Below, piece by piece: positions 1-64,000 of a DNA stretch of 64,000 nt; position 1 is the first letter of the stretch; every line of letters starts with the position of its first letter. Below the pieces are notes generated by a model. The model was not told where the DNA came from and did not search any database. It saw nothing but the letters and a program-made list of their open reading frames with translations. Location: NCBI GenBank assembly GCA_963664225.1, contig OY760937.1:4096001-4160000 (forward strand), given 5' to 3'. The position numbers and the translations under genes are program-made. The stretch is from Verrucomicrobiia bacterium (GTDB lineage Bacteria; Verrucomicrobiota; Verrucomicrobiia; Limisphaerales; UBA1319).

Positions 1-803
1 AGGCCGAACAGGGTTTTCTCAAGAAGATGTGCGATGACGGGCTCGCACTTGCCCGGAGCAAGGGGGCGGGAACCATCGATGTTCAGTCAGCGATGCGGGA
101 GGTTCAGCGCAAGGTGCTGGCCGCGGGTGTCAGCGAGCCCGATAAAACGAAACAATCGCGAATGCACGCGCCGGACGGCGTTCACCTGAACGACCTGGGT
201 CAGATGGCGATGGCGTTTGCCATCCTCAAGGGGTTGGGCGCTCCTGCGAACGTCTCGAGCGCGACCATCGACGCCCAGGCGCCAAAGGTTGTTTCGGCGG
301 ATGACTGTCAAATCACGAAGCTAAGGAAACTCGACCAGGGAGTCGCTTTTACCAGATTGGATGAACGGCTGCCGCTGAATCTCGCGCCGCTGTGGCTCCT
401 GAGCGGATTTTATATTCCGATCCAGGACGAGTTGAATCGCTATCTCCTGACGGTGACAAACCTGCCCCAGGGCGAGTATGCGCTGATCGCATCCGGGAAA
501 GAGGTGGGGACCTGGAGCGCGGAAACGCTTGGCGCGGGGTTGAACATTTCCTCGGTGACCACGAACGGATGGGAGCCGGGCGGGCTTTGGGATGCGCAGG
601 GGCATACGCTGAAAGTCCTGACCGACATGCGGGATGCCCTGGCCAATACGCGACGCGGCATGGATGCCACGCTCAAGGCGCATCCGAGGCTGGAATCCCT
701 GGAAGGAAAAGCGAAGGCATTGGAGAAATCGATTGTTGAACTTCAGCGCGAGATGGCGCGTCCAGTGCCGATGGCGTTTGAGATTCGACGGGCTGCGAAG
801 TAG
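1..803 (+). CDS. SGNH/GDSL-family hydrolase, 5'-truncated by the window edge
   Basis: Reading frame ends at stop 801-803; contains DGVHLN, an SGNH block V DxxH motif; the N-terminal blocks lie outside the window. Confidence 0.65.
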   Translation, partial: AEQGFLKKMCDDGLALARSKGAGTIDVQSAMREVQRKVLAAGVSEPDKTKQSRMHAPDGVHLNDLGQMAMAFAILKGLGAPANVSSATIDAQAPKVVSADDCQITKLRKLDQGVAFTRLDERLPLNLAPLWLLSGFYIPIQDELNRYLLTVTNLPQGEYALIASGKEVGTWSAETLGAGLNISSVTTNGWEPGGLWDAQGHTLKVLTDMRDALANTRRGMDATLKAHPRLESLEGKAKALEKSIVELQREMARPVPMAFEIRRAAK

Positions 804-828
804 GGAGGCGGTCGATGTCGTTCATGCC

Positions 829-920
829 GACGTTGGAAATCAGTTGCGTGTCCGGTTGCAGACATTGCAGCAGAGCATGACCGGTACTTTCGCCAGCACG
901 CTCGCCACCGTCGGCAACTG
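829..920 (-). pseudogene. Relic 3' end of a second acr3-type gene
   Basis: In frame after the acr3 stop it reads QLPTVASVLAKVPVMLCCNVCNRTRN*F, resembling the Acr3 C-terminal pattern LATVVGVLVEVPVML..V.NRTR.WF with a probable TGG>TGA change. Confidence 0.6.
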
Positions 921-1988
921 CTAGAAACGACGACGAAACCAGAATGCGACATGGACGAGACCGATCAGTGCCGGCACCTCGATCAATGGGCCCACGACGG
1001 CGGCGAAGGCGACGTCTGACTTGATTCCAAAGACGGCGATGGCCACGGCGATGGCGAGCTCGAAGTTGTTCCCCGCCGAGGTGAATGCGAGAGTGGCGGA
1101 GCGCGGATAATCGGCGCCCAGCCGCTTTGCCATCACGAAACTCACCAGAAACATGATCGCGAAATAGAGCACGAGCGGGATTGCGATGCGCAGGACGTCC
1201 AGCGGCAGCCGCACAATGGCGTCGCCCTTGAACATGAACATCACAACGATGGTGAAGAGGAGCGCGGTGAGCGTGAGGGGGGAGATGCGCGGGATGAATA
1301 CGCGCTCATACCATTCCTCCCCCTTGAGCGGCACGAGAATCACCCGGCTCAAAATCCCGGCGGTGAATGGGATGCCAAGGTAGATCATCACACTCCAAAA
1401 AATGTCACTCATGTGGACCGGCACCACGGCGCCCTTCAAGCCAAAGTAAGGCGGAAGCACGGTGATGAAGATCCATGCGTAGAAACTGTAGAACAGGATT
1501 TGGGCGATGCTGTTAAGGGCCACCAACCCGGCGGCATACTCGCTGCTTCCTTTGGCAAGTTGGTTCCACACCAGAACCATCGCGATGCAGCGGGCGATGC
1601 CCACGAGGATCAGCCCCACCATGTAGTCCGGGTGATCGCGCAGCAGCAACACCGCGAGCAGGAACATCAGCGCCGGTCCAACGATCCAATTCTGGACAAG
1701 GGATAGCGTGAGGATGCGCGCATCGGCGAAGACTTTTGGCAGTTGGGAGAATTTCACCTTCGCCAGCGGCGGATACATCATGAGGATCAGGCCGATGGCG
1801 ATGGGCAGGTTCGTTGTGCCCACGGTCATGGGGTCGAAGAACCCCTCGGGATCGGCGATCACGAAATGGCCCAGCAGCACGCCAATGCCCATGGCGGCGA
1901 AGATCCAAACCGTGAGATAGCGATCCAGAAAGGACAAGTTCCTGGCCACATCGACGGGATTGGCGGCAGTAATCGATTTATCCATCAC
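921..1988 (-). CDS. acr3: Arsenite efflux transporter Acr3
   Basis: Motifs [50 protein letters not shown]; multi-pass hydrophobic protein. Confidence 0.95.
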
Positions 1989-2012
1989 GAAAGATTTGTG
2001 TCCGGGCTCTGG

Positions 2013-3191
2013 TCAGCAGCAGCGACTTTCGGGTTTGGCGTTTGTGGCTGGCCCGGGGCAGCAATCGCTCTCTGGCTTTGGTGCAAACTCTCCATGCAGG
2101 AAGCGGTCAGCCAGTTTGAGAATCGCCTGGGCCGGGGCCTGTTTGACAGAGTGCGCGGTATTCACCGCAGCCGTCATGTCCTCCACAGAAACGCCCAGTT
2201 TACGCGCCTTATCGTAGTGGTATTTGAAACACGGTTCGCAATTGGCGGAGATGGCCGCGCCGATGGCGATCAATTCCGTCACAGCAGGGGAATAGAGCGA
2301 CCCGTGATCAGCTTCCGAATCCTTGCAGGCGCACGCACAAGTGTGGGCTGGTTTGCGGGCTGTGACCTCGAGACTGGTGATGTATTCCGAGGGTTTGGAA
2401 CCGGCAGGCAAGTGCTGGATGATTTTCTGATACAGCGGATCCTTCCATTCGGACATGCCATCAATGTAAGCCGATTTCGGATTGAGCACGATGTCCGTCA
2501 ATCCGGCCTCGGTGGCCATGCGCTCCGTTTCTGAAACCAGCACCGCGCCCGCGACGCAACCGACCAGAGCCTCAACCATTTCGAGGACGGCGGGGGGCAT
2601 GGGTTTGAGCATGGCAAGATCGGAAACGGCAACGCGACCGCCGGGCTTGAGCACGCGCGCCATTTCGCGCCACACCTGCGGCTTGTCCGGCGAGAGGTTG
2701 ATGACGCAATTGGAAATGATCGCGTTCACACTGGCGTCGGCGATGGGCAGATGCTCGATTTCACCGAGACGAAACTCGACGTTGTCCAGGCCCGACCGTT
2801 CGCGATATGGAGCGATGTTTTTACGCGCCTTCGACAACATTTCCGGTGTCATGTCCACACCGATGGCGCGTCCATCCGCTCCCACTTTACGCCCGGCAAT
2901 GAAAACATCGAACCCGCCTCCCGAGCCCAAGTCCAGAACCACCTCGCCCGGTTGGAGCGCGGCGAGGGCATTGGGATTGCCGCAGGAAAGGCCCATGTTC
3001 GCACCCTCGGGCAGGGCGGCCAGTTCCTCGGTGCTGTAACCGACATACTGGGCCAACTGCGTCGAATCTTCAGCGCTCGAACCGCAGCAGCTCACGCCGG
3101 AACAGCAGGATTGGTTCTTTTCCGCAATCCTGCCGTAACCTTCGCGGACGGTTTGCCGGATGTTTTCGGGATCGACATTATTTGGTTTCAT
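2013..3191 (-). CDS. arsM: Arsenite S-adenosylmethionine methyltransferase fused to a C-terminal AhpD/CMD-like domain
   Basis: N-terminal CC pairs, GLSCGNP, VLDLGSGGGFD SAM motif, IISNCVINLSPDK, GCVAGA; C-terminal ELIAIGAAISANCEPCFKYH and Cys-Cys tail. Confidence 0.9.
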   Translation of the reverse strand: MKPNNVDPENIRQTVREGYGRIAEKNQSCCSGVSCCGSSAEDSTQLAQYVGYSTEELAALPEGANMGLSCGNPNALAALQPGEVVLDLGSGGGFDVFIAGRKVGADGRAIGVDMTPEMLSKARKNIAPYRERSGLDNVEFRLGEIEHLPIADASVNAIISNCVINLSPDKPQVWREMARVLKPGGRVAVSDLAMLKPMPPAVLEMVEALVGCVAGAVLVSETERMATEAGLTDIVLNPKSAYIDGMSEWKDPLYQKIIQHLPAGSKPSEYITSLEVTARKPAHTCACACKDSEADHGSLYSPAVTELIAIGAAISANCEPCFKYHYDKARKLGVSVEDMTAAVNTAHSVKQAPAQAILKLADRFLHGEFAPKPESDCCPGPATNAKPESRCC

Positions 3192-3196
3192 TTTTC

Positions 3197-3988
3197 TTAA
3201 GGATGTACTTTGACATCAGGGAAATGACAGCCGGTGCAGGATTTGGTCGAGACATCGGCTAATACACCATCTTTACCATGGCAGGACAAACAACCGGTGG
3301 TCTTATCGCCCAGATTCACTGGTTTGGTCGCTGTTCCGGCAAAGCTGGCGTTTAGCAACTCGACGGTCTTATGGGCCATGTCCGCCGACAAACGGCGGCA
3401 CCGTTCTTTGCGCTCGTCGCTGTAAGCGGTTACCTTGGCCTGCTTGACCCAGACACTGACGGATGGATGGCATAAAACGGAACCGGGTTTGACCGCAGGA
3501 AGGTTCATTTTGGACGCCGGGTTCCTGGGGGCATATTGAGGCAGTTTTGTGTCCTGATAATAGGAAAACAACGCATCGATGAGCGCATTGCGCTCGGTTC
3601 CATTGCGCACCAGGAGCGATATCGCCGCGGCTCCGCCATTGAGCGTTCCGCACAAAGTGCCCCATTCGGCGACGCCTCCTTTGCCATAATACATCATTTC
3701 ACAGGGAAATGACTTGTAAGGCTCTCCCACCTTCTCCGCCAGTTGTGTGACAATACTGGCAAAAACGCCATACATGCATCCGGTTGCCGCAGTATGCATC
3801 TGATAGGAGAGCTCGGACGTCTGATCCGCATCCAACGTGACATAACGCCATGGTTGCGATGTGTTTTGCGTGGTTCCTTTTTCCGGCGGATTCTTCTCGG
3901 CCCCCAGCGCACCCAGCGCATAAGAACCCGAGGCCATGACCAGCGTTTGCAGCAAATGTCTTCGATTCAGTGTTTTCATTATTTCCAT
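3197..3988 (-). CDS. Tat-signal C_GCAxxG_C_C protein with two C-terminal CxxCH heme motifs (split-Soret cytochrome c-like)
   Basis: NRRHLL twin-arginine leader; GCMYG, GTLCGTLNGG, SVLCH, KERC; CLSCH and CTGCH. Confidence 0.75.
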   Translation of the reverse strand: MEIMKTLNRRHLLQTLVMASGSYALGALGAEKNPPEKGTTQNTSQPWRYVTLDADQTSELSYQMHTAATGCMYGVFASIVTQLAEKVGEPYKSFPCEMMYYGKGGVAEWGTLCGTLNGGAAAISLLVRNGTERNALIDALFSYYQDTKLPQYAPRNPASKMNLPAVKPGSVLCHPSVSVWVKQAKVTAYSDERKERCRRLSADMAHKTVELLNASFAGTATKPVNLGDKTTGCLSCHGKDGVLADVSTKSCTGCHFPDVKVHP

Positions 3989-4039
3989 TATTCCGACAAG
4001 TTAATTTGTTCTGGTTTGTTAGTATCGTCCCGGCACTCG

Positions 4040-4501
4040 TCAACTTTTCACCTGATCCGAGGCAACGAGTTCCTCAACGTTCTCCACCACGGTTTGAACA
4101 CAGCCGACACAAATATTGTGAAGCAGGTCCCGCTCTTTGAAACGCGCCTGTCCTTCCGCGGTTCTCAAATCACACCCATGGAGCAGGTCGTGACACAGGC
4201 AGGAACCATGCCGCTTCTCAAACCGTGACATTAGTTCGAGCGTTTTCTGGTAGGTTTGATCGGTTGCCGAGCGGTCCTGGCGGGCACCGCGGCCGTATTT
4301 GAGGCCCAGCACCATGACACCGCCCGAGACGGCGCCGCAGACTTCGCCGTGACGGCCAATGCCCGCGCCAAAACCGGTGGAGACCTTCAGCGCAATCTCC
4401 GGATCCAAGCCCAGTTCCGGGGCAAAGGCGAAGAGGACCGACTGGGCGCAATTGTAACCGGATAGGAACTTTTCTGAGGCAATTTCGCTTTTCGTTTTCA
4501 T
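4040..4501 (-). CDS. C_GCAxxG_C_C family putative redox protein
   Basis: GYNCAQSV, GEVCGAVSGG, GSCLCHDL, C-terminal ICVGC. Confidence 0.85.
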   Translation of the reverse strand: MKTKSEIASEKFLSGYNCAQSVLFAFAPELGLDPEIALKVSTGFGAGIGRHGEVCGAVSGGVMVLGLKYGRGARQDRSATDQTYQKTLELMSRFEKRHGSCLCHDLLHGCDLRTAEGQARFKERDLLHNICVGCVQTVVENVEELVASDQVKS

Positions 4502-4513
4502 GATTTTAGCACC

Positions 4514-4981
4514 TTATTTTGTGCCAATATTTGACGCCTGCAACAAGGCCATGGAGCCGGGCAGCGTTTCGACGAATTTACGAATCTCATCCCGCACCCG
4601 CCGATACACGGCCAACTTTTCCTCGCCGTCCGGCATGTTCTTCGTGAGCTTCGGCGGGTCCTCAAATCCGACATGCACCACCTTTGCCTTGCCGGGGAAA
4701 ATGGGGCAATTCTCGTTGGCATGGCCACAGACGGTGACCACGTAATCGAACACGACGCCAATTTCCTGGGGTGTCTTGGAATAGTGTTTCGAGATGTCCA
4801 CGCCCGCCTCGGCCATGACTTTTACGGCGTGTGGATTCATTCCGTGTTTTTCGATTCCCGCAGAATAGGGATCCATGACATCGCTTTTGAGGTGGCGCGC
4901 CCAGCCTTCGGCCATCTGGCTGCGACAGGAATTGCCGGTGCAGAGAAAAAGGACTTTCAGCTTCGACATTGGCGTTTGCAT
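4514..4981 (-). CDS. arsC: Arsenate reductase, LMW-PTP/thioredoxin-coupled type (alternative start 4969)
   Basis: VLFLCTGNSCRSQMAEG P-loop; VTVCG..NENCP; FEDP. Confidence 0.93.
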   Translation of the reverse strand: MQTPMSKLKVLFLCTGNSCRSQMAEGWARHLKSDVMDPYSAGIEKHGMNPHAVKVMAEAGVDISKHYSKTPQEIGVVFDYVVTVCGHANENCPIFPGKAKVVHVGFEDPPKLTKNMPDGEEKLAVYRRVRDEIRKFVETLPGSMALLQASNIGTK

Positions 4982-5322
4982 ATTTCAACGGGATCCAGTT
5001 TGAGAATCTTGCGCAGGTTGGCGGTGTCCTCGGTAATGCGCGGATCGTCGGTGAGCGATTTTTCGACCCATTTGAGCGCCTCCCGGGCGGCGGTGGATGC
5101 ATTTTTTCCGGGAAGGGCATAGTAAATCCAGCGGCCTTCCTTGCGTGAATCTACCAATCCAGCCTGCCTCAAGAGGTAGAAATGCTTCGACATGGTGGAC
5201 TGGGCCAGGCCGAAAAGCTCGGTGATCTGACAGGCGCAGAGCTCCTGCTGACGCAACGCCAGAAGAACGCGGATGCGGGTGGCATCGCCGAGGGCCTTTG
5301 TGATGTTCATGAAATCGCGCAT
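4957..5322 (-). CDS. arsR: ArsR/SmtB family repressor
   Basis: KALGDATRIR, ELCAC metal site, QSTMSKH helix-turn-helix, RKEGRWIYY wing; heads the ars operon. Confidence 0.92.
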   Translation of the reverse strand: MRDFMNITKALGDATRIRVLLALRQQELCACQITELFGLAQSTMSKHFYLLRQAGLVDSRKEGRWIYYALPGKNASTAAREALKWVEKSLTDDPRITEDTANLRKILKLDPVEICKRQCRS

Positions 5323-5334
5323 GATGATTCTACG

Positions 5335-5386
5335 TCATTTCGCCATAAAACGAAATGAAGATGCCTTTAATGTGGGTGGCTGTCAA
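5335..5386 (-). promoter_or_regulatory. ars promoter and ArsR operator
   Basis: Minus-strand TTGACA-N17-CATCTT; inverted repeat TCATTTCG-N8-CGAAATGA at 5335-5358. Confidence 0.7.
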
Positions 5387-5482
5387 CTGCCGTGTTGAGG
5401 AGGATGGCATTCAGATTTTCTGCCGGATTCCTTCCGGCTGCCGACGGCAGGCTTCGGACCTCGCGGCCATCTCCGCAGTATT

Positions 5483-5920
5483 TCACTTTTTCACCAGGGG
5501 ATTGCGCACCTTAAGTTGCGGAAATGCAGAGAAGTCGCGATCCGCCGACCAGAGTTCGCTTATGCCGTGATGGAGACAGAGTGCGGCGATGCGCGCATCG
5601 TGGATGCGGGGGCCTTTGAGTCTCGCGGCGGTCGCGACGGCGCGCAGTTTCTCGAAATAACCGGGACCTTCGGCAAGGAACTCCGCGTTGGCACCCGCCC
5701 GCCAGGCGTCCACGGCTGCCAATGCCGCGCTGAGCGTCGTGGCCGGTCGGTATATGTTTGGGTGGGTGACGATGCTGATGAATTCATGCACGCAAGGCCA
5801 GGGAATGGCCCACGGCGCGGATTGATGCCGCAAGCGGTCAATCAACTCCTTCGCGGTAACATGGAACTCGCTGTCTCCGCGGTGCGAATAGACCAGCAGA
5901 TTGGTGTCCACGGCGATCAT
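5483..5920 (-). CDS. vapC: PIN-domain toxin (VapC family)
   Basis: MIAVDTNLLVY, HEFI, HDARIAA, SADRDF conserved acidic PIN residues. Confidence 0.9.
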   Translation of the reverse strand: MIAVDTNLLVYSHRGDSEFHVTAKELIDRLRHQSAPWAIPWPCVHEFISIVTHPNIYRPATTLSAALAAVDAWRAGANAEFLAEGPGYFEKLRAVATAARLKGPRIHDARIAALCLHHGISELWSADRDFSAFPQLKVRNPLVKK

Positions 5921-6162
5921 GCGCCATGGCCCCTGTAAATTTCGTTGCGAATTCTGTCCCAGGAGGCGTTTTTGAACTCCTCTGTCAGGCCGCTGCCGCG
6001 CACCGTGACCAAAGGCGGGAGTTTCCGGGGACGATCCTGCTTTTCCTGCAGAACCAGTCGCAGGCCTTGTTCCGTCAGGGAACGAAAAGTCGTCTTCTTC
6101 CTTCGGGCCAGGAGTTGGGCGCGTTCGAAAAGGTCGTCGGCGATTTCAATAGTTGTCTTCAT
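5917..6162 (-). CDS. vapB: VapB-type antitoxin
   Basis: MKTTIEIADDL ribbon-helix-helix-like N-terminus; 4-bp overlap with vapC. Confidence 0.8.
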   Translation of the reverse strand: MKTTIEIADDLFERAQLLARRKKTTFRSLTEQGLRLVLQEKQDRPRKLPPLVTVRGSGLTEEFKNASWDRIRNEIYRGHGA

Positions 6163-6164
6163 TG

Positions 6165-6200
6165 TATGGTAAGCCATATTCACATATATGGGCACCCATA
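6165..6200. promoter_or_regulatory. vapBC autoregulatory operators
   Basis: Two TATGG-N4-CCATA palindromes at 6165-6178 and 6187-6200, 22 bp apart. Confidence 0.65.
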
Positions 6201-6267
6201 TCAAGTGGCATTTCAGAGAGACGCGCCGATTTCTCTCCAAGCCTTCGGTGCGTGCCGGTCACACGCA

Positions 6268-6320
6268 AAATGCGCGCCTTGAGTTGCGGAAATGCGGAGA
6301 AGGGGCGATCCGTCGAGCGG
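6268..6320 (-). pseudogene. Degenerate copy of the vapC 3' end
   Basis: Reads STDRPFSAFPQLKARI versus SADRDFSAFPQLKVRN in vapC; DNA similar to about 5501-5550. Confidence 0.7.
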
Positions 6321-6546
6321 TGCAGGTGTGCTGTGATGCCGATATCGCGTAACAGCCTGAATTGAAAGTTGGCATGCGGCGGTTGAATGATGTTATCATT
6401 GCGACAGTGAAGTCAGCAAAGGCGACAGCGTTTTTCAGCGCGATACGAATTGGCCATGTGGTGAAAGCCTTGTGGCGAAGGTTTGTGCCGCTGCCTCGTG
6501 TATCATCGGATGCCCCAGACATTCACTCCCGAACTACCTCACTCCA

Positions 6547-8772
6547 ATGATTGAATTAGAACAAAAAGTCACAGGTCTGATCTTGGGTAAGAATTACATA
6601 CCATTGAACGTGCCGGAATTGTTGCGGGCGCTTCGGTTGCCGCCGAATCGCCAGCAGGAGTTGCAGAGTGTATTGCGTCAACTGGAGCAGACAGGAGCCA
6701 TCGCCCGCATCAAGGGCAACCGGTATATCCAGCCACGGGAGGCAGACTTGATTCCCGGCCGGATTCGGATGAACCGTCAGGGTAAGGGTTTTCTACAACC
6801 GGACGATCCGGAGATGAAGGAAATCGCGATCCCGGAGGGGGCCACATCGACGGCGTTGCATGAGGATCGTGTATTGGTGCGTCGCGACATGCAGAGCAAG
6901 GGGCTGCGGTCGGGTGCGGCCGTCCCGGCCACTGGCACGGTGGTGCGCATCCTGGAGCGGCGACGCACACAGATTGTTGGAACATTGGAGCGGAGCCGGC
7001 AGTTTCTCTACATTATCCCGGACGATCCGCGCATACCGCACGATATTTATGTGCCGCCGCCCCGCGATGTGGGGCGGGCTGCGCAAGTGGGCGACAAGGT
7101 CGTGGTGGAATTGCGGGAATGGACATCGCGCAATACGAATCCCGAGGGTGAAATCATCGAGGTGCTCGGCGCCCCGGATGCCGAAGGCGTGGACATGCTT
7201 TCCGTATTGCGCCAATACAATCTGGCGCTGCATTTTTCCAAACCCGTCCTGCAGGAGGCGCGATCGTTTGGGACGACCGTTGAGCCCCGGGATTTCGAAG
7301 GCCGTGTGGATTGCCGCAGACATCAGGTGGTCACCATCGATCCCGACGATGCGAAGGATTTCGACGACGGCTTCTGCCTGGAGCGATCCGGACCGGACCA
7401 GTGGCGCCTGTGGGTGCATATCGCGGATGTGTCGCATTATGTCCAGCCCGGAAGCGCGCTCGATGTCGAGGCCTGCAAGCGCGGGAATTCAACCTATCTT
7501 GTGGACCGGGTGATTCCGATGCTGCCGGAGGCGTTGAGCAATGAACTATGCTCGCTCAAGCCGGGAGTCGATCGTCTGACCAAATGTGTCGAGTTTCACC
7601 TGTCGAGCGACGGGCGCATATTGAATACAAAGTTCTATTCCGCGGTGATTCATTCGCAACGGCGGCTCAGCTATCAGGAGGCCCTTGCCATTATTCAGGC
7701 CAGGCCCGCTGGTCCGATTGAAGAGATGCTCCATGCCGCGAACAACCTGGCGCAGCGGATTCGTCGCACGCGTTTCAAGGCAGGATCGCTGGCGCTGGAT
7801 TTCCCGGAAATGAAGATCCGGCTGGATGCGCATGGACGGGTGGAGCGCATTGAAAAAGTCGAGACCGATGAGTCGCACCAGTTGATCGAGGAATTCATGC
7901 TGATGGCCAATGAGGCGGTTGCCACGCGGTTGATGAACCTGCACCGGCCCGCGATTTATCGCGTTCATGAGGCTCCAAATGAAACGCGATTGCAGGAATA
8001 TCGGGAAGACGTGCTGGGTCACAATGTGCCCTGCGGCAATCTGCGCCAGCGCACGGAGGTTCAGCGGCTTCTAAACAGGCTCGACACCCTGCCCATCGGT
8101 TCGGCGCTCAAGATTGGTTTTCTCAAATCGCTCATGCGCGCCCGTTACGCGGTGGAACCCCTTGGTCATTACGGTCTGGCCAAACAGAAATACACGCATT
8201 TCACCTCGCCCATCCGTCGCTATGCCGACCTCGTGGTTCATCGCGCCCTGTTTGAGAAGATTTCCAGTTCAGCGGCCAAGCTGAGGGAAACCGCAGACCA
8301 TATCTCCGTCACGGAACGCAACTCCGCCGACGCCGAGCGCGACAGCAAGGACGTGAAGTTGTATGCGTTTCTGAATAAGCAATTGAAAGACAGCCAGCCG
8401 AGGCTCTATCCCGCGCTGGTCACCGATGTTCGCAATTTCGGTTTCTTCGTGGACGTGCCGGGGTTGGCCATGAGCGGGTTGGTCCCTTTATCGGCAGTGG
8501 AAGACGACTTCTACATGTTCGACGCCGCGCGCAATCACCTTGTCGGACGGCGGTCGCGGCGGATCATCAGTCTGGGCGATCGCGTGACCGTGCAGGTTGC
8601 CAGGGTGGACACCTTCAAGAAACAGGTGGATTTCCGGCTCGCGCAGGATTATCGACAGGCACCCCGCCGTCCGGACCGGCAGCAAAAATTGAAACCCGGA
8701 ATTGCGAAACGCCTTGCGCGTGGCGGCGGCAGGCCGAAACCCGCCGCAACGGCGAAACGTCAAGTGAGGTGA
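6547..8772 (+). CDS. rnr: Ribonuclease R
   Basis: Cold-shock domains, RNB motifs TIDPDDAKDFDD, HIADVSHYV, YTHFTSPIRRYADL; S1 domain and basic tail. Confidence 0.93.
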   Translation: MIELEQKVTGLILGKNYIPLNVPELLRALRLPPNRQQELQSVLRQLEQTGAIARIKGNRYIQPREADLIPGRIRMNRQGKGFLQPDDPEMKEIAIPEGATSTALHEDRVLVRRDMQSKGLRSGAAVPATGTVVRILERRRTQIVGTLERSRQFLYIIPDDPRIPHDIYVPPPRDVGRAAQVGDKVVVELREWTSRNTNPEGEIIEVLGAPDAEGVDMLSVLRQYNLALHFSKPVLQEARSFGTTVEPRDFEGRVDCRRHQVVTIDPDDAKDFDDGFCLERSGPDQWRLWVHIADVSHYVQPGSALDVEACKRGNSTYLVDRVIPMLPEALSNELCSLKPGVDRLTKCVEFHLSSDGRILNTKFYSAVIHSQRRLSYQEALAIIQARPAGPIEEMLHAANNLAQRIRRTRFKAGSLALDFPEMKIRLDAHGRVERIEKVETDESHQLIEEFMLMANEAVATRLMNLHRPAIYRVHEAPNETRLQEYREDVLGHNVPCGNLRQRTEVQRLLNRLDTLPIGSALKIGFLKSLMRARYAVEPLGHYGLAKQKYTHFTSPIRRYADLVVHRALFEKISSSAAKLRETADHISVTERNSADAERDSKDVKLYAFLNKQLKDSQPRLYPALVTDVRNFGFFVDVPGLAMSGLVPLSAVEDDFYMFDAARNHLVGRRSRRIISLGDRVTVQVARVDTFKKQVDFRLAQDYRQAPRRPDRQQKLKPGIAKRLARGGGRPKPAATAKRQVR

Positions 8773-8850
8773 TGCATTCATAAGATAACGCATTGAGTGC
8801 GTGGTTTTGCGTGGTCCCCGGGCGGGCCGTGGACGCGCCGGATGCCACCC

Positions 8851-11007
8851 TTATTTCGATGCGCTTACTTTGACAGTCCCTTTTGAACGAATGTCGGCGG
8901 AGGAACTTCCCACCATGAGATCGAACGTTCCAGGCTCAACCCGGAATTGGTGAATCTTTTCGTCGTAGAACGCCAGCTTTTCGCCTTTTAGCGTAAAACC
9001 AACCGTCTGCTTTTCGCCCGGATTCAGGTGGATTCGTTTGAAGCCGCGTAATTCCCTGACTGGCCGTTTTACGCTGGATTGCCTGTCGTGGGTATAAAGC
9101 TGGACCACTTCGTCGCCAGCGCGTTGGCCCGTATTTTTGACATCCACACTGACGGTCAATTGTCCATTGGCCCGGATTTCTTTTTGCCCCACGCTCAAGC
9201 GACCATAACTGAACCTGGTGTAACTCAATCCATGGCCAAAAGGAAACAGGGGCGCGCCCTTGAGATACATGTAGGTGAAGCCCTTGGTCACGTCGTATTC
9301 GTCCTGAGGCGGCACCTGCTTTTCAGACGCATAAACGGTGTAAGGCAAACGACCGGCGGGGTTGAAATCGCCAAACAGGACATCGGCAATTGCGTTGCCG
9401 CCTTCCTCGCCATCCCACCAGGCTTCAAGAACGGCGGGTGCATGGCTCGCCACCCAGGGGATGGTCAACGGTCCGGCATTGAGGAGAACGACCACTGTGC
9501 GGGGATTGACTGCGAGCACGGCCTTGACCAATTCCTCCTGGTCGCCCGGCAGACCCAGCGAGGTCCGGTCGCGGCCCTCCTCTTCGATCTTTAAAGTGGT
9601 GCCGACATAGACGAGGGCAACGTCCGCTCCTTTTGCGGCTTCGACGGCTTTTTTGAAACCCTCCTCTTTGGAGAATTTTGAGGATGGAAGAATCTCGCAG
9701 CCTTTTGCGAACCGGACTTCCGTTCCCTGCGGAACGCGGTTTTGGATTCCCTGGAGTGGGTTTACAGAAATCTTTGCGATGCCGCTGTAGCCGCCTGCGG
9801 TGAACAGGTCCGCATGCGGCCCGATCACGGCGATGCTCTTCACCTTGCTTTTATCCAGCGGGAGAAGTTGGTTCTTGTTGACCAGCAAAACGATGGCCTC
9901 CCGGGCCGCCTTGAGCGACAGTGCGCGATGTTCGGGACTGCAAATCACGTTGGTCGAGATCGTGCTGAACGGCACCATGGATGCAGGATCGAATTCGCCC
10001 AGGCGGAAGCGATCCCGCAGCACGCGATGGAGGGCATCGTTCAGGCGCGACTCGGGAAGAAACCCCTTGCGGACCGCTCCCGGAATATTCTCCATGAATT
10101 CGCGGTCCGAAAAATCACAACCCGCGTTGAGCGATTGCGCCACGGCGTCCTCGTAGGTCATTTGCTTTTTGGTGTGGCCTTCCACCATCGTGTGAACACC
10201 CCCGAGATCAGAAACGACGAAGCCCTTGAAGCCCCATTGGTTTTTGAGAATATCCGTCAGGAGCGCCTTGTTGATGTTGTTTGGAACACCATTAATGGCG
10301 TTGTAGGAGGCCATGATGGATTGGGCCTGGCCCTCGACAATGCAATCGCGGAAATGCGGCAGCCAATACTCATGCAGCATGCGTTCGCTGACATTGACGG
10401 ATAATTCCTGGCGGCGGTTTTCCACGTTGTTCACGGCAAAATGTTTGAGCGTGGAGACCAGTTTCAAATACTTCGGATCGCTGCCCTGCAAGCCTGTGAC
10501 AAACGAAACACCGATGCGGCCGGTCAGGAAAGGGTCTTCGCCGTAGCACTCATTGATCCGGCCCCAGTAGGGGTTGCGGCTGATATTGATGACGGGGGCG
10601 CGATAAATGAGGCCCTTTTTCTCGCCGGGAAAATTCGGGTCCTGGTGCCATCCGTTGTAAATAGCGCGCGCCTCGTCGGAAATGGTGTTCGCCACTTCGT
10701 GAACCAGGTTGGTATCCCAGGTCGCGGCCAGGGCAATCGAGACGGGAAACATGGTCGTCGGGCGATTCCACCAAACTCCGTGGAGGCACTGGTTCCATTT
10801 ATCGGCTCGAATTCCAAAGCGTTTGACGTCCGGGCCGTTGTGGTTCAGCAGCGTCGCTTTCTCTTCGAGTGTGAGCTTGGAAATCAGGTCCTGAACCCGG
10901 TCCTCCACGGGGAGCGATGCATCGAGATAAACCGGGGTTGGTTCCGCCTTTGCGATGCCCAGGGCAAGCCCCAGGGCCGTGATGGTTGCGAACAGAACAG
11001 TTTTCAT
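8851..11007 (-). CDS. Secreted GH3 glycoside hydrolase (beta-glucosidase/xylosidase)
   Basis: Signal peptide; RNPYWGR, GEDP, LKHFAVNN, GFVVSD nucleophile motif, PFGHGLSYT, Fn3-like C-terminus. Confidence 0.92.
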   Translation of the reverse strand: MKTVLFATITALGLALGIAKAEPTPVYLDASLPVEDRVQDLISKLTLEEKATLLNHNGPDVKRFGIRADKWNQCLHGVWWNRPTTMFPVSIALAATWDTNLVHEVANTISDEARAIYNGWHQDPNFPGEKKGLIYRAPVINISRNPYWGRINECYGEDPFLTGRIGVSFVTGLQGSDPKYLKLVSTLKHFAVNNVENRRQELSVNVSERMLHEYWLPHFRDCIVEGQAQSIMASYNAINGVPNNINKALLTDILKNQWGFKGFVVSDLGGVHTMVEGHTKKQMTYEDAVAQSLNAGCDFSDREFMENIPGAVRKGFLPESRLNDALHRVLRDRFRLGEFDPASMVPFSTISTNVICSPEHRALSLKAAREAIVLLVNKNQLLPLDKSKVKSIAVIGPHADLFTAGGYSGIAKISVNPLQGIQNRVPQGTEVRFAKGCEILPSSKFSKEEGFKKAVEAAKGADVALVYVGTTLKIEEEGRDRTSLGLPGDQEELVKAVLAVNPRTVVVLLNAGPLTIPWVASHAPAVLEAWWDGEEGGNAIADVLFGDFNPAGRLPYTVYASEKQVPPQDEYDVTKGFTYMYLKGAPLFPFGHGLSYTRFSYGRLSVGQKEIRANGQLTVSVDVKNTGQRAGDEVVQLYTHDRQSSVKRPVRELRGFKRIHLNPGEKQTVGFTLKGEKLAFYDEKIHQFRVEPGTFDLMVGSSSADIRSKGTVKVSASK

Positions 11008-11160
11008 CGGGTTTTGGTTATGAAACGCATTTAATGAACGATATATTCTGATGGCCCATTGCTAGATCAAAATCAATTGGCTGACGAGGCTGAAATAGGG
11101 GTTGGTTTGGAGGCAAATGCATGACAAGAATCCTCTGCAAGAAAACAAGCTCTCACAAAT

Positions 11161-11188
11161 TGAACCTTTTGACGGCTTTTGCATTCTA
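11161..11188 (+). promoter_or_regulatory. Candidate ECF-type autoregulatory promoter
   Basis: TGAACC...CATTCTA directly upstream of the sigma start codon. Confidence 0.4.
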
Positions 11189-11198
11189 CCAAGTGGCA

Positions 11199-11750
11199 AT
11201 GCTCGTGGAAACCGCAGAACAAAAACTGCCAGTGAGCGAGGCGAGGGCGGGGGACGCCCGAGCCTGGGAGGTTCTGCTTGCCCGTTACCGATTGCCGCTT
11301 TACGCGTATGTATTTGAGCTCGTCCATCAGGAACAAACCAGCCTCGACATTGTCCAGGAGGCCTTCATCAATGCGGCCGCGCACATCCACAGCCTGCAGC
11401 ACGATGAGAAGTTCGGGTCCTGGCTCTTCAACATCGCACATCAAAAATGCATCCAGCATTGGCGTAAACGACGCCCCAATGAGATTTCCGTCGATCCCCA
11501 GGACGAGGCTTACCCTGATGACTCGCCTGATCCGCAGGAATTGCTCATCCGCCGGGAACAGGAGGAGGCGTTCATGAAATTGCTGGATCAACTGCCCCTG
11601 CCGCAGCGTTCGGTCGTGCTGTTGCACTTCATCGAGGAATTCCCGCTTGAAGACATCGCGCGCATTACTGAGACGCGAATCGGCACCGTGAAATCGCGAC
11701 TGCATTACGCACGAAAAGCTTTGCGAAAACTGATTGAGGAGGAGACATGA
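11199..11750 (+). CDS. ECF sigma-70 factor
   Basis: Region 2 DIVQEAFI..FGSWLFNIA; region 4 GTVKSRLHYAR. Confidence 0.92.
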   Translation: MLVETAEQKLPVSEARAGDARAWEVLLARYRLPLYAYVFELVHQEQTSLDIVQEAFINAAAHIHSLQHDEKFGSWLFNIAHQKCIQHWRKRRPNEISVDPQDEAYPDDSPDPQELLIRREQEEAFMKLLDQLPLPQRSVVLLHFIEEFPLEDIARITETRIGTVKSRLHYARKALRKLIEEET

Positions 11751-12187
11751 AAACTCCGCGGGAATTGATTTTGGAACGACATCGGGCCATTGAGTCCAGG
11801 CTGGATCGAATCCGCCCGGAGGAGCTTGCGGCTCAGGCACGGGCGGCGTTGGCGTCAACGGCCCATCCCAGTCCCACGAGGCAAGAAACCGGGCTTTGGG
11901 CGGTTGCCCGTGAATTTTGGATGGAATCGATCCGGCCCTGGCGCCGGGCCTGGATTGGCATGGCGGCGGCCTGGATCGTGATACTTGTGGCATTCGCGGC
12001 CACGCATGACACGCCCCAGATGGCGCGGGTCAAAGTGAGCCCACCCAGTCCTGAATTGATGGCCGCATTGCGCGAGCAACGGCAGATGATGCTGCAACTG
12101 TTCGAGCCTGCGGCTTCGGTGCGACCTGTGGAATCCAAGATTCCGGGCCCGCGCAGCGAGCAACGGATCGTCGCGTACTTCACCTGA
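11747..12187 (+). CDS. Putative anti-sigma factor, single transmembrane helix
   Basis: 4-bp overlap with sigma gene; central segment WIGMAAAWIVILVAFAA. Confidence 0.6.
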   Translation: MKTPRELILERHRAIESRLDRIRPEELAAQARAALASTAHPSPTRQETGLWAVAREFWMESIRPWRRAWIGMAAAWIVILVAFAATHDTPQMARVKVSPPSPELMAALREQRQMMLQLFEPAASVRPVESKIPGPRSEQRIVAYFT

Positions 12188-12196
12188 TTCGAATTT

Positions 12197-13795
12197 ATGA
12201 CAAACTCAAATTCAGCGCCAAATGTGTCGCGATTTCCCACGTTCGTGCGTTTGTTTCATTGGCTCGTGAGTTGGCGAATGCTGGGGCGCGTGATGGTGGT
12301 TGTGGGCGCGCTGGCCACGCTCGTGGTTCTGTTTTATGCGGAGGAAAATGTGCGCGGCAAACACGCGTGGAATCAATACCGGCAACAACTCGAGGCCAAG
12401 GGTGAGAAGCTGGATTTTTGGGCCTTTGTGCCACCGCCGGTGCCGGACGATCAGAACTTTACCATGACCCCTTTTCTCGCACCGCTATTTGATTTTAATC
12501 CTAAACCCTTGGAATCGGGTCAATCGCTTTGGCGCGATACCAATGGTTTTCAACGGGCCAATGAATTTGCAAAAGAGTTAAATTCCGTAAGATCTCCTGC
12601 GTGGGCAAGAGGCCAATTCACGGACTTCCAAGCCTCGATCATGAAGCCCAAGGGAATCACCTCCTCAACGAAAACCGCATCCACCAGGGCGGAATCCGCC
12701 GAGGAAGTTCTGCAAATCCTGAAGAAATACGATGCCGTGTTCGATGAGTTGCGGACCGCCAGCCAACGTCCCCATGCGCGTTTTAATGTCAAATACACGA
12801 ATGAATTTGCTCCATCTACTCTGCTGCCGCACCTCAATTTCGTGGGACACGCAGTCGCAGCGTTTCAATTGCGGGCGTCGGCTGAGCTGGCTCTCATTCA
12901 GCCTGACGCGGCATGGTCGGATACCAGAATGTCCCTTTACATGGCAGACACCCTTAAGGACGAGCCATTCATTATCTCTGAGCTGGTTCGGAGCGGGTTG
13001 GTGCAGCGATCGATTCAACCCATCTGGGAAGGCCTGGCCGAGCACAAATGGTCGGAAGCCCAACTCCGGGAAATGGAACAGCGCCTTGGGCAAATTGCGA
13101 TTCTGACGCCAACGGCCATGCGGGGAGAATTGGCCTATACGGTTTTAACCATCGATCAAATGCGTACCCAAGCAGAGAATGAATGGCGCATGTGGACGTT
13201 GCCTTTCGCAAAGACCGAAATCCCCCATTTTCTGATCCCTGACGGTTGGTTTTACCAGAACCAACTGGCAATCATACGATCCTATGTAGAGCTGGTGTTA
13301 CCAGTGATCGATGAACCAAACAGAGTGTTTCCCGCCAAAGCCGTCGCAAACGAGGAGATTATAAAAAAGGAGTATGACGGTGGTTTTTCTCCCTATCGGT
13401 TCCTGATCAAACCATTCTTACTTGGCGAGGAGATGGATATGGCCCTGTTTGAAGCAGAACGCAAAATTGCTCTGGGTCAAACTCGGGTGAACGAAGCGAT
13501 TGTGGCCTGCGCGCTCGAACGGTATCGTCTCGCCAATGGGCAGTTTCCAGAAACGTTGAATGCGATCAGCCCGCAATTTCTTGAAAAAATGCCGTTGGAT
13601 GTGATCACGGGTGAGCCACTCAAGTATCGCCGCACCACGGATGGACAATTCGTTCTCTACTCAGTGGGTTGGAATGCCAAAGACGATGTTGGCACGTTGG
13701 CATGGGGTCGCGGAAAACTCCACACGAATCATGACAATTCGCCAACGGAAGATACCAAACTTGGCGATTGGGTGTGGCAGTATCCCGCGAAATAA
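12197..13795 (+). CDS. Membrane-anchored hypothetical protein with GspG-like C-terminal motif
   Basis: N-terminal transmembrane helix; LERYRLANGQFPETL..YRR..LYSVGWNAKDD. Confidence 0.6.
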   Translation: MTNSNSAPNVSRFPTFVRLFHWLVSWRMLGRVMVVVGALATLVVLFYAEENVRGKHAWNQYRQQLEAKGEKLDFWAFVPPPVPDDQNFTMTPFLAPLFDFNPKPLESGQSLWRDTNGFQRANEFAKELNSVRSPAWARGQFTDFQASIMKPKGITSSTKTASTRAESAEEVLQILKKYDAVFDELRTASQRPHARFNVKYTNEFAPSTLLPHLNFVGHAVAAFQLRASAELALIQPDAAWSDTRMSLYMADTLKDEPFIISELVRSGLVQRSIQPIWEGLAEHKWSEAQLREMEQRLGQIAILTPTAMRGELAYTVLTIDQMRTQAENEWRMWTLPFAKTEIPHFLIPDGWFYQNQLAIIRSYVELVLPVIDEPNRVFPAKAVANEEIIKKEYDGGFSPYRFLIKPFLLGEEMDMALFEAERKIALGQTRVNEAIVACALERYRLANGQFPETLNAISPQFLEKMPLDVITGEPLKYRRTTDGQFVLYSVGWNAKDDVGTLAWGRGKLHTNHDNSPTEDTKLGDWVWQYPAK

Positions 13796-13842
13796 TAATT
13801 CTTCGCAGTGGTTTGGCGCATCGAGGAGTTGGCCGAAAAGAC

Positions 13843-16116
13843 TTAATCCGCGCGCGGTTCCACAGGTCCGCGCCAGACGCTTCCGCCGAAGGTGGTGACA
13901 TGCATCGCGGTGTCGTCCGAAGGATCAAAGGCGACGCGCTGGATATTTGAGAACGGCAGATCTTTGAATGGGTTCCAGGTTTTTCCATTGTCCTTGGACA
14001 GCCACAAACCCGCGCCGGGGGCTCCTTCCGTGAGTGTCATGTAAATCCAACCGTTCCGTTTGGGATGGAAATATCCGCCGAAAGTCTGCGGGCCTTCGCG
14101 GCCAATTCGCTCCCAGGTCTTGCCGCCGTCTTTCGTCAGATAGAGCCCGCCAGACTGGTCAGCGCCACCCGAATTGCATGCGCCGATGAGAATTTTGCTG
14201 CTGTCATGGGGATCAACCGAAAAGTCCTTGGGATAGAGCAACGGCTGCGAGTTCTTGATTTTTTCCCACGTTTCCGCGCCGTCCTTGGACCGATACAAAC
14301 CGACGCCCTCGCTCGATAGAGGTTTCCCAGCGCCCGGTCGCATGGCGCAGATCATGGCAAAGAGAGTGCCATCCGGGTGAAGGATCACACGGGAGACGCG
14401 CATGTTTTGAGGGGCACCCAGACCGGATTTTTTAAGCGTCCAGGTTTTGCCGTCGTCAGTGGATTTATAGACGCCCTCCATGAAGACCCCGGCGTAGAGC
14501 GTACGCGAGTCCTTCGGGCTCTTGGGATCGAGCACGATACTCGTGACCGCACGGGCGGGAATGCCTTTGGCCTCGGGTTTCCACGAGGCACCGAAGTCTC
14601 TTGAAATGCAGACACCGCCGGGAAGGTTATGGCCGTGACGCTCTGAGATGATGTTGTCGTTGGGAATGTCATGCACATCCGAGAACGCGCCCCAGATTTT
14701 GCCGGGCGTTTCGGGATCAAAGGCCATTTCGTAACAAGTGTTGCGCCAGGGCGCCCAGGATTTCTGGTCCCACCAAATCCAGGTATGGCCCGCGTCGAGC
14801 GAGCGCCCCATTCCGATGTCGGTATAACAGATGTAATGGCGATTCGATTCGAAGGGATCGATGTAGTAGTTCCAAGTGGTGGTCACCACGAGACCGTTGC
14901 AGATCCAGGGGATGCCAGGTTTGGGCTTCTGGCCGGGAGCAGGGTAGGTGCTGCCATTGAACCAGTTTGTTCCGCCGTCGTGGGTGATGTGAGCCTCGTT
15001 CATGACGAGCATGACACGCTCAGGATCTGAATTGCAGATGGACACGCCAAACGGAGTGTCGCCGCCCTTGAACGATTGCCCAGTGGAGGCAATGACATAA
15101 TCGGGCGCGACGTTGCATTGGGCAAATCGCGGGTCCTGGAAATAAGTGGCGCGCCAGGTGTCGCCACCGTCATCGCTTCGATAGACGGTTTCGTGATGCG
15201 GTGGATGAAACCCCGTGCTCGTATTGAAGGCATAAACCGTGAGCGGTCTGGCATCGGTGGCGAGCAGTTGATGGTATTGCGCAACCGCTCCGGCGGCCCA
15301 TTCGTCTGCCTTGGTGGTCTCCTTGTTAATCCCTTGGCCCATCGCCGGTTGCCAGGTTTCGCCTCGATCCTTCGAGCGATATACGCCTCCCTTAATTGCG
15401 CCGTTCTCTGCCTGACTGCGGACAGTGCAGTAGAGCATTGCCACGCTGCTCGCTGCATCGGAGCCTCCCGCGAATCCCTCGACCTCTTTCCATGGCAGAC
15501 CGTTATTCTTTTCCGCCCATGTGCGGCCTTCATCGTCGGAACGCCAGATGCCGTTCGCTGTGGCCGCAAACATCACGCGGCCTTTCGTTGTGCGATCAAA
15601 ATGAAGTCCGATCAACCGGCCTGCGGACGCATGGCACGCATTCCACGTCACCCCGGCATCGCGCGACAAGTGCCACTGGCCATTACGCGTGCCTGCCAAC
15701 ATAAGGTCCGGGTTGGAGGGGTTAATGGAAATTTCGCACGAGAGCGAATCCTTGAGATTGCCGATGGGAGCGAAGGTCCTGCCCCGGTCCCGGCTGACGC
15801 GAAGCTGGCCGCCCGAGGAAGCGTATAGGATGTCCCGGTTGGCAGGATGAAAACCGGGGCGACATTGGGTGTCGCTGCGCAGTTGCGCCTGGTGAATCAT
15901 GCGCCAATTCCGGCCGCCATCTTCGGAAATGTAGGCGGCGCCCATGTCGCAATTAATCATCATCAGGTTCGGATCGGCTGCGGAGATCGCGGGCGAGAAC
16001 ATTCCGCCACCGCCGGAAAAGCCGACGGGATCCCAGGACGTTGCAGCGATGGCTGGGGTGCAATGGGAAATTCCCAATGCCACCATGGCGACAAGGGACA
16101 ATAAAATACGTTTCAT
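13843..16116 (-). CDS. Secreted BNR/Asp-box beta-propeller protein (GH74/sialidase-like)
   Basis: Signal peptide; many SxDGGxTW repeats. Confidence 0.8.
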   Translation of the reverse strand: MKRILLSLVAMVALGISHCTPAIAATSWDPVGFSGGGGMFSPAISAADPNLMMINCDMGAAYISEDGGRNWRMIHQAQLRSDTQCRPGFHPANRDILYASSGGQLRVSRDRGRTFAPIGNLKDSLSCEISINPSNPDLMLAGTRNGQWHLSRDAGVTWNACHASAGRLIGLHFDRTTKGRVMFAATANGIWRSDDEGRTWAEKNNGLPWKEVEGFAGGSDAASSVAMLYCTVRSQAENGAIKGGVYRSKDRGETWQPAMGQGINKETTKADEWAAGAVAQYHQLLATDARPLTVYAFNTSTGFHPPHHETVYRSDDGGDTWRATYFQDPRFAQCNVAPDYVIASTGQSFKGGDTPFGVSICNSDPERVMLVMNEAHITHDGGTNWFNGSTYPAPGQKPKPGIPWICNGLVVTTTWNYYIDPFESNRHYICYTDIGMGRSLDAGHTWIWWDQKSWAPWRNTCYEMAFDPETPGKIWGAFSDVHDIPNDNIISERHGHNLPGGVCISRDFGASWKPEAKGIPARAVTSIVLDPKSPKDSRTLYAGVFMEGVYKSTDDGKTWTLKKSGLGAPQNMRVSRVILHPDGTLFAMICAMRPGAGKPLSSEGVGLYRSKDGAETWEKIKNSQPLLYPKDFSVDPHDSSKILIGACNSGGADQSGGLYLTKDGGKTWERIGREGPQTFGGYFHPKRNGWIYMTLTEGAPGAGLWLSKDNGKTWNPFKDLPFSNIQRVAFDPSDDTAMHVTTFGGSVWRGPVEPRAD

Positions 16117-16143
16117 GATCTGCTGGATTAATTGAGAAGCCGT

Positions 16144-17370
16144 TTAATGATCTTTGGCCAGAAACCACGGGGTTGAAATCATCCCACCCCAACTATCCGG
16201 CTTGTGATTGGCGATGAAAATCCTGCGCAATGTTTCGTCATGCGTCACCAGCGAGGTCCAGAGCAGTCCCGGCGCATTTTTCCAACGCTCGTCCGGTTCC
16301 CCTCCATCGATGCGCTGGAATTTTGCGTTCTCGATTTTCTGGTTCCACATAAAGTCGCGATTGGTGGCGATGAGTCGATCGAGGTCGGTCTTTGTGAAAA
16401 CCAGCCCGTGTTCGAACGCGCAAGTGATGGCCTCAACGTCGATTCCGTAATAACCGCCGTTGGGATGCACGCCTACCCAATGGGCCGTTGCGCCATTGGG
16501 CTTGTAGTCCCAGGGCCCGGCTGGTTCCCAATAATTCCAGACGAAATACTTTCCGTTCACGCGGGTTTTCATGCGCGATTTCATCAATGCAAACCACTTC
16601 TCCGCCCGCTCCCGATAGGCCGCATTTCCGGTCACGTCATGCATCGCCACAAGCCACAGTGCGATATGATTGAGTTTGTTGTCGGGATTGGTGAATCCGG
16701 TTGATTTGCGATCGGTGTAGCCCGATGACCATTGGCCTGTCTGAAGGTTGATTCCAAAGGCGGGCACGACCCAAACGCCTCCGCCGTTGACCTCGCGCCA
16801 GCAATCGCGGGAGTCCCATTTTTTGAAGGTTTCCACTGCGAGGTTGATGTAGCTTTGCGCCTTCAGACCCCATTTTTCCTTCAATGCGGGAGACTTCAGA
16901 ATCTCGTCCGCCATCAGAACGATGGGCCGGAACATCATGGCCTCACCCAGCAGACTGTCCGCCATGAACTCCTTCGACTCGTCGCCGCCGCCGTTGCCCT
17001 TGGGCCAGCCGATGAAGCCATCCGGTTCCTTCACACCGCGCCGGATGCAGGCGTCGGTCCAATCAATAAATTGTTCCACCCACTTGGGATCGTGTGTGGC
17101 CAGGTAGCCATAATAGTAAGCGTTTAGAAAAGGGCTTACGTGCCAGCCCAATTCCTCGCCCATTTCCTTGTCGCAGTAGCGGTTGCGTGAGTCGCCGAGA
17201 ATGCTTTTCTCCCAGCGGGAGAGCCAGTCCCTGCCTTGGGAAGTGCTGAGGAATGGCGGTCTTGTCGAAACATCGGTGGCCAGCAGGGTGTGATTAAGGA
17301 GAAGGTTCGAGGCCGAAGTCAAAAGAACGGTTTCCACGGAAACGCGTTTAAGGAATGAGCGGCGGTTCAT
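16144..17370 (-). CDS. Tat-exported hypothetical protein
   Basis: MNRRSFLKR leader; 408 aa, Trp/Tyr-rich; co-oriented with the BNR gene. Confidence 0.7.
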   Translation of the reverse strand: MNRRSFLKRVSVETVLLTSASNLLLNHTLLATDVSTRPPFLSTSQGRDWLSRWEKSILGDSRNRYCDKEMGEELGWHVSPFLNAYYYGYLATHDPKWVEQFIDWTDACIRRGVKEPDGFIGWPKGNGGGDESKEFMADSLLGEAMMFRPIVLMADEILKSPALKEKWGLKAQSYINLAVETFKKWDSRDCWREVNGGGVWVVPAFGINLQTGQWSSGYTDRKSTGFTNPDNKLNHIALWLVAMHDVTGNAAYRERAEKWFALMKSRMKTRVNGKYFVWNYWEPAGPWDYKPNGATAHWVGVHPNGGYYGIDVEAITCAFEHGLVFTKTDLDRLIATNRDFMWNQKIENAKFQRIDGGEPDERWKNAPGLLWTSLVTHDETLRRIFIANHKPDSWGGMISTPWFLAKDH

Positions 17371-17725
17371 GAAGCAGGAGATTACACCTCGGGCCGATTT
17401 ACTGCCAAGCTTTCCCTTGGGGCCAGCGACGGAGAGATTTGGGAACAGGATGACAGCAACGGGCCATTTTAATGTTCCTGGAAGCGGTCTTTTTCGGGTT
17501 TTTGATCCGCTTTTTGAATGGAAGCTTTGGGAACATGAGATTTTGGTTTCAAGAGAGTGTTGTTTGCGCTTGCCTGAAAAAATATTTTCCGCATATTAGG
17601 TGTCGTTGACGCAAGGTCGCCGGGCATGCTTCCAACCATGCGCGGTTGAACGGGGTGACAAAAGAGGTTGCCAAACGTTCCGGCTTTCGCGGAAACGGTT
17701 TGAAAGTGTTGATGATGAGTGGGAT

Positions 17726-17801
17726 GGGGTCGTAGCTCAGTTGGTAGAGCGTCTCGTTCGCAATGAGAAGGTCGCAGGTTCGATTCCTGTCGGCTCCACC
17801 A
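17726..17801 (+). tRNA. tRNA-Ala (anticodon CGC)
   Basis: GGGGTCG/CGGCTCC acceptor stem with G3:U70, D-arm AGCTCAGTTGGTAGAGC, anticodon loop TTCGCAA, GGTTCGATTCC T-arm, encoded CCA. Confidence 0.97.
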
Positions 17802-17843
17802 TCTTCGGTTTCGTGTCCTTCCGTCTTGCCCTGCAGGGCTTCG

Positions 17844-18629
17844 ATGGATAGAACTGCTTTTGTGATTCCTAATTTTCTGGCGAACGCAGCAATGCGGGCG
17901 CGCATTCCCCGGATATTCGTCGTTTTTCTCGCGAGTTGGATGGTAGTCGTCACCGGCCTGGTTCTGGCGGTTTCCTGGAAAAATCACCCCCAACGGGCCG
18001 TACTCCTCATGGCGTGGGGATTAATCCTGCTCTGGATCGCGGGATGCGGGCTGGCGATGTTTCACTGGCGCGATTTCTGGTGTCGGCTCTCGAACAAGGT
18101 GCGATTGCCCTGGGGAGTCAAATTTGTTCTGGGCTGCACGTTCCTGGCGTGCCTGGAAGAATCCATCACCACGCTCATGACGAATTGCGCACCGCTCTTC
18201 GGGGTGAAAATCGGCCAGGCCTACATCACCGCCTCGGCCAATTATTTCGACGTCATTCTTTACCACAGCGTCGTCGTGTTTGTGCCGTTCTTCGTCGGTT
18301 GGGCGGTCATGCTGCGCTATTGGAAATTCTCGCCGTTCGCGGTGTTTGTTCTGTTCGGAATCACGGGGTTGTTTTGTGAAACGATTTCCTTCGGTCTGCA
18401 AAATCTCGGCAGCTTTGGTTTCTGGATGCTCGTTTACGGGCTGATGATCTGGCTGCCCGCACATTGGGCGCCTGTAGACCGTCCCGCGCGCGAGCCCCGC
18501 TGGTGGGCCTATCCGCTGGCCGTCTTCATCCCTTATCTTTTCATGCCGCTGATGCCGGTTCTCGCGCCGTGGATTTTGTTCACGGCAAAACATCCGTCGA
18601 TTCATTTTCCGCCCATTGGAGGAGGGTGA
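17844..18629 (+). CDS. Multi-pass membrane hypothetical protein (start uncertain)
   Basis: About 7 hydrophobic segments. Confidence 0.7.
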   Translation: MDRTAFVIPNFLANAAMRARIPRIFVVFLASWMVVVTGLVLAVSWKNHPQRAVLLMAWGLILLWIAGCGLAMFHWRDFWCRLSNKVRLPWGVKFVLGCTFLACLEESITTLMTNCAPLFGVKIGQAYITASANYFDVILYHSVVVFVPFFVGWAVMLRYWKFSPFAVFVLFGITGLFCETISFGLQNLGSFGFWMLVYGLMIWLPAHWAPVDRPAREPRWWAYPLAVFIPYLFMPLMPVLAPWILFTAKHPSIHFPPIGGG

Positions 18630-18634
18630 AACAA

Positions 18635-18673
18635 GCCACCTCACCCCGGCCCCCCCCAAAGGCGGAGAGGGAG
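18635..18673. repeat. REP-like element, CCTCACCCCGGCCC..GGAGAGGG type
   Basis: Intergenic imperfect hairpin; related element near 61470-61525. Confidence 0.4.
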
Positions 18674-18819
18674 GACTTTTTCGCGTTTGCTGAACCATTG
18701 GATGATTGGAAAGGTGCGACTGCGCTGGATTTACGGGCGAGGAATGAGGGGGAGATAGCGCTCTGGAAAATTACTTTGCGAGGGGCCTCGGGTGTATTAG
18801 GCTCATGCACATCAAATCC

Positions 18820-19833
18820 ATGAAAACGAATCTCTTCAAACTGTGGGGCGTGATCTCTTTGCTCGCCGCCTTGAATTTACATGTGCAAGCGGCTCCCGGC
18901 GTTGTGTATGAAGGCAAGGCAGGCCCGGGCCTGGGCAAGCACATCGTCTTCCTGGCAGGTGACGAGGAATACCGGTCCGAGGAGGGCCTGCCCCAGATGG
19001 CCCAAATTCTGGCCAAACGCCACGGTTTCAAATGCACTGTTCTTTTCTCCATCGACCCCACCAACGGGACCATTGCGCCCACGGCTCAAAGGAACATTCC
19101 CGGACTGGAGATTCTGCCCACGGCGGACATGGTGGTGATGCTGCTGCGCTTTCGCGAGTTGCCCGATGATCGCATGAAGTATTTCGTGGATTACCTCAAT
19201 TCCGGGAAACCCATTCTGGCTCTGCGCACTTCCACGCATGCCTTTGCCTACGAGGCCAATAAACAGAGTCCCTACGCGAAGTTCGATTACCGCAGCAAGG
19301 AATGGCCCGGCGGTTTTGGACAGCAGGTGCTCGGGGAAACGTGGGTCGATCACCATGGTTCGCATGCCAAGGAAAGCACCCGGGGCATTCTCGCCGAGGC
19401 CTTCAAAACCCATCCCATTCTCAAGGGCGTCGATGACATCTGGGGTCCCACGGATGTCTATACGGTGACGCATCTGCCCAAGACCGCGCAGGTACTTGTT
19501 TATGGCCAGGTGCTTGCAGGGATGAAGCCGACCGACAAACCGGTGTCCGGCCCCAAGAACGATCCCATGATGCCGGTTGTCTGGATGCGCGAGTATCGGG
19601 GGGATTCGGGTAAAACCGCTCAGATCATCACCACCACCATGGGCGCCGCCAACGATCTCGAAAGCGCGGGTCTGCGCCGATTGCTGGTCAACGCCTGTTA
19701 CTGGGCCACCGGTTTGTCGAACCAGATTCCAGCCAGCGCGAATGTCGATCTTGTTGGGGAGTATCACCCGACCAATTTCGGATTCGACAAAGGCATCAAA
19801 GGCGTCAAGCCCGAGGATCTGGCCTGGAAATAA
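18820..19833 (+). CDS. Secreted ThuA-like (class I glutamine amidotransferase-like) domain protein
   Basis: Signal peptide; GDEEYRSEE, LRTSTHAF, HPILKGV, TTTMG..LRRLLVNACYWA. Confidence 0.75.
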   Translation: MKTNLFKLWGVISLLAALNLHVQAAPGVVYEGKAGPGLGKHIVFLAGDEEYRSEEGLPQMAQILAKRHGFKCTVLFSIDPTNGTIAPTAQRNIPGLEILPTADMVVMLLRFRELPDDRMKYFVDYLNSGKPILALRTSTHAFAYEANKQSPYAKFDYRSKEWPGGFGQQVLGETWVDHHGSHAKESTRGILAEAFKTHPILKGVDDIWGPTDVYTVTHLPKTAQVLVYGQVLAGMKPTDKPVSGPKNDPMMPVVWMREYRGDSGKTAQIITTTMGAANDLESAGLRRLLVNACYWATGLSNQIPASANVDLVGEYHPTNFGFDKGIKGVKPEDLAWK

Positions 19834-19866
19834 AGGAAACGAGATTAGCGTTCCGGTCCCGGTTTG

Positions 19867-19979
19867 GGTTGACCGCTGGGGTGGTTTTCGGTTGACCGCA
19901 GGGGGTGAGACTGGGTTGACCGCACCGGTTGACCGTTGGGTTGATTTTGGGTTGATCGCTGGTCAACCGGGTTGATTGC
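19867..19979 (+). repeat. Irregular GGTTGA(CCGC) repeat cluster
   Basis: Direct copies at 19867, 19890, 19914, 19927, 19939, 19950, 19970; inverted copy at 19961. Confidence 0.75.
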
Positions 19980-20006
19980 TGGAAACTTTGGCGGAGAGCG
20001 GAAACC

Positions 20007-20206
20007 AGAGGTCTGAGATCAGCGGTCAGAGGTCAGTGGAAGAAAGCGGAGGCCGAAATTAACAGGAATGGGCAGGATGGGGGGGATTAACCACAAAGAA
20101 CACATAGATCCCAAAGAACCGCCAATGAACGGGAAAAAAAACCACAGGGGCACAGAGGCACGGAGAAGGAAAATTCACATGGATGGGCAGGATTAACAGG
20201 ATGGGG
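20007..20206 (+). repeat. Cluster of short 7-9-nt period repeat modules
   Basis: AGAGGTC heptamers; AACCACAAAGAACACATAGATCCCAAAG; AACCACAGGGGCACAGAGGCACGGAG; CACATGGATGGGCAGGATTAACAGGAT. Confidence 0.7.
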
Positions 20207-20258
20207 ACCGGACTGCTGGGAGGTTCTGAGAAAAAGAGGTCGTGAGGAAGTTCAAATG

Positions 20259-20353
20259 TTTGAATGAAGAAACCTGAGCCGCCGCTGACTCGCGGGACGC
20301 GTGGATTGCAACCGGAGCGCGATGGCCGGGTCCGCCGCAGCGCATGGTTCTGC
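20259..20353 (-). other. attC site, degenerate (R' ATT instead of GTT)
   Basis: GCAGAAC...CGCGAGTCAGCGGCGGCTCA-N9-ATTCAAA just after the phosphoesterase stop. Confidence 0.6.
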
Positions 20354-20361
20354 ATTGCTGG

Positions 20362-21201
20362 TCATGCTCGATCCAAGTGAAACAAGGTGATCTCAGGCCG
20401 CGCGTTGAACCGCACGCGCAACAGGTGCCCAACACCGCGATTAATGTACATCCTGCGTCCTCCAGAAAGCGTGAACTCTCCTGAGGTGTACCGCTTGTTT
20501 CGAACCGGCAACAGTGGAGGCGGGAGAAATGGAGGCTTGCACTGACCCCCGTGGGTGTGCCCGGCCAGAATCCATCCTCCGTATTCCCCCCAACCCGGTT
20601 TATCGACTGTGTCAGGATTGTGGCTCAACACGAGGGAGGCTTGTTGCGGATCGAGGGTTGCCAGCGTTCGTTCCGGGTCGAAGCGACGCGCCCACAAATC
20701 ATCCATTCCGGCAACCTGTAGGCCTTCGACGGCGGCAATCTCATTCCGCAGCACTCTCACCCCGGCGGACAGCGCCAATGCCGCAATCGCGTCCGCGACC
20801 TCAGGATGTGCCCATCCGGGGCCATAGTCGTGGTTCCCCAGGATGCCCAAGGTGGCCAGGTTACCCAACGGCAACTGGGCAAAAACGCGACCGGCATGTG
20901 CGAGGATGTTGCTGTCATAGCTGGTCAAATCGCCGGTATAAACCACGATCTCGGGGGCGAGGTCCCTGACCCGCTTAAAGATCTGCATGAGATAGGCATC
21001 CTCAACGCGTGGGCCGATGTGAAGGTCGCTCAACTGCACCAAACGTGCATCTTTCAGCCGGTCCGGAAGGTGCGCCACCGGGAGTCGGTGTTCGACGACC
21101 TCCACCCAGTGAGGCTCCCAGCGCCAGGTGTACACGCCCACGCCCAGCCCGAGACCGGATGCGACTGCCGTGGCTCGCAGGAATTGACGACGGGTGATCA
21201 T
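20362..21201 (-). CDS. Calcineurin-like metallophosphoesterase (YkuE/YaeI-like), integron cassette
   Basis: SDLH, TGD, GNHD, SHNPD, GHTHGGQ motifs; TRRQFLR leader. Confidence 0.9.
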   Translation of the reverse strand: MITRRQFLRATAVASGLGLGVGVYTWRWEPHWVEVVEHRLPVAHLPDRLKDARLVQLSDLHIGPRVEDAYLMQIFKRVRDLAPEIVVYTGDLTSYDSNILAHAGRVFAQLPLGNLATLGILGNHDYGPGWAHPEVADAIAALALSAGVRVLRNEIAAVEGLQVAGMDDLWARRFDPERTLATLDPQQASLVLSHNPDTVDKPGWGEYGGWILAGHTHGGQCKPPFLPPPLLPVRNKRYTSGEFTLSGGRRMYINRGVGHLLRVRFNARPEITLFHLDRA

Positions 21202-21227
21202 GCAGACAGGGGCTTTGTGGGCATCAT

Positions 21228-21452
21228 GCGGAACGGAGAAAGGGGAGCCACGCGGAAACCATGGCGTGGTAAAGCTGAAAACTCAGGCGCGGAACGGCCA
21301 GCGTCAATGAAGGCTGGCTTCCGCGATTTATCAGGTGGTGTCATTTTGGTATCCATTGATATTCAATGCCTGATGCTTCGATTATCCAGCGATGCCCGAA
21401 TTGTGACCGGCCTGAACGGCTGGCTCCCGTACACTCCACGCTCTGGTTCAGC
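21228..21452 (-). other. Abnormally long or disrupted attC site
   Basis: Left arm GCTGAAC..GGGAGCCA at about 21421-21452; right arm TGGCTCCC..GTTCCGC at about 21228-21250. Confidence 0.45.
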
Positions 21453-21462
21453 ATTTTGGGGG

Positions 21463-22050
21463 TTATCGTTGAAAGGGTTGGGTAACTGCCACAGCCAACT
21501 CATGAGGCACGGCGGGATGAGCATTGCAAATGTCGTCGGCTGTGACGTGGGGCAGCGACGGCTGATGCTGGCGAATGGTGCGGATAATGCCGGAGTCTAG
21601 AGCCAAGAGCTGTTCAGTGAGACAACACGCGGAACGATAGCTCTCAACGTCAGCGTACCAGTCTGAATAGAGATGCTCACGCATGTAGCGAATCGAGAAA
21701 TGTGTGGCCAAGCCTTCGTCCAAGACTATGGTTCTCTGTTCGCCAGACGGTGACAGAAGGTGGACGGCCTCGTGCGCCATCTGAAAACACGCACGCTCCA
21801 TGTCGGTCGCGCATGCTGGACTAATCTGAACGACAACGTGGCCGCAATTTCCTGGATACCAAATCTGTGGAATGTTCCCGCCGAACTCAACACCCAAAAG
21901 TGTGTAGTTCCGGACACATGGGCCGTAGAGTTCCTGAGCAATGCCGAGGATGTGACCGAGACGAGAAGCAAGAGTCCACGTCCAGCCAGTGCCACTGGGG
22001 AGGGGTCTAGCATACAAAAGGTCGGTCTCAAATTGGACGTTTGCGATCAC
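21463..22050 (-). CDS. HExxH zinc metallopeptidase-like cassette protein
   Basis: MAHEAVH followed by LDEGLAT; the longer ORF start runs into an attC, so GTG at 22050 was chosen. Confidence 0.65.
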   Translation of the reverse strand: MIANVQFETDLLYARPLPSGTGWTWTLASRLGHILGIAQELYGPCVRNYTLLGVEFGGNIPQIWYPGNCGHVVVQISPACATDMERACFQMAHEAVHLLSPSGEQRTIVLDEGLATHFSIRYMREHLYSDWYADVESYRSACCLTEQLLALDSGIIRTIRQHQPSLPHVTADDICNAHPAVPHELAVAVTQPFQR

Positions 22051-22064
22051 GGGTTCAAATAAAT

Positions 22065-22190
22065 CCCGAAAGGAAAAAGTTGAGCCACAGGCATCGTGAG
22101 CCAGCACAACCAATAAAAGAAAACATAATGAAAAAGCAAAACTCGAAACAGCAAGGCGCAATGCCCGTTGGCTCCCGCGTCTTGTTAGGC
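22065..22190 (-). other. attC site (126 bp, R' TTT instead of GTT)
   Basis: GCCTAAC..GAGCCAAC...GTGGCTCA-N9-TTTCGGG. Confidence 0.7.
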
Positions 22191-22265
22191 CACAGGGTCA
22201 TCGCCGCACCATCCAAACAAGAATAGAACCGGGCGGCGCGTGAGGACTCCAAGGCGCTGGAATCT

Positions 22266-22550
22266 CTACCCACAAGTAAGCTCCTTGTTGAGGTTTCGAA
22301 TGGCGTCATTCCAGCTAAACGTCCTAAAAAAGGGAAGCCAATTCGGCGGCGCAATAAAGCGATGACCGCTACCCTCCCTCCAAATCGGAACAACCGTGCC
22401 GGCAAGACCGGCGGAACTGGCGCAAGCCTGTAACCTGGATATGCTGTCATGCTGGTCACTCTCGGACTTGTATCCGAACGATGAATCGAGCGGGATGACT
22501 ATGAGGTCAATACCCTGCTCCCTGATGTGTGCGATTTTGTATTGCGACAT
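22266..22550 (-). CDS. Hypothetical cassette protein (94 aa)
   Basis: ORF bounded by attC sites; cassette start GCTAGGCCACA complements end TGTGGCCTAAC. Confidence 0.75.
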   Translation of the reverse strand: MSQYKIAHIREQGIDLIVIPLDSSFGYKSESDQHDSISRLQACASSAGLAGTVVPIWREGSGHRFIAPPNWLPFFRTFSWNDAIRNLNKELTCG

Positions 22551-22571
22551 AAAATATAAATGCGCTTTGTG

Positions 22572-22670
22572 GCCTAGCGCCGGAACTCACACGCGCTGGG
22601 CCAATGATGTGAACCGCGAAATCGGTACTGAGTGCGCCATCCGGCGCTGGCTGTAGTGATCCCGTTCGGC
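22572..22670 (-). other. attC site (99 bp, R' GCT)
   Basis: GCCGAAC...GCTAGGC with internal dyad symmetry; related to the 99-bp attC family at 62-64 kb. Confidence 0.75.
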
Positions 22671-22688
22671 TGCAAATTCGTCATACTC

Positions 22689-22856
22689 TCACTTCTCGCT
22701 CTCGCGCATCTTGCGCACAGCCTGCTCAGCGGCAGCGGCAAGACGCTCATGTGCACTCATCGCTCGCCAGCCAACAACCATCCAGAAGATCGCTGAAAAT
22801 ATCGCGGCGAGAATCGCAAACATTGCGAGCGCGCCACCTGATGCGTTTATGTTCAT
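22689..22856 (-). CDS. Small single-transmembrane cassette protein (55 aa)
   Basis: MNINASGGALAMFAILAAIFSAIFWMVVGWRAM; lies between two attC sites. Confidence 0.65.
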   Translation of the reverse strand: MNINASGGALAMFAILAAIFSAIFWMVVGWRAMSAHERLAAAAEQAVRKMRESEK

Positions 22857-22886
22857 AATGTAAAAATGGACTCGATGTGACTTGCG

Positions 22887-23012
22887 GCCGAACGACCGAG
22901 CTCGCGCACCACCAGGTGAGCGCCGACAACGAAAATGAAGGGAGCAGCCGAAAAACCAGAAGCGACAAAACTGAGGCGTCCACGGTTGATGCGTGCAACG
23001 ACCTGGTTGGGC
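22887..23012 (-). other. attC site (126 bp)
   Basis: R'' GCCCAAC and R' GTTCGGC, both intact. Confidence 0.85.
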
Positions 23013-23025
23013 CACATAGCTCGTT

Positions 23026-23328
23026 TCATTGGTGCATCAAAATCGTCATAGCGATATATCCCAAAAGGAACTGAAGTGCAAAAATGGCGATAGCAATCAA
23101 TGCCAGCTTACTCTGACGAACCCCAAAAAGAATTAGCGAGATAACCGTGCAAATAATCGTGACAGGCAAAGTGCAGACCACCACCGCAAATGCCGAAATG
23201 CTCGGATGATGACCTGTGAATATCTGGCAAAGCGCGATGGCCATCGTCACAAAACTGATGCTGGCGCAAACAAACGCGACCAAATTCGCACTTGCCGCGA
23301 ACGACTGACTCTTGGAACTCGATGTCAT
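23026..23328 (-). CDS. Three-transmembrane cassette protein (100 aa)
   Basis: Hydrophobic ORF between attC sites. Confidence 0.7.
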   Translation of the reverse strand: MTSSSKSQSFAASANLVAFVCASISFVTMAIALCQIFTGHHPSISAFAVVVCTLPVTIICTVISLILFGVRQSKLALIAIAIFALQFLLGYIAMTILMHQ

Positions 23329-23348
23329 ACGTTTTGTGGTGTCATGTG

Positions 23349-23441
23349 GCCGAACGACCCGGCTCAGGCAGGCAGGGCCAATGGTGTTCAATTGCCATCC
23401 GAGATGCGAACCCGGCCTTGCCTGCAGTCGGCTGGTTCGGC
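23349..23441 (-). other. attC site (93 bp)
   Basis: GCCGAAC..CAGGC...GCCTG..GTTCGGC imperfect palindrome. Confidence 0.88.
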
Positions 23442-23460
23442 CACATTGTGACGGCCGATT

Positions 23461-23646
23461 TCATGTGTAGTTGATGTTGCCAAAACCAAGGAATGAGCGG
23501 CAGTGAGGACACAAGAGAAACTGCTTCCGTTCAATGAACCCGATTCCCTTGGATTTTACCCAGATGAACTTCAGTTCTTTCTTGCAGTGGGGGCAGATAG
23601 GCCAGACGTCATCTGGCGCTTCCTGAATATCGAGCTTCTTAGGCAT
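23461..23646 (-). CDS. Zinc-ribbon mini-protein, first cassette (61 aa)
   Basis: Two CPHC motifs; AAGGAG ribosome binding site. Confidence 0.75.
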   Translation of the reverse strand: MPKKLDIQEAPDDVWPICPHCKKELKFIWVKSKGIGFIERKQFLLCPHCRSFLGFGNINYT

Positions 23647-23660
23647 ACATTGTCTCCTTT

Positions 23661-23680
23661 GCCGAACTTTGGTTATACGA
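23661..23680 (-). other. attI-like primary recombination site
   Basis: GTATAACCAAAG|TTCGGC with no attC hairpin upstream; resembles attI1 CTAAAACAAAGTT; its core complements the R'' of the first cassette. Confidence 0.65.
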
Positions 23681-23760
23681 CGGTCGGTTCATTGATCCCA
23701 GCCGAAGAATCTGTCGTCCTTTTATTCGCAAGCTATTCATTAGCAATTGCTCGTTTCCTT

Positions 23761-23790
23761 GATATAGGACCTCCGGTTCGTTTATTGCAA
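23761..23790 (-). promoter_or_regulatory. Candidate cassette promoter (Pc)
   Basis: TTGCAA-N18-TATATC about 100 bp upstream of attI, facing the cassettes. Confidence 0.4.
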
Positions 23791-24019
23791 GTCGGATCAC
23801 GTCATTGGCACGCATTTCTCCGTGCATAATTGCAGGGTGTGCTTCGATGGGAAAGCCGTCAAGCGGTTAGTGGAAGAATAATGATCAGGGGAGGCGGCAT
23901 TCAAGCGCTTTCCGTCAAAAGTTTAAAGATGCAGGGAAAATGTATTCGCAAGAAAGAAAGGCGGTGACATTCAGGACGACGATTTTCAGAATCCGGGGTT
24001 GTGAGTATTGCATCTGATT

Positions 24020-24120
24020 CAACTCCTTCGGAGTAGGTTTGGTGTGTTGGGGGCGATTACCCCGGGTAGGCCTCGGCGGGCAACCCGGGGCTGAATGATT
24101 GCAACCCGTTCCGGGTTGCC
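24020..24120. repeat. REP-like hairpin group
   Basis: ACTCCTTCGGAGT, CCCCGGGT...ACCCGGGG and CAACCCGTTCCGGGTTG hairpins. Confidence 0.6.
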
Positions 24121-24250
24121 GGGAGGATGGGGAAGAACAGCGATGAAAAAAGAATTAACATGGATGTGCAGGATGAACAGGATGGGGGGGGAAGAGGAAT
24201 GGATAATGGACAATGGAAAATTAGGGTCCCGGGTCCCGTCCTAAAATAGG

Positions 24251-24637
24251 TTGTCCCTAATGAGACAACAAAACAGTGTTCGAAGGGTGGGGATACGGTA
24301 CAGTGAGTCGTTTAAAATGGCTGTGGTTCGGGAGCTGGAAGAGGGCGAAATGTCCTTTGAGGCGATGCGGCGAAAGTACGGCATAAAGGGCACGGGCACC
24401 GTCCAAAAGTGGGCTCGCAAGTACGGCAGGGGCGATTTAGGAAAGGTCATACGCGTGGAAACACCTAAAGAATTCAATGAACGGGATCAAATGAAGAAGC
24501 GAATCAAGGCTTTGGAGAAAGCGTTGGCCGATGCGCACATCGATCTGGCGATCGAGCGTGCCACCATCCAAGTGGCCTGCGAACGGGCGGGGATTAAGGA
24601 TGTGGCGGAGTTCAAAAAAAAAGTGGCTGGGAAATAG
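24251..24637 (+). CDS. IS3-family OrfA (helix-turn-helix)
   Basis: RYSESFKMAVV..KWARKYG; ends over an A9G slippery run. Confidence 0.9.
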   Translation: MSLMRQQNSVRRVGIRYSESFKMAVVRELEEGEMSFEAMRRKYGIKGTGTVQKWARKYGRGDLGKVIRVETPKEFNERDQMKKRIKALEKALADAHIDLAIERATIQVACERAGIKDVAEFKKKVAGK

Positions 24638-24675
24638 CCCATTGTGCGGTCAGGGGAGGTTCGGCGGATCAGGAG

Positions 24676-25512
24676 GTGCCGGTCAAAGGGGTGTGTCGCC
24701 GACTGGGGATGAGCCGCCAGAACTTCTATGCGGGGCGCACGCGGCGGATGCGCAAGAAAGTGGAGGGCGACCTTGTGGCGGATTTAGTGCGTCAGGAGCG
24801 CAGGAAGCATCCGCGGATCGGGGCGCGAAAGCTCCACAGGACGATCAAGCCAGCCCTGGAAAAGGCCGGAGTAAAAATGGGGCGGGACCGCCTGTTTGAA
24901 GAGTTGCGAGAGCGGGATTTGCTGGTGCCGCCGCTGCCCCGGCAATGGCCCCAGACAACCCATTACAATCCCAGTTTGCCGGTGTTTCACAATGAGATCA
25001 AGGAACGGGAGGTGAAGCGGGCCAATGAGGTTTGGGTGGCGGATATGACCTATGTGCGGACCGACGAGGGTTTTTTATATGTGTCGCTGATCACGGATAA
25101 GTATTCGCGCAAGATCGTGGGTTTCCATGCCGATGAGACGCTGGAAACCAGGGGGACGCTTGAGGCGTTGGAGATGGCGCTGGCGGCACTGCCCAGGGGA
25201 TTCAATCCGATCCATCATTCGGATCGTGGCTGTCAGTATGCCAGTCATGAGTATGTGGATCGGTTGAAGTTGGGCGGCCTGTCCATCAGCATGACGGAGG
25301 AGGATCATTGCGCGGAGAATGCGATGGCCGAACGGGTCAACGGCATCCTAAAGCAGGAGTATGGCATAGGGTATGGATTTAAGACCAAGGCGCTGGCGCG
25401 CAAAGTAATCAGTCAGGCTGTCAATCTCTACAATACGCGCCGATTGCATACGGCATTGAATTACCAGGTGCCCGAGGCCGTTCACATCCGGGGAACCGTC
25501 GAGTATAACTAA
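24676..25512 (+). CDS. IS3-family OrfB DDE transposase
   Basis: WVADMTY, HHSDRGCQY, ENAMAERVNGILKQE, YNTRRLH. Confidence 0.93.
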   Translation: MPVKGVCRRLGMSRQNFYAGRTRRMRKKVEGDLVADLVRQERRKHPRIGARKLHRTIKPALEKAGVKMGRDRLFEELRERDLLVPPLPRQWPQTTHYNPSLPVFHNEIKEREVKRANEVWVADMTYVRTDEGFLYVSLITDKYSRKIVGFHADETLETRGTLEALEMALAALPRGFNPIHHSDRGCQYASHEYVDRLKLGGLSISMTEEDHCAENAMAERVNGILKQEYGIGYGFKTKALARKVISQAVNLYNTRRLHTALNYQVPEAVHIRGTVEYN

Positions 25513-25728
25513 GAAGCCATACCGGCCTGAGAGGGGAGGGTCCGCGCCACAGTGCCCCTTCGGGTCCACTACGGCATTGGCACTTCGTGCCAAAGCCTCC
25601 GTTCCCCCGAAGGGGCACTGCTCTCCTCCTGAAGGTGTGGGACAGTAGGAAGATTCCCTCCGACCGGAAACCGAAAGAAATAAGACTCAGGAAAAAGTGA
25701 CAAATTTAAACCAGGACTTGACCATAGG

Positions 25729-26115
25729 TTGTCCCTAATGAGACAACAAAACAGTGTTCGAAGGGTGGGGATACGGTACAGTGAGTCGTTTAAAATGGCT
25801 GTGGTTCGGGAGCTGGAAGAGGGCGAAATGTCCTTTGAGGCGATGCGGCGAAAGTACGGCATAAAGGGCACGGGCACCGTCCAAAAGTGGGCTCGCAAGT
25901 ACGGCAGGGGCGATTTAGGAAAGGTCATACGCGTGGAAACACCTAAAGAATTCAATGAACGGGATCAAATGAAGAAGCGAATCAAGGCTTTGGAGAAAGC
26001 GTTGGCCGATGCGCACATCGATCTGGCGATCGAGCGTGCCACCATCCAAGTGGCCTGCGAACGGGCGGGGATTAAGGATGTGGCGGAGTTCAAAAAAAAA
26101 GTGGCTGGGAAATAG
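25729..26115 (+). CDS. IS3-family OrfA, copy 2
   Basis: Protein identical to 24251-24637. Confidence 0.9.
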   Translation: MSLMRQQNSVRRVGIRYSESFKMAVVRELEEGEMSFEAMRRKYGIKGTGTVQKWARKYGRGDLGKVIRVETPKEFNERDQMKKRIKALEKALADAHIDLAIERATIQVACERAGIKDVAEFKKKVAGK

Positions 26116-26153
26116 CCCATTGTGCGGTCAGGGGAGGTTCGGCGGATCAGGAG

Positions 26154-26990
26154 GTGCCGGTCAAAGGGGTGTGTCGCCGACTGGGGATGAGCCGCCAGAA
26201 CTTCTATGCGGGGCGCACGCGGCGGATGCGCAAGAAAGTGGAGGGCGACCTTGTGGCGGATTTAGTGCGTCAGGAGCGCAGGAAGCATCCGCGGATCGGG
26301 GCGCGAAAGCTCCACAGGACGATCAAGCCAGCCCTGGAAAAGGCCGGAGTAAAAATGGGGCGGGACCGCCTGTTTGAAGAGTTGCGAGAGCGGGATTTGC
26401 TGGTGCCGCCGCTGCCCCGGCAATGGCCCCAGACAACCCATTACAATCCCAGTTTGCCGGTGTTTCACAATGAGATCAAGGAACGGGAGGTGAAGCGGGC
26501 CAATGAGGTTTGGGTGGCGGATATGACCTATGTGCGGACCGACGAGGGTTTTTTATATGTGTCGCTGATCACGGATAAGTATTCGCGCAAGATCGTGGGT
26601 TTCCATGCCGATGAGACGCTGGAAACCAGGGGGACGCTTGAGGCGTTGGAGATGGCGCTGGCGGCACTGCCCAGGGGATTCAATCCGATCCATCATTCGG
26701 ATCGTGGCTGTCAGTATGCCAGTCATGAGTATGTGGATCGGTTGAAGTTGGGCGGCCTGTCCATCAGCATGACGGAGGAGGATCATTGCGCGGAGAATGC
26801 GATGGCCGAACGGGTCAACGGCATCCTAAAGCAGGAGTATGGCATAGGGTATGGATTTAAGACCAAGGCGCTGGCGCGCAAAGTAATCAGTCAGGCTGTC
26901 AATCTCTACAATACGCGCCGATTGCATACGGCATTGAATTACCAGGTGCCCGAGGCCGTTCACATCCGGGGAAGCGTCGAGTATAACTAA
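26154..26990 (+). CDS. IS3-family OrfB, copy 2
   Basis: Identical except T>S near the C-terminus. Confidence 0.93.
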   Translation: MPVKGVCRRLGMSRQNFYAGRTRRMRKKVEGDLVADLVRQERRKHPRIGARKLHRTIKPALEKAGVKMGRDRLFEELRERDLLVPPLPRQWPQTTHYNPSLPVFHNEIKEREVKRANEVWVADMTYVRTDEGFLYVSLITDKYSRKIVGFHADETLETRGTLEALEMALAALPRGFNPIHHSDRGCQYASHEYVDRLKLGGLSISMTEEDHCAENAMAERVNGILKQEYGIGYGFKTKALARKVISQAVNLYNTRRLHTALNYQVPEAVHIRGSVEYN

Positions 26991-27201
26991 GAAGCCATAC
27001 CGGCCTGAGAGGGGAGGGTCCGCGCCACAGTGCCCCTTCGGGTCCACTACGGCATTGGCACTTCGTGCCAAAGCCTCCGTTCCCCCGAAGGGGCACTGCT
27101 CTCCTCTTGAAGGTGTGGGACAGTAGGAAGATTCCCTCCGACCGGAAACCGAAAGAAATAAGACTCAGGAAAAAGTGACAAATTTAAACCAGGACTTGAC
27201 C

Positions 27202-27585
27202 GGAAGGTAGATAAACATGCCGCTCCGCTGGAGCTTGGATTTCGTTGTTTGTTGGATATCTATAAACATGCCACTCCTACGGAGTTTCTGATTGCGGTCC
27301 GCCGGGCGGGGACGCCCGGAACATCTGCAGACGAGGACGCCCGCGATGCAAGGGGATGCCGCGAGAAAGGGTCCGACCATAGGATGGTGCGGTTATGGGT
27401 TCAGATGGACGATGAAAAGGGTGGGTGAATGCGGTCTTGAATGGACAATGGAGAATTGACAATTGACCGGCGGTTTGGAAGGTAGATAAACATGCCGCTC
27501 CGCTGGAGCTTGGGTTTTGTCGTTGTTCGATTTCTATAAACATGCCACTCCTACGGAGTTTCTGATTGCGGTCCGCCGGGCGGGG
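27202..27585 (+). repeat. Two ~110-bp direct repeats (27202-27311, 27477-27585), each a REP doublet
   Basis: ATAAACATGCCGCTCCGCTGGAGCT and ATAAACATGCCACTCCTACGGAGTT in each unit. Confidence 0.85.
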
Positions 27586-27592
27586 GAAAGAC

Positions 27593-27721
27593 TTAACCAC
27601 AAAGAACTCAGAGAACGCAAAAAGAACGCAAAAAATACAAAGTAGATAACCACGAAATAAGGAAATACGCGAAAAAGGGGGGAAGGGAGAACCGCTAATT
27701 AACGGTAATGGTCGCTAATAA
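27593..27721 (+). repeat. Cluster of AACC-led triplet repeat modules
   Basis: AACCACAAAGAACTCAGAGAACGCAAA; AACCACGAAATAAGGAAATACGCGAAA; AACCGCTAATTAACGGTAATGGTCGCTAAT. Confidence 0.65.
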
Positions 27722-27801
27722 TTGCGGGGATGGTTGGTGAGTTTTTTAAATTCGAGGCTTTTCACGGGGCGGGAAATGGGTTTTATTGTCCGGCACGTTT
27801 T

Positions 27802-28734
27802 ATGACGAAGACGGCACTTTTATTTGCAGGACAGGGCGCTCAGGCGGTCGGTATGGGGCGCGACCTGGCGGAGAATTTCCCGGGGGCGCGGGCGTTGTTC
27901 GATCGCGCGAACGCGGTGCTGGGGTATGATCTGGCGAGGGTTTGTTTTGAGGGGCCGGAGGGGCTGTTGACGAATACGGGGAATGCGCAGCCGGGGATTT
28001 ATCTGGTGAGCTGGGTGGCGATGCAGTTGCTCCAGGAGCAGGCGCCGGGGCTGCGTTTTGAGGCGACGGCGGGGTTGTCGCTGGGTGAGTTTACGGCGCT
28101 GGCGGCGGGCGGGGCGTTGAGTTTCGAGGATGGATTGAAGCTGGTGCGTCAACGTGGGTTGCTGATGCAGGAGGCGTGCGAGGCGACGCAGGGGGGGATG
28201 GCGGCGATCATTAATCTGGATGAGGCGGCGACGCTGGGGGTTTGCGCGGAGGCGGGGGTGGAGCTGGCGAATTTGAATTGTCCGGGGCAACTGGTGATTT
28301 CGGGGGCGAGCGCGGGGATTGCGGCGGCATGCGAGCTGGCGAAGGCGCGGGGGGCGAAGAGGGCGCTGCCTTTGACGGTGGCGGGGGCGTATCATTCGCG
28401 TTTGATGGCGGGCGCGCAGCCGGGGTTGGAGGCGGCGCTGGAACCGGTGGCGGTGGCGCGGCCGAGGGTGACGGTGGTGTCCAATGTGACGGCGCAGCCG
28501 CATGAGGGTTCGCAGGAGATCAAGAAATTGCTGGTGGCGCAGGTGACTTCCCCGGTACGGTGGGAGGCTTCGATGCGGTATTTGCTGGCGCAGGGTTTCA
28601 CGCGGTTCATCGAGTTGGGGCCGGGAAAGGCGCTGAGCGGGTTTATGAAACGGATTGACGGCGGCGCGCAAATGTTCAATGTGGCCGATGCGGCGAGTCT
28701 GGCGGCGACGGTGGAAGCGCTGAGCCGGGATTGA
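27802..28734 (+). CDS. fabD: Malonyl-CoA:ACP transacylase
   Basis: FAGQGAQ, GLSLGE nucleophile motif, AGAYHS, SPVRW. Confidence 0.95.
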   Translation: MTKTALLFAGQGAQAVGMGRDLAENFPGARALFDRANAVLGYDLARVCFEGPEGLLTNTGNAQPGIYLVSWVAMQLLQEQAPGLRFEATAGLSLGEFTALAAGGALSFEDGLKLVRQRGLLMQEACEATQGGMAAIINLDEAATLGVCAEAGVELANLNCPGQLVISGASAGIAAACELAKARGAKRALPLTVAGAYHSRLMAGAQPGLEAALEPVAVARPRVTVVSNVTAQPHEGSQEIKKLLVAQVTSPVRWEASMRYLLAQGFTRFIELGPGKALSGFMKRIDGGAQMFNVADAASLAATVEALSRD

Positions 28735-28790
28735 ACCGTATTGATGGCGCGGACCGTGGGGTTCGCGGTTTTTTCAACATTTTTGCATAT

Positions 28791-29534
28791 ATGAGCAGTT
28801 TAGCGAATCAAGTGGCGGTGGTGACGGGCGCAGGGCGAGGCATTGGCCGGGCGATTGCGTTGAAGTTCGCCGCTGAGGGGGCGGATGTGGCCTGTATTTC
28901 GCGCACGCCGGAAAATGCGGAGAAAGCGGCGGCGGAGGTGCGGGCGCTGGGTCGCAAGGCGTGGGCGGTCGCGCTGGATGTGGCGGATTCGGCGGCGGTG
29001 ACGGCTGCGTGCGAGAAGCTGGTGGCGGAGACGGGGCGTGTGGATATTCTGGTCAATAATGCGGGGGTGACGCGGGACACGCTGTTGATGCGGATGAGCG
29101 AGGCGGATTGGGATACGGTGCTGGATACGAATTTGAAAGGGGCCTTTTTGTTGACCAAGGCACTGATACGCTGTTTTATTAAGCAACGATCGGGTCGGAT
29201 CATTAATATTAGTTCAGTGATCGGCTTGATTGGAAACGCCGGACAGTGTAATTATGCGGCGAGCAAGGCGGGTTTGATCGGGTTTTCCAAGTCGGTGGCG
29301 CGCGAGGTGGCGTCCCGGGGAGTGACGGTGAATGCGATAGCGCCGGGGTTCGTGGAAACGGACATGACGGCTGTGCTGAAGGACGATACCAAGGCGCTGG
29401 TGCTCAAGCAAATTCCGCTGAATAGCTTCGGACAACCGGAGGATATTGCGCTGGCGGCGCTGTTTCTGGCCGGGCCGGGCGGTCGTTACATCACGGGGCA
29501 GGTGTTGGCGGTGGATGGCGGGATGGTGATGTGA
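28791..29534 (+). CDS. fabG: 3-oxoacyl-ACP reductase
   Basis: TGAGRGIG, NNAGVTRD, NYAASKAG. Confidence 0.95.
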   Translation: MSSLANQVAVVTGAGRGIGRAIALKFAAEGADVACISRTPENAEKAAAEVRALGRKAWAVALDVADSAAVTAACEKLVAETGRVDILVNNAGVTRDTLLMRMSEADWDTVLDTNLKGAFLLTKALIRCFIKQRSGRIINISSVIGLIGNAGQCNYAASKAGLIGFSKSVAREVASRGVTVNAIAPGFVETDMTAVLKDDTKALVLKQIPLNSFGQPEDIALAALFLAGPGGRYITGQVLAVDGGMVM

Positions 29535-29707
29535 AAAGTGAAATTCAGGCTGGACGCGATGGCGGCCAACCGATAGAGAGAGTTAAAAGAGAGACTGAAA
29601 AACAATTTAGCGTCCTGAAAGGGGAAAAGTCCGAATAGGGGCTTGACGCCTTTTCGGGCGTCGTTTAGACACGCTGGAACAATCGAAATCACAAAACGGA
29701 GAAAGTC

Positions 29708-29953
29708 ATGGCTGCTGAAAAATCGACAGAACAACGCATTAAGGACATCATCGTTGAGCAATTGGGCGTCAACGCGGATCAAGTGACCAGCGAAGCCAAG
29801 TTCATTGAGGACTTGGGCGCGGATTCGCTGGACACCGTGGAATTGATCATGGCCCTGGAAGAAGAATTTGGCATCGAAGTGCCGGACGAAGAGGCCGAGA
29901 AGCTCCAGTCCGTGGGCGATGTCATCAAGTATATTGAAGAAAACCAAAAGTAA
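29708..29953 (+). CDS. acpP: Acyl carrier protein
   Basis: [20 protein letters not shown]. Confidence 0.97.
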
Positions 29954-29973
29954 GTCAGATTTGAATCAAGTCG

Positions 29974-30013
29974 GGCAGCGGCGGCACTAAGCAAGGCGAA
30001 CGCTGCCTTTTTT
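29974..30013 (+). terminator. Intrinsic terminator after acpP
   Basis: GGCAGCG...CGCTGCC followed by a T-run. Confidence 0.6.
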
Positions 30014-30015
30014 GT

Positions 30016-31275
30016 ATGGGTCAAAATTGGACAGAGCGCAGGGTCGTGATCACAGGCCTGGGTCTTGTATCCCCGTTGGGAAACAACGTGGAGACGGCCT
30101 GGAAGAATTTGATCGCCGGCCAATGCGGTGTGGATCGGATCAGCTCGTTCGATCCTTCGGCGTTCGATTGCCAAATTGCCGCCGAGGTCAGGAATTTTGA
30201 TCCATTGCCCGCGTTTCCCTCCCCGAAGGAAGCGCGACGGACGGACCGGTTCACGCAGTTTGCGGTGGTCGCCGGTCTGGAGGCGTTGAAGGATTCAGGT
30301 CTGGATTTGGAGAAGGAGAATCGGGACGAGATCGGGGTGTTCATCGGTTCGGGCATTGGGGGTCTTTACACGACGGCGGAGCAGCATCAGATCCTGTTGC
30401 AGAAAGGGCCGCGGCGGCTTTCGCCCTTCATGATACCGATGTTGATACTCAACATGGCATCGGGAATTTTTTCGATGTATCACCGGCTGCGGGGTCCGAA
30501 TGTGGCGACGTGCTCGGCTTGCGCGACGGCGACGCATGCGATGGGCGAAGCGTGGCGCACCATTAAGATGGGGGATGCGCAGGTGATGGTGGCCGGCGGC
30601 ACGGAAGCGACGATCATTCCATTGGGTATCGGCGGGTTCTGCGCGATGAGAGCGATGAGCACGCGCAATGAGGATCCCAAACACGCATCGCGTCCATTCG
30701 ACGCGCAGCGCGATGGATTTGTGATGGGGGAAGGCTCGGGGATCGTGATTTTGGAGGAGCTGGAGCACGCGAAGGCGCGCGGCGCACGCATTTATTGCGA
30801 GGTGGCGGGTTACGGGAACACTGCCGATGCGAGCCACATGACCGCTCCCGCGCCCGAAGGGGAAGGCGGCGCACGGTGCATGAAGATGGCGTTGCGTTCC
30901 GCGGGATTGAATCCCGGGGATATCGATTACATCAATGCGCACGGGACTTCGACTCCCGCCGGGGATGTTTGCGAAACCCAGGGAATCAAGAGTGTTTTTG
31001 GAGAATATGCGCGCCAATTGATGGTCAGTTCCACCAAAGGCGCGACCGGGCACATGCTCGGGGCGGCGGGTGCCGCGGAGATGGCTTTTTGCGCGAAAGC
31101 GATTCAGACTGGGATTGTTCCGCCCACGATTAATTACGAGCATAAGGATCCCGAGTGCGATCTGGACTATGTGCCGAATACGGCCCGCGAGGCGCGCATT
31201 GAGGCGATCGTGAACAATTCGTTCGGATTTGGCGGGCACAATGCTTCCATTGCAGCCAGGAAATTCGTTGGTTGA
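30016..31275 (+). CDS. fabF: 3-oxoacyl-ACP synthase II
   Basis: CSACAT, NAHGTST, TGHMLGAAG, NSFGFGGHN. Confidence 0.96.
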   Translation: MGQNWTERRVVITGLGLVSPLGNNVETAWKNLIAGQCGVDRISSFDPSAFDCQIAAEVRNFDPLPAFPSPKEARRTDRFTQFAVVAGLEALKDSGLDLEKENRDEIGVFIGSGIGGLYTTAEQHQILLQKGPRRLSPFMIPMLILNMASGIFSMYHRLRGPNVATCSACATATHAMGEAWRTIKMGDAQVMVAGGTEATIIPLGIGGFCAMRAMSTRNEDPKHASRPFDAQRDGFVMGEGSGIVILEELEHAKARGARIYCEVAGYGNTADASHMTAPAPEGEGGARCMKMALRSAGLNPGDIDYINAHGTSTPAGDVCETQGIKSVFGEYARQLMVSSTKGATGHMLGAAGAAEMAFCAKAIQTGIVPPTINYEHKDPECDLDYVPNTAREARIEAIVNNSFGFGGHNASIAARKFVG

Positions 31276-31733
31276 TTTGAATTTGCGGCGGTTATCATTG
31301 GTTTTGGCGCCGTTCAGATTTTCAGCAAGACCAGGAGCGGATTGTGAGGATGCCGCGCTGGCGGCGACCTCAAATGAGAGTGAAAAAATTCACTTTGCGA
31401 AAAATACGCCCACTTACGATGCGTGCGTTTCAGGCCGTATTCATTGGAGTTTATATGGTTTCACACCCTCAAAACAGCGTTGAAAAATAATCCCGCACGC
31501 AGATTTCTCGGTCAAAATTAAAAAAAATTCGAAAATTTGCGCAAAAATTTTTGGAGTTGCGTCGAAAACGGATTGTGAGTAACTTCTGAAATTGAAGTGA
31601 ATAAAAAGTAAGATTAGCAGCGGATACAGTTCATAATAAGTAATATAGTGCGATTCGGGTGACTCACAAAAAGTGTGAATAACCCGCAGCGGTTTTCTGA
31701 GGAATATTTGATCCCCGGTTTTAGCAAAATGAG

Positions 31734-31797
31734 TTGACGTTGGGTGGTGGTGGGGTAAAGTGGGGCGCGAAACAAGTGATGTGGGGCAAAAAGTGGT
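31734..31797 (+). promoter_or_regulatory. dcw promoter with MraZ-type GTGGG repeats
   Basis: TTGACG-N16-TAAAGT; GTGGG at 31750, 31760, 31781 and GTGGT at 31793. Confidence 0.7.
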
Positions 31798-31818
31798 AAT
31801 GTCCCATTGAAAATCAAT

Positions 31819-32286
31819 ATGTCAACCGCCGCGGTCAACCAACCGATTTTTTACAGTTCGCTCTTCAGGCACGGAGTGGACGAAAAGCGACGGTTGCAGA
31901 TTCCGGCCAAATGGCGGCCGACTTCGGACGATTTCCAATTTTCTCTCTTTCTCTGGCCCAATGGCGCAGAGGTTGGTCCCTGCTTGATGGCGTTGCCGCC
32001 GGAGTTGTTGGTCGAATTGATGGCCAAGATCAAAACGTTTCCTTTTGCCGACCCGAAGGCGCAAACACTGAGGCGGTTGTTGGGGGCGGGTTCCACGCAG
32101 GTCACTTTGGACAAGGCGGGACGCATTTGTCTACCCCAGGAGATGGCCGATGCGGCTGGGATCTCGAAGGAAGCGGTGTTGAGCGGTTTGCTGGATCGTT
32201 TTCAGATTTGGAGTCCGGAGAATTACGCGCAGGTCGAGGCGCAGGATAAGGCATTCAGGAGCGAGGCGTTCCTGTTACTGAGCTAA
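31819..32286 (+). CDS. mraZ: Division/cell wall cluster regulator MraZ
   Basis: VDEKRRLQIP and LDKAGRICLP AbrB-like repeats, RFQIW. Confidence 0.9.
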   Translation: MSTAAVNQPIFYSSLFRHGVDEKRRLQIPAKWRPTSDDFQFSLFLWPNGAEVGPCLMALPPELLVELMAKIKTFPFADPKAQTLRRLLGAGSTQVTLDKAGRICLPQEMADAAGISKEAVLSGLLDRFQIWSPENYAQVEAQDKAFRSEAFLLLS

Positions 32287-32294
32287 GGAATCTT

Positions 32295-32972
32295 ATGAGT
32301 CTGATGCAATTATTGACGGTGGGTCATAGTTTCATGGACGTGAAAAACGCCCCGAGTCCCTACCGGATCAACCGGCGGGGATTATTGCCGCGCTTCGATA
32401 CGGTTCCCGTTGTCAAGGGGCCTGTGGCGGCGACGGAAACGGGGGTGGTTGCAGAGAATGCGGCGATTACAGAGAATTTTATCGAAGACAAACCGATGTT
32501 GATGACGCCGGAAACGGGATTGATGGCTTCTGCTGCCTCAGAAGCAACGGTTCCGGCGTCATCTGCTCCCTTTGTTGAATCGGAGCCTGAAGCGCAGGTC
32601 TTTGGAGGGACACTGGGTGCGGAACTGATGCGTCCGCGTGTGAAACTGCGTGAAGATTCATCCGGGGCTGTTCCGGGAACCGTGGTCGTCAAGAACGAGC
32701 CGAAAGTCTTCAAGAAACTGGGTTTGGGGCGGCTTTATTGGCCGGCATGGATGTTTTCGAGCACGGTGGTGGAACCGAATCGGCGTCGCGGGACGCGGGG
32801 TGCGAGTCGACAACCGGTGCGTGTGATGCGCAACTCGATGAGTTTGAGCGATGTGGAGATTGTGGCGGCTCCGTCCAGGAAGGCGGCGGGCGCGGGATGG
32901 AAAACGATGCCGTTGCAGGCATGGAACTGGCTGACAGGAAGCTGGCGTGGCCGTGGTTCCAGGCGCGGATAG
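32295..32972 (+). CDS. Hypothetical protein between mraZ and rsmH
   Basis: 225-aa ORF with AAGGA ribosome binding site and gaps under 10 bp to both neighbours. Confidence 0.7.
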   Translation: MSLMQLLTVGHSFMDVKNAPSPYRINRRGLLPRFDTVPVVKGPVAATETGVVAENAAITENFIEDKPMLMTPETGLMASAASEATVPASSAPFVESEPEAQVFGGTLGAELMRPRVKLREDSSGAVPGTVVVKNEPKVFKKLGLGRLYWPAWMFSSTVVEPNRRRGTRGASRQPVRVMRNSMSLSDVEIVAAPSRKAAGAGWKTMPLQAWNWLTGSWRGRGSRRG

Positions 32973-32979
32973 AGAACGA

Positions 32980-33912
32980 GTGTCGAATTTTGTCCATAAG
33001 CCGGTGTTGTTGGAGGAAGTGCTGGCGGCTCTCCAACCCGCAAGCGGAGGCCGGTTTCTTGATGGAACGGTTGGGGGCGGGGGGCATGCGCAGGGGATAT
33101 TGAGGGGTAGCGCGCCGGAAGGCTGGCTTTACGGGTGCGACCGGGATGAGACGGCGGTGAAGGCGGCGGAAGAACGGCTGGCGGAGTTTGCGGGGCGGTT
33201 CGAGATACGGCAGATGCGGTTCGATGAGGTGGGAAGCTGGATCGAACGGGGGACGTTGGATGGGGCGCTGCTGGATTTGGGGGTGAGTTCGCCGCAATTG
33301 GATGTTGGGGAGCGGGGGTTCAGTTTTCAGAGCGACGGTCCGCTGGACATGCGGATGGACCGGAGCCGGGGGATGACGGCGGCGGAGTTTTTGAGGACGG
33401 TGGAAGTGGAAGAGATGGCGCGGGTTTTCTGGGAGCTGGGCGGGGAGAGCGAGTCGAGGCGGCTGGCGCGGGAGATCGACCGGGTGCGCAGATCGTGCGC
33501 GCTGCAAACCACGCGACAGCTTGCGGCGTTGATAGAGCGGTGGAAGCCCCGACGCGGGGCGCGGTTGCATCCGGCGACGCAGATTTTTCAGGCGTTGCGG
33601 ATGGCGGTGAACGACGAGTTGGGGTGTTTGGAGCGCGGATTGGAAGTGGTCTGGGGTTGTTTGAAAGTGGGCGGACGCCTTGCAGTGATCACGTTTCACT
33701 CGGGCGAGGATCGGATGGTCAAGCAGTTCGGACGGTTGCGGGCGCGGGATTATACGGTGGATGGGCCGGTGGATGTTCCAGCGCTGCGTCGTCCAGCGGC
33801 GCCGGAGCTAAAAATTTTAACACGAAAAGCGATGAAGCCGGGCGAGGCCGAGGAGGCCGCGAACCCACGGGCGCGAAGCGCGCAGTTGCGGGTTTTTGAA
33901 AAGCTCGGGTGA
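32980..33912 (+). CDS. rsmH: 16S rRNA m4C1402 methyltransferase
   Basis: HKPVLL, DGTVGGGGH, DLGVSSPQLD, FHSGEDR, NPRARSA. Confidence 0.96.
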   Translation: MSNFVHKPVLLEEVLAALQPASGGRFLDGTVGGGGHAQGILRGSAPEGWLYGCDRDETAVKAAEERLAEFAGRFEIRQMRFDEVGSWIERGTLDGALLDLGVSSPQLDVGERGFSFQSDGPLDMRMDRSRGMTAAEFLRTVEVEEMARVFWELGGESESRRLAREIDRVRRSCALQTTRQLAALIERWKPRRGARLHPATQIFQALRMAVNDELGCLERGLEVVWGCLKVGGRLAVITFHSGEDRMVKQFGRLRARDYTVDGPVDVPALRRPAAPELKILTRKAMKPGEAEEAANPRARSAQLRVFEKLG

Positions 33913-33949
33913 ATGCCCCAAACAGGGTGGTTAATCGAGGAAGCGGGTT

Positions 33950-34339
33950 ATGTCTCAAAACAGGAAAAGCCAGTCGGCCAGCGTGCGGTTAGGCACGGTA
34001 TTGCTGGTCATAATCATCATACTGTTCATCGGGGGTGGGGGTGTGGGCTTTGTGTGGCAGAAGAGGGAGATCGTCCAGATGTCGCAAAAAAAGCGCCTCA
34101 AAGAGAATCACCTGGAGGAGTTGCGGCGCGAGAATAAGATGCACCGGGACCGTCTGGATTATTTGCGTCTGCCCTGGGTGCTGGACGTGCGGGCCAGGGA
34201 ATTGAATCTGGGCCTTGCGCCGTGTCCGCTGGAGCAGGTGGTCCGGCTCAACGAGCCTGTGTCCGGGAACAGCTCGACAACTAATACCGCAGCGGGATTG
34301 CTCGCGCGACGGTCCGCGCCCGGAATCGAAGTTCACTAG
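33950..34339 (+). CDS. ftsL: FtsL-like bitopic coiled-coil protein
   Basis: Position between rsmH and ftsI; transmembrane helix plus coiled coil, ARELNL. Confidence 0.7.
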   Translation: MSQNRKSQSASVRLGTVLLVIIIILFIGGGGVGFVWQKREIVQMSQKKRLKENHLEELRRENKMHRDRLDYLRLPWVLDVRARELNLGLAPCPLEQVVRLNEPVSGNSSTTNTAAGLLARRSAPGIEVH

Positions 34340-34420
34340 AAAATTCGCCGGTTCCCCGGCATTTCTCCAAAACAACGTGAAATTTCATCGGAGTCGTCTC
34401 TTGATTTTGCCGACGCAAGT

Positions 34421-36409
34421 ATGAGAAAGCCATTCCAGAAAAAAATACTGTGGTGGATGATGGGCGCGCTGATCGGCGGCTTTGTGGGGCTGGGCTATCG
34501 CCTGGTCGATTTGCAGTTGCTGCAGCATGTGGAGTTGGGGGAGATCGCGCAAAGCAACACGCGCCATGCCTATTATCTGGTGGCTCCAAGAGGGGATATC
34601 CGCGATTGCAACGGCAATCTGCTGGCGACCAGCAAGCTGGTCAAGACGGTGTGCGCCGATCCGACGCTGGTCAGCAATGAGCATGTGGGAAACCGCCAGG
34701 CGGAGGTCGCACAGGTGCTGTCGCCAATACTCCAGATGAGCGAAGCCGAGCTGGCCAGGCTGCTACAGACGCGGATGCTCACGAACAAGGCCGGGAAGAT
34801 GGTTCCCGATCAATATGTGGTGCTCAAGCGCAAGGTCAGCCAGGAGGATTGGCAGCGTTTGACCAACGCGATGTGCAAAATCAATCTGGGAATGGACGAC
34901 AAGAGCCGGCCTGTCAAGGATCGTTATGAATACCAGAGCCTGAGAGCGCGGGCGATTTATTCGGAGGACGATCAATTGCGGGTGTATCCCAATAAAAGCC
35001 GCGCGGCCCATGTGCTGGGTTATGTGGGCACGGCGATTGACCTGCAGTCTTCGAACCTGCTGGTGTCCGCCGAGGCGGCCAAGGGCGGATCCATTGCGAC
35101 ACCGGAGGCCAGGAAGAACGATGGGGATCTGAATATGCGGCGTCCGGTTGGGGTGGAGGGCAAGGACGGTGTGGAAAAGACGCTGGAAGACGCGCTCAAG
35201 GGGGTGCCGGGCTGGAGGGCGACCGAGTTGGACATGAGGCGGCGGGAGATGGTGGCGTTCCGCGATCAGGACGTTCCGGCGCGACCGGGGCTGACGGCGA
35301 CGCTGACGCTGGATTTGGGCTTGCAGGAAATTCTGGAAACCGAGCTGGCGGTTGCGGCTCAAAAGCATTCGCCGGTGAGCATTTCCGGCATGATTATTCG
35401 GCCTTCCACGGGCGAGATTCTCGCCATGGCCACACTGCCGAACTTCGATCCAAATAATCCCGGCGCCTTCGATCCGAATGTGCGCCGCAACCGCGTGATC
35501 ACGGATTTGGCCGAGCCGGGTTCCACGTACAAGATTGTGGTTGTGACAGGGGCGCTCAATGAGAAGAAGGTGACGCTGGGGGATTTATTCGATTGTGAAC
35601 AGGGCCACTTTATCTATGCGGGGCGCCTGCTCAGGGATCACGTCCGTTACGGGGTGCTTTCGGTGGAACAGATCATCACCAAGTCCTCAAACATTGGCGC
35701 GGCCAAGATTGGCATAAAAATGGGGCCGGATTTGCTCTATCAATATGAGCGGGCCTTTGGGTTTGGCGAGAGGACTGGCATCGATCTGCCCGGAGAGCGC
35801 ATTGGCTTGGTGTATGCGCCGGAGCACTGGACCAAACTTTCGATTTCCCGAATTCCGATGGGACAGGAGGTGGCGGTCACACCGCTTCAAATGGTGATGG
35901 CGATGAGCGCGATTGCCAACGGCGGCAAGTTGATGCGCCCGTGGATCGTGAAACGTCTCGAGGATGAAAGCGGCAAGTTGGTGCAGCAATACGAACCGCA
36001 GATGGTCCGACAGGTTTGTTTGGAGGCGACCGCACGGCAAATGGTTACGGCGTTGAAAACCGTTGCCGCGACCAATGGCACGGCACCCCAGGCGCAATTG
36101 GATAATTATATTGTGGCCGGAAAAACGGGAACGGCACAGAAATCTGGCGGCAAGCTCGGGTATTTGCCGGGGAAATACTTCTCATCCTTCATCGGTTTTT
36201 TTCCGGCGGACCGTCCGGAGCTGTGCATATCCGTGGTGATGGACGAGCCGCGCAACGGTTATTATGGCGGGCAGGCCGCGGCGCCTTGTTTTCATAACAT
36301 CGGGGAGCGGGCCGCCAAGTATTTGAGCATTCGTCCCGATTCGCTGCCTGTGGATGTCATGGCGATGCCGCTGCGGACGAACCGGTTGACGACAGTGCGC
36401 GCAAGGTGA
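34421..36409 (+). CDS. ftsI: Class B penicillin-binding protein (FtsI/PBP3)
   Basis: RGDIRD, EPGSTYK, KSSNIG, GKTGTAQ. Confidence 0.92.
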   Translation: MRKPFQKKILWWMMGALIGGFVGLGYRLVDLQLLQHVELGEIAQSNTRHAYYLVAPRGDIRDCNGNLLATSKLVKTVCADPTLVSNEHVGNRQAEVAQVLSPILQMSEAELARLLQTRMLTNKAGKMVPDQYVVLKRKVSQEDWQRLTNAMCKINLGMDDKSRPVKDRYEYQSLRARAIYSEDDQLRVYPNKSRAAHVLGYVGTAIDLQSSNLLVSAEAAKGGSIATPEARKNDGDLNMRRPVGVEGKDGVEKTLEDALKGVPGWRATELDMRRREMVAFRDQDVPARPGLTATLTLDLGLQEILETELAVAAQKHSPVSISGMIIRPSTGEILAMATLPNFDPNNPGAFDPNVRRNRVITDLAEPGSTYKIVVVTGALNEKKVTLGDLFDCEQGHFIYAGRLLRDHVRYGVLSVEQIITKSSNIGAAKIGIKMGPDLLYQYERAFGFGERTGIDLPGERIGLVYAPEHWTKLSISRIPMGQEVAVTPLQMVMAMSAIANGGKLMRPWIVKRLEDESGKLVQQYEPQMVRQVCLEATARQMVTALKTVAATNGTAPQAQLDNYIVAGKTGTAQKSGGKLGYLPGKYFSSFIGFFPADRPELCISVVMDEPRNGYYGGQAAAPCFHNIGERAAKYLSIRPDSLPVDVMAMPLRTNRLTTVRAR

Positions 36410-36464
36410 ATGTTAAATCAGGGGTCATGGGATTGACCGAGGGTGGGGGGAGAGTGAAGTTGAC

Positions 36465-37985
36465 ATGTTGTTAAGTCAGATCATAGCGCAAGTCAAGACC
36501 TTGCATGTGGAGGGGGCATTGGACCGCGAGGTCACGGGGATCACTTATGATTCGCGGCGGGTGACCCCGGGGATGCTCTTTGTGGCGGTGCCCGGCCAGC
36601 ATGTCGATGGGCACGATTATGTGCTGAACGCGGTCGATCGGGGCGCGGTGGCGGTGATTTGCCAGCGCAACGGATTCATCCAGCAGCGGGCCACGAAGAT
36701 CATGGTGGCCGATGCCCGGGAGGCGCTGGCGCAAGTGGCGGCGGCGTTTTACCAGTATCCGGCGGGGAAACTGAAAATGATCGGGATCACGGGCACGAAT
36801 GGGAAGACCACGGTGGCGTTCATGATCAAGCATGTGCTGGAGAGTGCCGGGGTGACGACCGGGCTGCTGGGCACCATTCGTTATGAGATCGGGGAAAGGG
36901 TGATTCCGGCGCAGCGCACAACGCCTGAGTCGCTGGATATTCATCAGATGCTTGCGCACATGGTCCGGTCGGGCTGCAAGGCGTGCGTGATGGAGGTCAG
37001 TTCGCATGCGCTCGAGCAGAAACGGGTGTTCGGACTGGATTTCGATGTTTCGATTTTCACGAACCTGACTCAGGACCACCTGGATTATCACGGCGACATG
37101 GAGTCGTATTACATGGCCAAGAAGAAACTCTTCAGCGGCGATGCCGGGGCGTCCCCGGGCAAGTCCAAGGCGTCGGTGATCAATATCGACGATACGTTTG
37201 GGGCGCGGCTGGCGGCGGAGACCGATGCGCAGGTTCGGGTGGAATACGGGATTGAGAAGGAGGCGGCTGTTCGAGCCACACAAATTCAACTGCGGGCGGA
37301 CTGCACTCAGATGACCGTTGGAACGCCGAAGCAGAACTTTACCTGCAAGCTGCCGTTGATCGGTCGTCACAATGTCTATAACGCTCTGGCGGCCGTGGGG
37401 GCGAGCCTGGCGCTGGATGTGGCGCCGAGCGTGATTCAGAAGGCGCTGAGTTCAGTCCCGGCGGTGCCCGGACGCCTGGAGCGGATTGTGTGCGGGCAGC
37501 CGTTTGTGGTGCTGGTGGATTACGCGCACACGGATGACGCGTTGCGCAACGTGCTGACGACATTGCGCGAGATCACCAAGGGGCGGCTGTTGCTGGTGTT
37601 TGGTTGCGGCGGCAGCAGGGACAAGGGCAAACGGCCCAAGATGGGGCGTGTGGCGGCGGAATTGGCGGATGTTGCGGTGATCACGAGCGATAATCCGCGC
37701 AAGGAATCGGCGGCGGATATCGCCAGCCAGATTCAAGCGGGCTACCACGCCGTTCACGGAACAGATTGCCAGATTGAATTGGACCGTCGCCGCGCGATCG
37801 ACGAGGTCATCCGCATGGCCCAGCCTGGCGACACAGTGCTGATTGCGGGCAAGGGGCATGAGACTTACCAGGAATTTGAGGATACGGTGGTGCCCTTCGA
37901 TGACCGCGCGCATGCGGAGGAAACCTTGGAGGCGCTGGGATTCAGCAGCGCGCGCGGACGCAAGCAGACCACCGGCAGCCGTTGA
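36465..37985 (+). CDS. murE: UDP-MurNAc-tripeptide synthetase, meso-DAP type
   Basis: GTNGKTT, VDYAHT, DNPR specificity motif, AGKGHE. Confidence 0.96.
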   Translation: MLLSQIIAQVKTLHVEGALDREVTGITYDSRRVTPGMLFVAVPGQHVDGHDYVLNAVDRGAVAVICQRNGFIQQRATKIMVADAREALAQVAAAFYQYPAGKLKMIGITGTNGKTTVAFMIKHVLESAGVTTGLLGTIRYEIGERVIPAQRTTPESLDIHQMLAHMVRSGCKACVMEVSSHALEQKRVFGLDFDVSIFTNLTQDHLDYHGDMESYYMAKKKLFSGDAGASPGKSKASVINIDDTFGARLAAETDAQVRVEYGIEKEAAVRATQIQLRADCTQMTVGTPKQNFTCKLPLIGRHNVYNALAAVGASLALDVAPSVIQKALSSVPAVPGRLERIVCGQPFVVLVDYAHTDDALRNVLTTLREITKGRLLLVFGCGGSRDKGKRPKMGRVAAELADVAVITSDNPRKESAADIASQIQAGYHAVHGTDCQIELDRRRAIDEVIRMAQPGDTVLIAGKGHETYQEFEDTVVPFDDRAHAEETLEALGFSSARGRKQTTGSR

Positions 37986-38022
37986 TTCGATTCGGCAGAT
38001 TTCCGATTTTCATTGACCCATT

Positions 38023-39426
38023 GTGGAGGAACGCCCGCTTTCATTTTTTGTCAAGGCCTGCCAGGGGGAGCTGGTTGGAGCGCAGCCTGAAACCGTCGTG
38101 CGCCGGGTGAGCACGGATTCCAGGTCTGTTCAGGCGGGGGATTTGTTTGTGGCGATCCCCGGAGATCGTTTTGACGGGCATGGTTACGTGGCGCAGGCGC
38201 TTGCGCAAGGGGCGGTTTGCGCGGTGGTGGAACGCCGCGCGCTGGGGCAGTGGCCGGGGATGGCGGCGGCGAATCTTCTGGTGGTTGAGAAAACCCGCCA
38301 GGCCCTCGGCCTGATGGCGGCGGAATACCGGCTCGGATTCGAGTTGCCGGTGGTGGCCGTGGGCGGGTCCAACGGCAAGACCACGACCAAGGAATTGCTG
38401 GCGTCGGTGTTGCGGCAGAGGTGGAGCGTGCTGTGGAGCGAGGCGAGTTTCAATAATGAGATAGGGGTGCCGGTGACCTTGTTGAAATTGGAACGGGCGC
38501 ATGGGGCGGCGGTATTGGAAGCGGGAACCAATCATCCCGGGGAACTGGCGCCATTGCTGCGCATGATCCAGCCGCGATACGGTGTTCTGACCAGCATAGG
38601 CCGGGAACATCTGGAATTTTTCGGGGATCTGGATGGGGTGGCTCTCGAAGAGGGCTGGGTGGGCGAAGCGCTTCCGGCGGACGGGACGCTGTTCATCAAT
38701 GGAGATTGCGCCGGGGTGGAGCCCATATTGAAGAGAACGCGTGCGGCGATCACGCGGATTGGTTTTAACGCGGGAAACGACTGGTGTGTGCGGGGTTTGA
38801 AAATGGACGCCGCAGGGGTGGTGTTTCATCTGGATGCGCCGGACGCGCAATGGACCGGTGAGTATTTCGTGCCGTTGCCGGGGCGGCACCAGGCGACCAA
38901 TGCGGCGCTGGCCATCGCGGTTGCGGCGCTTCTGGGACTGACGCGGGAGCAAATCCAGCGTGGTTTGACGGCCTGTCCGCCGCCAAAGATGCGGATGCAG
39001 GTTCGGGAGTGGGATGGGGTGAAGATTTTGGACGATGCTTATAACGCCAACGCCGATTCGATGGTTGCGGCGCTGCATACGCTTGGCGACATGGAGTGCT
39101 CCGGGCGACGGGTGGCGGTGCTGGGGGATATGGCGGAACTGGGCCCACATAGCCGGGCGGCGCATGTGGAGATTGGCCGGGTGGCCGGGGAATGCCGTTT
39201 GGACGCGGTGATTGCGGTGGGTCAGTGGGCTGGGATCGTGACGGCGGAGGCGGGGCGGGCGGGGGTGGGAACGACCATGGCGCTGCAAACGGTGGAAGAG
39301 GCGGGGGCTGCAGCCAAAGAGTTTGCGCGATCCGGCGATCTGGTTTTGTTCAAGGCTTCGCGGGCCCTGCGGATGGAGCGCGCGTCGGCGTTTCTGAATT
39401 CGAACAGCGGGTTGGAGGGGCATTGA
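38023..39426 (+). CDS. murF: UDP-MurNAc-pentapeptide synthetase
   Basis: GSNGKTTTKE, FNNEIG, DAYNAN, GDMAELG, KASR. Confidence 0.95.
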   Translation: MEERPLSFFVKACQGELVGAQPETVVRRVSTDSRSVQAGDLFVAIPGDRFDGHGYVAQALAQGAVCAVVERRALGQWPGMAAANLLVVEKTRQALGLMAAEYRLGFELPVVAVGGSNGKTTTKELLASVLRQRWSVLWSEASFNNEIGVPVTLLKLERAHGAAVLEAGTNHPGELAPLLRMIQPRYGVLTSIGREHLEFFGDLDGVALEEGWVGEALPADGTLFINGDCAGVEPILKRTRAAITRIGFNAGNDWCVRGLKMDAAGVVFHLDAPDAQWTGEYFVPLPGRHQATNAALAIAVAALLGLTREQIQRGLTACPPPKMRMQVREWDGVKILDDAYNANADSMVAALHTLGDMECSGRRVAVLGDMAELGPHSRAAHVEIGRVAGECRLDAVIAVGQWAGIVTAEAGRAGVGTTMALQTVEEAGAAAKEFARSGDLVLFKASRALRMERASAFLNSNSGLEGH

Positions 39427-39524
39427 GCTCACTGAACCGGCGATGCATGGAGTTTGAAGAGCGCCCGAGAAGAATTTTTATGGGTTATACTGGAGTGTTA
39501 CTTTCATAGTCAGCGAGACCGGGT

Positions 39525-40673
39525 GTGTTTTATTATTTAAGCCAGTTTTTGTTGGAGCAGTATGCCGGGACGGAGTGGGCGGAGTATCTGGGACCGCTGC
39601 GGATGTTCAAGTACATCGCGTTTCGTTGCGCGGCGGCGGCCGTGACGGCGCTGCTGATGAGTTGGTGGCTGGGGCCCAAAGTCATCCGCTGGCTCACTCG
39701 GCTGAAACTCGGCCAGGAATACAAGGACAAGGCCGCCGAGGCGGGAGGTCTGTCCGCGCGCATTCTTGAGAAAAAGGGAACGCCCACCATGGGCGGAGTG
39801 TTGATTGTGCTGGTGCTGGACACCGTGGCGCTGATGTGGGCTCAATGGAATGCGCTGTTGATTTTGACCCTGCTTTCCGTGGTGGTGCTTACCGGCCTGG
39901 GTTTTTACGATGATTTCATGAAGATCACGCGCCAAAACAACAGGGGCGTGACCTCGGCCGTGAAGATGTTTGTGCAGTTTCTGCTGGCGGGGATCATCGC
40001 AGTCTATTTGTGGCATGTGCCAGCAACCAGCAATCTGATCACAGACATCATGGTGCCGTTTTACAAATATCCGGTGTTGACGGGCGCCGCGGGGGTGGGT
40101 CTGGTCATCACGGTTTTGAGCATCGTGGGAAGCTCCAATGCGGTGAATCTGACCGATGGACTGGACGGTCTGGCGATTGGATGCACGCTGATAGTGTCGT
40201 TCGTGTTTCTGGTGCTGACCTATGTGGCGGGCAACGAGAAGGTCGCGGGTTACCTGCTTGTGCCTTATGTTCCGGGGGCGGGGGAATTGACGGTGTTTTG
40301 CTCGGCAATGATTGGGGCGGGGCTGGGTTTTTTGTGGTTCAACTGCCATCCGGCGCAGGTGTTCATGGGGGACACGGGATCGCTGGCGCTGGGGGGCGCG
40401 TTGGGGATCATGGCAGTTCTGATCCATCAGCCACTGGTGCTGGTGATTGCGGGGGGAGTGTTTGTGGCGGAGGCGGCTTCGGTGATGATGCAAACGGGCT
40501 GGTTCAAGTTCACCCGGTGGCGGTATGGGGAGGGTCGGCGTATTTTTTTGATGGCCCCGCTGCATCATCATTTTGAGAAAATGGGCTGGTATGAGAGTCA
40601 GGTCGTGACGCGTTTTTACATCTTGTGCATCCTGTGCGCCGTCGTAGCCTTGAGCACTTTAAAAATCAGATGA
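39525..40673 (+). CDS. mraY: Phospho-MurNAc-pentapeptide transferase
   Basis: KKGTPTMGG, NAVNLTDGLDG, FMGDTGS, APLHHHFE. Confidence 0.97.
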   Translation: MFYYLSQFLLEQYAGTEWAEYLGPLRMFKYIAFRCAAAAVTALLMSWWLGPKVIRWLTRLKLGQEYKDKAAEAGGLSARILEKKGTPTMGGVLIVLVLDTVALMWAQWNALLILTLLSVVVLTGLGFYDDFMKITRQNNRGVTSAVKMFVQFLLAGIIAVYLWHVPATSNLITDIMVPFYKYPVLTGAAGVGLVITVLSIVGSSNAVNLTDGLDGLAIGCTLIVSFVFLVLTYVAGNEKVAGYLLVPYVPGAGELTVFCSAMIGAGLGFLWFNCHPAQVFMGDTGSLALGGALGIMAVLIHQPLVLVIAGGVFVAEAASVMMQTGWFKFTRWRYGEGRRIFLMAPLHHHFEKMGWYESQVVTRFYILCILCAVVALSTLKIR

Positions 40674-42133
40674 GCACAGAAGTTCAAAATGAGACGCAGG
40701 GGCCTATGAGCCTATGGAAGCAACGCCGGGTGTTGGTGCTGGGGTTGGGTGCGAGCGGGGTGGCGGCGACGGAGTTGCTGTTGCGCGCGGGAGCGCGTGT
40801 GACGGTGGCGGATCGCGGGAATAATCCCGGTCTCGAAACGCATGCGCAGGCTTTGCGCGGGCGGGGCGCGGAGGTGACTCTGGGGGGTGGCGAGCTGGCA
40901 CCGGACGGAATTTTTGACCTTTGTGTGGTGAGCCCGGGGGTGCCATGCGCGGGGCCGTGGGTGACGGCATTGCGCCAGCGCGGGGTGCCGATCATCGGCG
41001 AATTGGAGTTGGGATATCAATTTTCCTTGTGTCCCAGTATTGCGATCACGGGGACGAATGGAAAAACCACGACAACCGAATTAATCGAGCGGATTCTTTT
41101 GCACACGAACCGCAAGGCGGTGGCCGCAGGGAATATTGGTCTGCCGTTAAGCCAGGTGGCGGAGAAAACGAAGGATTTGGACATACTGGCCCTGGAAGTC
41201 AGTTCGTTCCAATTGGAGACGATTGAATTTTTCCGGCCCACGGTGGCGATTTTGTTGAACATCACACCGGATCACCTGGATCGGTATCCGAGCATGGTGG
41301 AATATACGCGGGCCAAGGCGCGTATCTTCATGAACCAGCAGAGTTTCGACTGGGCGATCATTCAGAAGGAGGCGCTTAACCAGTTGGAGGCGTTGGGAAT
41401 CGAGGTGCCTTCCAAGGTCATCACGTTTAGTGCGAACGATCCCACTGCGGACATCACGCTGGACCGGGGGTTGCTGATCAGCAGGATACCGGATTGGGCC
41501 GGGCCGCTGATGGACATGGACCAGGCGAAATTGCGCGGACCGCATAACGCGGAGAATTTGATGGCGGCCCTGGCGGCGGGGCGCGTCATGCGTCTGCCCC
41601 TGGCGGAAGTGGCGTCGGCGCTGCGCAGTTACACACCGGCGCGGCATCGGTGCGAGCTGGTGGCCGAGGTGGGAGGGGTGAAATTCATAAACGATTCCAA
41701 GGCAACGAACGTGGACGCGGTGCAGAAGGCGCTTTTGACGATACAACGGGCGCCTGCGGACAAGCCGAATATCTGGCTGATTGCCGGGGGCAAAGATAAG
41801 GGGTTCAGCTATCACGAATTGGGGCCGTATCTGGCGCAACGAGTCAAGGGGGCTTTTCTGATCGGGGAGACCCGGGAGCAGATTCGGGCGGCCTGGAGCC
41901 TCTTTACCCCTTGCACCCTGATGAATTCGCTGTTAGAAGCTGTGAATGAAGCGGCCCGCCAGGCTCAGCCAGGCGAGGTTGTCCTGCTTTCACCGGCGTG
42001 CTCCAGCTTTGACATGTTTCAAAACTACCAGCACCGGGGGGAAGTGTTTCGTGAGGTGGTCCACGCATGGGCCGCCGCCCATGGGGGCGTTCCGGGCGAT
42101 GTCGCCCGGCAGGATGAAAAGAAGATAAACTGA
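40670..42133 (+). CDS. murD: UDP-MurNAc-L-Ala:D-Glu ligase
   Basis: GTNGKTTT, LEVSSFQL, NDSKATN, SPACSSFD. Confidence 0.96.
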   Translation: MSTEVQNETQGPMSLWKQRRVLVLGLGASGVAATELLLRAGARVTVADRGNNPGLETHAQALRGRGAEVTLGGGELAPDGIFDLCVVSPGVPCAGPWVTALRQRGVPIIGELELGYQFSLCPSIAITGTNGKTTTTELIERILLHTNRKAVAAGNIGLPLSQVAEKTKDLDILALEVSSFQLETIEFFRPTVAILLNITPDHLDRYPSMVEYTRAKARIFMNQQSFDWAIIQKEALNQLEALGIEVPSKVITFSANDPTADITLDRGLLISRIPDWAGPLMDMDQAKLRGPHNAENLMAALAAGRVMRLPLAEVASALRSYTPARHRCELVAEVGGVKFINDSKATNVDAVQKALLTIQRAPADKPNIWLIAGGKDKGFSYHELGPYLAQRVKGAFLIGETREQIRAAWSLFTPCTLMNSLLEAVNEAARQAQPGEVVLLSPACSSFDMFQNYQHRGEVFREVVHAWAAAHGGVPGDVARQDEKKIN

Positions 42134-42232
42134 AGCATAGAATTTGATTTTAGGGACGCCGGGGTTCCGACGGCCTTAGAGAATGACCCAGCAACAAAAA
42201 CACATAACACGCCACTTGTGGCGCACTGAAGA

Positions 42233-43099
42233 ATGAATACTCCGAATCCGCTAGTTCCGAAGGGCTCGCTCCTTGAGCAGCAAAAGTCCAAAGGCAAGTC
42301 CAATTTGTTCATCGCCGTTTTCACCATCCTGGCGATCCACGTCATTTTATTCGCCGGCCTGTTGATGCAGGGCTGCCGACCAGCCAAACCTGAAAGCCAG
42401 AGTCTGGAATCCGCTTTGACCAATACGGTTCCAGCCGAGCCGGTCGTTTCGACCAACCCGGCGGTTCCTGTGCCGTCCACCAACGACTATTACGCCGTGG
42501 CGCCGACCAGCGCGCCTCCGGTGAACCCCGGCGCGTTGATGGCTCCCCTGACCAACACGGGCGCAGCCGCGTCCATTGGAATTGCCGACACGACCGCGCT
42601 GGGTGGCGAAGCCAAGAGCTACAAGGTGGCCCCGAACGATTCATTCTATAAGATTGCCAAGGCCCAGGGAATTTCCATCAGCGCCCTGGCCCAGGCCAAT
42701 CCGGGCGTGGATTCGCGCAAGCTCAAAGTGGGGCAAACCCTTCAGGTTCCCGCGCCGGTAGCCAAGACTGAGGTCGCCGCCGCCAGTGCCTCCGCCACAG
42801 GAACGGCGACCGAGGCCGCTGTGAAGCCTGCGGCTTCCAAGACCTACATCGTGAAGGCGGGCGACACCATGACCAAGGTGGCCAAAGCGCACGGAGTAAA
42901 AGTCAAAACGCTGCGGGATGCCAACAAACTCAAGAGCGACCGTCTGGTGGTGGGGCAGAAGTTGAAAATTCCCGCCCACAAGACCGACGCGGCCGCTGCT
43001 CCGGCCGCCGCAGCGCCTGCTGCTGCGCCGGTGGAATCGGCGACCGCACCGATGCCGCTGGCCCCGGCGCCTCTGGCTCCTTTGACGAACCGGATGTAA
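42233..43099 (+). CDS. Membrane-anchored protein with two LysM domains
   Basis: YKVAPNDSFYKIA..LKVGQTLQVP and YIVKAGDTMTKVA..LVVGQKLKIP. Confidence 0.9.
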   Translation: MNTPNPLVPKGSLLEQQKSKGKSNLFIAVFTILAIHVILFAGLLMQGCRPAKPESQSLESALTNTVPAEPVVSTNPAVPVPSTNDYYAVAPTSAPPVNPGALMAPLTNTGAAASIGIADTTALGGEAKSYKVAPNDSFYKIAKAQGISISALAQANPGVDSRKLKVGQTLQVPAPVAKTEVAAASASATGTATEAAVKPAASKTYIVKAGDTMTKVAKAHGVKVKTLRDANKLKSDRLVVGQKLKIPAHKTDAAAAPAAAAPAAAPVESATAPMPLAPAPLAPLTNRM

Positions 43100-43139
43100 A
43101 GAGGGCCGGCCTCCAAGAAACAAATTTGTTCTGGGTATA

Positions 43140-43174
43140 AACGCCAGGAGCGCTGTTCAAGCGCTCCTGGCGTT
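43140..43174. other. Strong intergenic hairpin after the LysM gene
   Basis: AACGCCAGGAGCGCT / AGCGCTCCTGGCGTT 15-bp stem with no U-tract. Confidence 0.7.
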
Positions 43175-43254
43175 GCCGCTTGTCAGACTTCCATGACCCC
43201 GGCTGGCGACTTTCAAGTTGACCGGCCATTCAAGAATCCTCTTCGACTACCTAT

Positions 43255-44385
43255 ATGAAATGGACATTGACCATTTTGGGCTGGTGCGTGGCCGCGCTAC
43301 TTGCCTTGGGGATCGTGATGTTGTTCAGCGCGATGATGGGGCCGGCACAGAAGGAGGGAAATCTCCTGATCAAACAACTGGCCTTTTGCGGCGTTGGCCT
43401 GGTGATGTTTGTGGTGATGATGCTCATCGATTACAGGGCGCTGCGTCCGTTTGTCTGGATCGTGCTGATGGTCTCGATGGTGCTGCTGGCTTTAGTGCTG
43501 GTGCCCGGGATCGGCATAAAAGTATGGGGAGCGAAGCGCTGGCTGCCGTTGGGGCCGGTTCGGATTCAGCCCTCGGAGTTTGCAAAACTGGCGTTCATCC
43601 TGGTGCTGGCGCATTACGGGGCGGCAAACCGCGCGCGAATGTCCACGCTGAAATGGGGGTTGATGGTGCCGCTGCTGATACTGGCCAGTGTGATTGGGCT
43701 GATCTTCAAAGAGCCGGATTGGGGGACCACGTTCCTACTTGTGGCGGTGTGCATGGCGATGCTGGTGCTGGCGGGTTCGCGCTTGATTTACCTGGCTCCG
43801 CTGGTTCCGGTGGGCATCGCGATCGTTTATTTCATGGTGTTGCATGACCCAGTGCGTCTGGCCCGGGTGAAGGCCTACATGGACCAGGAGGGCAGCAAGC
43901 AAGGAACGGGTTATCAGGCGTATCAGGCGAAAATCGCCCTGGGGGCGGGTGGATGGGATGGATTGGGATTGGGCAACGGTCGCCAGAAGATGGGTTTTGT
44001 TCCCATGAATCACACGGATTTCATATTATCGGTGATTGGTGAGGAGGTCGGGTTGCAGGTGACCCTGGGCATCGTGGCTGCATACATCCTGGTGGTTTTT
44101 TGCGGCGCCTTCATAGCCTGGAACGCATCGGATTCCTTTGGATTTCTTCTGGCATCGGGATTGACGTTTATGATCGGATTTCAGGCCTTCATCAATATTG
44201 GCGTGGTGACGAGCGTGCTTCCCAACAAAGGCATGGGGCTGCCGTTCATCAGTTACGGAGGATCGAATCTTGTCCTGTTGCTGATGTCCATCGGGCTGCT
44301 TTTCAGCATTGCGCGCAGATCCGGCGAAGCAGGGGACGAGTCCGACGGATTTGGCGAGCCTTCCACGGGGACGGTACCCTTCTGA
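43255..44385 (+). CDS. ftsW: SEDS peptidoglycan polymerase
   Basis: GAKRW, IQPSEFAK, HTDFI, GLPFISYGGS. Confidence 0.95.
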   Translation: MKWTLTILGWCVAALLALGIVMLFSAMMGPAQKEGNLLIKQLAFCGVGLVMFVVMMLIDYRALRPFVWIVLMVSMVLLALVLVPGIGIKVWGAKRWLPLGPVRIQPSEFAKLAFILVLAHYGAANRARMSTLKWGLMVPLLILASVIGLIFKEPDWGTTFLLVAVCMAMLVLAGSRLIYLAPLVPVGIAIVYFMVLHDPVRLARVKAYMDQEGSKQGTGYQAYQAKIALGAGGWDGLGLGNGRQKMGFVPMNHTDFILSVIGEEVGLQVTLGIVAAYILVVFCGAFIAWNASDSFGFLLASGLTFMIGFQAFINIGVVTSVLPNKGMGLPFISYGGSNLVLLLMSIGLLFSIARRSGEAGDESDGFGEPSTGTVPF

Positions 44386-45518
44386 TGAGCGAAGCAATGA
44401 GTCATACCGTTTATATCGCGTGCGGCGGCACGGGGGGACACTTGTATCCGGGCATGGCCGTGGCCGAGGAATTGCAGGAGGCGGGCTGCGATGTGACGTT
44501 GCTGATCTCGCCCAAGGAAGTCGATCAATCCGCGGCCCGCTCCAATCCGCATCTCCAGTTTGCCACGCTGCCGGCCGTTGGCCTGGTGTCGATGAATTTG
44601 CCGGGATTCTTAAAGGGATTCTGGCAATCGTATTGCACGGCCAAGAGGCTGTTCGCGGCCAAACCGCCCCGGGCGGTGGTGGCGATGGGCGGGTTCACAA
44701 GCGCGCCGCCGGTCCTGGCCGCGCGGAGGTATGGCGCGGCGAGTTTCCTGCATGAAGCCAATTCGATTCCCGGACGCGCAAATCGGTGGCTGGCGCCCTG
44801 GGTGAACGAGGTGTTTGTGCATTTTCCGACGGCGGGCGGGCGCTTTCGCGGAAGGCATGTGACGGTGGCCGGGATGCCTGTGCGGCCGCAATTCCAGCCG
44901 ATGGACGCTGAATCGTGCCGGGTGACGTTGGGCCTGGACGGGCGTTCCCCGATGCTGCTGGTGATGGGGGGCAGCCAGGGGGCGTCGGCGATCAACGATT
45001 TGATGGCGCGGTCGATCCCCCTTCTGGCAAAGCGTTTTCCACAGGTCCAATACCTGCACCTGACGGGTCCAAAGGACGAAGAGCGGATGCGAACCATTTA
45101 CGGGGCGCACAAGCGTCGCGCGGTGGTGCGTCCGTTTTTGACGGAGATGGAACTGGCGATGAACGCGGCGACGGCGGCGGTGAGCCGTGCGGGGGCGTCC
45201 TCGCTGGCGGAACTGGCGGTGCTGCGATTGCCGGCGGTGCTGATTCCTTATCCGATTGCGGCGGACAACCATCAGTTCCATAACGCGATGCAATTTGTGG
45301 AAACGGGCGCGGCGCGCATGATGGGGCAATCGATTGCGACCCCGGAACTTCTGGCGGAGGCCCTGGAAACGCTGCTTATGGATGAGGGTGCCCGAGAGCC
45401 CATGCGTGAGGCGCTGGGTCGCTGGCAAAAGCCGCAGGCCGCGCGGGAGGTGGCGGGGCGGGTGTGGTCGGCCATGACGGGTCAGGAATTGCCCGCGAAA
45501 CGCGAGTTGGAGAATTGA
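44385..45518 (+). CDS. murG: Lipid II GlcNAc transferase
   Basis: GGTGGHLYPG, HEANSIPGRAN, GGSQGA, RAGASSLAE. Confidence 0.96.
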   Translation: MSEAMSHTVYIACGGTGGHLYPGMAVAEELQEAGCDVTLLISPKEVDQSAARSNPHLQFATLPAVGLVSMNLPGFLKGFWQSYCTAKRLFAAKPPRAVVAMGGFTSAPPVLAARRYGAASFLHEANSIPGRANRWLAPWVNEVFVHFPTAGGRFRGRHVTVAGMPVRPQFQPMDAESCRVTLGLDGRSPMLLVMGGSQGASAINDLMARSIPLLAKRFPQVQYLHLTGPKDEERMRTIYGAHKRRAVVRPFLTEMELAMNAATAAVSRAGASSLAELAVLRLPAVLIPYPIAADNHQFHNAMQFVETGAARMMGQSIATPELLAEALETLLMDEGAREPMREALGRWQKPQAAREVAGRVWSAMTGQELPAKRELEN

Positions 45519-45530
45519 TCGGCGCAAAGG

Positions 45531-46970
45531 GTGTTTGAAGTGAATTTCGAGGACGGAGTGAATGTTGAAGAAGTGCTGCGCGGGGCGGCACCCGGGGCTG
45601 TCGCCTACTTGGTTGGGGCGGGCGGTTGCGGGGTGAGCGGATTGGGCCACTTGTTGTTGGACGCGGGATTCCGGGTGGCGGGTTCGGATCTGACGCTCAA
45701 CCAGGAGACGCGGGAGTTGGAGGCAAGGGGAGCGGTGATTCATGAAGGGCATGCCGCAAAAAACGTGGTCGAAGCGAAACCGTTTTTGATGGCGTGGTCA
45801 TCGGCGATTCGTCCCGACAATGTGGAATTAATGGAAGCCCGGAAACTGGGTTGTCCGGTGGTTCGGCGGGCGCGGGTGTTATCGGCGTTGATGAACCGGC
45901 GTCGTGGAATTTGTGTGGCGGGCATGCATGGGAAGACGACGACCACCGCGATGCTGGCCTTTGCTCTGGAGGCTTTGGGGGCGAGGCCGAGTTATGCCAT
46001 TGGATCAATGGTGGCCCAACTGAGTCCGCATGCGCGGTTTGCAGGCGCGGAGGATGGTTGGTTTGTGGCGGAGACGGATGAAAGCGACGGTTCGCTCGGT
46101 TGTTTTACGCCCGAGCAGGCGGTTCTCCTGAATCTCGACGAGGAGCATCTGGATCATTTTCCCAACATGGAGGCCATTTGCAAGGAGTTTGGGGACTTTG
46201 CCCGGAAGACGCGTGGGCCGGTTTTTTATTGCGCGGATGACGCGCGGCTGGTCGCGATGTTGGGCGAACGGGCTGACGGAGTGAGTTACGGGTTTAAAGC
46301 CGGGGCGCGCTATCGGGCGTTCATGGGGCAGTCTGGCAAGCGGGGTGAAACCTTGTTCCAAGTCTGGCAAGAAACGCAATATTTGGGCGAGTTTCGGACG
46401 CGGCTGGCGGGCGAAAAAAACGTGTCCAACGCGACGGCCGTGGTGGCGATTTTGCATGAGATGGGGTACGCGCCGGAAAAGATTGCGGCGGCGATCGCCC
46501 CTTTTGACGGCGCCCGGCGACGACAGGAATTGCTCTGGCACGACGGCCAGACGCGGGTTTTCGACGATTACGGGCATCATCCCCGGGAGATTGCGGCGAC
46601 GCTGGCCGCGTTGAAAAGCGCCGGGAGCGGCAGGTTATTGGTGGCCTTTCAACCGCATCGCTATACACGCACACAGCATTTGCAGGAGCAATTTGCGGAA
46701 TGTTTTGGGGCTGCGGACCTGTTGTGGATCACTGGGATTTATGCCGCGAGCGAGAATCCGATTTCCGGGGTGAGCGGCGAGGCGCTGGCCGAAGCGGTGC
46801 GCCAGCACGGCCAGGCAGTGCAATACGCGGCGGATTTGGATGCACTGCGGCGGGCGGTGCGGCAGACGATGAAGCCCGGGGACACGGTGATTTTTCAGGG
46901 CGCGGGAGACATCACACAGGCGGCGCATGAGCTGGCGCGGGAATTGGCTGAACATGGAATCTGTGCGTGA
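45531..46970 (+). CDS. murC: UDP-MurNAc:L-Ala ligase (start uncertain)
   Basis: GAGGCGVSG, GMHGKTTT, ETDESDG, DDYGHHP, FQPHRYTR. Confidence 0.95.
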   Translation: MFEVNFEDGVNVEEVLRGAAPGAVAYLVGAGGCGVSGLGHLLLDAGFRVAGSDLTLNQETRELEARGAVIHEGHAAKNVVEAKPFLMAWSSAIRPDNVELMEARKLGCPVVRRARVLSALMNRRRGICVAGMHGKTTTTAMLAFALEALGARPSYAIGSMVAQLSPHARFAGAEDGWFVAETDESDGSLGCFTPEQAVLLNLDEEHLDHFPNMEAICKEFGDFARKTRGPVFYCADDARLVAMLGERADGVSYGFKAGARYRAFMGQSGKRGETLFQVWQETQYLGEFRTRLAGEKNVSNATAVVAILHEMGYAPEKIAAAIAPFDGARRRQELLWHDGQTRVFDDYGHHPREIAATLAALKSAGSGRLLVAFQPHRYTRTQHLQEQFAECFGAADLLWITGIYAASENPISGVSGEALAEAVRQHGQAVQYAADLDALRRAVRQTMKPGDTVIFQGAGDITQAAHELARELAEHGICA

Positions 46971-47877
46971 AATTCTAAGAATCCTGGCGGCGGAACATCT
47001 CCCGCTGGCCGGTGCGTATCGGCTCGATGAACCGATGGCGCGGCATACGACGATGCGCGTGGGGGGGGCGGCGGACGCTTACTTTGAGCCTGCGGGCGAG
47101 GAGGCGCTGGCGGCGATGCTGCGTAATTGCGCGAAACGGGGCGTGCCGGTTTTTGTGATGGGGCGGGGATCCAATCTGCTCGTCAGGGATGGGGGGATTC
47201 GGGGTCTGGTGGTGTGTCTGGCGGCAGAGGTGTTTGGCAAGATCGAGGTTGAAGAAGAGCGGTTGCGCTGCGGGGCCGGTGCGAGGTTAAAGGCCATTGT
47301 CATGGAAGGGCGGCGCGCGGGACTGGGGGGGATTGAATTCATGGAGGGAATTCCCGGGAGTCTGGGAGGGGCATTGAGAATGAACGCGGGGGCCATGGGC
47401 GCGAGTGTCTTTGGCGCGGTGGAGCGGGTGCGGTTCATGGATCTGGCGGGCGAAGTGGCTGAGCGGACCGCGTCGGAGATACCGGTCGAATATCGCCGTT
47501 GCCCCCTGTTTGAAAAGAATATCGCGCTGGAGGCGAGTCTGCGGGTGCGGCGGATGACGCAAGAGGCGATTGACGAAATCCTGGGTGAATATAACAGGCG
47601 TCGTTGGCAGAGCCAGCCGGCCGCACCCAGCGCCGGATGCATTTTCAAGAACCCAACGGGCCAGGCGGCGGGTCGATTGATCGATGAGGCGGGGCTGAAG
47701 GGAACGCGGGTCGGTGGCGCGGTGGTTTCGGACAAGCATGGCAATTTTATCGTAAACGAAGGTTCTGCGACGGCGAAGGACGTGCTGGCGTTGATTGGGA
47801 AGATTCAAGAGCGCGTGAAGGCGGATCGTGGAATCGCGTTGGAAACAGAAGTGCAAGTGGTGGGCGAGGAGGTTTGA
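46954..47877 (+). CDS. murB: UDP-N-acetylenolpyruvoylglucosamine reductase
   Basis: HTTMRVGG, GRGSNLL, MNAGA, SAGCIFKNP, KHGNF. Confidence 0.96.
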   Translation: MESVREILRILAAEHLPLAGAYRLDEPMARHTTMRVGGAADAYFEPAGEEALAAMLRNCAKRGVPVFVMGRGSNLLVRDGGIRGLVVCLAAEVFGKIEVEEERLRCGAGARLKAIVMEGRRAGLGGIEFMEGIPGSLGGALRMNAGAMGASVFGAVERVRFMDLAGEVAERTASEIPVEYRRCPLFEKNIALEASLRVRRMTQEAIDEILGEYNRRRWQSQPAAPSAGCIFKNPTGQAAGRLIDEAGLKGTRVGGAVVSDKHGNFIVNEGSATAKDVLALIGKIQERVKADRGIALETEVQVVGEEV

Positions 47878-47885
47878 AAGAATTT

Positions 47886-48794
47886 ATGGGAAGGGTCAGG
47901 AATATTGTGGTGATGCTGGGCGGGACCTCCGCCGAACGGGAAGTGTCCTTGAGGAGCGGGGCGGCGGTGGCGGGAGCGTTGCGCGGGTTGGGCCACACGG
48001 TAACGGAGCTGGATCCGCAGGATAACGAGTGGACGTTGCCGAAGGGGACGGAGGTGGTGTTTCTGGCTTTGCACGGGACGTATGGCGAGGATGGCACGGT
48101 GCAGCGGCGGCTGGAAACGCTGGGGGCGCGTTACACGGGTTGCGGGCCTGAGGCGAGCCGCATCGCCTTCGATAAAGTGCTGACGAAGGAGCGGTGTGTC
48201 GCCTCCCACATTCCGACGGCCCGTTACGTGGTGATCGATGGGGCGTCCGCGCCCTGGCCTGCGGGGTGGGAGCCGCCGGTGGTTCTGAAGCCGGTTTGCC
48301 AGGGATCGAGTGTGGGACTGGAATTTGTAAACCAAAGGGGGGAGTGGACCGGAGCGCTTGCGAATGCGTTGCGCTATGATTCCCGGGTGCTGGTGGAGGA
48401 GCGGATCGCGGGACGCGAGGTGACGGTCGGGATTCTGGCGGACCGGGCGCTGCCGCTGGTGGAAGTGCGTCCGCATAACGGGGCCTACGATTACCACAAT
48501 AAATATACGAAAGGGGCCACAGAGTATTTGTGTCCCGCACCGCTGGATGCCATGATGACGGCGCGCGCACAAGAGGCTGCCCTTGGGGCGTTCCGGGCGA
48601 TTGGCGGGCGGGATTACGCGCGGGTGGATGTGATGATCACGAGTGCGGGCGAGCCGATGGTGCTCGAGGTCAACACGCTGCCGGGAATGACCGAGACGAG
48701 CTTGTTGCCCAAGGCCGCAGCGGCCGCAGGCATGGATTACGCGGGTTTGTGCCAGCGAATGATCGACCTGGCATTAGTCAGGCCGACCAGATGA
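47886..48794 (+). CDS. ddl: D-Ala-D-Ala ligase
   Basis: GGTSAEREVS, LHGTYGEDG, EVNTLPGMT. Confidence 0.96.
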   Translation: MGRVRNIVVMLGGTSAEREVSLRSGAAVAGALRGLGHTVTELDPQDNEWTLPKGTEVVFLALHGTYGEDGTVQRRLETLGARYTGCGPEASRIAFDKVLTKERCVASHIPTARYVVIDGASAPWPAGWEPPVVLKPVCQGSSVGLEFVNQRGEWTGALANALRYDSRVLVEERIAGREVTVGILADRALPLVEVRPHNGAYDYHNKYTKGATEYLCPAPLDAMMTARAQEAALGAFRAIGGRDYARVDVMITSAGEPMVLEVNTLPGMTETSLLPKAAAAAGMDYAGLCQRMIDLALVRPTR

Positions 48795-48806
48795 TGTGAG
48801 GTGTAT

Positions 48807-49781
48807 ATGTTTTGGAAGAAAAAATCGAGAAACCGTCGCGGGCGGCGGGATGAGGTGCTCGATGTCAAAGTTTATTCGCAGAAGGCGCGCGCCGCGCGCT
48901 GGCGGATGGTGACGACGGCGCTGGGCGTTTCCCTTGGCACGTTGATCGGGCTGCTGCTGCTTTGGCGCGGCACCGAGTGGACCCTCAACGCGATGGTCTT
49001 CAAGAACGAGGCGCTGGCGGTGCAGCGGATCGAGGTCCAGACCGACGGGGTGATCGCGCCGGAACAAATCCGGCTGTGGGCGGGTGTGGCCAAGGGGGAC
49101 AATCTGGCGGGACTGGAGCTGGGGCGGATCCGGCGCAATCTGGAGCTGGCGCCGCTGATCAAGCACGCGTCGGTGGAACGGGTGATGCCCGATACTTTGA
49201 GACTGCGGGTGACCGAACGCGAGCCGATGGTTGAGGCGCATGTGCTGGCGCCCAAGGCCGACGACAGCGGTTATGACATTGTGTCCTATTACCTGGATGA
49301 CGAGGGGTATGTGATGCTGCCGCTGCAAAAGGGAATGCAAAGGCCGCTGGCGAGCGCCGCCTCGGATGCGCTTCCCATTTTGACCGGTTTGAATCGCTCG
49401 GACTTGCGTCCGGGCCGTCCGGTGGAATCGCCGCAGGTGATGGCGGCGCTGAGGTTGATCGAGGCGTTCGAGAATTCGCCCATGTTTGGCCTGGCGGACC
49501 TGGCGCGCATCGATTTGAGTTGGCCGGATGTCCTGCAGGTCACGACACAGTATGGGAGTGAGATCACGTTTTCCATGGATCGCCTGGAGACGCAATTGCT
49601 GCGGTGGCGTTCCATATACGATGTGGGTGCCCGGGCGGGCAAGGGCATTGCCAGCGTGGACCTTTCCGTTACGAACAACGTTCCGACCCTTTGGGTGGAG
49701 ACCGGCGCGGTCGCTCCAGAAAAACTCAAAGCAGTAAAAACCATCCGCCACAAGAAGAAAAATGTTCAGCTCCAGCAATAA
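48807..49781 (+). CDS. ftsQ: Cell division protein FtsQ
   Basis: Transmembrane helix plus POTRA-like region (PDTLRLRVTEREP); position between ddl and ftsA. Confidence 0.85.
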   Translation: MFWKKKSRNRRGRRDEVLDVKVYSQKARAARWRMVTTALGVSLGTLIGLLLLWRGTEWTLNAMVFKNEALAVQRIEVQTDGVIAPEQIRLWAGVAKGDNLAGLELGRIRRNLELAPLIKHASVERVMPDTLRLRVTEREPMVEAHVLAPKADDSGYDIVSYYLDDEGYVMLPLQKGMQRPLASAASDALPILTGLNRSDLRPGRPVESPQVMAALRLIEAFENSPMFGLADLARIDLSWPDVLQVTTQYGSEITFSMDRLETQLLRWRSIYDVGARAGKGIASVDLSVTNNVPTLWVETGAVAPEKLKAVKTIRHKKKNVQLQQ

Positions 49782-50988
49782 CAACATCGTCGTCGGTCTG
49801 GAAGTGGGCACCGCCAAGATTTGCGCGGTGGCCGGCGAATATAACGAAAAAGGCGCCTTGACGGTCATTGGCGTGGGCCAGAGCGAATCCCGCGGCGTGC
49901 GCAAGGGGGAGGTCGTGGATACGGTGCTGGCGGAGGAGGACATTCGCGCGGCCATTGCCGAGGCCGAACGGAACGCCGACATTGAAATTCACAATGTGTT
50001 TCTGGGGGTCACCGGCAAACATGTGCGCGGATTCGGGAATCGCGGCGTGCATACCATCGTCAGCGCGGATCGGGAGATCACCGACGAGGATGTGCAGGAT
50101 GTAGTTGACAACGCCAAGGCGATCAACCTGCCCATGGGCCATCACGTTCTCCACGCGGTGCGGCAGCATTTTCTGCTGGATGGTCAGGATGGAATATTGA
50201 ACCCAGTGGGGATGTTGGGCACGCGGCTGGAGGTGGAGATGCATGTGATTCACGGGGTCACCAACCGGATTCAAAACGTGTTTCGCGTCGTCAAGGGTCT
50301 CCAGATCGAGGTGGAGAACATGGTTTTCAACGGGCTGGCCAGTTCCCTGGCGCTGCTTTCCCCGGAGGAAAAGGAGATGGGGACGGTGGTGATCGATTTG
50401 GGGGCGGGCACGACCGAATACGTGATGTCCGCCAACGGGATCATCAAGCATTCCGGGGTGCTGGGGGTGGGCGGGGATCATGTGACGAACGACCTGGCCA
50501 TCGGATTGAGAGTGCCGATCGTGCGGGCGGAGCAGTTGAAGATCAGTCACGGGCACGCGCTGCCGGACGAGAGTCTGCGGGGACAGACCTTTACGCCGAC
50601 CAGCGAGTCCGGCCTGCCGGAGCGGCCGGTCAAACTGGAGCATTTGCGGCGGATCATGGCCGCGCGGCTGGAGGAAACACTGGAGATCATCGAGGCGGAT
50701 TTATCCCGGGCGGGCCTGCTGGATTATGTGCGTTCGGGCGTGGTTCTGTGCGGCGGCGGGGCGCGCATTGCCGGCATTCAGCAACTGGCGGAGCGGATCT
50801 TCCAATTGCCGACCCGGATTGGAACCATACAAAACGTGGGCGGAATGAAATCTCTGCTGGAGCAGCCGGAATTTGCCACCTGCATCGGTCTGGTGCGTTT
50901 CGGGGCGATGCAGATGCAGCAAAAGGGGGCCGGACGCCCGCGCACGTGGGGATTTCGCCAGGCATTATCGGGTTTGCTGCGGCGCTAA
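49762..50988 (+). CDS. ftsA: Cell division protein FtsA
   Basis: GLEVGTAKI, IDLGAGTT, GGDHVTNDL, C-terminal amphipathic tail. Confidence 0.95.
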   Translation: MFSSSNNNIVVGLEVGTAKICAVAGEYNEKGALTVIGVGQSESRGVRKGEVVDTVLAEEDIRAAIAEAERNADIEIHNVFLGVTGKHVRGFGNRGVHTIVSADREITDEDVQDVVDNAKAINLPMGHHVLHAVRQHFLLDGQDGILNPVGMLGTRLEVEMHVIHGVTNRIQNVFRVVKGLQIEVENMVFNGLASSLALLSPEEKEMGTVVIDLGAGTTEYVMSANGIIKHSGVLGVGGDHVTNDLAIGLRVPIVRAEQLKISHGHALPDESLRGQTFTPTSESGLPERPVKLEHLRRIMAARLEETLEIIEADLSRAGLLDYVRSGVVLCGGGARIAGIQQLAERIFQLPTRIGTIQNVGGMKSLLEQPEFATCIGLVRFGAMQMQQKGAGRPRTWGFRQALSGLLRR

Positions 50989-51016
50989 TGTTGAATAATA
51001 AAGCGAGTTGATTTTT

Positions 51017-52357
51017 ATGAATACCGATTACCAGGATCAAAAAGCCGAGGGCGGGTTGAAACCGACCCTGGATATCCGATTTTTCGGGGTGGGGCGGGCG
51101 GGATGCCGGATCGTGGAGCAGATTGGCGGGTTGGGGATTGCCCCGGGCTCATTTTATGTGGCTGACACGAACAGTCATGATCTGGCCGGGTATCGCAACG
51201 CCCGGCGGGTGTTGATCGGCGGGAAGATCATGCGCGGCCTGGGGGCGGGCGGCGACATGGAACTGGCCACAGCCGCCGCAGAAGCCGATGGCCCGGAATT
51301 ATCGGGCTTATTTACCGGAGCGGACATTGTGATATTGGTGGCGGGGCTGGGCGGCGGCACGGGGGGGGGCGCGGGACCGGTTCTGGCGCGGATGGCCAGG
51401 CAGACCGGCGCGTTGGTACTGGCGTTTGCGGTCATGCCCTTCGACTGCGAAGGCAAGAAACGTCAGCGTCAGGCGATGCAGGCCATGCGCCAATTGAAGG
51501 CCAGCGTGGATGGCACCATTGGCCTGCCCAATCAGCATTTGCTCAAGCTGACGCCTGAGGGAACGCCTTTGCAGGAGGTGCTCCAGACCGGCAACACCTG
51601 GATTCAAGAGGGAATCTGCGGGGTGTGGCGCATGCTGGCGCGGCCGGGATTGATCACGGTGGATTTTGCGGAGTTGAAGAATTGCCTGCGGGGACGGCAC
51701 TCGGAGGGGGCGCTGGCCTCGAGCAAGGCCGCCGGCGCGGATCGCGCGAAAACGGCGGCGGATATTCTGCTGGCCAGCCCGCTGCTGGGGGATGCGGAGA
51801 CTTTGCGCAAGGCGGACACGGTGCTTGTGAATATTGCGGGCAATACGCGCCTGGGTTTGCCCGAGGTGGACCAGGTGATCACCCGCGTCCGGCAGTGCTG
51901 TGATAATGCGAACGTGATTTTGGGGGCCACTTGCGACGACCAGCTCGGTGAGAATCTGGAGGTGACGTTGATTGCGACGACCCGCCAGACCGAGCCGGAT
52001 GCGGCATCCCAGTCGGAGGAGCGGGTGAATCCCCGTTTTGGAGCGTCCCGTTCCAACGAGGGGCAAGGACTGATGGGGCTGGAAATCAATCCGCTGGATG
52101 GAGTGTCGGCGGAGCGCCCGCGTCCCGGATTGGTGGCTCCGGCGCCTGATCTGAATGCGGAGCAGACCGGGAAATTGCTCAAGCAGCAGGCCCAGGAGGA
52201 CAGCCGGATTCGGAAGAACCTGCCGCAACTGCTGCAGGGTCAGTTGCCGCTGCAAATTGTTTCGAAGGGACGGTTCGAGAAAAGCGAGCCCACGGTGCAT
52301 CGCGGTGAAGATCTGGACAAGCCGACGTATATGCGGCGGAGCATCCTGCTGAATTAA
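51017..52357 (+). CDS. ftsZ: Divergent FtsZ
   Basis: GLGAGGD, AGLGGGTGGG signature, VDFAE T7 loop, LDKPTYMRR tail. Confidence 0.9.
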   Translation: MNTDYQDQKAEGGLKPTLDIRFFGVGRAGCRIVEQIGGLGIAPGSFYVADTNSHDLAGYRNARRVLIGGKIMRGLGAGGDMELATAAAEADGPELSGLFTGADIVILVAGLGGGTGGGAGPVLARMARQTGALVLAFAVMPFDCEGKKRQRQAMQAMRQLKASVDGTIGLPNQHLLKLTPEGTPLQEVLQTGNTWIQEGICGVWRMLARPGLITVDFAELKNCLRGRHSEGALASSKAAGADRAKTAADILLASPLLGDAETLRKADTVLVNIAGNTRLGLPEVDQVITRVRQCCDNANVILGATCDDQLGENLEVTLIATTRQTEPDAASQSEERVNPRFGASRSNEGQGLMGLEINPLDGVSAERPRPGLVAPAPDLNAEQTGKLLKQQAQEDSRIRKNLPQLLQGQLPLQIVSKGRFEKSEPTVHRGEDLDKPTYMRRSILLN

Positions 52358-52394
52358 TTTAAGATTGGTCGGGTTGGTTTGGTTTGTTTGGGTT

Positions 52395-52434
52395 GGGCCG
52401 GGTGTTCGCGTGTGCGGACATGCCGGCCCTTTTT
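52395..52434 (+). terminator. Terminator of the dcw cluster
   Basis: GGGCCGG...CCGGCCC followed by T-run. Confidence 0.65.
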
Positions 52435-52454
52435 ATTTCTCGAAATGAACGGGC

Positions 52455-53360
52455 TTAATCCGTGCCCCAGCGTTTGAGAATGGGCTGGTAGGCGTCAATG
52501 CGCCGGTCCCGCAGGAAAGGCCAGTGGGTGCGGGTGACATCGACCTTGTTGAGATCCACGGTGGCGAGGAGGATTTCTTCGCGATCGGAGGAGGCTTTGG
52601 TCAATATTTCGCCGGAGGGACCTGCGATAAAGCTGCTTCCCCAAAACTCGAGACCGTCTCCGCCAACGGGTTTTTCATGACCGATGCGATTGATGGCGGC
52701 GACAAAACAGCCATTGGCGATGGCATGGGAGCGTTGAATGGTTTCCCAGGAGGCCTGCTGGGCGGCCCCGTAATGTGCTTTTTCGGAGGGATGCCAGCCG
52801 ATGGCGGTGGGGTAGAAAAGGATTTGGGCGCCCTGGAGCGCGGTCAACCGGGCCGCCTCGGGATACCATTGGTCCCAGCAGATCAGCACGCCAAGGGTGC
52901 CAAAGCGGGTTTTCCACGCGCGAAAACCGAGGTCGCCGGGTGTAAAATAAAACTTTTCGTAAAACAGCGGGTCCTCCGGGATGTGCATTTTGCGGTAAAT
53001 GCCCAGCAGGGCGCCATCGGCATCGATAATGGCTGCAGTATTGTGATAGAGGCCGGCGGCGCGTTTTTCGAAAAGGGAGGCAATGACGACGACGCCGTGC
53101 TTTTTGGCGAGGGTCTGGAAGGCGCGGGTGCTGGGGCCGGGGATGGTTTCGGCGAGTTTAAAATTGGCGTGATCCTCAGATTGACAGAAGTATTGGGAGC
53201 GAAAAAGCTCCTGGGTGCAGATGATCTGAGCTCCCTGGCGGGCCGCATTGGTGGCCATATCGAGCGTATGGCGCAGGTTGGCCGCGGGATCGGCATGGCC
53301 GGCGGATTGGAGCAGGGCCAGCGTGACCTGGGAGGTGGATGTGTTCTTTTTCCGGGGCAT
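52455..53360 (-). CDS. Carbon-nitrogen hydrolase (N-carbamoylputrescine amidase-like)
   Basis: QELF, YRKMHIP, FYEKFYF, ICWDQWYPE, YPTAIGW, FLRDRR. Confidence 0.88.
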   Translation of the reverse strand: MPRKKNTSTSQVTLALLQSAGHADPAANLRHTLDMATNAARQGAQIICTQELFRSQYFCQSEDHANFKLAETIPGPSTRAFQTLAKKHGVVVIASLFEKRAAGLYHNTAAIIDADGALLGIYRKMHIPEDPLFYEKFYFTPGDLGFRAWKTRFGTLGVLICWDQWYPEAARLTALQGAQILFYPTAIGWHPSEKAHYGAAQQASWETIQRSHAIANGCFVAAINRIGHEKPVGGDGLEFWGSSFIAGPSGEILTKASSDREEILLATVDLNKVDVTRTHWPFLRDRRIDAYQPILKRWGTD

Positions 53361-53652
53361 AATCAAAGTGATAAAACAGGCCGGTTCAAACCCTGCTGGA
53401 GACGCCCGAATGAGGCGCGCGCGCGCGAAATGCAGCCACCCGGGCGGCAGGAGCGCGAACGGCAACAAGGTGAAATACGAACTATCACAAGCGCATGGTG
53501 TGCTAAAAAACGCGACTGTCAAGGGGCTGAAAAGGCAAAAACCGCATTTTTATTGGGAAAACGCCATTTTTTTACTTGCAACGATTCTTTAAGGCGCTTT
53601 AATGCGTAATAAGTCGTTAAGACTGTGACTGAATTCCAATATTATTAAGATT

Positions 53653-53940
53653 ATGGCTAAACCACTTACCAAATCACAGATCGCGGCGGCCATCGCCGAA
53701 AAGACAGGCGTGACCAAGAAGAACGCGGTTGAGATCCTCGATTATCTGGCCGAGTTGGCCTACAAAAATGCCAAGAATACCTTCACCCTTCCGGGCTTGG
53801 GTAAACTGGTGCTTGTGAACCGCAAGGCTCGCATCGGCCGTAATCCGGCCACTGGCGAATCGATCAAGATCGCCGCCAAGAAGGTTGTGAAGTTCCGCGT
53901 GGCCAAAGCCGCGAAAGATGCGATTTTGGGCACCAAGTAA
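53653..53940 (+). CDS. hup: HU family DNA-binding protein
   Basis: RKARIGRNPATGE..KFR. Confidence 0.93.
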   Translation: MAKPLTKSQIAAAIAEKTGVTKKNAVEILDYLAELAYKNAKNTFTLPGLGKLVLVNRKARIGRNPATGESIKIAAKKVVKFRVAKAAKDAILGTK

Positions 53941-53956
53941 TCGCTTTTTATCAAAT

Positions 53957-53989
53957 AAGGCGCTCTGCGAATAACAGAGCGCCTTTTTT
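53957..53989 (+). terminator. Intrinsic terminator after HU gene
   Basis: AAGGCGCTCTG / CAGAGCGCCTT followed by T-run. Confidence 0.85.
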
Positions 53990-54138
53990 GTGTACCCCCA
54001 CGTACATGGTTTGGAGGCTCAGGTATCAAGCTGTTGGGACAAGAACCGATGCGCATGGAGTGACGACTTCCGGGCCGGTCAATGCATGGGGTCGTGTATT
54101 CATTGGAAATTTGGCAAACCGGAGGCACACTGCAAGGG

Positions 54139-55941
54139 ATGCCGGTTAACGACGACATACAGATCGAAGAACAGTTTGAGCAAAAGCCGCTGAGCAAGGC
54201 CACATTCTCGCGGCTGTCGTTTTATTTGAGGCCTTACCGGCGGGCGTTCGTGTGGAATCTGATTTTGACGCTTCTGGCCACGCTGTGCCAACTGGCCGGG
54301 CCGAAGCTGGTGCAGGTGGGCATCGACCGGTATTTGACGCATATCGTGAGCGATGCGGTGGCGTATCAGGGGGTGTTGTTGGTGGGGGTGATTTACCTGA
54401 TCAATCTGCTGATTGGCTGGGGAATCTCGGTGGCCCAGGTCAAGCAGGCCATTGCGATCGGACAGGGGGCGATGAACGACCTGCGGGAGGAGGTCTTCAA
54501 ACACATCCAGAGACTGTCGATGAACTATTTCGACAAGACCCACCAGGGCCGGATCATCAACCGGGCGGATACGGACATCGATTCGCTGGATCGGGTGTTG
54601 ACCTGGGGCGCGAACCAAATGGTTTCGAGCGGCTTGACGTTGATTGGGGTGGTGGCGCTGATGCTCCAATACGATTGGCGGCTGTGTCTGGCGGTCAGCG
54701 CCGTGCTGCCGCCGCTGGCAGTGGCCACGCGGCTTTTCCATATCCACGGCATGCGGGCCTATCGCAAGGTTCGCGAGCAATCCGCGCGGCTATCCTCGGC
54801 CATGGCGGAAAACATCGCCGGGGTGCGCGTGGTTCAGGCCTTCAGCCGCGAGGAGGAAAATCTGAATCGCTTCCAGCAAATCCACGCGACGCACAACGAA
54901 TACGCGCTGGCGGCCGCCCGGGTGTTTCACACCTACATGCCGTTCCTGGGCTTCATGTCGGGCGTAGGCTCTGCGATCATTCTGGGCTACGGCGGAAGCC
55001 TGGTTCTCAAGGGGGAGATCACCATGGGCGAACTGACGGCCTTTCTCCTCTACCTGGGCATGTTTTTCGGTCCGATCCAGACGATGGGGGATTTGTATAA
55101 TGCGCTGCTTTCGACGGCGGCCAGCGCGGAACGGATTTTTCAACTGCTGGACACGCAGCCATCGGTACAGAACCGGGATCAGGCGGCGCCGTTGGGAGTC
55201 ATTCGCGGTCATGTGGTTTTCGAGCATGTGTTTTTTCATTACGACACCACGCCGCCGAACACCTGGGTGCTCGACGATATTTGTTTCGAGGCGCGCCCCG
55301 GGGAAACCGTGGCGCTGGTCGGACGAACGGGTTCGGGAAAGACCAGCGTGATCAGTTTGCTGGCCCGGTTTTACGAGCCGCAGAAGGGCCGGATTCTGGT
55401 GGATGGCGTCGATCTGGCCACCACCACGGTGGAATCCCTGCGGGCGCAAATTGGGATTGTGACGCAGGAAAATTTTCTTTTTACCGGCACCGTGATGGAC
55501 AACCTGAAATTTGCGCGACCCGAGGCCACGGACTCAGAGGTCAAGGAGGCGGCGCGCGAATTGGGTGTGGACGCGATCATTGCAAAGCTCGACAAGGGCT
55601 ACGAAACGCCGGTATCGGAACGCGGCGGGAATTTCAGCGCCGGAGAGCGGCAATTGCTGTGTTTCGCGCGCGCGATGGTGGCGCACCCGCGGATTCTCAT
55701 TCTGGACGAAGCCACCAGCGCGGTGGATCCGAACACCGAGGCGCTGATTCAGGCGGCGCTTCTGAAGCTGGTTTCCCGGCAAACGTGTTTTGTGATCGCG
55801 CACCGGCTGTCCACCGTGCGCAAGGCCAGCCGTATACTCGTTCTGGAGGGCGGGCGCATCATCGAACAGGGGACCCACGAAACGCTCATGGCCGGAAATG
55901 GCCGCTACCGCGATTTGTACACTGAGTTCACGCGACAATAA
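54139..55941 (+). CDS. ABC exporter, fused permease and ATPase (MdlB-like)
   Basis: Membrane domain; GRTGSGKT, FSAGERQ, LILDEAT, IAHRLST. Confidence 0.92.
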   Translation: MPVNDDIQIEEQFEQKPLSKATFSRLSFYLRPYRRAFVWNLILTLLATLCQLAGPKLVQVGIDRYLTHIVSDAVAYQGVLLVGVIYLINLLIGWGISVAQVKQAIAIGQGAMNDLREEVFKHIQRLSMNYFDKTHQGRIINRADTDIDSLDRVLTWGANQMVSSGLTLIGVVALMLQYDWRLCLAVSAVLPPLAVATRLFHIHGMRAYRKVREQSARLSSAMAENIAGVRVVQAFSREEENLNRFQQIHATHNEYALAAARVFHTYMPFLGFMSGVGSAIILGYGGSLVLKGEITMGELTAFLLYLGMFFGPIQTMGDLYNALLSTAASAERIFQLLDTQPSVQNRDQAAPLGVIRGHVVFEHVFFHYDTTPPNTWVLDDICFEARPGETVALVGRTGSGKTSVISLLARFYEPQKGRILVDGVDLATTTVESLRAQIGIVTQENFLFTGTVMDNLKFARPEATDSEVKEAARELGVDAIIAKLDKGYETPVSERGGNFSAGERQLLCFARAMVAHPRILILDEATSAVDPNTEALIQAALLKLVSRQTCFVIAHRLSTVRKASRILVLEGGRIIEQGTHETLMAGNGRYRDLYTEFTRQ

Positions 55942-55969
55942 AAAGGGCGCCGGAAACCACTCCGGCGCC
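55940..55969. terminator. Terminator between convergent ABC and Hsp20 genes
   Basis: A-run then GGCGCCGGA / TCCGGCGCC. Confidence 0.7.
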
Positions 55970-56012
55970 GTAGTTACAACCCATTTCCAATCAACCCAAT
56001 CAGACCAAATGT

Positions 56013-56492
56013 TTAGCCGATCTTGATATCGACGGTTTTAGGTTTGGCTTTTTCGCTCTTGGCCACATGGACCTTGAGCATGCCATCCTTGAATTCGGCG
56101 CTGACCTTCGATTCGTCGGCATCCTCGGGCATGACGAAACTGCGGAGAAAACTTCCATAGGCCCGCTCGATGCGATGATAGCGTTTGCCTTTGTCCTCTT
56201 TCTCGAATTTGCGCTCGCCGCGCAGCATCAAGACGCCGTTCTCGAGGGTCACCGCCACATCCTCTTTCTGGACATCGGGCAACTCCGCCTTAATGGTGTA
56301 TTCCTTGTCGTCCTCGGCAATATCCACCAGTGGCGCCCACTCGGCCGCGCTGGCGTTCACGGCACCCTTTTCACCGGTCACCGGCATTCGTTCTACCGAG
56401 GGATTAAAAAGGGAGGCGAGACGGTTTTGCAGCAATTCCATTTCCTTGAAAGGATTCCACTTTCCAGTTTCGTTCTGTGTTAATGCGTTCAT
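56013..56492 (-). CDS. Hsp20/alpha-crystallin small heat shock protein
   Basis: WAPLVDI, AELP, ERAYGSFLRSF, AEFKDGML. Confidence 0.93.
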   Translation of the reverse strand: MNALTQNETGKWNPFKEMELLQNRLASLFNPSVERMPVTGEKGAVNASAAEWAPLVDIAEDDKEYTIKAELPDVQKEDVAVTLENGVLMLRGERKFEKEDKGKRYHRIERAYGSFLRSFVMPEDADESKVSAEFKDGMLKVHVAKSEKAKPKTVDIKIG

Positions 56493-56920
56493 AGTCTCAT
56501 TTCTTTCTGTGTTGATGCGTCGTCTTCCGCAACCCACGACTGACGGGCATCACGTTTTACATCGTTTAACGCCTCAGAAAGGATCATCTTCCGTGCCAGC
56601 ACCGTGATTATTTATAAAACACTTGTAATGAATAATATACAGAAGTGGCGTTTTTAGATATGTGACATAATGACCCATGTATTACAGCATAAACATGAGA
56701 CATTAAGCGTCACATTGTCCCTACACAGTTCATTATTTTGCCGTTAACATTTGACGGCGGCCGGATTCGCTGTGAGTGTAACGGGCCTTTGGGATGCCAC
56801 GCCGGATGTTTGAGCATTTTCGGTCATGCGGAATTTTAATACGTATCATCGGTTTTGTGATTGCATTGGATGGGGGTATTGGTATTCTAATCCTTCGTAT
56901 TTGGATAAAGAGAGGACCTC

Positions 56921-57178
56921 TTGAACTCGGAACTTTGTAACAAAGCACTAAAAAAAGTCGGCAACGCCAACACCTTGATTAACCTGGTGTCCAAGCGTGT
57001 CCGCCAACTGACATCAGGCGGCGGCGGCAACTCGAGACCCTTGGTGACGGAAACCGCCAATCAAGGTTGGGCGGACATTGCCTTGCGGGAGTTGATCGAA
57101 GATAAGATTGGCTGGGAAGCCTGCGAAGCTGAGCCCACGTCGGCGGAACCTGGAACCAAGAAGCGCAAGAAGGCTTAG
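56921..57178 (+). CDS. rpoZ: RNA polymerase omega subunit-like protein
   Basis: LINLVSKRVRQL..IALRELIEDKI; TTG start after AGAGGA. Confidence 0.7.
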   Translation: MNSELCNKALKKVGNANTLINLVSKRVRQLTSGGGGNSRPLVTETANQGWADIALRELIEDKIGWEACEAEPTSAEPGTKKRKKA

Positions 57179-57304
57179 CGGCGCAGGATAGCTTTCCTGG
57201 GGGGAGTTCGCGAATTTAGGCTGGAACCACAATTCCGGCCTGTTTTTGTCAACGGTCATTAATTCCTTTTAAATCCGATAGCCAGATAACGGCGAAAACG
57301 GACC

Positions 57305-57766
57305 ATGGCCATGTCGGACATACTGAATAACTCCAAGGCGCGTCGCGATTACAATATTCTGGAAACCGTCGAGGCGGGCATCGCTTTGCACGGGACGGAA
57401 GTAAAATCCCTGCGTGGGGGCAAGGGGCAGATACGGGATGCGTTCGCGCTGGTGGAACGCGGCGAGGTGTTTCTTCACAACGCGCACATCGACGAGTATT
57501 CCTTCGGCAACCTCCAGAACCACCAGCCCAAGTCCGTCCGCAAACTGCTCCTCCACAAGTCCGAGATTCGTCGCCTAAGCTCCAGCCTTGCGGCCAAGGG
57601 GACGGCGCTGGTGCCGCTGTCGTTTTATTGGAAAAACGGCAAGGTGAAGGTTCTGCTGGCCGTGGGCAAGGGCAAGGCGGAATACGACAAGCGGGAGACG
57701 ATGAAAGAGCAGGAGGCGGATCGGGAGTTGAAGCGGGCCACAATGCACCGGTTCAAGGGGCGCTAG
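57305..57766 (+). CDS. smpB: SsrA-binding protein
   Basis: EAGIALHGTEVKSLR, RKLLLHK, GKAEYDKRE. Confidence 0.96.
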   Translation: MAMSDILNNSKARRDYNILETVEAGIALHGTEVKSLRGGKGQIRDAFALVERGEVFLHNAHIDEYSFGNLQNHQPKSVRKLLLHKSEIRRLSSSLAAKGTALVPLSFYWKNGKVKVLLAVGKGKAEYDKRETMKEQEADRELKRATMHRFKGR

Positions 57767-57845
57767 ACGATCGAAGGGTCGCCCGACGCGGGTCAATAGA
57801 CGGTTCGCATGTTCCAAATTCTCCCATCCTTCTGATCTGTACACG

Positions 57846-57872
57846 AAAAAACGAGGTCCGGAGACCTCGTTT
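57846..57872. terminator. Bidirectional terminator between smpB and rpmB
   Basis: AAACGAGGTC / GACCTCGTTT. Confidence 0.75.
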
Positions 57873-57891
57873 CAAATTGGTCGCGGAACGC

Positions 57892-58164
57892 TTAGGCCTT
57901 GGCGGCTGCGGCGGTCGGCTTCACATAGGTGCGCTTGAGAGGCTTGGTGACCAAACCCTTCTTCAAAGCCTTCGCGCAGACCTTGATATAACGCACTTCG
58001 CCATTGATCACGGCCTTGACGCGTTTCAAATTGACCATGAAGCGTCGTTTGGTAATCGCTGTAACATGCGTACCAATACCACCGCTCTTCTTGGCTTTAC
58101 CACTGCGCCAGATAATGTTGCCCTTAACGGGGCGCTTTCCAGTCAATTCACAAATTTTAGCCAT
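57892..58164 (-). CDS. rpmB: 50S ribosomal protein L28
   Basis: MAKICELTGKRP..TKRRFMVNL. Confidence 0.92.
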   Translation of the reverse strand: MAKICELTGKRPVKGNIIWRSGKAKKSGGIGTHVTAITKRRFMVNLKRVKAVINGEVRYIKVCAKALKKGLVTKPLKRTYVKPTAAAAKA

Positions 58165-58435
58165 ATACCATTCTTTCGCTCTAAAAGAGGGGACAAGCTA
58201 ATAATTACATCGGCCCACCGCAAGCCAAATTTTGGATTTTTTGCAGGGCAGGCGGCTTTTGGATCATTTCAAGTGTGGATGCGAGGCGTTTAAACAGTCG
58301 CCCTGGCGCCGTGGTTCCCGGAATGCAGCAGTTTTTGCCATGATAATACGGGATGACGGGTGTCCGGTGCTCCTGCGAGCAGAGGACGGCCTGAAATGGA
58401 ATTGATTTATACGATGGATCGCACCATAAGTGAGC

Positions 58436-61400
58436 ATGCCCAATGCAAGACCTTCAAATCCTTTCTGGAGCCGCCGTGATTTTCTGTCGGGGCTGGCGCA
58501 AATAGGCGTGGTATGCACTGTCGCACCCGTACCGATGGCGTGGGGAGAGGAAACGCCCGCAACGGGAATTCCGGACCCGGTGCTGACCTTTCCAGGTCCA
58601 TGGAGTTTTAATCGACCCAAAGCGGGGCTCATCCTGGTGACCGACCAGCAATTGGACGATTTGCAGGATCCCGACAAGGAAGTGGATGTCAGCCTGTCTT
58701 CGACACCCAACCGGATCACGTTGCGGAGTTTTTGCGCGCAACAACAGGCCGCCGGGGTTCGCACCATCATTCTGGCGTTCGACCACTTTTTCGCCCAATA
58801 CCGGAAGGGGCAGGGGGAAAAAGGCCGCGAGTATATGCCGGATACGGATGCCTACCTCCAGCGCATCCAAAAGATCAGCCAGACGCTGAAAGAATACGGC
58901 CTGGGTCTGGAATTGAGCCTGCTCAGTCCACTGGAACTGGGGCCGGGGTATCGCAAGCAAACGGGCGGTCATGGCCGCTGGGTGCAATACCGCGAAGGAG
59001 TGCGCGACGCGAAGACCGGCTTTTACGATGTGCAACTCTGGGAGCACCGACGCTGGACCAATAACAAGGGAACCATCGATGTGCGGCGCGATGGCGTGCG
59101 CGTATTCGCGTTTAAGGAGCAACGCGTGGGGGGAACTGCTTTCTACGCGGTGAACCCGGCTGAAATTGTGGAGTTGAAAGAAAAGCCGGAGTTGCGCGAG
59201 TGGGAGGGGGCGTCGGTGGATGTGGGAGGGAGTTTCTCCGCGCGCCGACTCAGTGTCAGCGGAAGCGGGGATGCGCAGGCGGTGGGACTGGACCGTGTGC
59301 TGGTGGTTGTTTCCTATGACACGCCGGAACTGGATTATTTCAGTCCCCAGGCCGCGCCTTTCCTGAAAAGTCTGGTTCAACGTTACCACGAGGCGGGGGT
59401 GCCATTGAACGGGCTTTACTCGGACGAAATGCACATCCAGCAGGACTGGGTTTATAGCGGGCATCACGACGAGGGCCAATTCACGCTGCGATATCTGACG
59501 CAATCCATGGCGGAGGCCTTTGCTTCAACCTACGGTGCCGAATTCAAGGACTTCGAAAAGTATCTGGTCTATTTTTGCTACGGCCAGCATGGATTTTTAT
59601 CCAACCTGGATGCGCGGCTGCAGGACCAGCATGTGTTGGATGGCTCGCCTGAGGGCATCCAGCGCACGTTCCTGCTGCGACGCCGGTATTATGATTTGCT
59701 GGATCGGACCGTGATCGGGTTGTTCACCGGGGCCAGGGAGTATGCCGAATCCCTCTATGGGCACGCGCTTGAAGCCCGTGCTCACGCGACCTGGGCGCAG
59801 AGTCCGACGATTGATTACTGGGAGCGGGGCAATCAACCGCACGCCCCCAAGCAATACGAATACACGCCGGATTTTCAGTGGTCGAACACCATCCAGCAAT
59901 CTGCCGCAGCCTGCGCGGATTACTTTCGGTGGAACGATTTTCTCACGGGCGGGGGTAACGACCATGCCGAAGGGGGCTGGTCCGACCGCGACTACTATGC
60001 CCTGGCGCTGGCGTGTTCAACGGGGATTCTCAACCGGGTTCCGTATGCCTATGCGGCGCACTGGGGGATGCCTGCGGCGGCCTCCGAGCGACGACAGGCC
60101 CTTGTGGATGCCTATGGGACATCAGCGCAGCCTTCGTTTCAGGCAATCGAAAACTCGGAGCATCGCGACGTGGAGGTGCTGATGTTGTATCCGCTTTCGC
60201 TGGTTGCGTGCGAGGAACGTTTTGGGAGTTGGATGACGCAATACGGCTACGCGAACTACGTCACTGCGGAACGGTTGTTGTCCGCGGGCAAAGTGACGGG
60301 GGACGGGCGGATCGCCATGGCCGGACGCAGTTTCAGCACGTTGGCCGCGCTGTTTGAACCGCTGCCTCCGGCGGGCTTGATGGAATTTCTGGAGGACTTT
60401 GTCAACAAGGGCGGGCGCTTGATCTGGTCGGGCCCACCGCCGCGACTGGATATGAGCGGCACGGCGATTTTGGAGCGCTGGCAGAATCTCATGGGAGTGC
60501 AGCGTCTGGACTTCGCTCAGGAAGGACTTTCCGCACCGGGTCAAATGGTTGAATTCGAGGGCGCGCTCCAAACGGTTCCCAAACAAACCATCCTCACTGC
60601 GTTCCTCGTGGATCGTGTGTATCCGGTCGCGCCGCAGAAAGAGGCGGGTGTTCTTGCGCGAGTGGATGGAAAAATCACGGGCACCAGCCGCAAAACGGCG
60701 CAGGGCGGAAGCGCGGTTTATCTGGGATTCCGTCCCCGCGACGACCAGGCGGCCTCGCTGGGTTATGAAACGCGGACCTGGTTTGAGATTCTCAAGGCGT
60801 TGGGGGCGTATCCAAAGACACGGGAGAACGTGCCCACGCAGGATAATCCGAGTGTGTTGTCCCGGGAAAATCCCTGGCTGGCGTGCCGTTTCCCGAACGG
60901 GACAGTGACCGTGGCCGTGCATTACAATCGTCATGTGGAAAGCTGGCCGGGCGGATTCCAGCGCAATCCCAAGGAGGACGAAACCATCCTGGCGGGCAAT
61001 CCACTTCCACCCGACCGTCTGGAGCTTAATGCGATCTGGATCAACGGTTGGAAGGTAAGTTACCGGGGGCGTTTGCTGGTGGCATTTCGCGCGGGTGAGG
61101 GCAATACCCTGCTGGCCTTTGGCGGCTATGATTGTGAGCGGATTGTCATCAACGACCGGGAGCATCGCTTCGCGGACAAGCCCATGCCGCATCTGGCCTG
61201 GGCGCCTGTGGCCACGAACCGGCGTGTGACTGGCGGGGCGGTGATGGAGATTTGGGCGGTGGGTGACGCCCTCATAAGTATTCCGTTGCCCCCGGACGCA
61301 ATGAAGGGAAAACTGTTTTTCGCGGGAACCAAACTTGGTTCGCTGGGTGGCGAGATTCCATCCGAGTGCAGGGAAGGCGTCCTGCATTTTGAGTCAAAAT

Positions 61401-61438
61401 CCAGTTGGCCGCAAAAGCACTTGTATTGGGGTGTATGA
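58436..61438 (+). CDS. Large Tat-exported hypothetical protein, possibly glycoside hydrolase-like
   Basis: SRRDFLSG leader; ~1000-aa uninterrupted ORF; GLYSDEMH. Confidence 0.7.
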   Translation: MPNARPSNPFWSRRDFLSGLAQIGVVCTVAPVPMAWGEETPATGIPDPVLTFPGPWSFNRPKAGLILVTDQQLDDLQDPDKEVDVSLSSTPNRITLRSFCAQQQAAGVRTIILAFDHFFAQYRKGQGEKGREYMPDTDAYLQRIQKISQTLKEYGLGLELSLLSPLELGPGYRKQTGGHGRWVQYREGVRDAKTGFYDVQLWEHRRWTNNKGTIDVRRDGVRVFAFKEQRVGGTAFYAVNPAEIVELKEKPELREWEGASVDVGGSFSARRLSVSGSGDAQAVGLDRVLVVVSYDTPELDYFSPQAAPFLKSLVQRYHEAGVPLNGLYSDEMHIQQDWVYSGHHDEGQFTLRYLTQSMAEAFASTYGAEFKDFEKYLVYFCYGQHGFLSNLDARLQDQHVLDGSPEGIQRTFLLRRRYYDLLDRTVIGLFTGAREYAESLYGHALEARAHATWAQSPTIDYWERGNQPHAPKQYEYTPDFQWSNTIQQSAAACADYFRWNDFLTGGGNDHAEGGWSDRDYYALALACSTGILNRVPYAYAAHWGMPAAASERRQALVDAYGTSAQPSFQAIENSEHRDVEVLMLYPLSLVACEERFGSWMTQYGYANYVTAERLLSAGKVTGDGRIAMAGRSFSTLAALFEPLPPAGLMEFLEDFVNKGGRLIWSGPPPRLDMSGTAILERWQNLMGVQRLDFAQEGLSAPGQMVEFEGALQTVPKQTILTAFLVDRVYPVAPQKEAGVLARVDGKITGTSRKTAQGGSAVYLGFRPRDDQAASLGYETRTWFEILKALGAYPKTRENVPTQDNPSVLSRENPWLACRFPNGTVTVAVHYNRHVESWPGGFQRNPKEDETILAGNPLPPDRLELNAIWINGWKVSYRGRLLVAFRAGEGNTLLAFGGYDCERIVINDREHRFADKPMPHLAWAPVATNRRVTGGAVMEIWAVGDALISIPLPPDAMKGKLFFAGTKLGSLGGEIPSECREGVLHFESKSSWPQKHLYWGV

Positions 61439-61583
61439 CAAAATTCGTCGGTAAGAAAAAAGTCCCTTAGAGCCCCATCCCTCCAACTCCCTCTCCGCTC
61501 GTGCCTCGCAGGGCGGGAGAGAAGATATGCGGCACGGTCACGCTCGTGCCAATTCAGGTTTGGGGCGAGAGTGAGGAATTTTA

Positions 61584-62114
61584 TCACGCACCTGTCGTCT
61601 GCAGCGATTTGGCAGGTGGCAACATCAATTGCAGATAGATTGCATCGAACCTTTGATTGAACTTCTGGCCGACATCCCGCAAGTGCGCGACCTTCTGGAA
61701 TCCGAATTTCTCGTGCAGTCGAAGGCTCGGTGTCTGATCTGCGGAGATGTTTGCAAGAATGGAACGCAGGCCCGAGCGCCGCGCGGCATCAATCAGTGCC
61801 TGGAGCAACTGACTCCCAATCCGCTGACGGTGAAAATCATGATGCACATAGATGGAGTCTTCCAGCATGCCCGCGGCAGTGTAGGCCGCCCGGAATGAGC
61901 CGAGCGCGCCCCAGCCGACGACGCGCCCGTCATGCTCGGCAACCACAATGGGCATGGACGGTGTGTGCTCCTGATACCAGGCGATGCGTTCGGCTTCCGA
62001 ACACGGTTGCGTGGTCCAAACGCAAGTGGAGTGCGCCACGTAATGATTGTAGATCGCGTTGATTTCGGTGAGGTCGGCGGAACTGCCCGGTCGGATGATG
62101 AGGTGGTCCATCAT
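61584..62114 (-). CDS. GNAT N-acetyltransferase (YncA/phosphinothricin acetyltransferase-like), distal gene of array 2
   Basis: IYNHYV, EDSIYV, QRIGSQLL, SLRLHEKFGF, VGQKF. Confidence 0.88.
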   Translation of the reverse strand: MMDHLIIRPGSSADLTEINAIYNHYVAHSTCVWTTQPCSEAERIAWYQEHTPSMPIVVAEHDGRVVGWGALGSFRAAYTAAGMLEDSIYVHHDFHRQRIGSQLLQALIDAARRSGLRSILANISADQTPSLRLHEKFGFQKVAHLRDVGQKFNQRFDAIYLQLMLPPAKSLQTTGA

Positions 62115-62154
62115 GGATTCGAGACTTTCAGGCAATGCAGGATTTGTCGGTGGT

Positions 62155-62254
62155 GGTAAACGTGGAGGGGTTAGGCGCTCGGGGGTGAGGACATGAACCG
62201 CGTGCGGAACTGGAGACGCCATTCCGTCTTGCCTGTTGCGATATTTTGTCAGGC
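62155..62254 (-). other. Degenerate attC site
   Basis: GCCTGAC...CAGTTCCGC.CGCGGTTCA...GTTTACC; same family as neighbours. Confidence 0.55.
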
Positions 62255-62278
62255 TGCTGGTCGTAAATCATCTGCGTA

Positions 62279-62581
62279 TCAAGTCAAAGCCCTGCCTTTT
62301 CTCTCTCGCCACGCAGCCCAGGCCAACATGACGAGATACTGCGCTATCCAGCCGATCAACAAAGCTGGCACCGCACTCCAAAGCAATGTCTCAACAAAAA
62401 AGCGCCAAATGTCATGGGTGATTCTGTAATCAGTCTGGTGCAAATAGCTCATCAAATAACCCCAGTCCGAAATCATCGAACCCTTCACATCGCGTGTCCT
62501 CGCCCAACTATAAACTATCGGCGGGACGCTAAGCGCCATCCATAGCCACCAATTTATCTTTAGCTTGCGATGAATTTCCAT
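62279..62581 (-). CDS. Membrane cassette protein (100 aa)
   Basis: Between attC sites; cassette start GTTAGGTTGCT complements end AGCAGCCTGAC. Confidence 0.7.
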   Translation of the reverse strand: MEIHRKLKINWWLWMALSVPPIVYSWARTRDVKGSMISDWGYLMSYLHQTDYRITHDIWRFFVETLLWSAVPALLIGWIAQYLVMLAWAAWRERKGRALT

Positions 62582-62592
62582 ACGCGTAAGCA

Positions 62593-62691
62593 ACCTAACG
62601 TGGATAGATGAGCCGACGCTGACTCGCGGCGTGAAGCGCGTCAACGGAATAGGCCGCGACAACGGCGGTTGGACCAGGAGATCGGTTAGGC
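62593..62691 (-). other. attC site (99 bp)
   Basis: GCCTAAC...GTTAGGT. Confidence 0.85.
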
Positions 62692-62964
62692 CACGTTGTG
62701 ACTCTCTGAAACATGACTCTTGCGTGTGTAAATGCTCCGCAATCGCTGCCAAATCCATAAGGCGACAGTATCAACAGTAGCAAAAATGAGTGCGTAAAGG
62801 CCGCCCCAAAGTACGCGGTCTGAAACCGTCGCTATGTCCTTGATAACCTTCCGCTCGGGATAAACGACGTATAGGTTGTAGTCGCCGATGCTCGCGAAAC
62901 ACGCCCACGCCACTAGGAGCGTCACAAAGAAAACGGTGGTGCAAGTGATTCGCATACGTTTCAT
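62686..62964 (-). CDS. Two-transmembrane cassette protein (92 aa)
   Basis: ATG follows GTTAGGCC; the stop codon lies in the attC R'' (GCCTAA). Confidence 0.75.
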   Translation of the reverse strand: MKRMRITCTTVFFVTLLVAWACFASIGDYNLYVVYPERKVIKDIATVSDRVLWGGLYALIFATVDTVALWIWQRLRSIYTRKSHVSESHNVA

Positions 62965-62965
62965 G

Positions 62966-63064
62966 GCCTAACGACAAAAGTTGATCCACCGCCGTGTTGT
63001 GGCGTGAAGCCAGATAGCGGAACGGACCGAGACAACGGCGGATGGAGCCGGAGAGTGGGTAGAT
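62966..63064 (-). other. attC site (99 bp, R'' ACC)
   Basis: ATCTACC...GGATCA-N9-GTTAGGC. Confidence 0.8.
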
Positions 63065-63071
63065 GACTTCA

Positions 63072-63467
63072 TCAGTCAATGGCGTTAAGCAGTGAAGGAA
63101 CCGCACCCGCAAACCAAACGAACAATCCGATGCTCCACGTTCCAATTCGGAAAGCAAAAGCACCCCGGCGGAATGGCAAGGGGACGACCTGACCGAGAGC
63201 GGCCAGTCCCAGAAAGGAGGCGCAGGCGGGCAAGCACCACCGGGCGGCCATCCATGCAGCACCATCGCCTGGTCTGGCGATGATGCCGGCGAACGGGCCT
63301 GTAACTGTGGCCAGCGTCGCCCTGAGGACAAGCGGGAGGTCGTGGTGTATTGCCCTCCAGTTCATCAGGCAGCAAAACAACACGAGCGCCATAAACGCTG
63401 CCAATAGTCCACCGGCGACAAAGACGTGAGCACGCGTGAAGTTATTTCGAAGGCGTAACATCGTCAT
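63072..63467 (-). CDS. Membrane cassette protein (131 aa)
   Basis: ATG overlaps GTTAGATG; 3-4 hydrophobic segments. Confidence 0.75.
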   Translation of the reverse strand: MTMLRLRNNFTRAHVFVAGGLLAAFMALVLFCCLMNWRAIHHDLPLVLRATLATVTGPFAGIIARPGDGAAWMAARWCLPACASFLGLAALGQVVPLPFRRGAFAFRIGTWSIGLFVWFAGAVPSLLNAID

Positions 63468-63564
63468 CTAACGTAAAAAGCTGATCCACCGCCAACTTGC
63501 GGCGTGAACCGCGACAGCGGAACGCGCCGAGACAAGGGTGGCGAGCTCCGGAGAGTGGGTAGCA
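63466..63564 (-). other. attC site (99 bp, R'' ACC)
   Basis: TGCTACC...GGATCA-N9-GTTAGAT. Confidence 0.8.
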
Positions 63565-63570
63565 TCAGGC

Positions 63571-63816
63571 TCATTTTTCCCTAAAAATCTTCCTTTCCAA
63601 CTCGGTGTAATGGCCAGTCTCCAGTTTGTGTGGCGTGAGAATAGAACAGGAAAGTTCTCGTGACATATCATCGGCGAAAGTGTGGAAATGCTCATTCGCT
63701 TCCGGGTCGGTGAGCAGCCCGTCTAACTGCTTCCGAAGATTTGTCGCCTCGGTCACGGTCAGATAAAGCTGCAACACCATTACTGACTGTTCTCGTTCTG
63801 TGTCTAAAATGCGCAT
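63571..63816 (-). CDS. Small soluble cassette protein (81 aa)
   Basis: MRILDTEREQ..; bounded by attC sites. Confidence 0.7.
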   Translation of the reverse strand: MRILDTEREQSVMVLQLYLTVTEATNLRKQLDGLLTDPEANEHFHTFADDMSRELSCSILTPHKLETGHYTELERKIFREK

Positions 63817-63836
63817 AAAAGTGGTGGTGCAGTGAT

Positions 63837-63935
63837 TCCTAACCTTGAAAGTTGATCCGCCGCCGACTCGCGGCGTGAACCGCGACAGCGGAACGGACCG
63901 AGACAAGGGTGGTTGGTGACGGGGACTGGTTAGAC
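63837..63935 (-). other. attC site (99 bp)
   Basis: GTCTAAC...GGATCA-N9-GTTAGGA; the array continues beyond the window. Confidence 0.85.
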
Positions 63936-64000
63936 GCATGTCTCATCTCAAAATCGTGCCGAATGATAAATAAAATGTGCGCGATTCTCCTCTGAAAATG

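Follow-up and report, generated by a model that had tools for sequence, protein, structure and literature searches.

Strings of co-oriented, purine-rich repeat modules in a Verrucomicrobiia genome resemble single arms of small-gene cassettes

We analyzed a stretch of 64,000 nucleotides of a Verrucomicrobiia genome (the window), in which strings of ~30-nt, purine-rich modules share their unit types with the inverted arms that flank GxxExxY genes in related genomes. The reading that we prefer, with a probability of roughly 0.6, is that the modules are single, gene-less arms of palindrome-bounded small-gene cassettes and have multiplied as non-autonomous selfish DNA. New here are the solo module strings, their polarity and their targeting by an insertion sequence (IS). 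The cassette family is widespread but barely described. In many phyla, few multi-copy genes of unknown role are as common as those for GxxExxY and four-helix-bundle ('23S IVS protein') proteins, and the only published frame that we found for them is the rRNA intervening sequence (IVS). In this genome the arms alone occur in hundreds of copies, as co-oriented mosaics with strand asymmetry, which shifts the emphasis from an RNase III stem towards interspersed DNA repeats.

Modules were present in all four segments in which a sequence-only reading had reported them (20007-20206, 24152-24222, 27440-27466 and 27593-27721), and their purine richness on the + strand was confirmed at 0.72, 0.76, 0.70 and 0.71, respectively. 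A purine content of at least 0.70 on either strand was reached by only 0.8% of 10,067 intergenic 130-nt windows of the genome. Tandem Repeats Finder placed 7 of its 34 rows for the window (score at least 30) inside the modules' 427 nt out of 64,000, with periods of 7, 9, 8, 9, 7, 7 and 11. The family consensus bore out the proposed AAC/AACC leader with about three 8-9-nt units, the layout being a leader, about three units and then a G-rich linker (for example, TTTTAACC-ACGGAT(nnn)x3, TTAACC-GCAAAGA(nn)x3, TTAAC-ATGGAT/CAGGAT(nnn)x3 and GAACC-GCTAAT...). Between copies, the unit cores are conserved and the spacers vary. The three recurrences that had been reported also exist, with 91% identity over 35 nt (20172/24153; the 20057 copy reaches 66%), 86% over 29 nt (20087/27593) and 94% over 18 nt (24205/27440). 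All 10 profile-detected modules of the window are on the + strand, and they lie between protein genes, outside 23S rRNA, as solo arms that have no partner arm and enclose no gene. No GxxExxY or four-helix-bundle domain was found among the 22 ORFs of the region, and no Rfam match in 19000-28500. Palindromic or self-complementary structure was looked for in the modules and was absent, and, folded as single strands, they do not surpass shuffled sequences (z +1.37 and +0.70). The features of the region 20006-27721 are listed below; the likely start of fabD is at 27802, ~80 nt downstream of the last module.

20006..20036, + strand: heptamer module with CAGAGGT/CAGCGGT units, family F8 (21 genome copies), a four-helix-bundle-type arm; like the CAGCGGT arms at a PF05635 gene (L085)
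20057..20086, + strand: degenerate CAGGAT-type module, 66% to the reference copy
20087..20116, + strand: TTAACC-leader module with CA(A/T)AGA units, family F4 (38 copies); like the CACAAAGAA-type arms at a GxxExxY gene (L038)
20141..20171, + strand: AACC-leader CACAGAGG module, family F7 (2 copies); like the CACAGAG arms at a GxxExxY gene (L035)
20174..20204, + strand: CATGGAT/CAGGAT module, family F1 (104 copies); like the CAGGAT arms at GxxExxY genes (L021, L026, L020)
24155..24185, + strand: CAGGAT module, F1
24198..24221, + strand: AATGGA(C/T) heptamer module, F5 (50 copies), directly adjoined by the left end of the IS
24229..27201, + strand: two tandem IS3-family copies (orfA/orfB, rve domain), with the 3' end of the F5 module as insertion point
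27202..27311, + strand: first of two copies of a 110-nt REP-like element containing two small hairpins, within a 275-nt tandem duplication
27437..27470, + strand: AATGGAC/AATTGAC heptamer module, F5, lying in the 275-nt duplication and paralogous to 24198-24221
27477..27585, + strand: 110-nt REP-like element, second copy
27593..27621, + strand: TTAACC-leader CACAAAGAA-type module, F4
27612..27647, + strand: GAACGCAAAA units of period 11, single genome copy; like the ACGCAAAA-type arms at a GxxExxY gene (L037)
27649..27681, + strand: AACC-leader CACGAAAT-type module, F9, single genome copy; like the C(A/G)CGAAAT arms at GxxExxY genes (L017, L018, L041)
27686..27720, + strand: AACC-leader CGCTAAT module, F2/F10 (33 and 9 copies); like the CGCTAAT arms at a GxxExxY gene (L022)

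The kinship to cassettes rests on loci that carry the genes. We compared 28 GxxExxY loci, 27 from relatives and the one of this genome (one of 29, with an N run, was skipped), and found inverted-repeat flanks upstream and downstream of the gene in 26, better than in all 30 shuffles. These inverted repeats measure 18-76 nt, and their unit types include CAGGAT, CGCTAAT, CACGGAT, CGCAGAT, CACAGAG, CACAAAGAA, C(A/G)CGAAAT and ACGCAAAA, which are those of the window. Inverted arms, mostly heptamer runs, were also found at 23 of 29 four-helix-bundle loci. The earlier suggestion that similar motifs flank genes of both families holds. The arms of GxxExxY genes resemble the AACC-leader modules with 9-nt units, and those of four-helix-bundle genes resemble the heptamer runs. 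Two arm classes, one per gene family, the shared AACC leader and an IS that targets one class offer handles on the system; a further one is this closed genome, dominated by the solo form.

A complete cassette would begin with an arm, a (TT)AACC leader followed by some three imperfect units of 7-9 nt, placed immediately upstream of a small gene. The gene would encode a GxxExxY protein of the PD-(D/E)XK nuclease fold or an Avd/S23p-like four-helix-bundle protein, and the reverse complement of the arm would lie downstream, as in ORF-bearing 23S rRNA IVSs. Passages of one report describe the helix-45 IVS of Coxiella burnetii 23S rRNA as holding an S23p ORF, and such IVSs as sporadic, selfish-like elements with a PF05635 S23p/four-helix-bundle gene flanked by terminal inverted repeats that pair into a ~28-bp stem (PMC4990558). 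Arm lengths in the present loci are 26-41 nt in this comparison. The gene-bearing cassettes likewise have a small four-helix-bundle (PF05635) gene between inverted repeats, whereas the window modules are outside rRNA and have neither partner arm nor enclosed gene. Those passages do not mention tandem arms of 7-9-nt units, GxxExxY cargo or solo strings in intergenic DNA. With IVS-type cassettes (PF13366/PF05635) the window modules share the build of the arms and the unit types seen around genes in relatives; a reverse-complement partner arm and an enclosed GxxExxY or four-helix-bundle ORF are absent from the window. An IVS proper lies in helix 25 or 45 of 23S rRNA and is excised by RNase III; because each module is a solo arm, excision of an RNase III stem does not apply to it.

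The GxxExxY and four-helix-bundle genes are each present once in this genome, at 1.79 and 3.55 Mb. They carry other unit types (CACAGAT and CTCAGCC), and no resident protein was tied to the abundant module families. This would fit a gene-bearing form that is nearly extinct here, while its arms persisted and multiplied as gene-less, partner-less modules of ~30 nt. A lost partner arm was searched for within 200 nt of the strings, and only 1 of 170 scored at least 24, equal to shuffles; descent from complete hairpins by local decay is thus at most putative.

The modules were also abundant beyond the window. A family profile search of the whole genome returned 293 non-redundant modules in 174 strings, and 277 of the 293 are intergenic, although intergenic DNA makes up 16.5% of the genome (by crude, ORF-based gene calls). 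The families have 9 to 104 copies each with a constant order of cores. The strings are mosaic in composition; 62 of the 66 multi-module strings are uniform in orientation, and adjacent modules within 3 kb share their orientation in 169 pairs and oppose each other in 10. Modules pile up head-to-tail much as REP units build BIMEs. Neither a side nor a direction relative to genes is preferred: where the genes at both ends of a gap share a strand, the string runs sense in 44 cases and antisense in 42, and the strings divide among divergent, tandem and convergent gaps as gap length would give. In the cassette-arm reading they behave as non-autonomous selfish DNA, indifferent to promoter or terminator side and to gene orientation. 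As intermediate forms, inverted arm pairs that enclose no gene number four in the genome, against ~280 solos.

These counts bear on the suggestion that the modules are slippage-generated low complexity of no common origin. The units are indeed short and tandem, and Tandem Repeats Finder matches of period 7 have an intergenic density ~7 times that of coding DNA, but the layout is fixed, the core order is constant among the copies of a family, and two gene families have modules as their matched inverted arms. Moreover, a 22-nt three-unit pattern with 51 occurrences here recurred elsewhere in the order, in 9 of 60 further genomes (reversed controls 0-1), and a 12-mer, GATGGACAGGAT, with 48 occurrences here in 22 of 30 relatives (reversed control 0-1), counts that favour this genome since the profiles were built from its own copies. 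Slippage is refuted by this cross-genome conservation and retains almost no probability. Fixed flanking layout and conservation also rule out a simple-sequence contingency repeat. The modules account for purine-rich intergenic low complexity in the annotation of Verrucomicrobiota.

The census also weighs on the proposal that the modules are att-like marks of an insertion/excision system which delimit a cassette island and share the orientation of integron core sites. F1 modules in direct orientation do stand on either side of a 3.9-kb low-coding segment (at 20174 and 24155), and an attC-like imperfect palindrome, which is not a module, lies at 23344-23446. However, F1 has 104 copies genome-wide, with 54 same-orientation neighbour pairs spaced 150-3000 nt apart, so that such bracketing is expected in module-rich neighbourhoods; recurrence is no peculiarity of the flanks of the island. 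None of the 11 PF00589 tyrosine-recombinase matches of the genome falls within 4,096,001-4,160,000, the window's contig coordinates, and the modules have no attC-like palindrome, the link to integrons coming down to a 3-nt resemblance (GTT/AAC). As integron attC sites the modules were rejected, having no self-complementarity, paired core sites or adjacent IntI-type recombinase. Filled versus empty alleles and target duplications at modules were looked for and none was found. Genome-wide recurrence, the missing recombinase and the lack of palindromes largely refute the att-like reading, which we consider highly improbable, and such strings should not be taken for integron or att relics.

What sets the modules apart in this genome is their polarity. 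The strand bias noted in the window is real, but orientation follows local GC skew rather than genes or the island. It agreed with the GC3 skew of long genes for 112 of 124 strings (Fisher p 6e-20), with the raw skew at +-5 kb for 151 of 170, and with an orientation-balanced coding skew for 115 of 134 strings, or 55 of 66 at the level of neighbourhoods. Agreement was 85-100% in each of six large families, 51% for genes and 60% for the GGTTGACC repeat. With the purine-rich strand on the locally G-rich strand, this points to a strand-specific, replication-linked step in spread or retention, so that the polarity may reflect replication. The skew landscape is atypical (76% of 50-kb windows positive, 1.3-3.7 Mb flat, dnaA at 2.99 Mb), and equating the G-rich with the leading strand is for this reason only an assumption. 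In relatives the polarity was not reproduced: 15 loci with uniformly oriented, unpaired modules were concordant with the skew in 6 cases and discordant in 9, at an absolute local skew of at most 0.054 and with 5 of 20 loci set aside as paired or mixed.

The step that sets the polarity could differ from the one assumed in the cassette-arm reading. In a variant of it that we hold to be doubtful, complete hairpins or cassettes would integrate randomly, and replication would then eliminate whichever arm has its pyrimidine-rich strand on the G-rich strand, leaving one-armed remnants. Orientation-dependent contraction is established for tandem repeats, as in triplet-repeat instability in E. coli. 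Pairs dominate in one relative, G010, where 11 real CAGGAT sites comprise 6 pairs and 5 solos, whereas pairs are rare here; and the four-helix-bundle gene of this genome lies between co-oriented, not inverted, arrays. On the other hand, no ghost of a lost arm was found within 200 nt, and modules that go against the skew show no greater decay than those that follow it (median 25.5 versus 24.5 bits, p 0.34).

It is also conceivable, though we would not favour it, that what spreads is the ~30-nt, non-palindromic, single-strand module itself, copied beside existing modules by a replication-fork process. Copying would act at the AACC leader or the G-rich linker, by single-strand insertion into one template strand or by template switching between forks; it would need no dedicated transposase, and the orientation of a mosaic string would record fork direction. 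If true, this would amount to mobile DNA at its most minimal and would imply a DNA-level rather than RNA-level life cycle for GxxExxY and four-helix-bundle cassettes.

A further explanation, somewhat less probable again, takes the modules as polar elements selected by the host, either chromosome-architecture or protein-binding arrays in the manner of KOPS or Chi, or trans-acting RNA-level elements, with three phased 6-nt cores, variable 3-nt spacers and an orientation kept relative to replication. The conserved cores between variable spacers, the agreement with GC3 skew and the persistence of words across the order (22/30 relatives) all agree with it. Selection by the host sits poorly, however, with the gap in copy number between this genome and relatives, about ten-fold or more, and with the absence of strings beside the orthologous genes examined in relatives (8 regions on the upstream side of fabD, 6 on the downstream side of the ThuA-like gene). 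The modules are scattered very unevenly over the chromosome, leaving many 100-kb bins without any, and they are strictly intergenic, unlike KOPS or Chi; nor is there a gene-side bias or single-strand folding beyond shuffles.

Whatever their own movement, the modules also act as landing pads for other mobile DNA. The IS3-family element uses the AATGGA-type (F5) module, at its 3' end, as a landing site: an F5 module adjoins the left IS end in 4 of 4 full-length copies, and the second tandem copy in the window lacks about its first 15 nt. The idea of empty footprints or target sites therefore stands in part, since the modules hold no gene and one IS lands on F5; its tie to integrons does not. The 24197/27440 module pair, which had seemed to bracket the island, is explained by the 275-nt tandem duplication split by IS insertion. 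IS elements that target REP sequences are known, for example IS1397, and likewise prefer a short interspersed repeat in a fixed relative orientation; here, the target is a heptamer array that is not palindromic, and an IS3-family element is what lands on it.

The short tandemly repeated repetitive (STRR) heptamers of heterocystous cyanobacteria are likewise tandem runs in intergenic DNA, in genomes rich in these small genes; a link between them and GxxExxY or four-helix-bundle cassettes would be hypothetical.

The closest parallel among dispersed repeats is with REP, BIME and REPIN sequences, which are mobilised by RAYT (Y1) transposases (PMC3116915, PMC6006769). Both kinds are short intergenic repeats in hundreds of copies, with mosaic arrays, dispersed singlets and a related gene between inverted copies. 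REPs are individually palindromic and the modules are not, and the module-associated genes encode a PD-(D/E)XK-fold protein and a four-helix bundle instead of HUH enzymes. None of the nine Y1_Tnp genes of this genome is flanked by modules (one has a single module ~450 nt away); they carry other hairpin REPs. A strand-specific logic is to be expected from single-strand transposition at the lagging-strand template, and REP words of this genome are comparably polar: a word flanking two RAYT-like genes shows this polarity in 21 of 23 cases.

We mapped the modules, purine-rich tandem-unit repeats of about 30 nt, in the window of the Verrucomicrobiia genome G000, which is a single contig of 5.78 Mb with 56% GC. 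The modules occupy four segments (S1 to S4) spread over two long intergenic stretches.

Modules and neighbouring features in the window.
18805-19833, + strand: ThuA-like gene, preceding S1
19860-19985: GGTTGACC repeat array, between the ThuA-like gene and S1
20006-20204: S1, after the ThuA-like gene and the GGTTGACC array and before the 3' end of the YaeI-like gene
20362-21201, - strand: YaeI-like metallophosphoesterase gene, its 3' end facing S1
24155-24221: S2, directly ahead of the two tandem IS3-family copies
about 24229-27201: IS3-family element, two tandem copies
27437-27470: S3, between the IS3-family element and fabD
27593-27720: S4, between the IS3-family element and fabD
from 27802: fabD (by homology), then fabG, acpP and fabF

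The longest fabD ORF begins at 27730 and homology to FabD only at the ATG at 27802, which is probably the true start, about 80 nt past the last module. The make-up of the modules was as the sequence-only reading had described it, with 70-76% purine on the + strand and two styles. Modules of the first style consist of a (TT)AACC leader followed by about three units, each with a conserved core of 6-7 nt and 2-3 variable bases, and those of the second style are heptamer runs. The three recurrences of module types that it had named within the window were all borne out. One of them, between 24197 and 27440, has a simple origin: a 275-nt unit, made up of an AATGGA-type module, a 110-nt REP-like element and a spacer in that order, is tandemly duplicated, and the IS has inserted into the first unit, separating its module from its REP-like element.

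To expand the set of modules, we built iterative nhmmer profiles seeded with the window and genome copies.

Module families in G000, with repeat unit and number of copies.
F1: CAGGAT, 104 copies
F5: AATGGA, 50 copies
F4: CA(A/T)AGA, 38 copies
F3: CACGGAT, 35 copies
F2: CGCTAAT, 33 copies
F8: AGAGGTC, 21 copies
F6: CGCAGAT, 17 copies
F10: second CGCTAAT type, 9 copies

Three module types of the window have only 1-2 copies each in G000. After removal of overlaps, these profiles yielded 293 modules in total. The modules are therefore not a local bracket of a cassette island, as had been proposed, but a genome-wide population. Of the 293, 277 were intergenic by gene calls that we made from ORFs and codon usage, with intergenic sequence making up 16.5% of the genome. 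Modules no more than 150 nt apart were grouped into strings, giving 174 strings, 66 of them with 2-6 modules. Orientation was uniform in 62 of these 66, and neighbouring modules up to 3 kb apart had the same orientation in 169 pairs and opposite orientations in 10. The composition of the strings was mosaic: F1 and F3, and F6 and F2, were often adjacent, in variable order.

We then analyzed the genes that the sequence-only reading had named as neighbours of similar motifs in other genomes. G000 holds a single gene of each kind, GxxExxY (PF13366) and four-helix-bundle (PF05635), and both are flanked by arrays of the module kind with other unit types. In loci from 30 relatives, we compared the upstream arm with the reverse complement of the downstream arm, using 30 shuffles each. 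Inverted arms beating all 30 shuffles were found at 26 of 28 usable GxxExxY loci (1 of 29 was skipped) and inverted arms at 23 of 29 usable four-helix-bundle loci, which bears out this association. The upstream arm of GxxExxY has the purine-rich AACC orientation and often comes as close as 11-60 nt to the conserved domain, and the downstream arm terminates in GGTT(AA). The unit types of the GxxExxY arms cover every 8-9-nt type of the window, and the four-helix-bundle arms are mostly heptamer runs (CAGCGGT, GGCGAAT). The two module styles of the window therefore match the two gene families. Slippage alone, which would generate such repeats as simple low complexity, is ruled out by this cross-genome conservation and the fixed layout.

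Gene-less hairpins, consisting of an arm, a short loop and an inverted arm, were present in many relatives. In one of them, G010, 6 of 11 genuine CAGGAT sites were paired and 5 were solo; G000 has only four gene-less inverted arm pairs. When we searched within 200 nt of the G000 strings for a partner arm, 1 of 170 scored at least 24, equal to shuffles, and no gene was found within the window modules. Each module of the window is thus a solo arm. A passage in a report on Coxiella (PMC4990558) describes a 23S rRNA intervening sequence (IVS) with a 28-bp terminal stem around an S23p ORF, cut by RNase III. On the best reading of our results, the modules derive from IVS-type cassettes or are left over from them, and are non-autonomous. 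They would now act as REP/BIME-type interspersed repeats that are tolerated in intergenic DNA alone, disregard the direction of genes and pile up as co-oriented mosaics. As far as we searched, with subscription journals largely outside the search, we found no published description of solo strings, or of arms built from tandem units around genes of either family; the literature found included work on IVS and on REP/RAYT.

Other roles of the modules were considered. No Rfam family matched 19000-28500 at E <= 1, and the strings folded no better than shuffled sequence (z +1.37 and +0.70). A promoter role was rejected, as a consensus scan gave 2 promoter-like sites vs 5.0 expected, and so was a terminator role, as the terminator-like sites fall in the REP-like element, outside the modules.

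We analyzed the orientation of the strings relative to genes and to GC skew. In same-strand gene gaps, 44 strings were sense and 42 antisense. Divergent, tandem and convergent gaps contained 49, 86 and 27 strings, respectively, a split that tracks total gap lengths. The purine-rich strand of the strings was the locally G-rich strand in G000 (concordant strings).

Concordance of string orientation with local skew in G000.
Raw skew, +-5 kb, strings masked: 151/170, Fisher p 6e-25
Coding-only skew, balanced + vs - genes, +-10 kb: 115/134, Mann-Whitney p 2.6e-18
Balanced coding skew, same-orientation strings <=20 kb apart merged: 55/66, Fisher p 1.4e-6
GC3 skew of long, high-scoring genes, leaving out 46 strings with too little flanking sequence: 112/124, Fisher p 6e-20

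The strand bias noted from the sequence was real in that it follows local skew; string orientation bore no relation to flanking genes. The + strand of genes of either orientation was G-richer near + strings than near - strings, and concordance was 85-100% in all six large families. For comparison, it was 51% for genes >1.5 kb and 60% for the GGTTGACC repeat. Some other repeat words were also polar: CCGGCTAATCGC, located in hairpin REPs flanking two of nine Y1_Tnp (RAYT-like) genes, was concordant in 21 of 23. No extra degeneracy was found in skew-discordant modules. The polarity was not reproduced in relatives, where only 6 of 15 loci were concordant (15 of 20 fetched had uniform unpaired modules), with skews <=0.054 on short contigs.

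G000 has an unusual skew landscape. In 76% of 50-kb windows the + strand is the G-rich one. Skew is strongly positive between 3.7 Mb and 1.3 Mb, on the arc that crosses the coordinate origin, and flat over 1.3-3.7 Mb; dnaA is at 2.99 Mb. Given this skew and the position of dnaA, we only infer, from general knowledge, that the G-rich strand is the leading strand. Orientation may be set by a strand-specific step, most simply one tied to replication. Two candidates for this step are insertion in one orientation and orientation-dependent loss of one arm. Insertion, or a clean deletion, is slightly favoured by the absence of ghost arms and by discordant copies being no poorer in quality than concordant ones. 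Loss of one arm is favoured by paired forms being rarer in G000 than in G010.

We searched for filled and empty alleles at the strain level and found none: the window sequence was unchanged in runs X1 and X3, and runs X4 and X5 gave short pieces only, identical save for one base in one piece. A joint from 20207 to 27447, with 39 letters between, was rejected as an allele; it is a paralogous string, matched by eye to about 4439446-4439486. The best fabD relative in metagenome contigs had 75% amino-acid identity, so there were no close strains among these contigs, and the 80 metagenomic fabD loci (373 kb) contained just 2 module matches. In species representatives, the regions beside the orthologous genes (8 preceding fabD, 6 following the ThuA-like gene) held no strings, and synteny there was not conserved. 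One relative, G011, has a reverse CACGGAT-type module upstream of fabD. The strings might instead have been kept for a function selected in the host. This is less likely, because copy number is very variable among relatives, strings are missing beside the orthologous genes examined, metagenomic matches are this few and distribution along the chromosome is patchy.

The ends of the IS3-family element are inverted and read GGTCCCGTCC... and ...GGACTTGACC. Its full-length copies lie in the window and at ~852506, ~5017506 and ~5531818 (0.85, 5.02 and 5.53 Mb), and in 4 of 4 an AATGGA/AATTGAC module directly adjoins the left end of the IS with its 3' end. These copies share 99-100% identity, and the modules next to them vary from site to site; the module is therefore target context, outside the IS. 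The window copy is a head-to-tail tandem pair, the second lacking ~15 nt of its left end.

The proposed likeness to integron core sites was not upheld, as the window has no integrase and the modules have no palindromic sites. Elsewhere in the window, an attC-like imperfect palindrome lies at 23344-23446, with related sequence at 22877-22908 and no integrase gene in the window. The region 21400-24000 contains 2.6 kb of small minus-strand ORFs with a low host-like coding score.

Arrays of the GGTTGACC(GC) unit occur genome-wide as well as in the window. The perfect palindrome TCAACCGGTTGA was found 40 times in the genome vs 0.3 expected; it showed no skew polarity, and its co-location with module strings was not significant. 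The idea that GGTTGACC/TCAACCGGTTGA palindromes are empty sites was not supported, as 5 of 41 loci lay within 300 nt of a string, against 3.0 on average and at most 8 for random placement. A RAYT was likewise rejected as mobiliser of the modules; the nine Y1_Tnp (IS200/RAYT-like) genes of G000 each lie amid their own hairpin REP family (e.g. 5281463, 4419312, 3264070, 2905976). At 27202-27585, the 110-nt element of the 275-nt duplication forms a pair of small hairpins (GCTCC-GCT-GGAGC and ACTCC-TAC-GGAGT). Hairpins related to these lie on both sides of the Y1_Tnp gene at 2207283-2207627 and make up an array at 2.566-2.568 Mb. Another hairpin repeat, at 24060-24125 (…AACCCGGGGCTGAATGATTGCAACCCGTTCCGGGTTGCC…), has family members that follow the Y1_Tnp gene at 3202520-3202861. 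The bin containing this hairpin, 24010-24443, includes the start of the multi-copy IS and had several-fold higher depth in contigs, consistent with a multi-copy repeat.

Follow-up and report, generated by a model that had tools for sequence, protein, structure and literature searches.

An integron cassette array without an integrase in a verrucomicrobial chromosome is headed by a multi-copy, attI-like repeat

CALINs are common, and their origin is debated between two views, namely that they are relics of lost integrons or that they arise by insertion at non-classical sites. Cury et al. (2016, PMC4889954) reported that about half of the CALINs occur in genomes without IntI and that 95% have no intI pseudogene nearby. 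In their definition a CALIN comprises two or more attC sites, with intI missing from the neighbourhood, and the array described here is like that. The head plays no part in the definition as worded there, the attI of most integrons being unknown, whereas many small CALINs of the present genome share a defined repeat as their head.

Loot et al. (bioRxiv 10.1101/2022.09.11.507474) showed that IntI inserts cassettes at non-integron sites, called attG, and proposed that small CALINs originate in this way. Our locus resembles the attG/SALIN case in that cassettes would have been inserted by IntI at a G↓TT-type triplet (the arrow marks the crossover) that is not part of an integron platform, and in that the arrays are small. 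In their system the receptor is double-stranded, and expression depends on a nearby promoter. However, the attG sites described are scattered, unrelated sequences of E. coli and form a class defined by experiment, whereas here one conserved repeat family is reused and resembles some real attI sites.

Two other systems are close to ours. Blanco et al. (2024, PMC11014356) described gene-less promoter cassettes in Vibrio superintegrons, which, like the repeats reported below (the head platform and a shorter repeat, E125), are short non-coding units within arrays that could drive downstream cassettes. The Vibrio cassettes have ordinary attC borders, whereas E125 and the platform have no attC-type fold or covariation and stand mostly at array heads. 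Gonzales Machuca et al. (2026, PMC12901181) reported Delta-attI-type cassettes, a parallel in that attI-derived sites lie away from intI, in arrays, and still recombine. Those are attI1 or attI2 fragments from clinical integrons of classes 1 and 2 that possess an integrase, whereas the present sites are environmental and verrucomicrobial, belong to a multi-copy repeat, and have no integrase. The new point of the locus is the repeated attI-like head joined to the first cassette.

We analyzed a window of 64,000 nt (the whole stretch of DNA under study) from a soil-type verrucomicrobial genome that is a single contig of 5.78 Mb. Positions 20266-23667 (minus strand) carry an integron-type cassette array without an integrase, i.e., a CALIN, which is decaying. 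A preliminary description of this DNA had reported six cassettes, each consisting of an ORF and an attC. The six co-oriented ORFs are present on the minus strand, but six clean cassettes was an overcount. Covariance models, including R2, a broader attC model made in this analysis, found three attC sites in a single orientation, all with the plus strand as the bottom strand, and two degenerate sites; only a half-site follows cassette 4, no site lies between ORF5 and ORF6, and the one after ORF6 is weak. According to the attC models and the IntI searches, the array falls within the CALIN definition of Cury et al.; it is co-oriented and attC-bounded, and the IntI gene of a complete integron, a tyrosine recombinase (TIGR02249) marked by the IntI-specific insertion, is absent.

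Cassette 1 (23355-23666, minus strand) contains a 61-aa zinc-ribbon-like ORF (23646-23461), for which every Pfam zinc-ribbon match fell under the cut-off, and attC1 (23343-23445), a near-perfect hairpin (95.7 bits with R2; DNA fold z = −4.45, 0 of 200 shuffles equally good). Cassette 2 (22893-23354, minus strand) contains a 99-aa ORF (23325-23026) that is hydrophobic by eye and has no Pfam or NCBIfam match. Its attC2 (22881-23016) reached 25.7 bits with R2 (E = 1.3 × 10−4 for the window, 0.012 genome-wide), with several non-standard pairs and a fold that was not significant (z = +0.72). Cassette 3 (22578-22892, minus strand) carries a 55-aa ORF (22856-22689) and attC3 (22566-22674; 60.1 bits with R2), whose R' is GCTAGGC, so that the conserved GTT is mutated; relatives within genome G013 match at 82-87%.

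The distal part of the array is more degraded. In cassette 4 (22150-22577, minus strand), a 94-aa ORF (22550-22266) precedes a truncated attC4 (about 22150-22195), whose R'' box GCCTAAC (22190-22184) and adjoining arm are the sole surviving part, with AT-rich sequence in place of the other arm (R2 only 10.3 bits, E = 1.1; fold z = +0.20). ORF5 (21463-22161, minus strand, 232 aa) has an HEAVH motif and no match in Pfam or NCBIfam. Because neither R2 nor folding revealed an attC after it, in 21205-21465, its status as a cassette is uncertain. The last unit (20266-21201, minus strand) comprises ORF6 (21201-20362), which has a weak TAT signal and encodes a YaeI/LpxG-like metallophosphoesterase (Metallophos, 34.6 bits with a cut-off of 21.5; NF008460, 152 bits, under the cut-off of 188), and a degenerate attC6 (20257-20357; R'' at 20353-20347, R' at 20273-20267). 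The match of attC6 to R2 is weak (12.4 bits, E = 0.32), with the loop and the R''-side arm agreeing with the consensus. Contigs from three metagenome runs part from the window at 20348-20350.

The start of each of cassettes 1-4 complements its own end, as had been noticed before, with R-box agreement of 7/7 (GTTCGGC and R'' GCCGAAC), 6/7, 7/7, and 6/7, respectively. Over 12-mers, the agreement was 11/12 with the cassette's own start versus 9/12 with the adjacent R' for cassette 2, and 11/12 versus 8/12 for cassette 3; cassette 4 gave 10/12 with its own start, the adjacent R' being absent.

In an alignment of 36 sites of the attC family, 92.9% of the cells were paired, 13 of 15 pairs were compensatory, and the covariation score was 0.532 compared with 0.166 in shuffles (0 of 500 reached the observed value). 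The RNAalifold consensus of 10 members has two single-base bulges in the plus-strand 3' arm, which makes the plus strand the bottom strand. The family has the features of attC sites, that is, R'' and R' boxes (RYYYAAC...GTTRRRY), an imperfect hairpin, and extrahelical bases on one arm, with a poor fit for attC2, attC4, and attC6. In related Limisphaerales, sites of this family adjoin genuine intI genes. At all six relatives' loci that had both intI and attC matches, the layout is the canonical divergent one; seven more intI loci had no attC match. In relatives, the family is therefore found beside intI, but this is not so in the present genome.

We searched the complete chromosome with TIGR02249 and obtained 13 tyrosine-recombinase matches, none of them above the 265-bit cut-off (best, 82 bits). 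Of the tyrosine-recombinase loci, the two best resemble XerD (297 bits) and XerC (296 bits). The preliminary description had supposed that a distant IntI of this genome loads the array in trans; no such gene exists in the chromosome. Its other statement, that no intI remnant lies near the head, agrees with a tblastn search using IntI from 13 relatives, which gave a best E-value of 0.086 for 23400-24400 and nothing under 0.1 for the whole window. IntI is present in 52 of 151 genomes of the order, and in the same-genus relative G001 the intI gene is frameshifted (a pseudogene). The integrase that served this array must have been lost, be carried on an unassembled replicon (e.g., a plasmid), or be foreign.

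The head platform (23667-23892, minus strand) is a non-coding repeat of about 230 nt with the end ...CGTCGTATAACCAAAG, and the crossover on the minus strand lies between G at 23667 and T at 23666. With an nhmmer profile, the genome yielded three full-length copies, at 23660-23892 of the window, at C1:1679541-1679758, and at C1:4881732-4881949. The window copy is the most diverged; all that it shares with the other two is about 85 nt at 75-83% identity and the terminal motif. The final 65 nt or so of the platform are also the end of E125, a 125-nt repeat with 11 copies that are about 80-92% alike, and both repeats terminate in ...GTCGCATAATCAAAG↓TT. A correctly oriented attC lies within 600 nt downstream in 10 of the 15 heads that keep the junction end, and an eleventh has a weak match; the arrays led by these heads hold one to three cassettes, several of them two or three. 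The GTT is kept in 10 of 14 heads and lost in four. No intI lies beside any copy of the platform or E125. E125 gave no blastn match in 150 other genomes of the order and no exact-pattern match in the species-representative collection, and in metagenomes it was found in only three contigs of one sample, none with IntI. At the window head, neither folding (z = −1.74) nor R2 (no match in 23668-24300) revealed an attC-type hairpin, and the site looks double-stranded rather than folded. The earlier notion of a stand-alone head is supported: a genuine G↓TT crossover junction at a non-hairpin site occurs here without an integrase, and the repeat family heads other arrays.

The junction itself carries the signature of cassette insertion. 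The attC of the first cassette is complementary to the six bases that follow the head G. Comparison of the R'' of the first attC with the four variable bases behind the G, done for 10 units, gave 26 agreements in 40 positions, whereas the non-cognate mean was 1.79 of 4 (permutation, P ~ 10−4). Two units matched at 7/7, one of them with the unusual pair ACATAAC/GTTATGT. As expected of an attI, the bases that follow the G↓TT crossover in the window belong to the first cassette (7/7).

A comparison of strains for new cassettes at 23667 had been suggested, and metagenome contigs showed that related strains or populations carry other cassettes at these heads; the Logan contigs among these data inform on presence only. 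In contig L140, an E125 head is separated by three cassettes from a distal point that our genome shares. Except for 40 nt of an attC, the 1878 nt that bear these cassettes are missing from our genome, in which two different cassettes occupy the equivalent position. A contig from run X1 agrees with 23325-23667 throughout, with 0 differences in cassette 1, and then continues into an ordinary attC arm, the break being exactly at 23667. A second X1 contig contains the platform (23661-23782) with 6 differences, followed by 74 non-matching letters on the cassette side.

We compared the head with the attI regions of relatives. A weight matrix of the head end gave p ≤ 0.05 in 5 of 33 intI-upstream regions and no match in the other 28, which include that of the closest relative, G001 (score −2.7). 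Three of the five have it at a plausible junction, a G↓TT at 157-174 nt from intI (GCCGCATAATAACAATG↓TT, GTCGCTCAATAACAATG↓TT, and GCGGCATAATTATAG↓TT). Like the head, these attI sites (Limisphaerales loci L025, L030, and L143) follow the pattern (G/T)CGC(A/T)(T/C)AAT..A(A/T)(A/T)G↓TT(A/C)G right before the first cassette. Their distance is counted from the start, as aligned to the profile, of a divergent intI that passes TIGR02249, whereas no intI accompanies the head, the window and the genome having none. The promoter ascribed to the head in the preliminary description did not appear in a consensus scan: on the cassette strand, 23400-24300 gave no sigma-70-like match, and neither did the platform or E125. 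By eye, conserved TTGAC(G/C) hexamers are seen, as is a conserved TTGACC followed after 17 nt by TAAATC. Among the runs listed, none was recorded as RNA. The pads may carry a promoter.

On balance, we lean slightly towards the explanation that the repeats are attI-like landing pads, present in many copies, into which cassettes were loaded by an integrase that is no longer encoded here. The ends of the platform and E125 would act as the pads, which may derive from or mimic attI and be recognized by IntI. Circular cassettes would be inserted there via attC × attI-type recombination, and older cassettes would be displaced distally by newer ones. The result would be about ten short arrays of one to three cassettes each, spread over the chromosome. 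The integrase may have been lost, as the pseudogene in the same-genus relative illustrates, or it may be supplied by another replicon or strain.

A rather unlikely alternative is that the pads are attG-type secondary sites. In this case, an ordinary dispersed repeat unrelated to attI would by chance have an end that suits IntI well as a non-classical target (a GWT hotspot), and cassettes would have been dropped there during past integrase activity. Loot et al. reported that IntI1-3 insert cassettes at 5'-GWT-3' genome sites and that hotspots are minimal sites of about 18 nt, used double-stranded at frequencies near those of attI; SALINs as well as small CALINs were proposed to arise by such insertion. 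The absence of the repeat beside any intI and the lack of resemblance in 28 of 33 attI regions of relatives are consistent with this. However, at least 10 copies have their cassettes at the same position, two or three cassettes are present in several arrays, and three genuine attI regions have, at the right distance from intI, sequence resembling the head end. The attG-type account and the landing-pad account differ in the origin of the site and share the mechanism.

It is improbable that E125 and the platform are instead gene-less promoter cassettes, that is, ORF-less units with an unusual long recombination site copied by IntI, the head being an internal boundary and the true attI being gone. 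Such cassettes are known from Vibrio arrays, as described by Blanco et al.; two E125 copies lie 35-48 nt past an attC, inside an array, and the TTGACC-TAAATC arrangement is conserved. An R''-like box (GCCGAAC or GCAGAAC, then CTCYGA) stands just 5' of the core in 6 of 10 E125 copies, together with imperfect inverted repeats, so that a long attC-like fold may exist (fold z from −0.5 to −3.05). However, none of the 16 predicted pairs of E125 was compensatory in 14 copies, compared with 13 of 15 in real attC, although this is weak evidence because the copies are young. Nor is the head bounded by attC on both sides: R2 found none in 23668-24300, and its genome-wide scan reported none directly upstream of other array-leading heads except in the tandem arrays of the 1.75 and 1.96 Mb clusters. 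Upstream, the platform copies are bordered by simple or REP-like repeats rather than cassettes, and no promoter was called by the scan.

The IS3-family element upstream of the head (24246-27201, plus strand) consists of two abutting copies of 1478 bp each, with rve and HTH domains, that are 99.865% identical over 1478 nt; three near-full-length copies at about 99% identity and shorter fragments occur elsewhere in the genome. Between this dimer and the platform lies a multi-copy genomic repeat (24000-24240; 30-70 copies by blastn against the own genome), and a related repeat (about 30 copies by blastn) sharing 15-mers with it lies at the other end of the array (20160-20220). It is very improbable that the head is merely the attI left behind when a single complete integron lost its intI by a local event, such as one due to this dimer. 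This reading would suit the two IS3 copies 580 bp upstream, the decay of the array, the frameshifted intI of G001, and the integrase loss and rearrangement discussed among CALIN origins (PMC4889954), but the 580 bp between head and IS hold no IntI-like coding trace, intI begins about 105-370 nt from the crossover in the relatives whose locus was read, 24000-24240 is not integron sequence, and the platform occurs at two other loci likewise without intI or IS3. The absence of intI is not due to the IS3 dimer, and a simple local deletion is unlikely.

Beyond the landing-pad explanation itself, we suggest only tentatively a "distributed integron", in which a lineage-specific dispersed repeat with an attI-type site, and perhaps a promoter, provides at least a dozen landing pads on one chromosome. 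The integrase would be non-resident, coming from a plasmid, a phage, or a neighbouring strain, or being present in part of the population only; cassettes at the pads would therefore still turn over between strains while this genome is integrase-free.

In most lineages attI cannot be searched for, because its sequence is not known there. At the present locus the receptor site is directly readable, as one repeat heads many small arrays, with crossover signatures and with strains differing exactly there. If the pads are recognized by an integron integrase, cassette capture would not be bound to a single intI-attI platform, and an integrase acting in trans or transiently could load many chromosomal sites. 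The repeat would then also provide a testable attI-like sequence for Verrucomicrobiota, a poorly studied phylum.

We built two covariance models of the attC sites, one from 10 sites (R1) and one from 36 (R2); they replaced regex scans for R-box pairs, which had returned chance pairs by the hundreds across the genome. The 36-site alignment had 92.9% of its cells paired, with compensatory changes in 13 of 15 pairs, and its covariation score of 0.532 exceeded that of shuffles (0.166; none of 500 reached it) and that obtained with slid partners (0.115 or less). In the consensus fold of ten aligned copies, AAC pairs with GTT at the base and two stems follow, with two single-base bulges, both in the plus-strand 3' arm. 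These are the extrahelical bases expected of an attC bottom strand, and the cassettes are therefore read on the minus strand. The family also occurs outside this genome. A search of 30 relatives gave 76-89% DNA matches to attC1 and attC3 in other genomes of the order. In relatives it adjoins an intI passing the IntI profile TIGR02249, with a divergent layout in all six loci holding both, and seven other relatives' intI loci had no attC match.

The preliminary description reported six cassettes, with an attC after each ORF. All six co-oriented ORFs are present, each on the minus strand: ORF1 (23646-23461, 61 aa, with weak zinc-ribbon matches below the cut-off), ORF2 (23325-23026, 99 aa), ORF3 (22856-22689, 55 aa), ORF4 (22550-22266, 94 aa), ORF5 (22161-21463, 232 aa, with a zinc-protease-like HEAVH motif and no Pfam or NCBIfam family matched) and ORF6 (21201-20362, 279 aa, YaeI/LpxG-like, Metallophos 34.6 bits). 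The reported complementarity of cassette starts to their own ends was also borne out when read from the sequence. With filters off, R2 recovered attC1 (23343-23445, 95.7 bits), attC3 (22566-22674, 60.1 bits) and attC2 (22881-23016, 25.7 bits, E = 1.3e-4), and gave weak matches at attC4 (22060-22194, 10.3 bits, E = 1.1) and after ORF6 (20257-20357, 12.4 bits, E = 0.32); no attC was found between ORF5 and ORF6. Among the window sites, attC1 alone had a significant individual fold (z = -4.45). Signs of decay are seen in attC3, whose R' box (one of the boxes at the hairpin base) reads GCTAGGC, in attC4, which is reduced to its R''-side arm, and in attC2 and the site after ORF6, both of which are poor. 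Thus the array observation was partly confirmed: the co-oriented ORFs, genuine attC sites and start/end complementarity stand, and the sites after ORF4 to ORF6 are degenerate or absent. On the minus strand a 13-nt direct repeat, CCTGTGGCCTAAC (22184-22196) followed 105 nt away by CCTGTGGCTCAAC (22079-22091), may be the trace of a rearrangement by which attC4 was truncated; its second copy sits within the ORF5 start and resembles a stray R'' box. Far from the array, R2 has another weak match at 62149-62258 (14.4 bits, E = 0.1).

The source genome is a single contig of 5.78 Mb (C1) at 96% completeness, in which the window occupies C1:4096001-4160000; because the array is on the minus strand, downstream here is toward lower coordinates. 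Repeats at 24000-24240, 20160-20220 and 19855-19982 comprise multi-copy sequences that bracket the array (30-70 genomic copies at 24000-24240 and about 30 at 20160-20220, having ATTAACAGGATGGGG-type 15-mers in common) and, near them, a run of direct repeats resembling GGTTGACCGC. An IS3-family tandem dimer follows at 24246-27201, two directly abutting 1478-bp copies that are 99.865% identical; the genome holds three further near-full-length copies (~99% identity) as well as shorter fragments. A tRNA-Ala gene (anticodon CGC) at 17726-17801 is separated from the array's distal end by about 2.5 kb.

The head of the array, a G|TT junction at 23667, proved to belong to a repeat family. Window positions 23813-23898 are partially matched at three other places in the genome, and aligning these revealed a common platform of ~230 nt terminating at the head junction. 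A profile search found three full copies (window 23660-23892, C1:1679541-1679758 and C1:4881732-4881949), two partial or degenerate copies, and many matches to the last ~65 nt alone. The latter are the end of a second repeat of ~125 nt, E125 (TGTTGACC...CCGGTCCAA...GTCGCATAATCAAAG|TT), with 11 full copies and one 5' fragment in the genome. The family is mosaic, since two E125 copies include the platform's 5' part. E125 was absent from 150 other genomes of the order (blastn) and from the species-representative collection (exact pattern), and was present on three metagenome contigs, all from one sample; the pattern of the shared 3' module had no match in the metagenome collection. Similar repeats and (CCCTCAG)n heptamer runs lie upstream of many E125 copies, and a group II intron on the cassette strand (C1:1676575-1678500, L045:576-2501; RF02005 70.4 bits, RF00029 43.4 bits) precedes the second platform copy by ~1 kb.

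Most of these heads lead cassettes. When R2 was run on the cluster loci with filters off, three attC sites were found downstream of the platform at 1.68 Mb, and one to three followed E125 at 0.222, 0.338, 0.846, 1.736, 1.754, 1.756, 1.959 and 1.962 Mb. A correctly oriented attC lay within 600 nt in 10 of the 15 heads retaining the junction end, with a weak match in one more; the other four, including the platform at 4.88 Mb, had none within this distance. The heads are mostly followed by unrelated sequences; one pair forms a 1.5-kb duplicate.

Insertion of a cassette at G|TT would place six cassette bases directly after the G, and these are expected to complement the R'' of that cassette's own attC. 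We examined this in ten units, with one duplicate excluded. Of the 40 variable positions, four after each head G, 26 matched the R'' of the first attC (non-cognate mean, 1.79 of 4), and a sum this high arose in about 1 of 10,000 trials with permuted partners. The match was complete (7/7) in two units, that of the window and that at 0.338 Mb, the latter with the unusual pair GTTATGT/ACATAAC. This shows that the head junctions are crossovers; by itself the test is silent on whether they are of attI or attC type.

Differences between strains fall at the same points. A metagenome contig (L140) shares both flanks with the source genome at ~94%, namely, on one side, the repeat that precedes an E125 head and, on the other, the distal attC together with the sequence beyond. 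Between them it carries three cassettes, whose 1878 nt are absent from the source genome except for 40 nt of an attC; from the head at 1959115 to the shared distal point, the source genome has two different cassettes. In another contig (L138), a 6-kb difference begins beside an E125 end. We also compared Logan contigs of four runs with 19500-24500; such contigs report presence only, and window stretches lacking contig cover (e.g., 22673-22839 in three runs) carry no information. In one run (X1), a 409-nt contig is identical to 23325-23667 and then continues for 66 letters with what reads like an ordinary attC arm (by eye, 28 of 30 positions agree with a member of the attC family alignment). 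Cassette 1 thus also exists behind a normal attC, and the break coincides exactly with the predicted crossover. A 196-nt contig of X1 covers 23661-23782 with 6 differences, and its 74 cassette-side letters are unlike the window, indicating a platform copy elsewhere with another first cassette. The platform is present in the metagenome populations of runs X1 and X2. Comparison for other cassettes at 23667, which had been proposed as a check, gave both a break there and a non-window cassette side.

Several other identities for the heads were considered and set aside. E125 as a long attC gave weak and inconsistent folds. A structured RNA, a group II intron end and an IS bridge RNA were also weighed for E125; it had no compensatory pairs, and no Rfam family matched E125 or the platform in the window and three other loci (L036, L045, L046). 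A small ORF crosses the head (window 23639-23827, 62 aa; 56 and 62 aa in the other two platform copies), with a GGAG-spaced ATG in all three; its protein is ~71% conserved (by eye) vs 82% for the DNA, and it was treated as non-coding.

The head may resemble attI1, and GGTCGCATAAT may resemble the XerC arm of dif. An attI-like head is favored by the fold test, which gave no significant hairpin at the window head, and by the 14 E125 copies, whose consensus fold is weak (-10.4 kcal/mol) with compensatory pairs in 0 of 16. A weight matrix of 12 head ends, scanned in 33 relatives over the 450 nt that precede intI, also counts for it, with p ≤ 0.05 in five regions vs ~1.7 expected by chance; three of the five (L025, L030, L143) have clearly similar sequence at a G|TT 157-174 nt from intI. 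However, the other 28 regions, including that of a same-genus relative (G001), had no head-motif match, an R''-like box occurs together with imperfect inverted repeats in 6 of 10 E125 copies, and the E125 copies are young, all of which count against it.

The preliminary description inferred loading in trans by a distant IntI, but the single-contig genome encodes none: TIGR02249 gave 13 tyrosine-recombinase matches, none above the cut-off, and the two best are XerD-like (TIGR02225, 297 bits) and XerC-like (TIGR02224, 296 bits). Among 151 genomes of the order, 52 have an IntI above the cut-off. Nor was a remnant found upstream of the head, as tblastn with 13 relatives' IntI proteins did not rise above noise in 23400-24400, where the best E was 0.086, and across the window no match fell below E = 0.1. 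The intI start lies ~105-370 nt from the crossover in relatives whose region was read, and the 580 bp between the head and the IS3 dimer hold no intI trace. G001 has a frameshifted intI (L031:8990-10375, split into at least three frames) beside attC and an attI-like junction, CGACAATAAATACTG|TTAGGC; TTGAAT, 16-17 nt and TAAACT lie ~65 nt upstream of that junction. No counterpart of this locus was found in the source genome, and synteny with G001 as a test for a former intI here was uninformative (scrambled order, ~70% DNA identity). A tyrosine recombinase just upstream of the degenerate platform copy C1:5336161-5336407 was considered as a same-strand integrase and rejected as XerC-like; an attC match in matching orientation lies 1.3 kb beyond that copy.

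The promoter claimed at the head is unproven. A consensus scan of the cassette strand gave no sigma-70-like site in the window head, E125 or the 1.68 Mb platform; by eye only, the platform has a conserved TTGACG, and E125 has TTGACC, 17 nt and TAAATC. None of the 24 runs in a DNA-only listing is on record as RNA.

The window array is a CALIN by the definition in PMC4889954, where about half of CALINs are in IntI-less genomes and 95% are without a nearby intI pseudogene. Other reports describe gene-less promoter cassettes (PMC11014356) and delta-attI-type cassettes (PMC12901181), and a preprint describes IntI inserting cassettes at non-integron attG sites and proposes this origin for small CALINs (10.1101/2022.09.11.507474). 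Our literature search found no account of a repeated attI-like element at the head of many integrase-less arrays, which is not proof of absence. As a whole, the earlier interpretation is partly supported: the genome lacks an IntI for loading and the promoter is unproven, and the interpretation holds for the stand-alone landing pad, which is real and of wider occurrence than first described.
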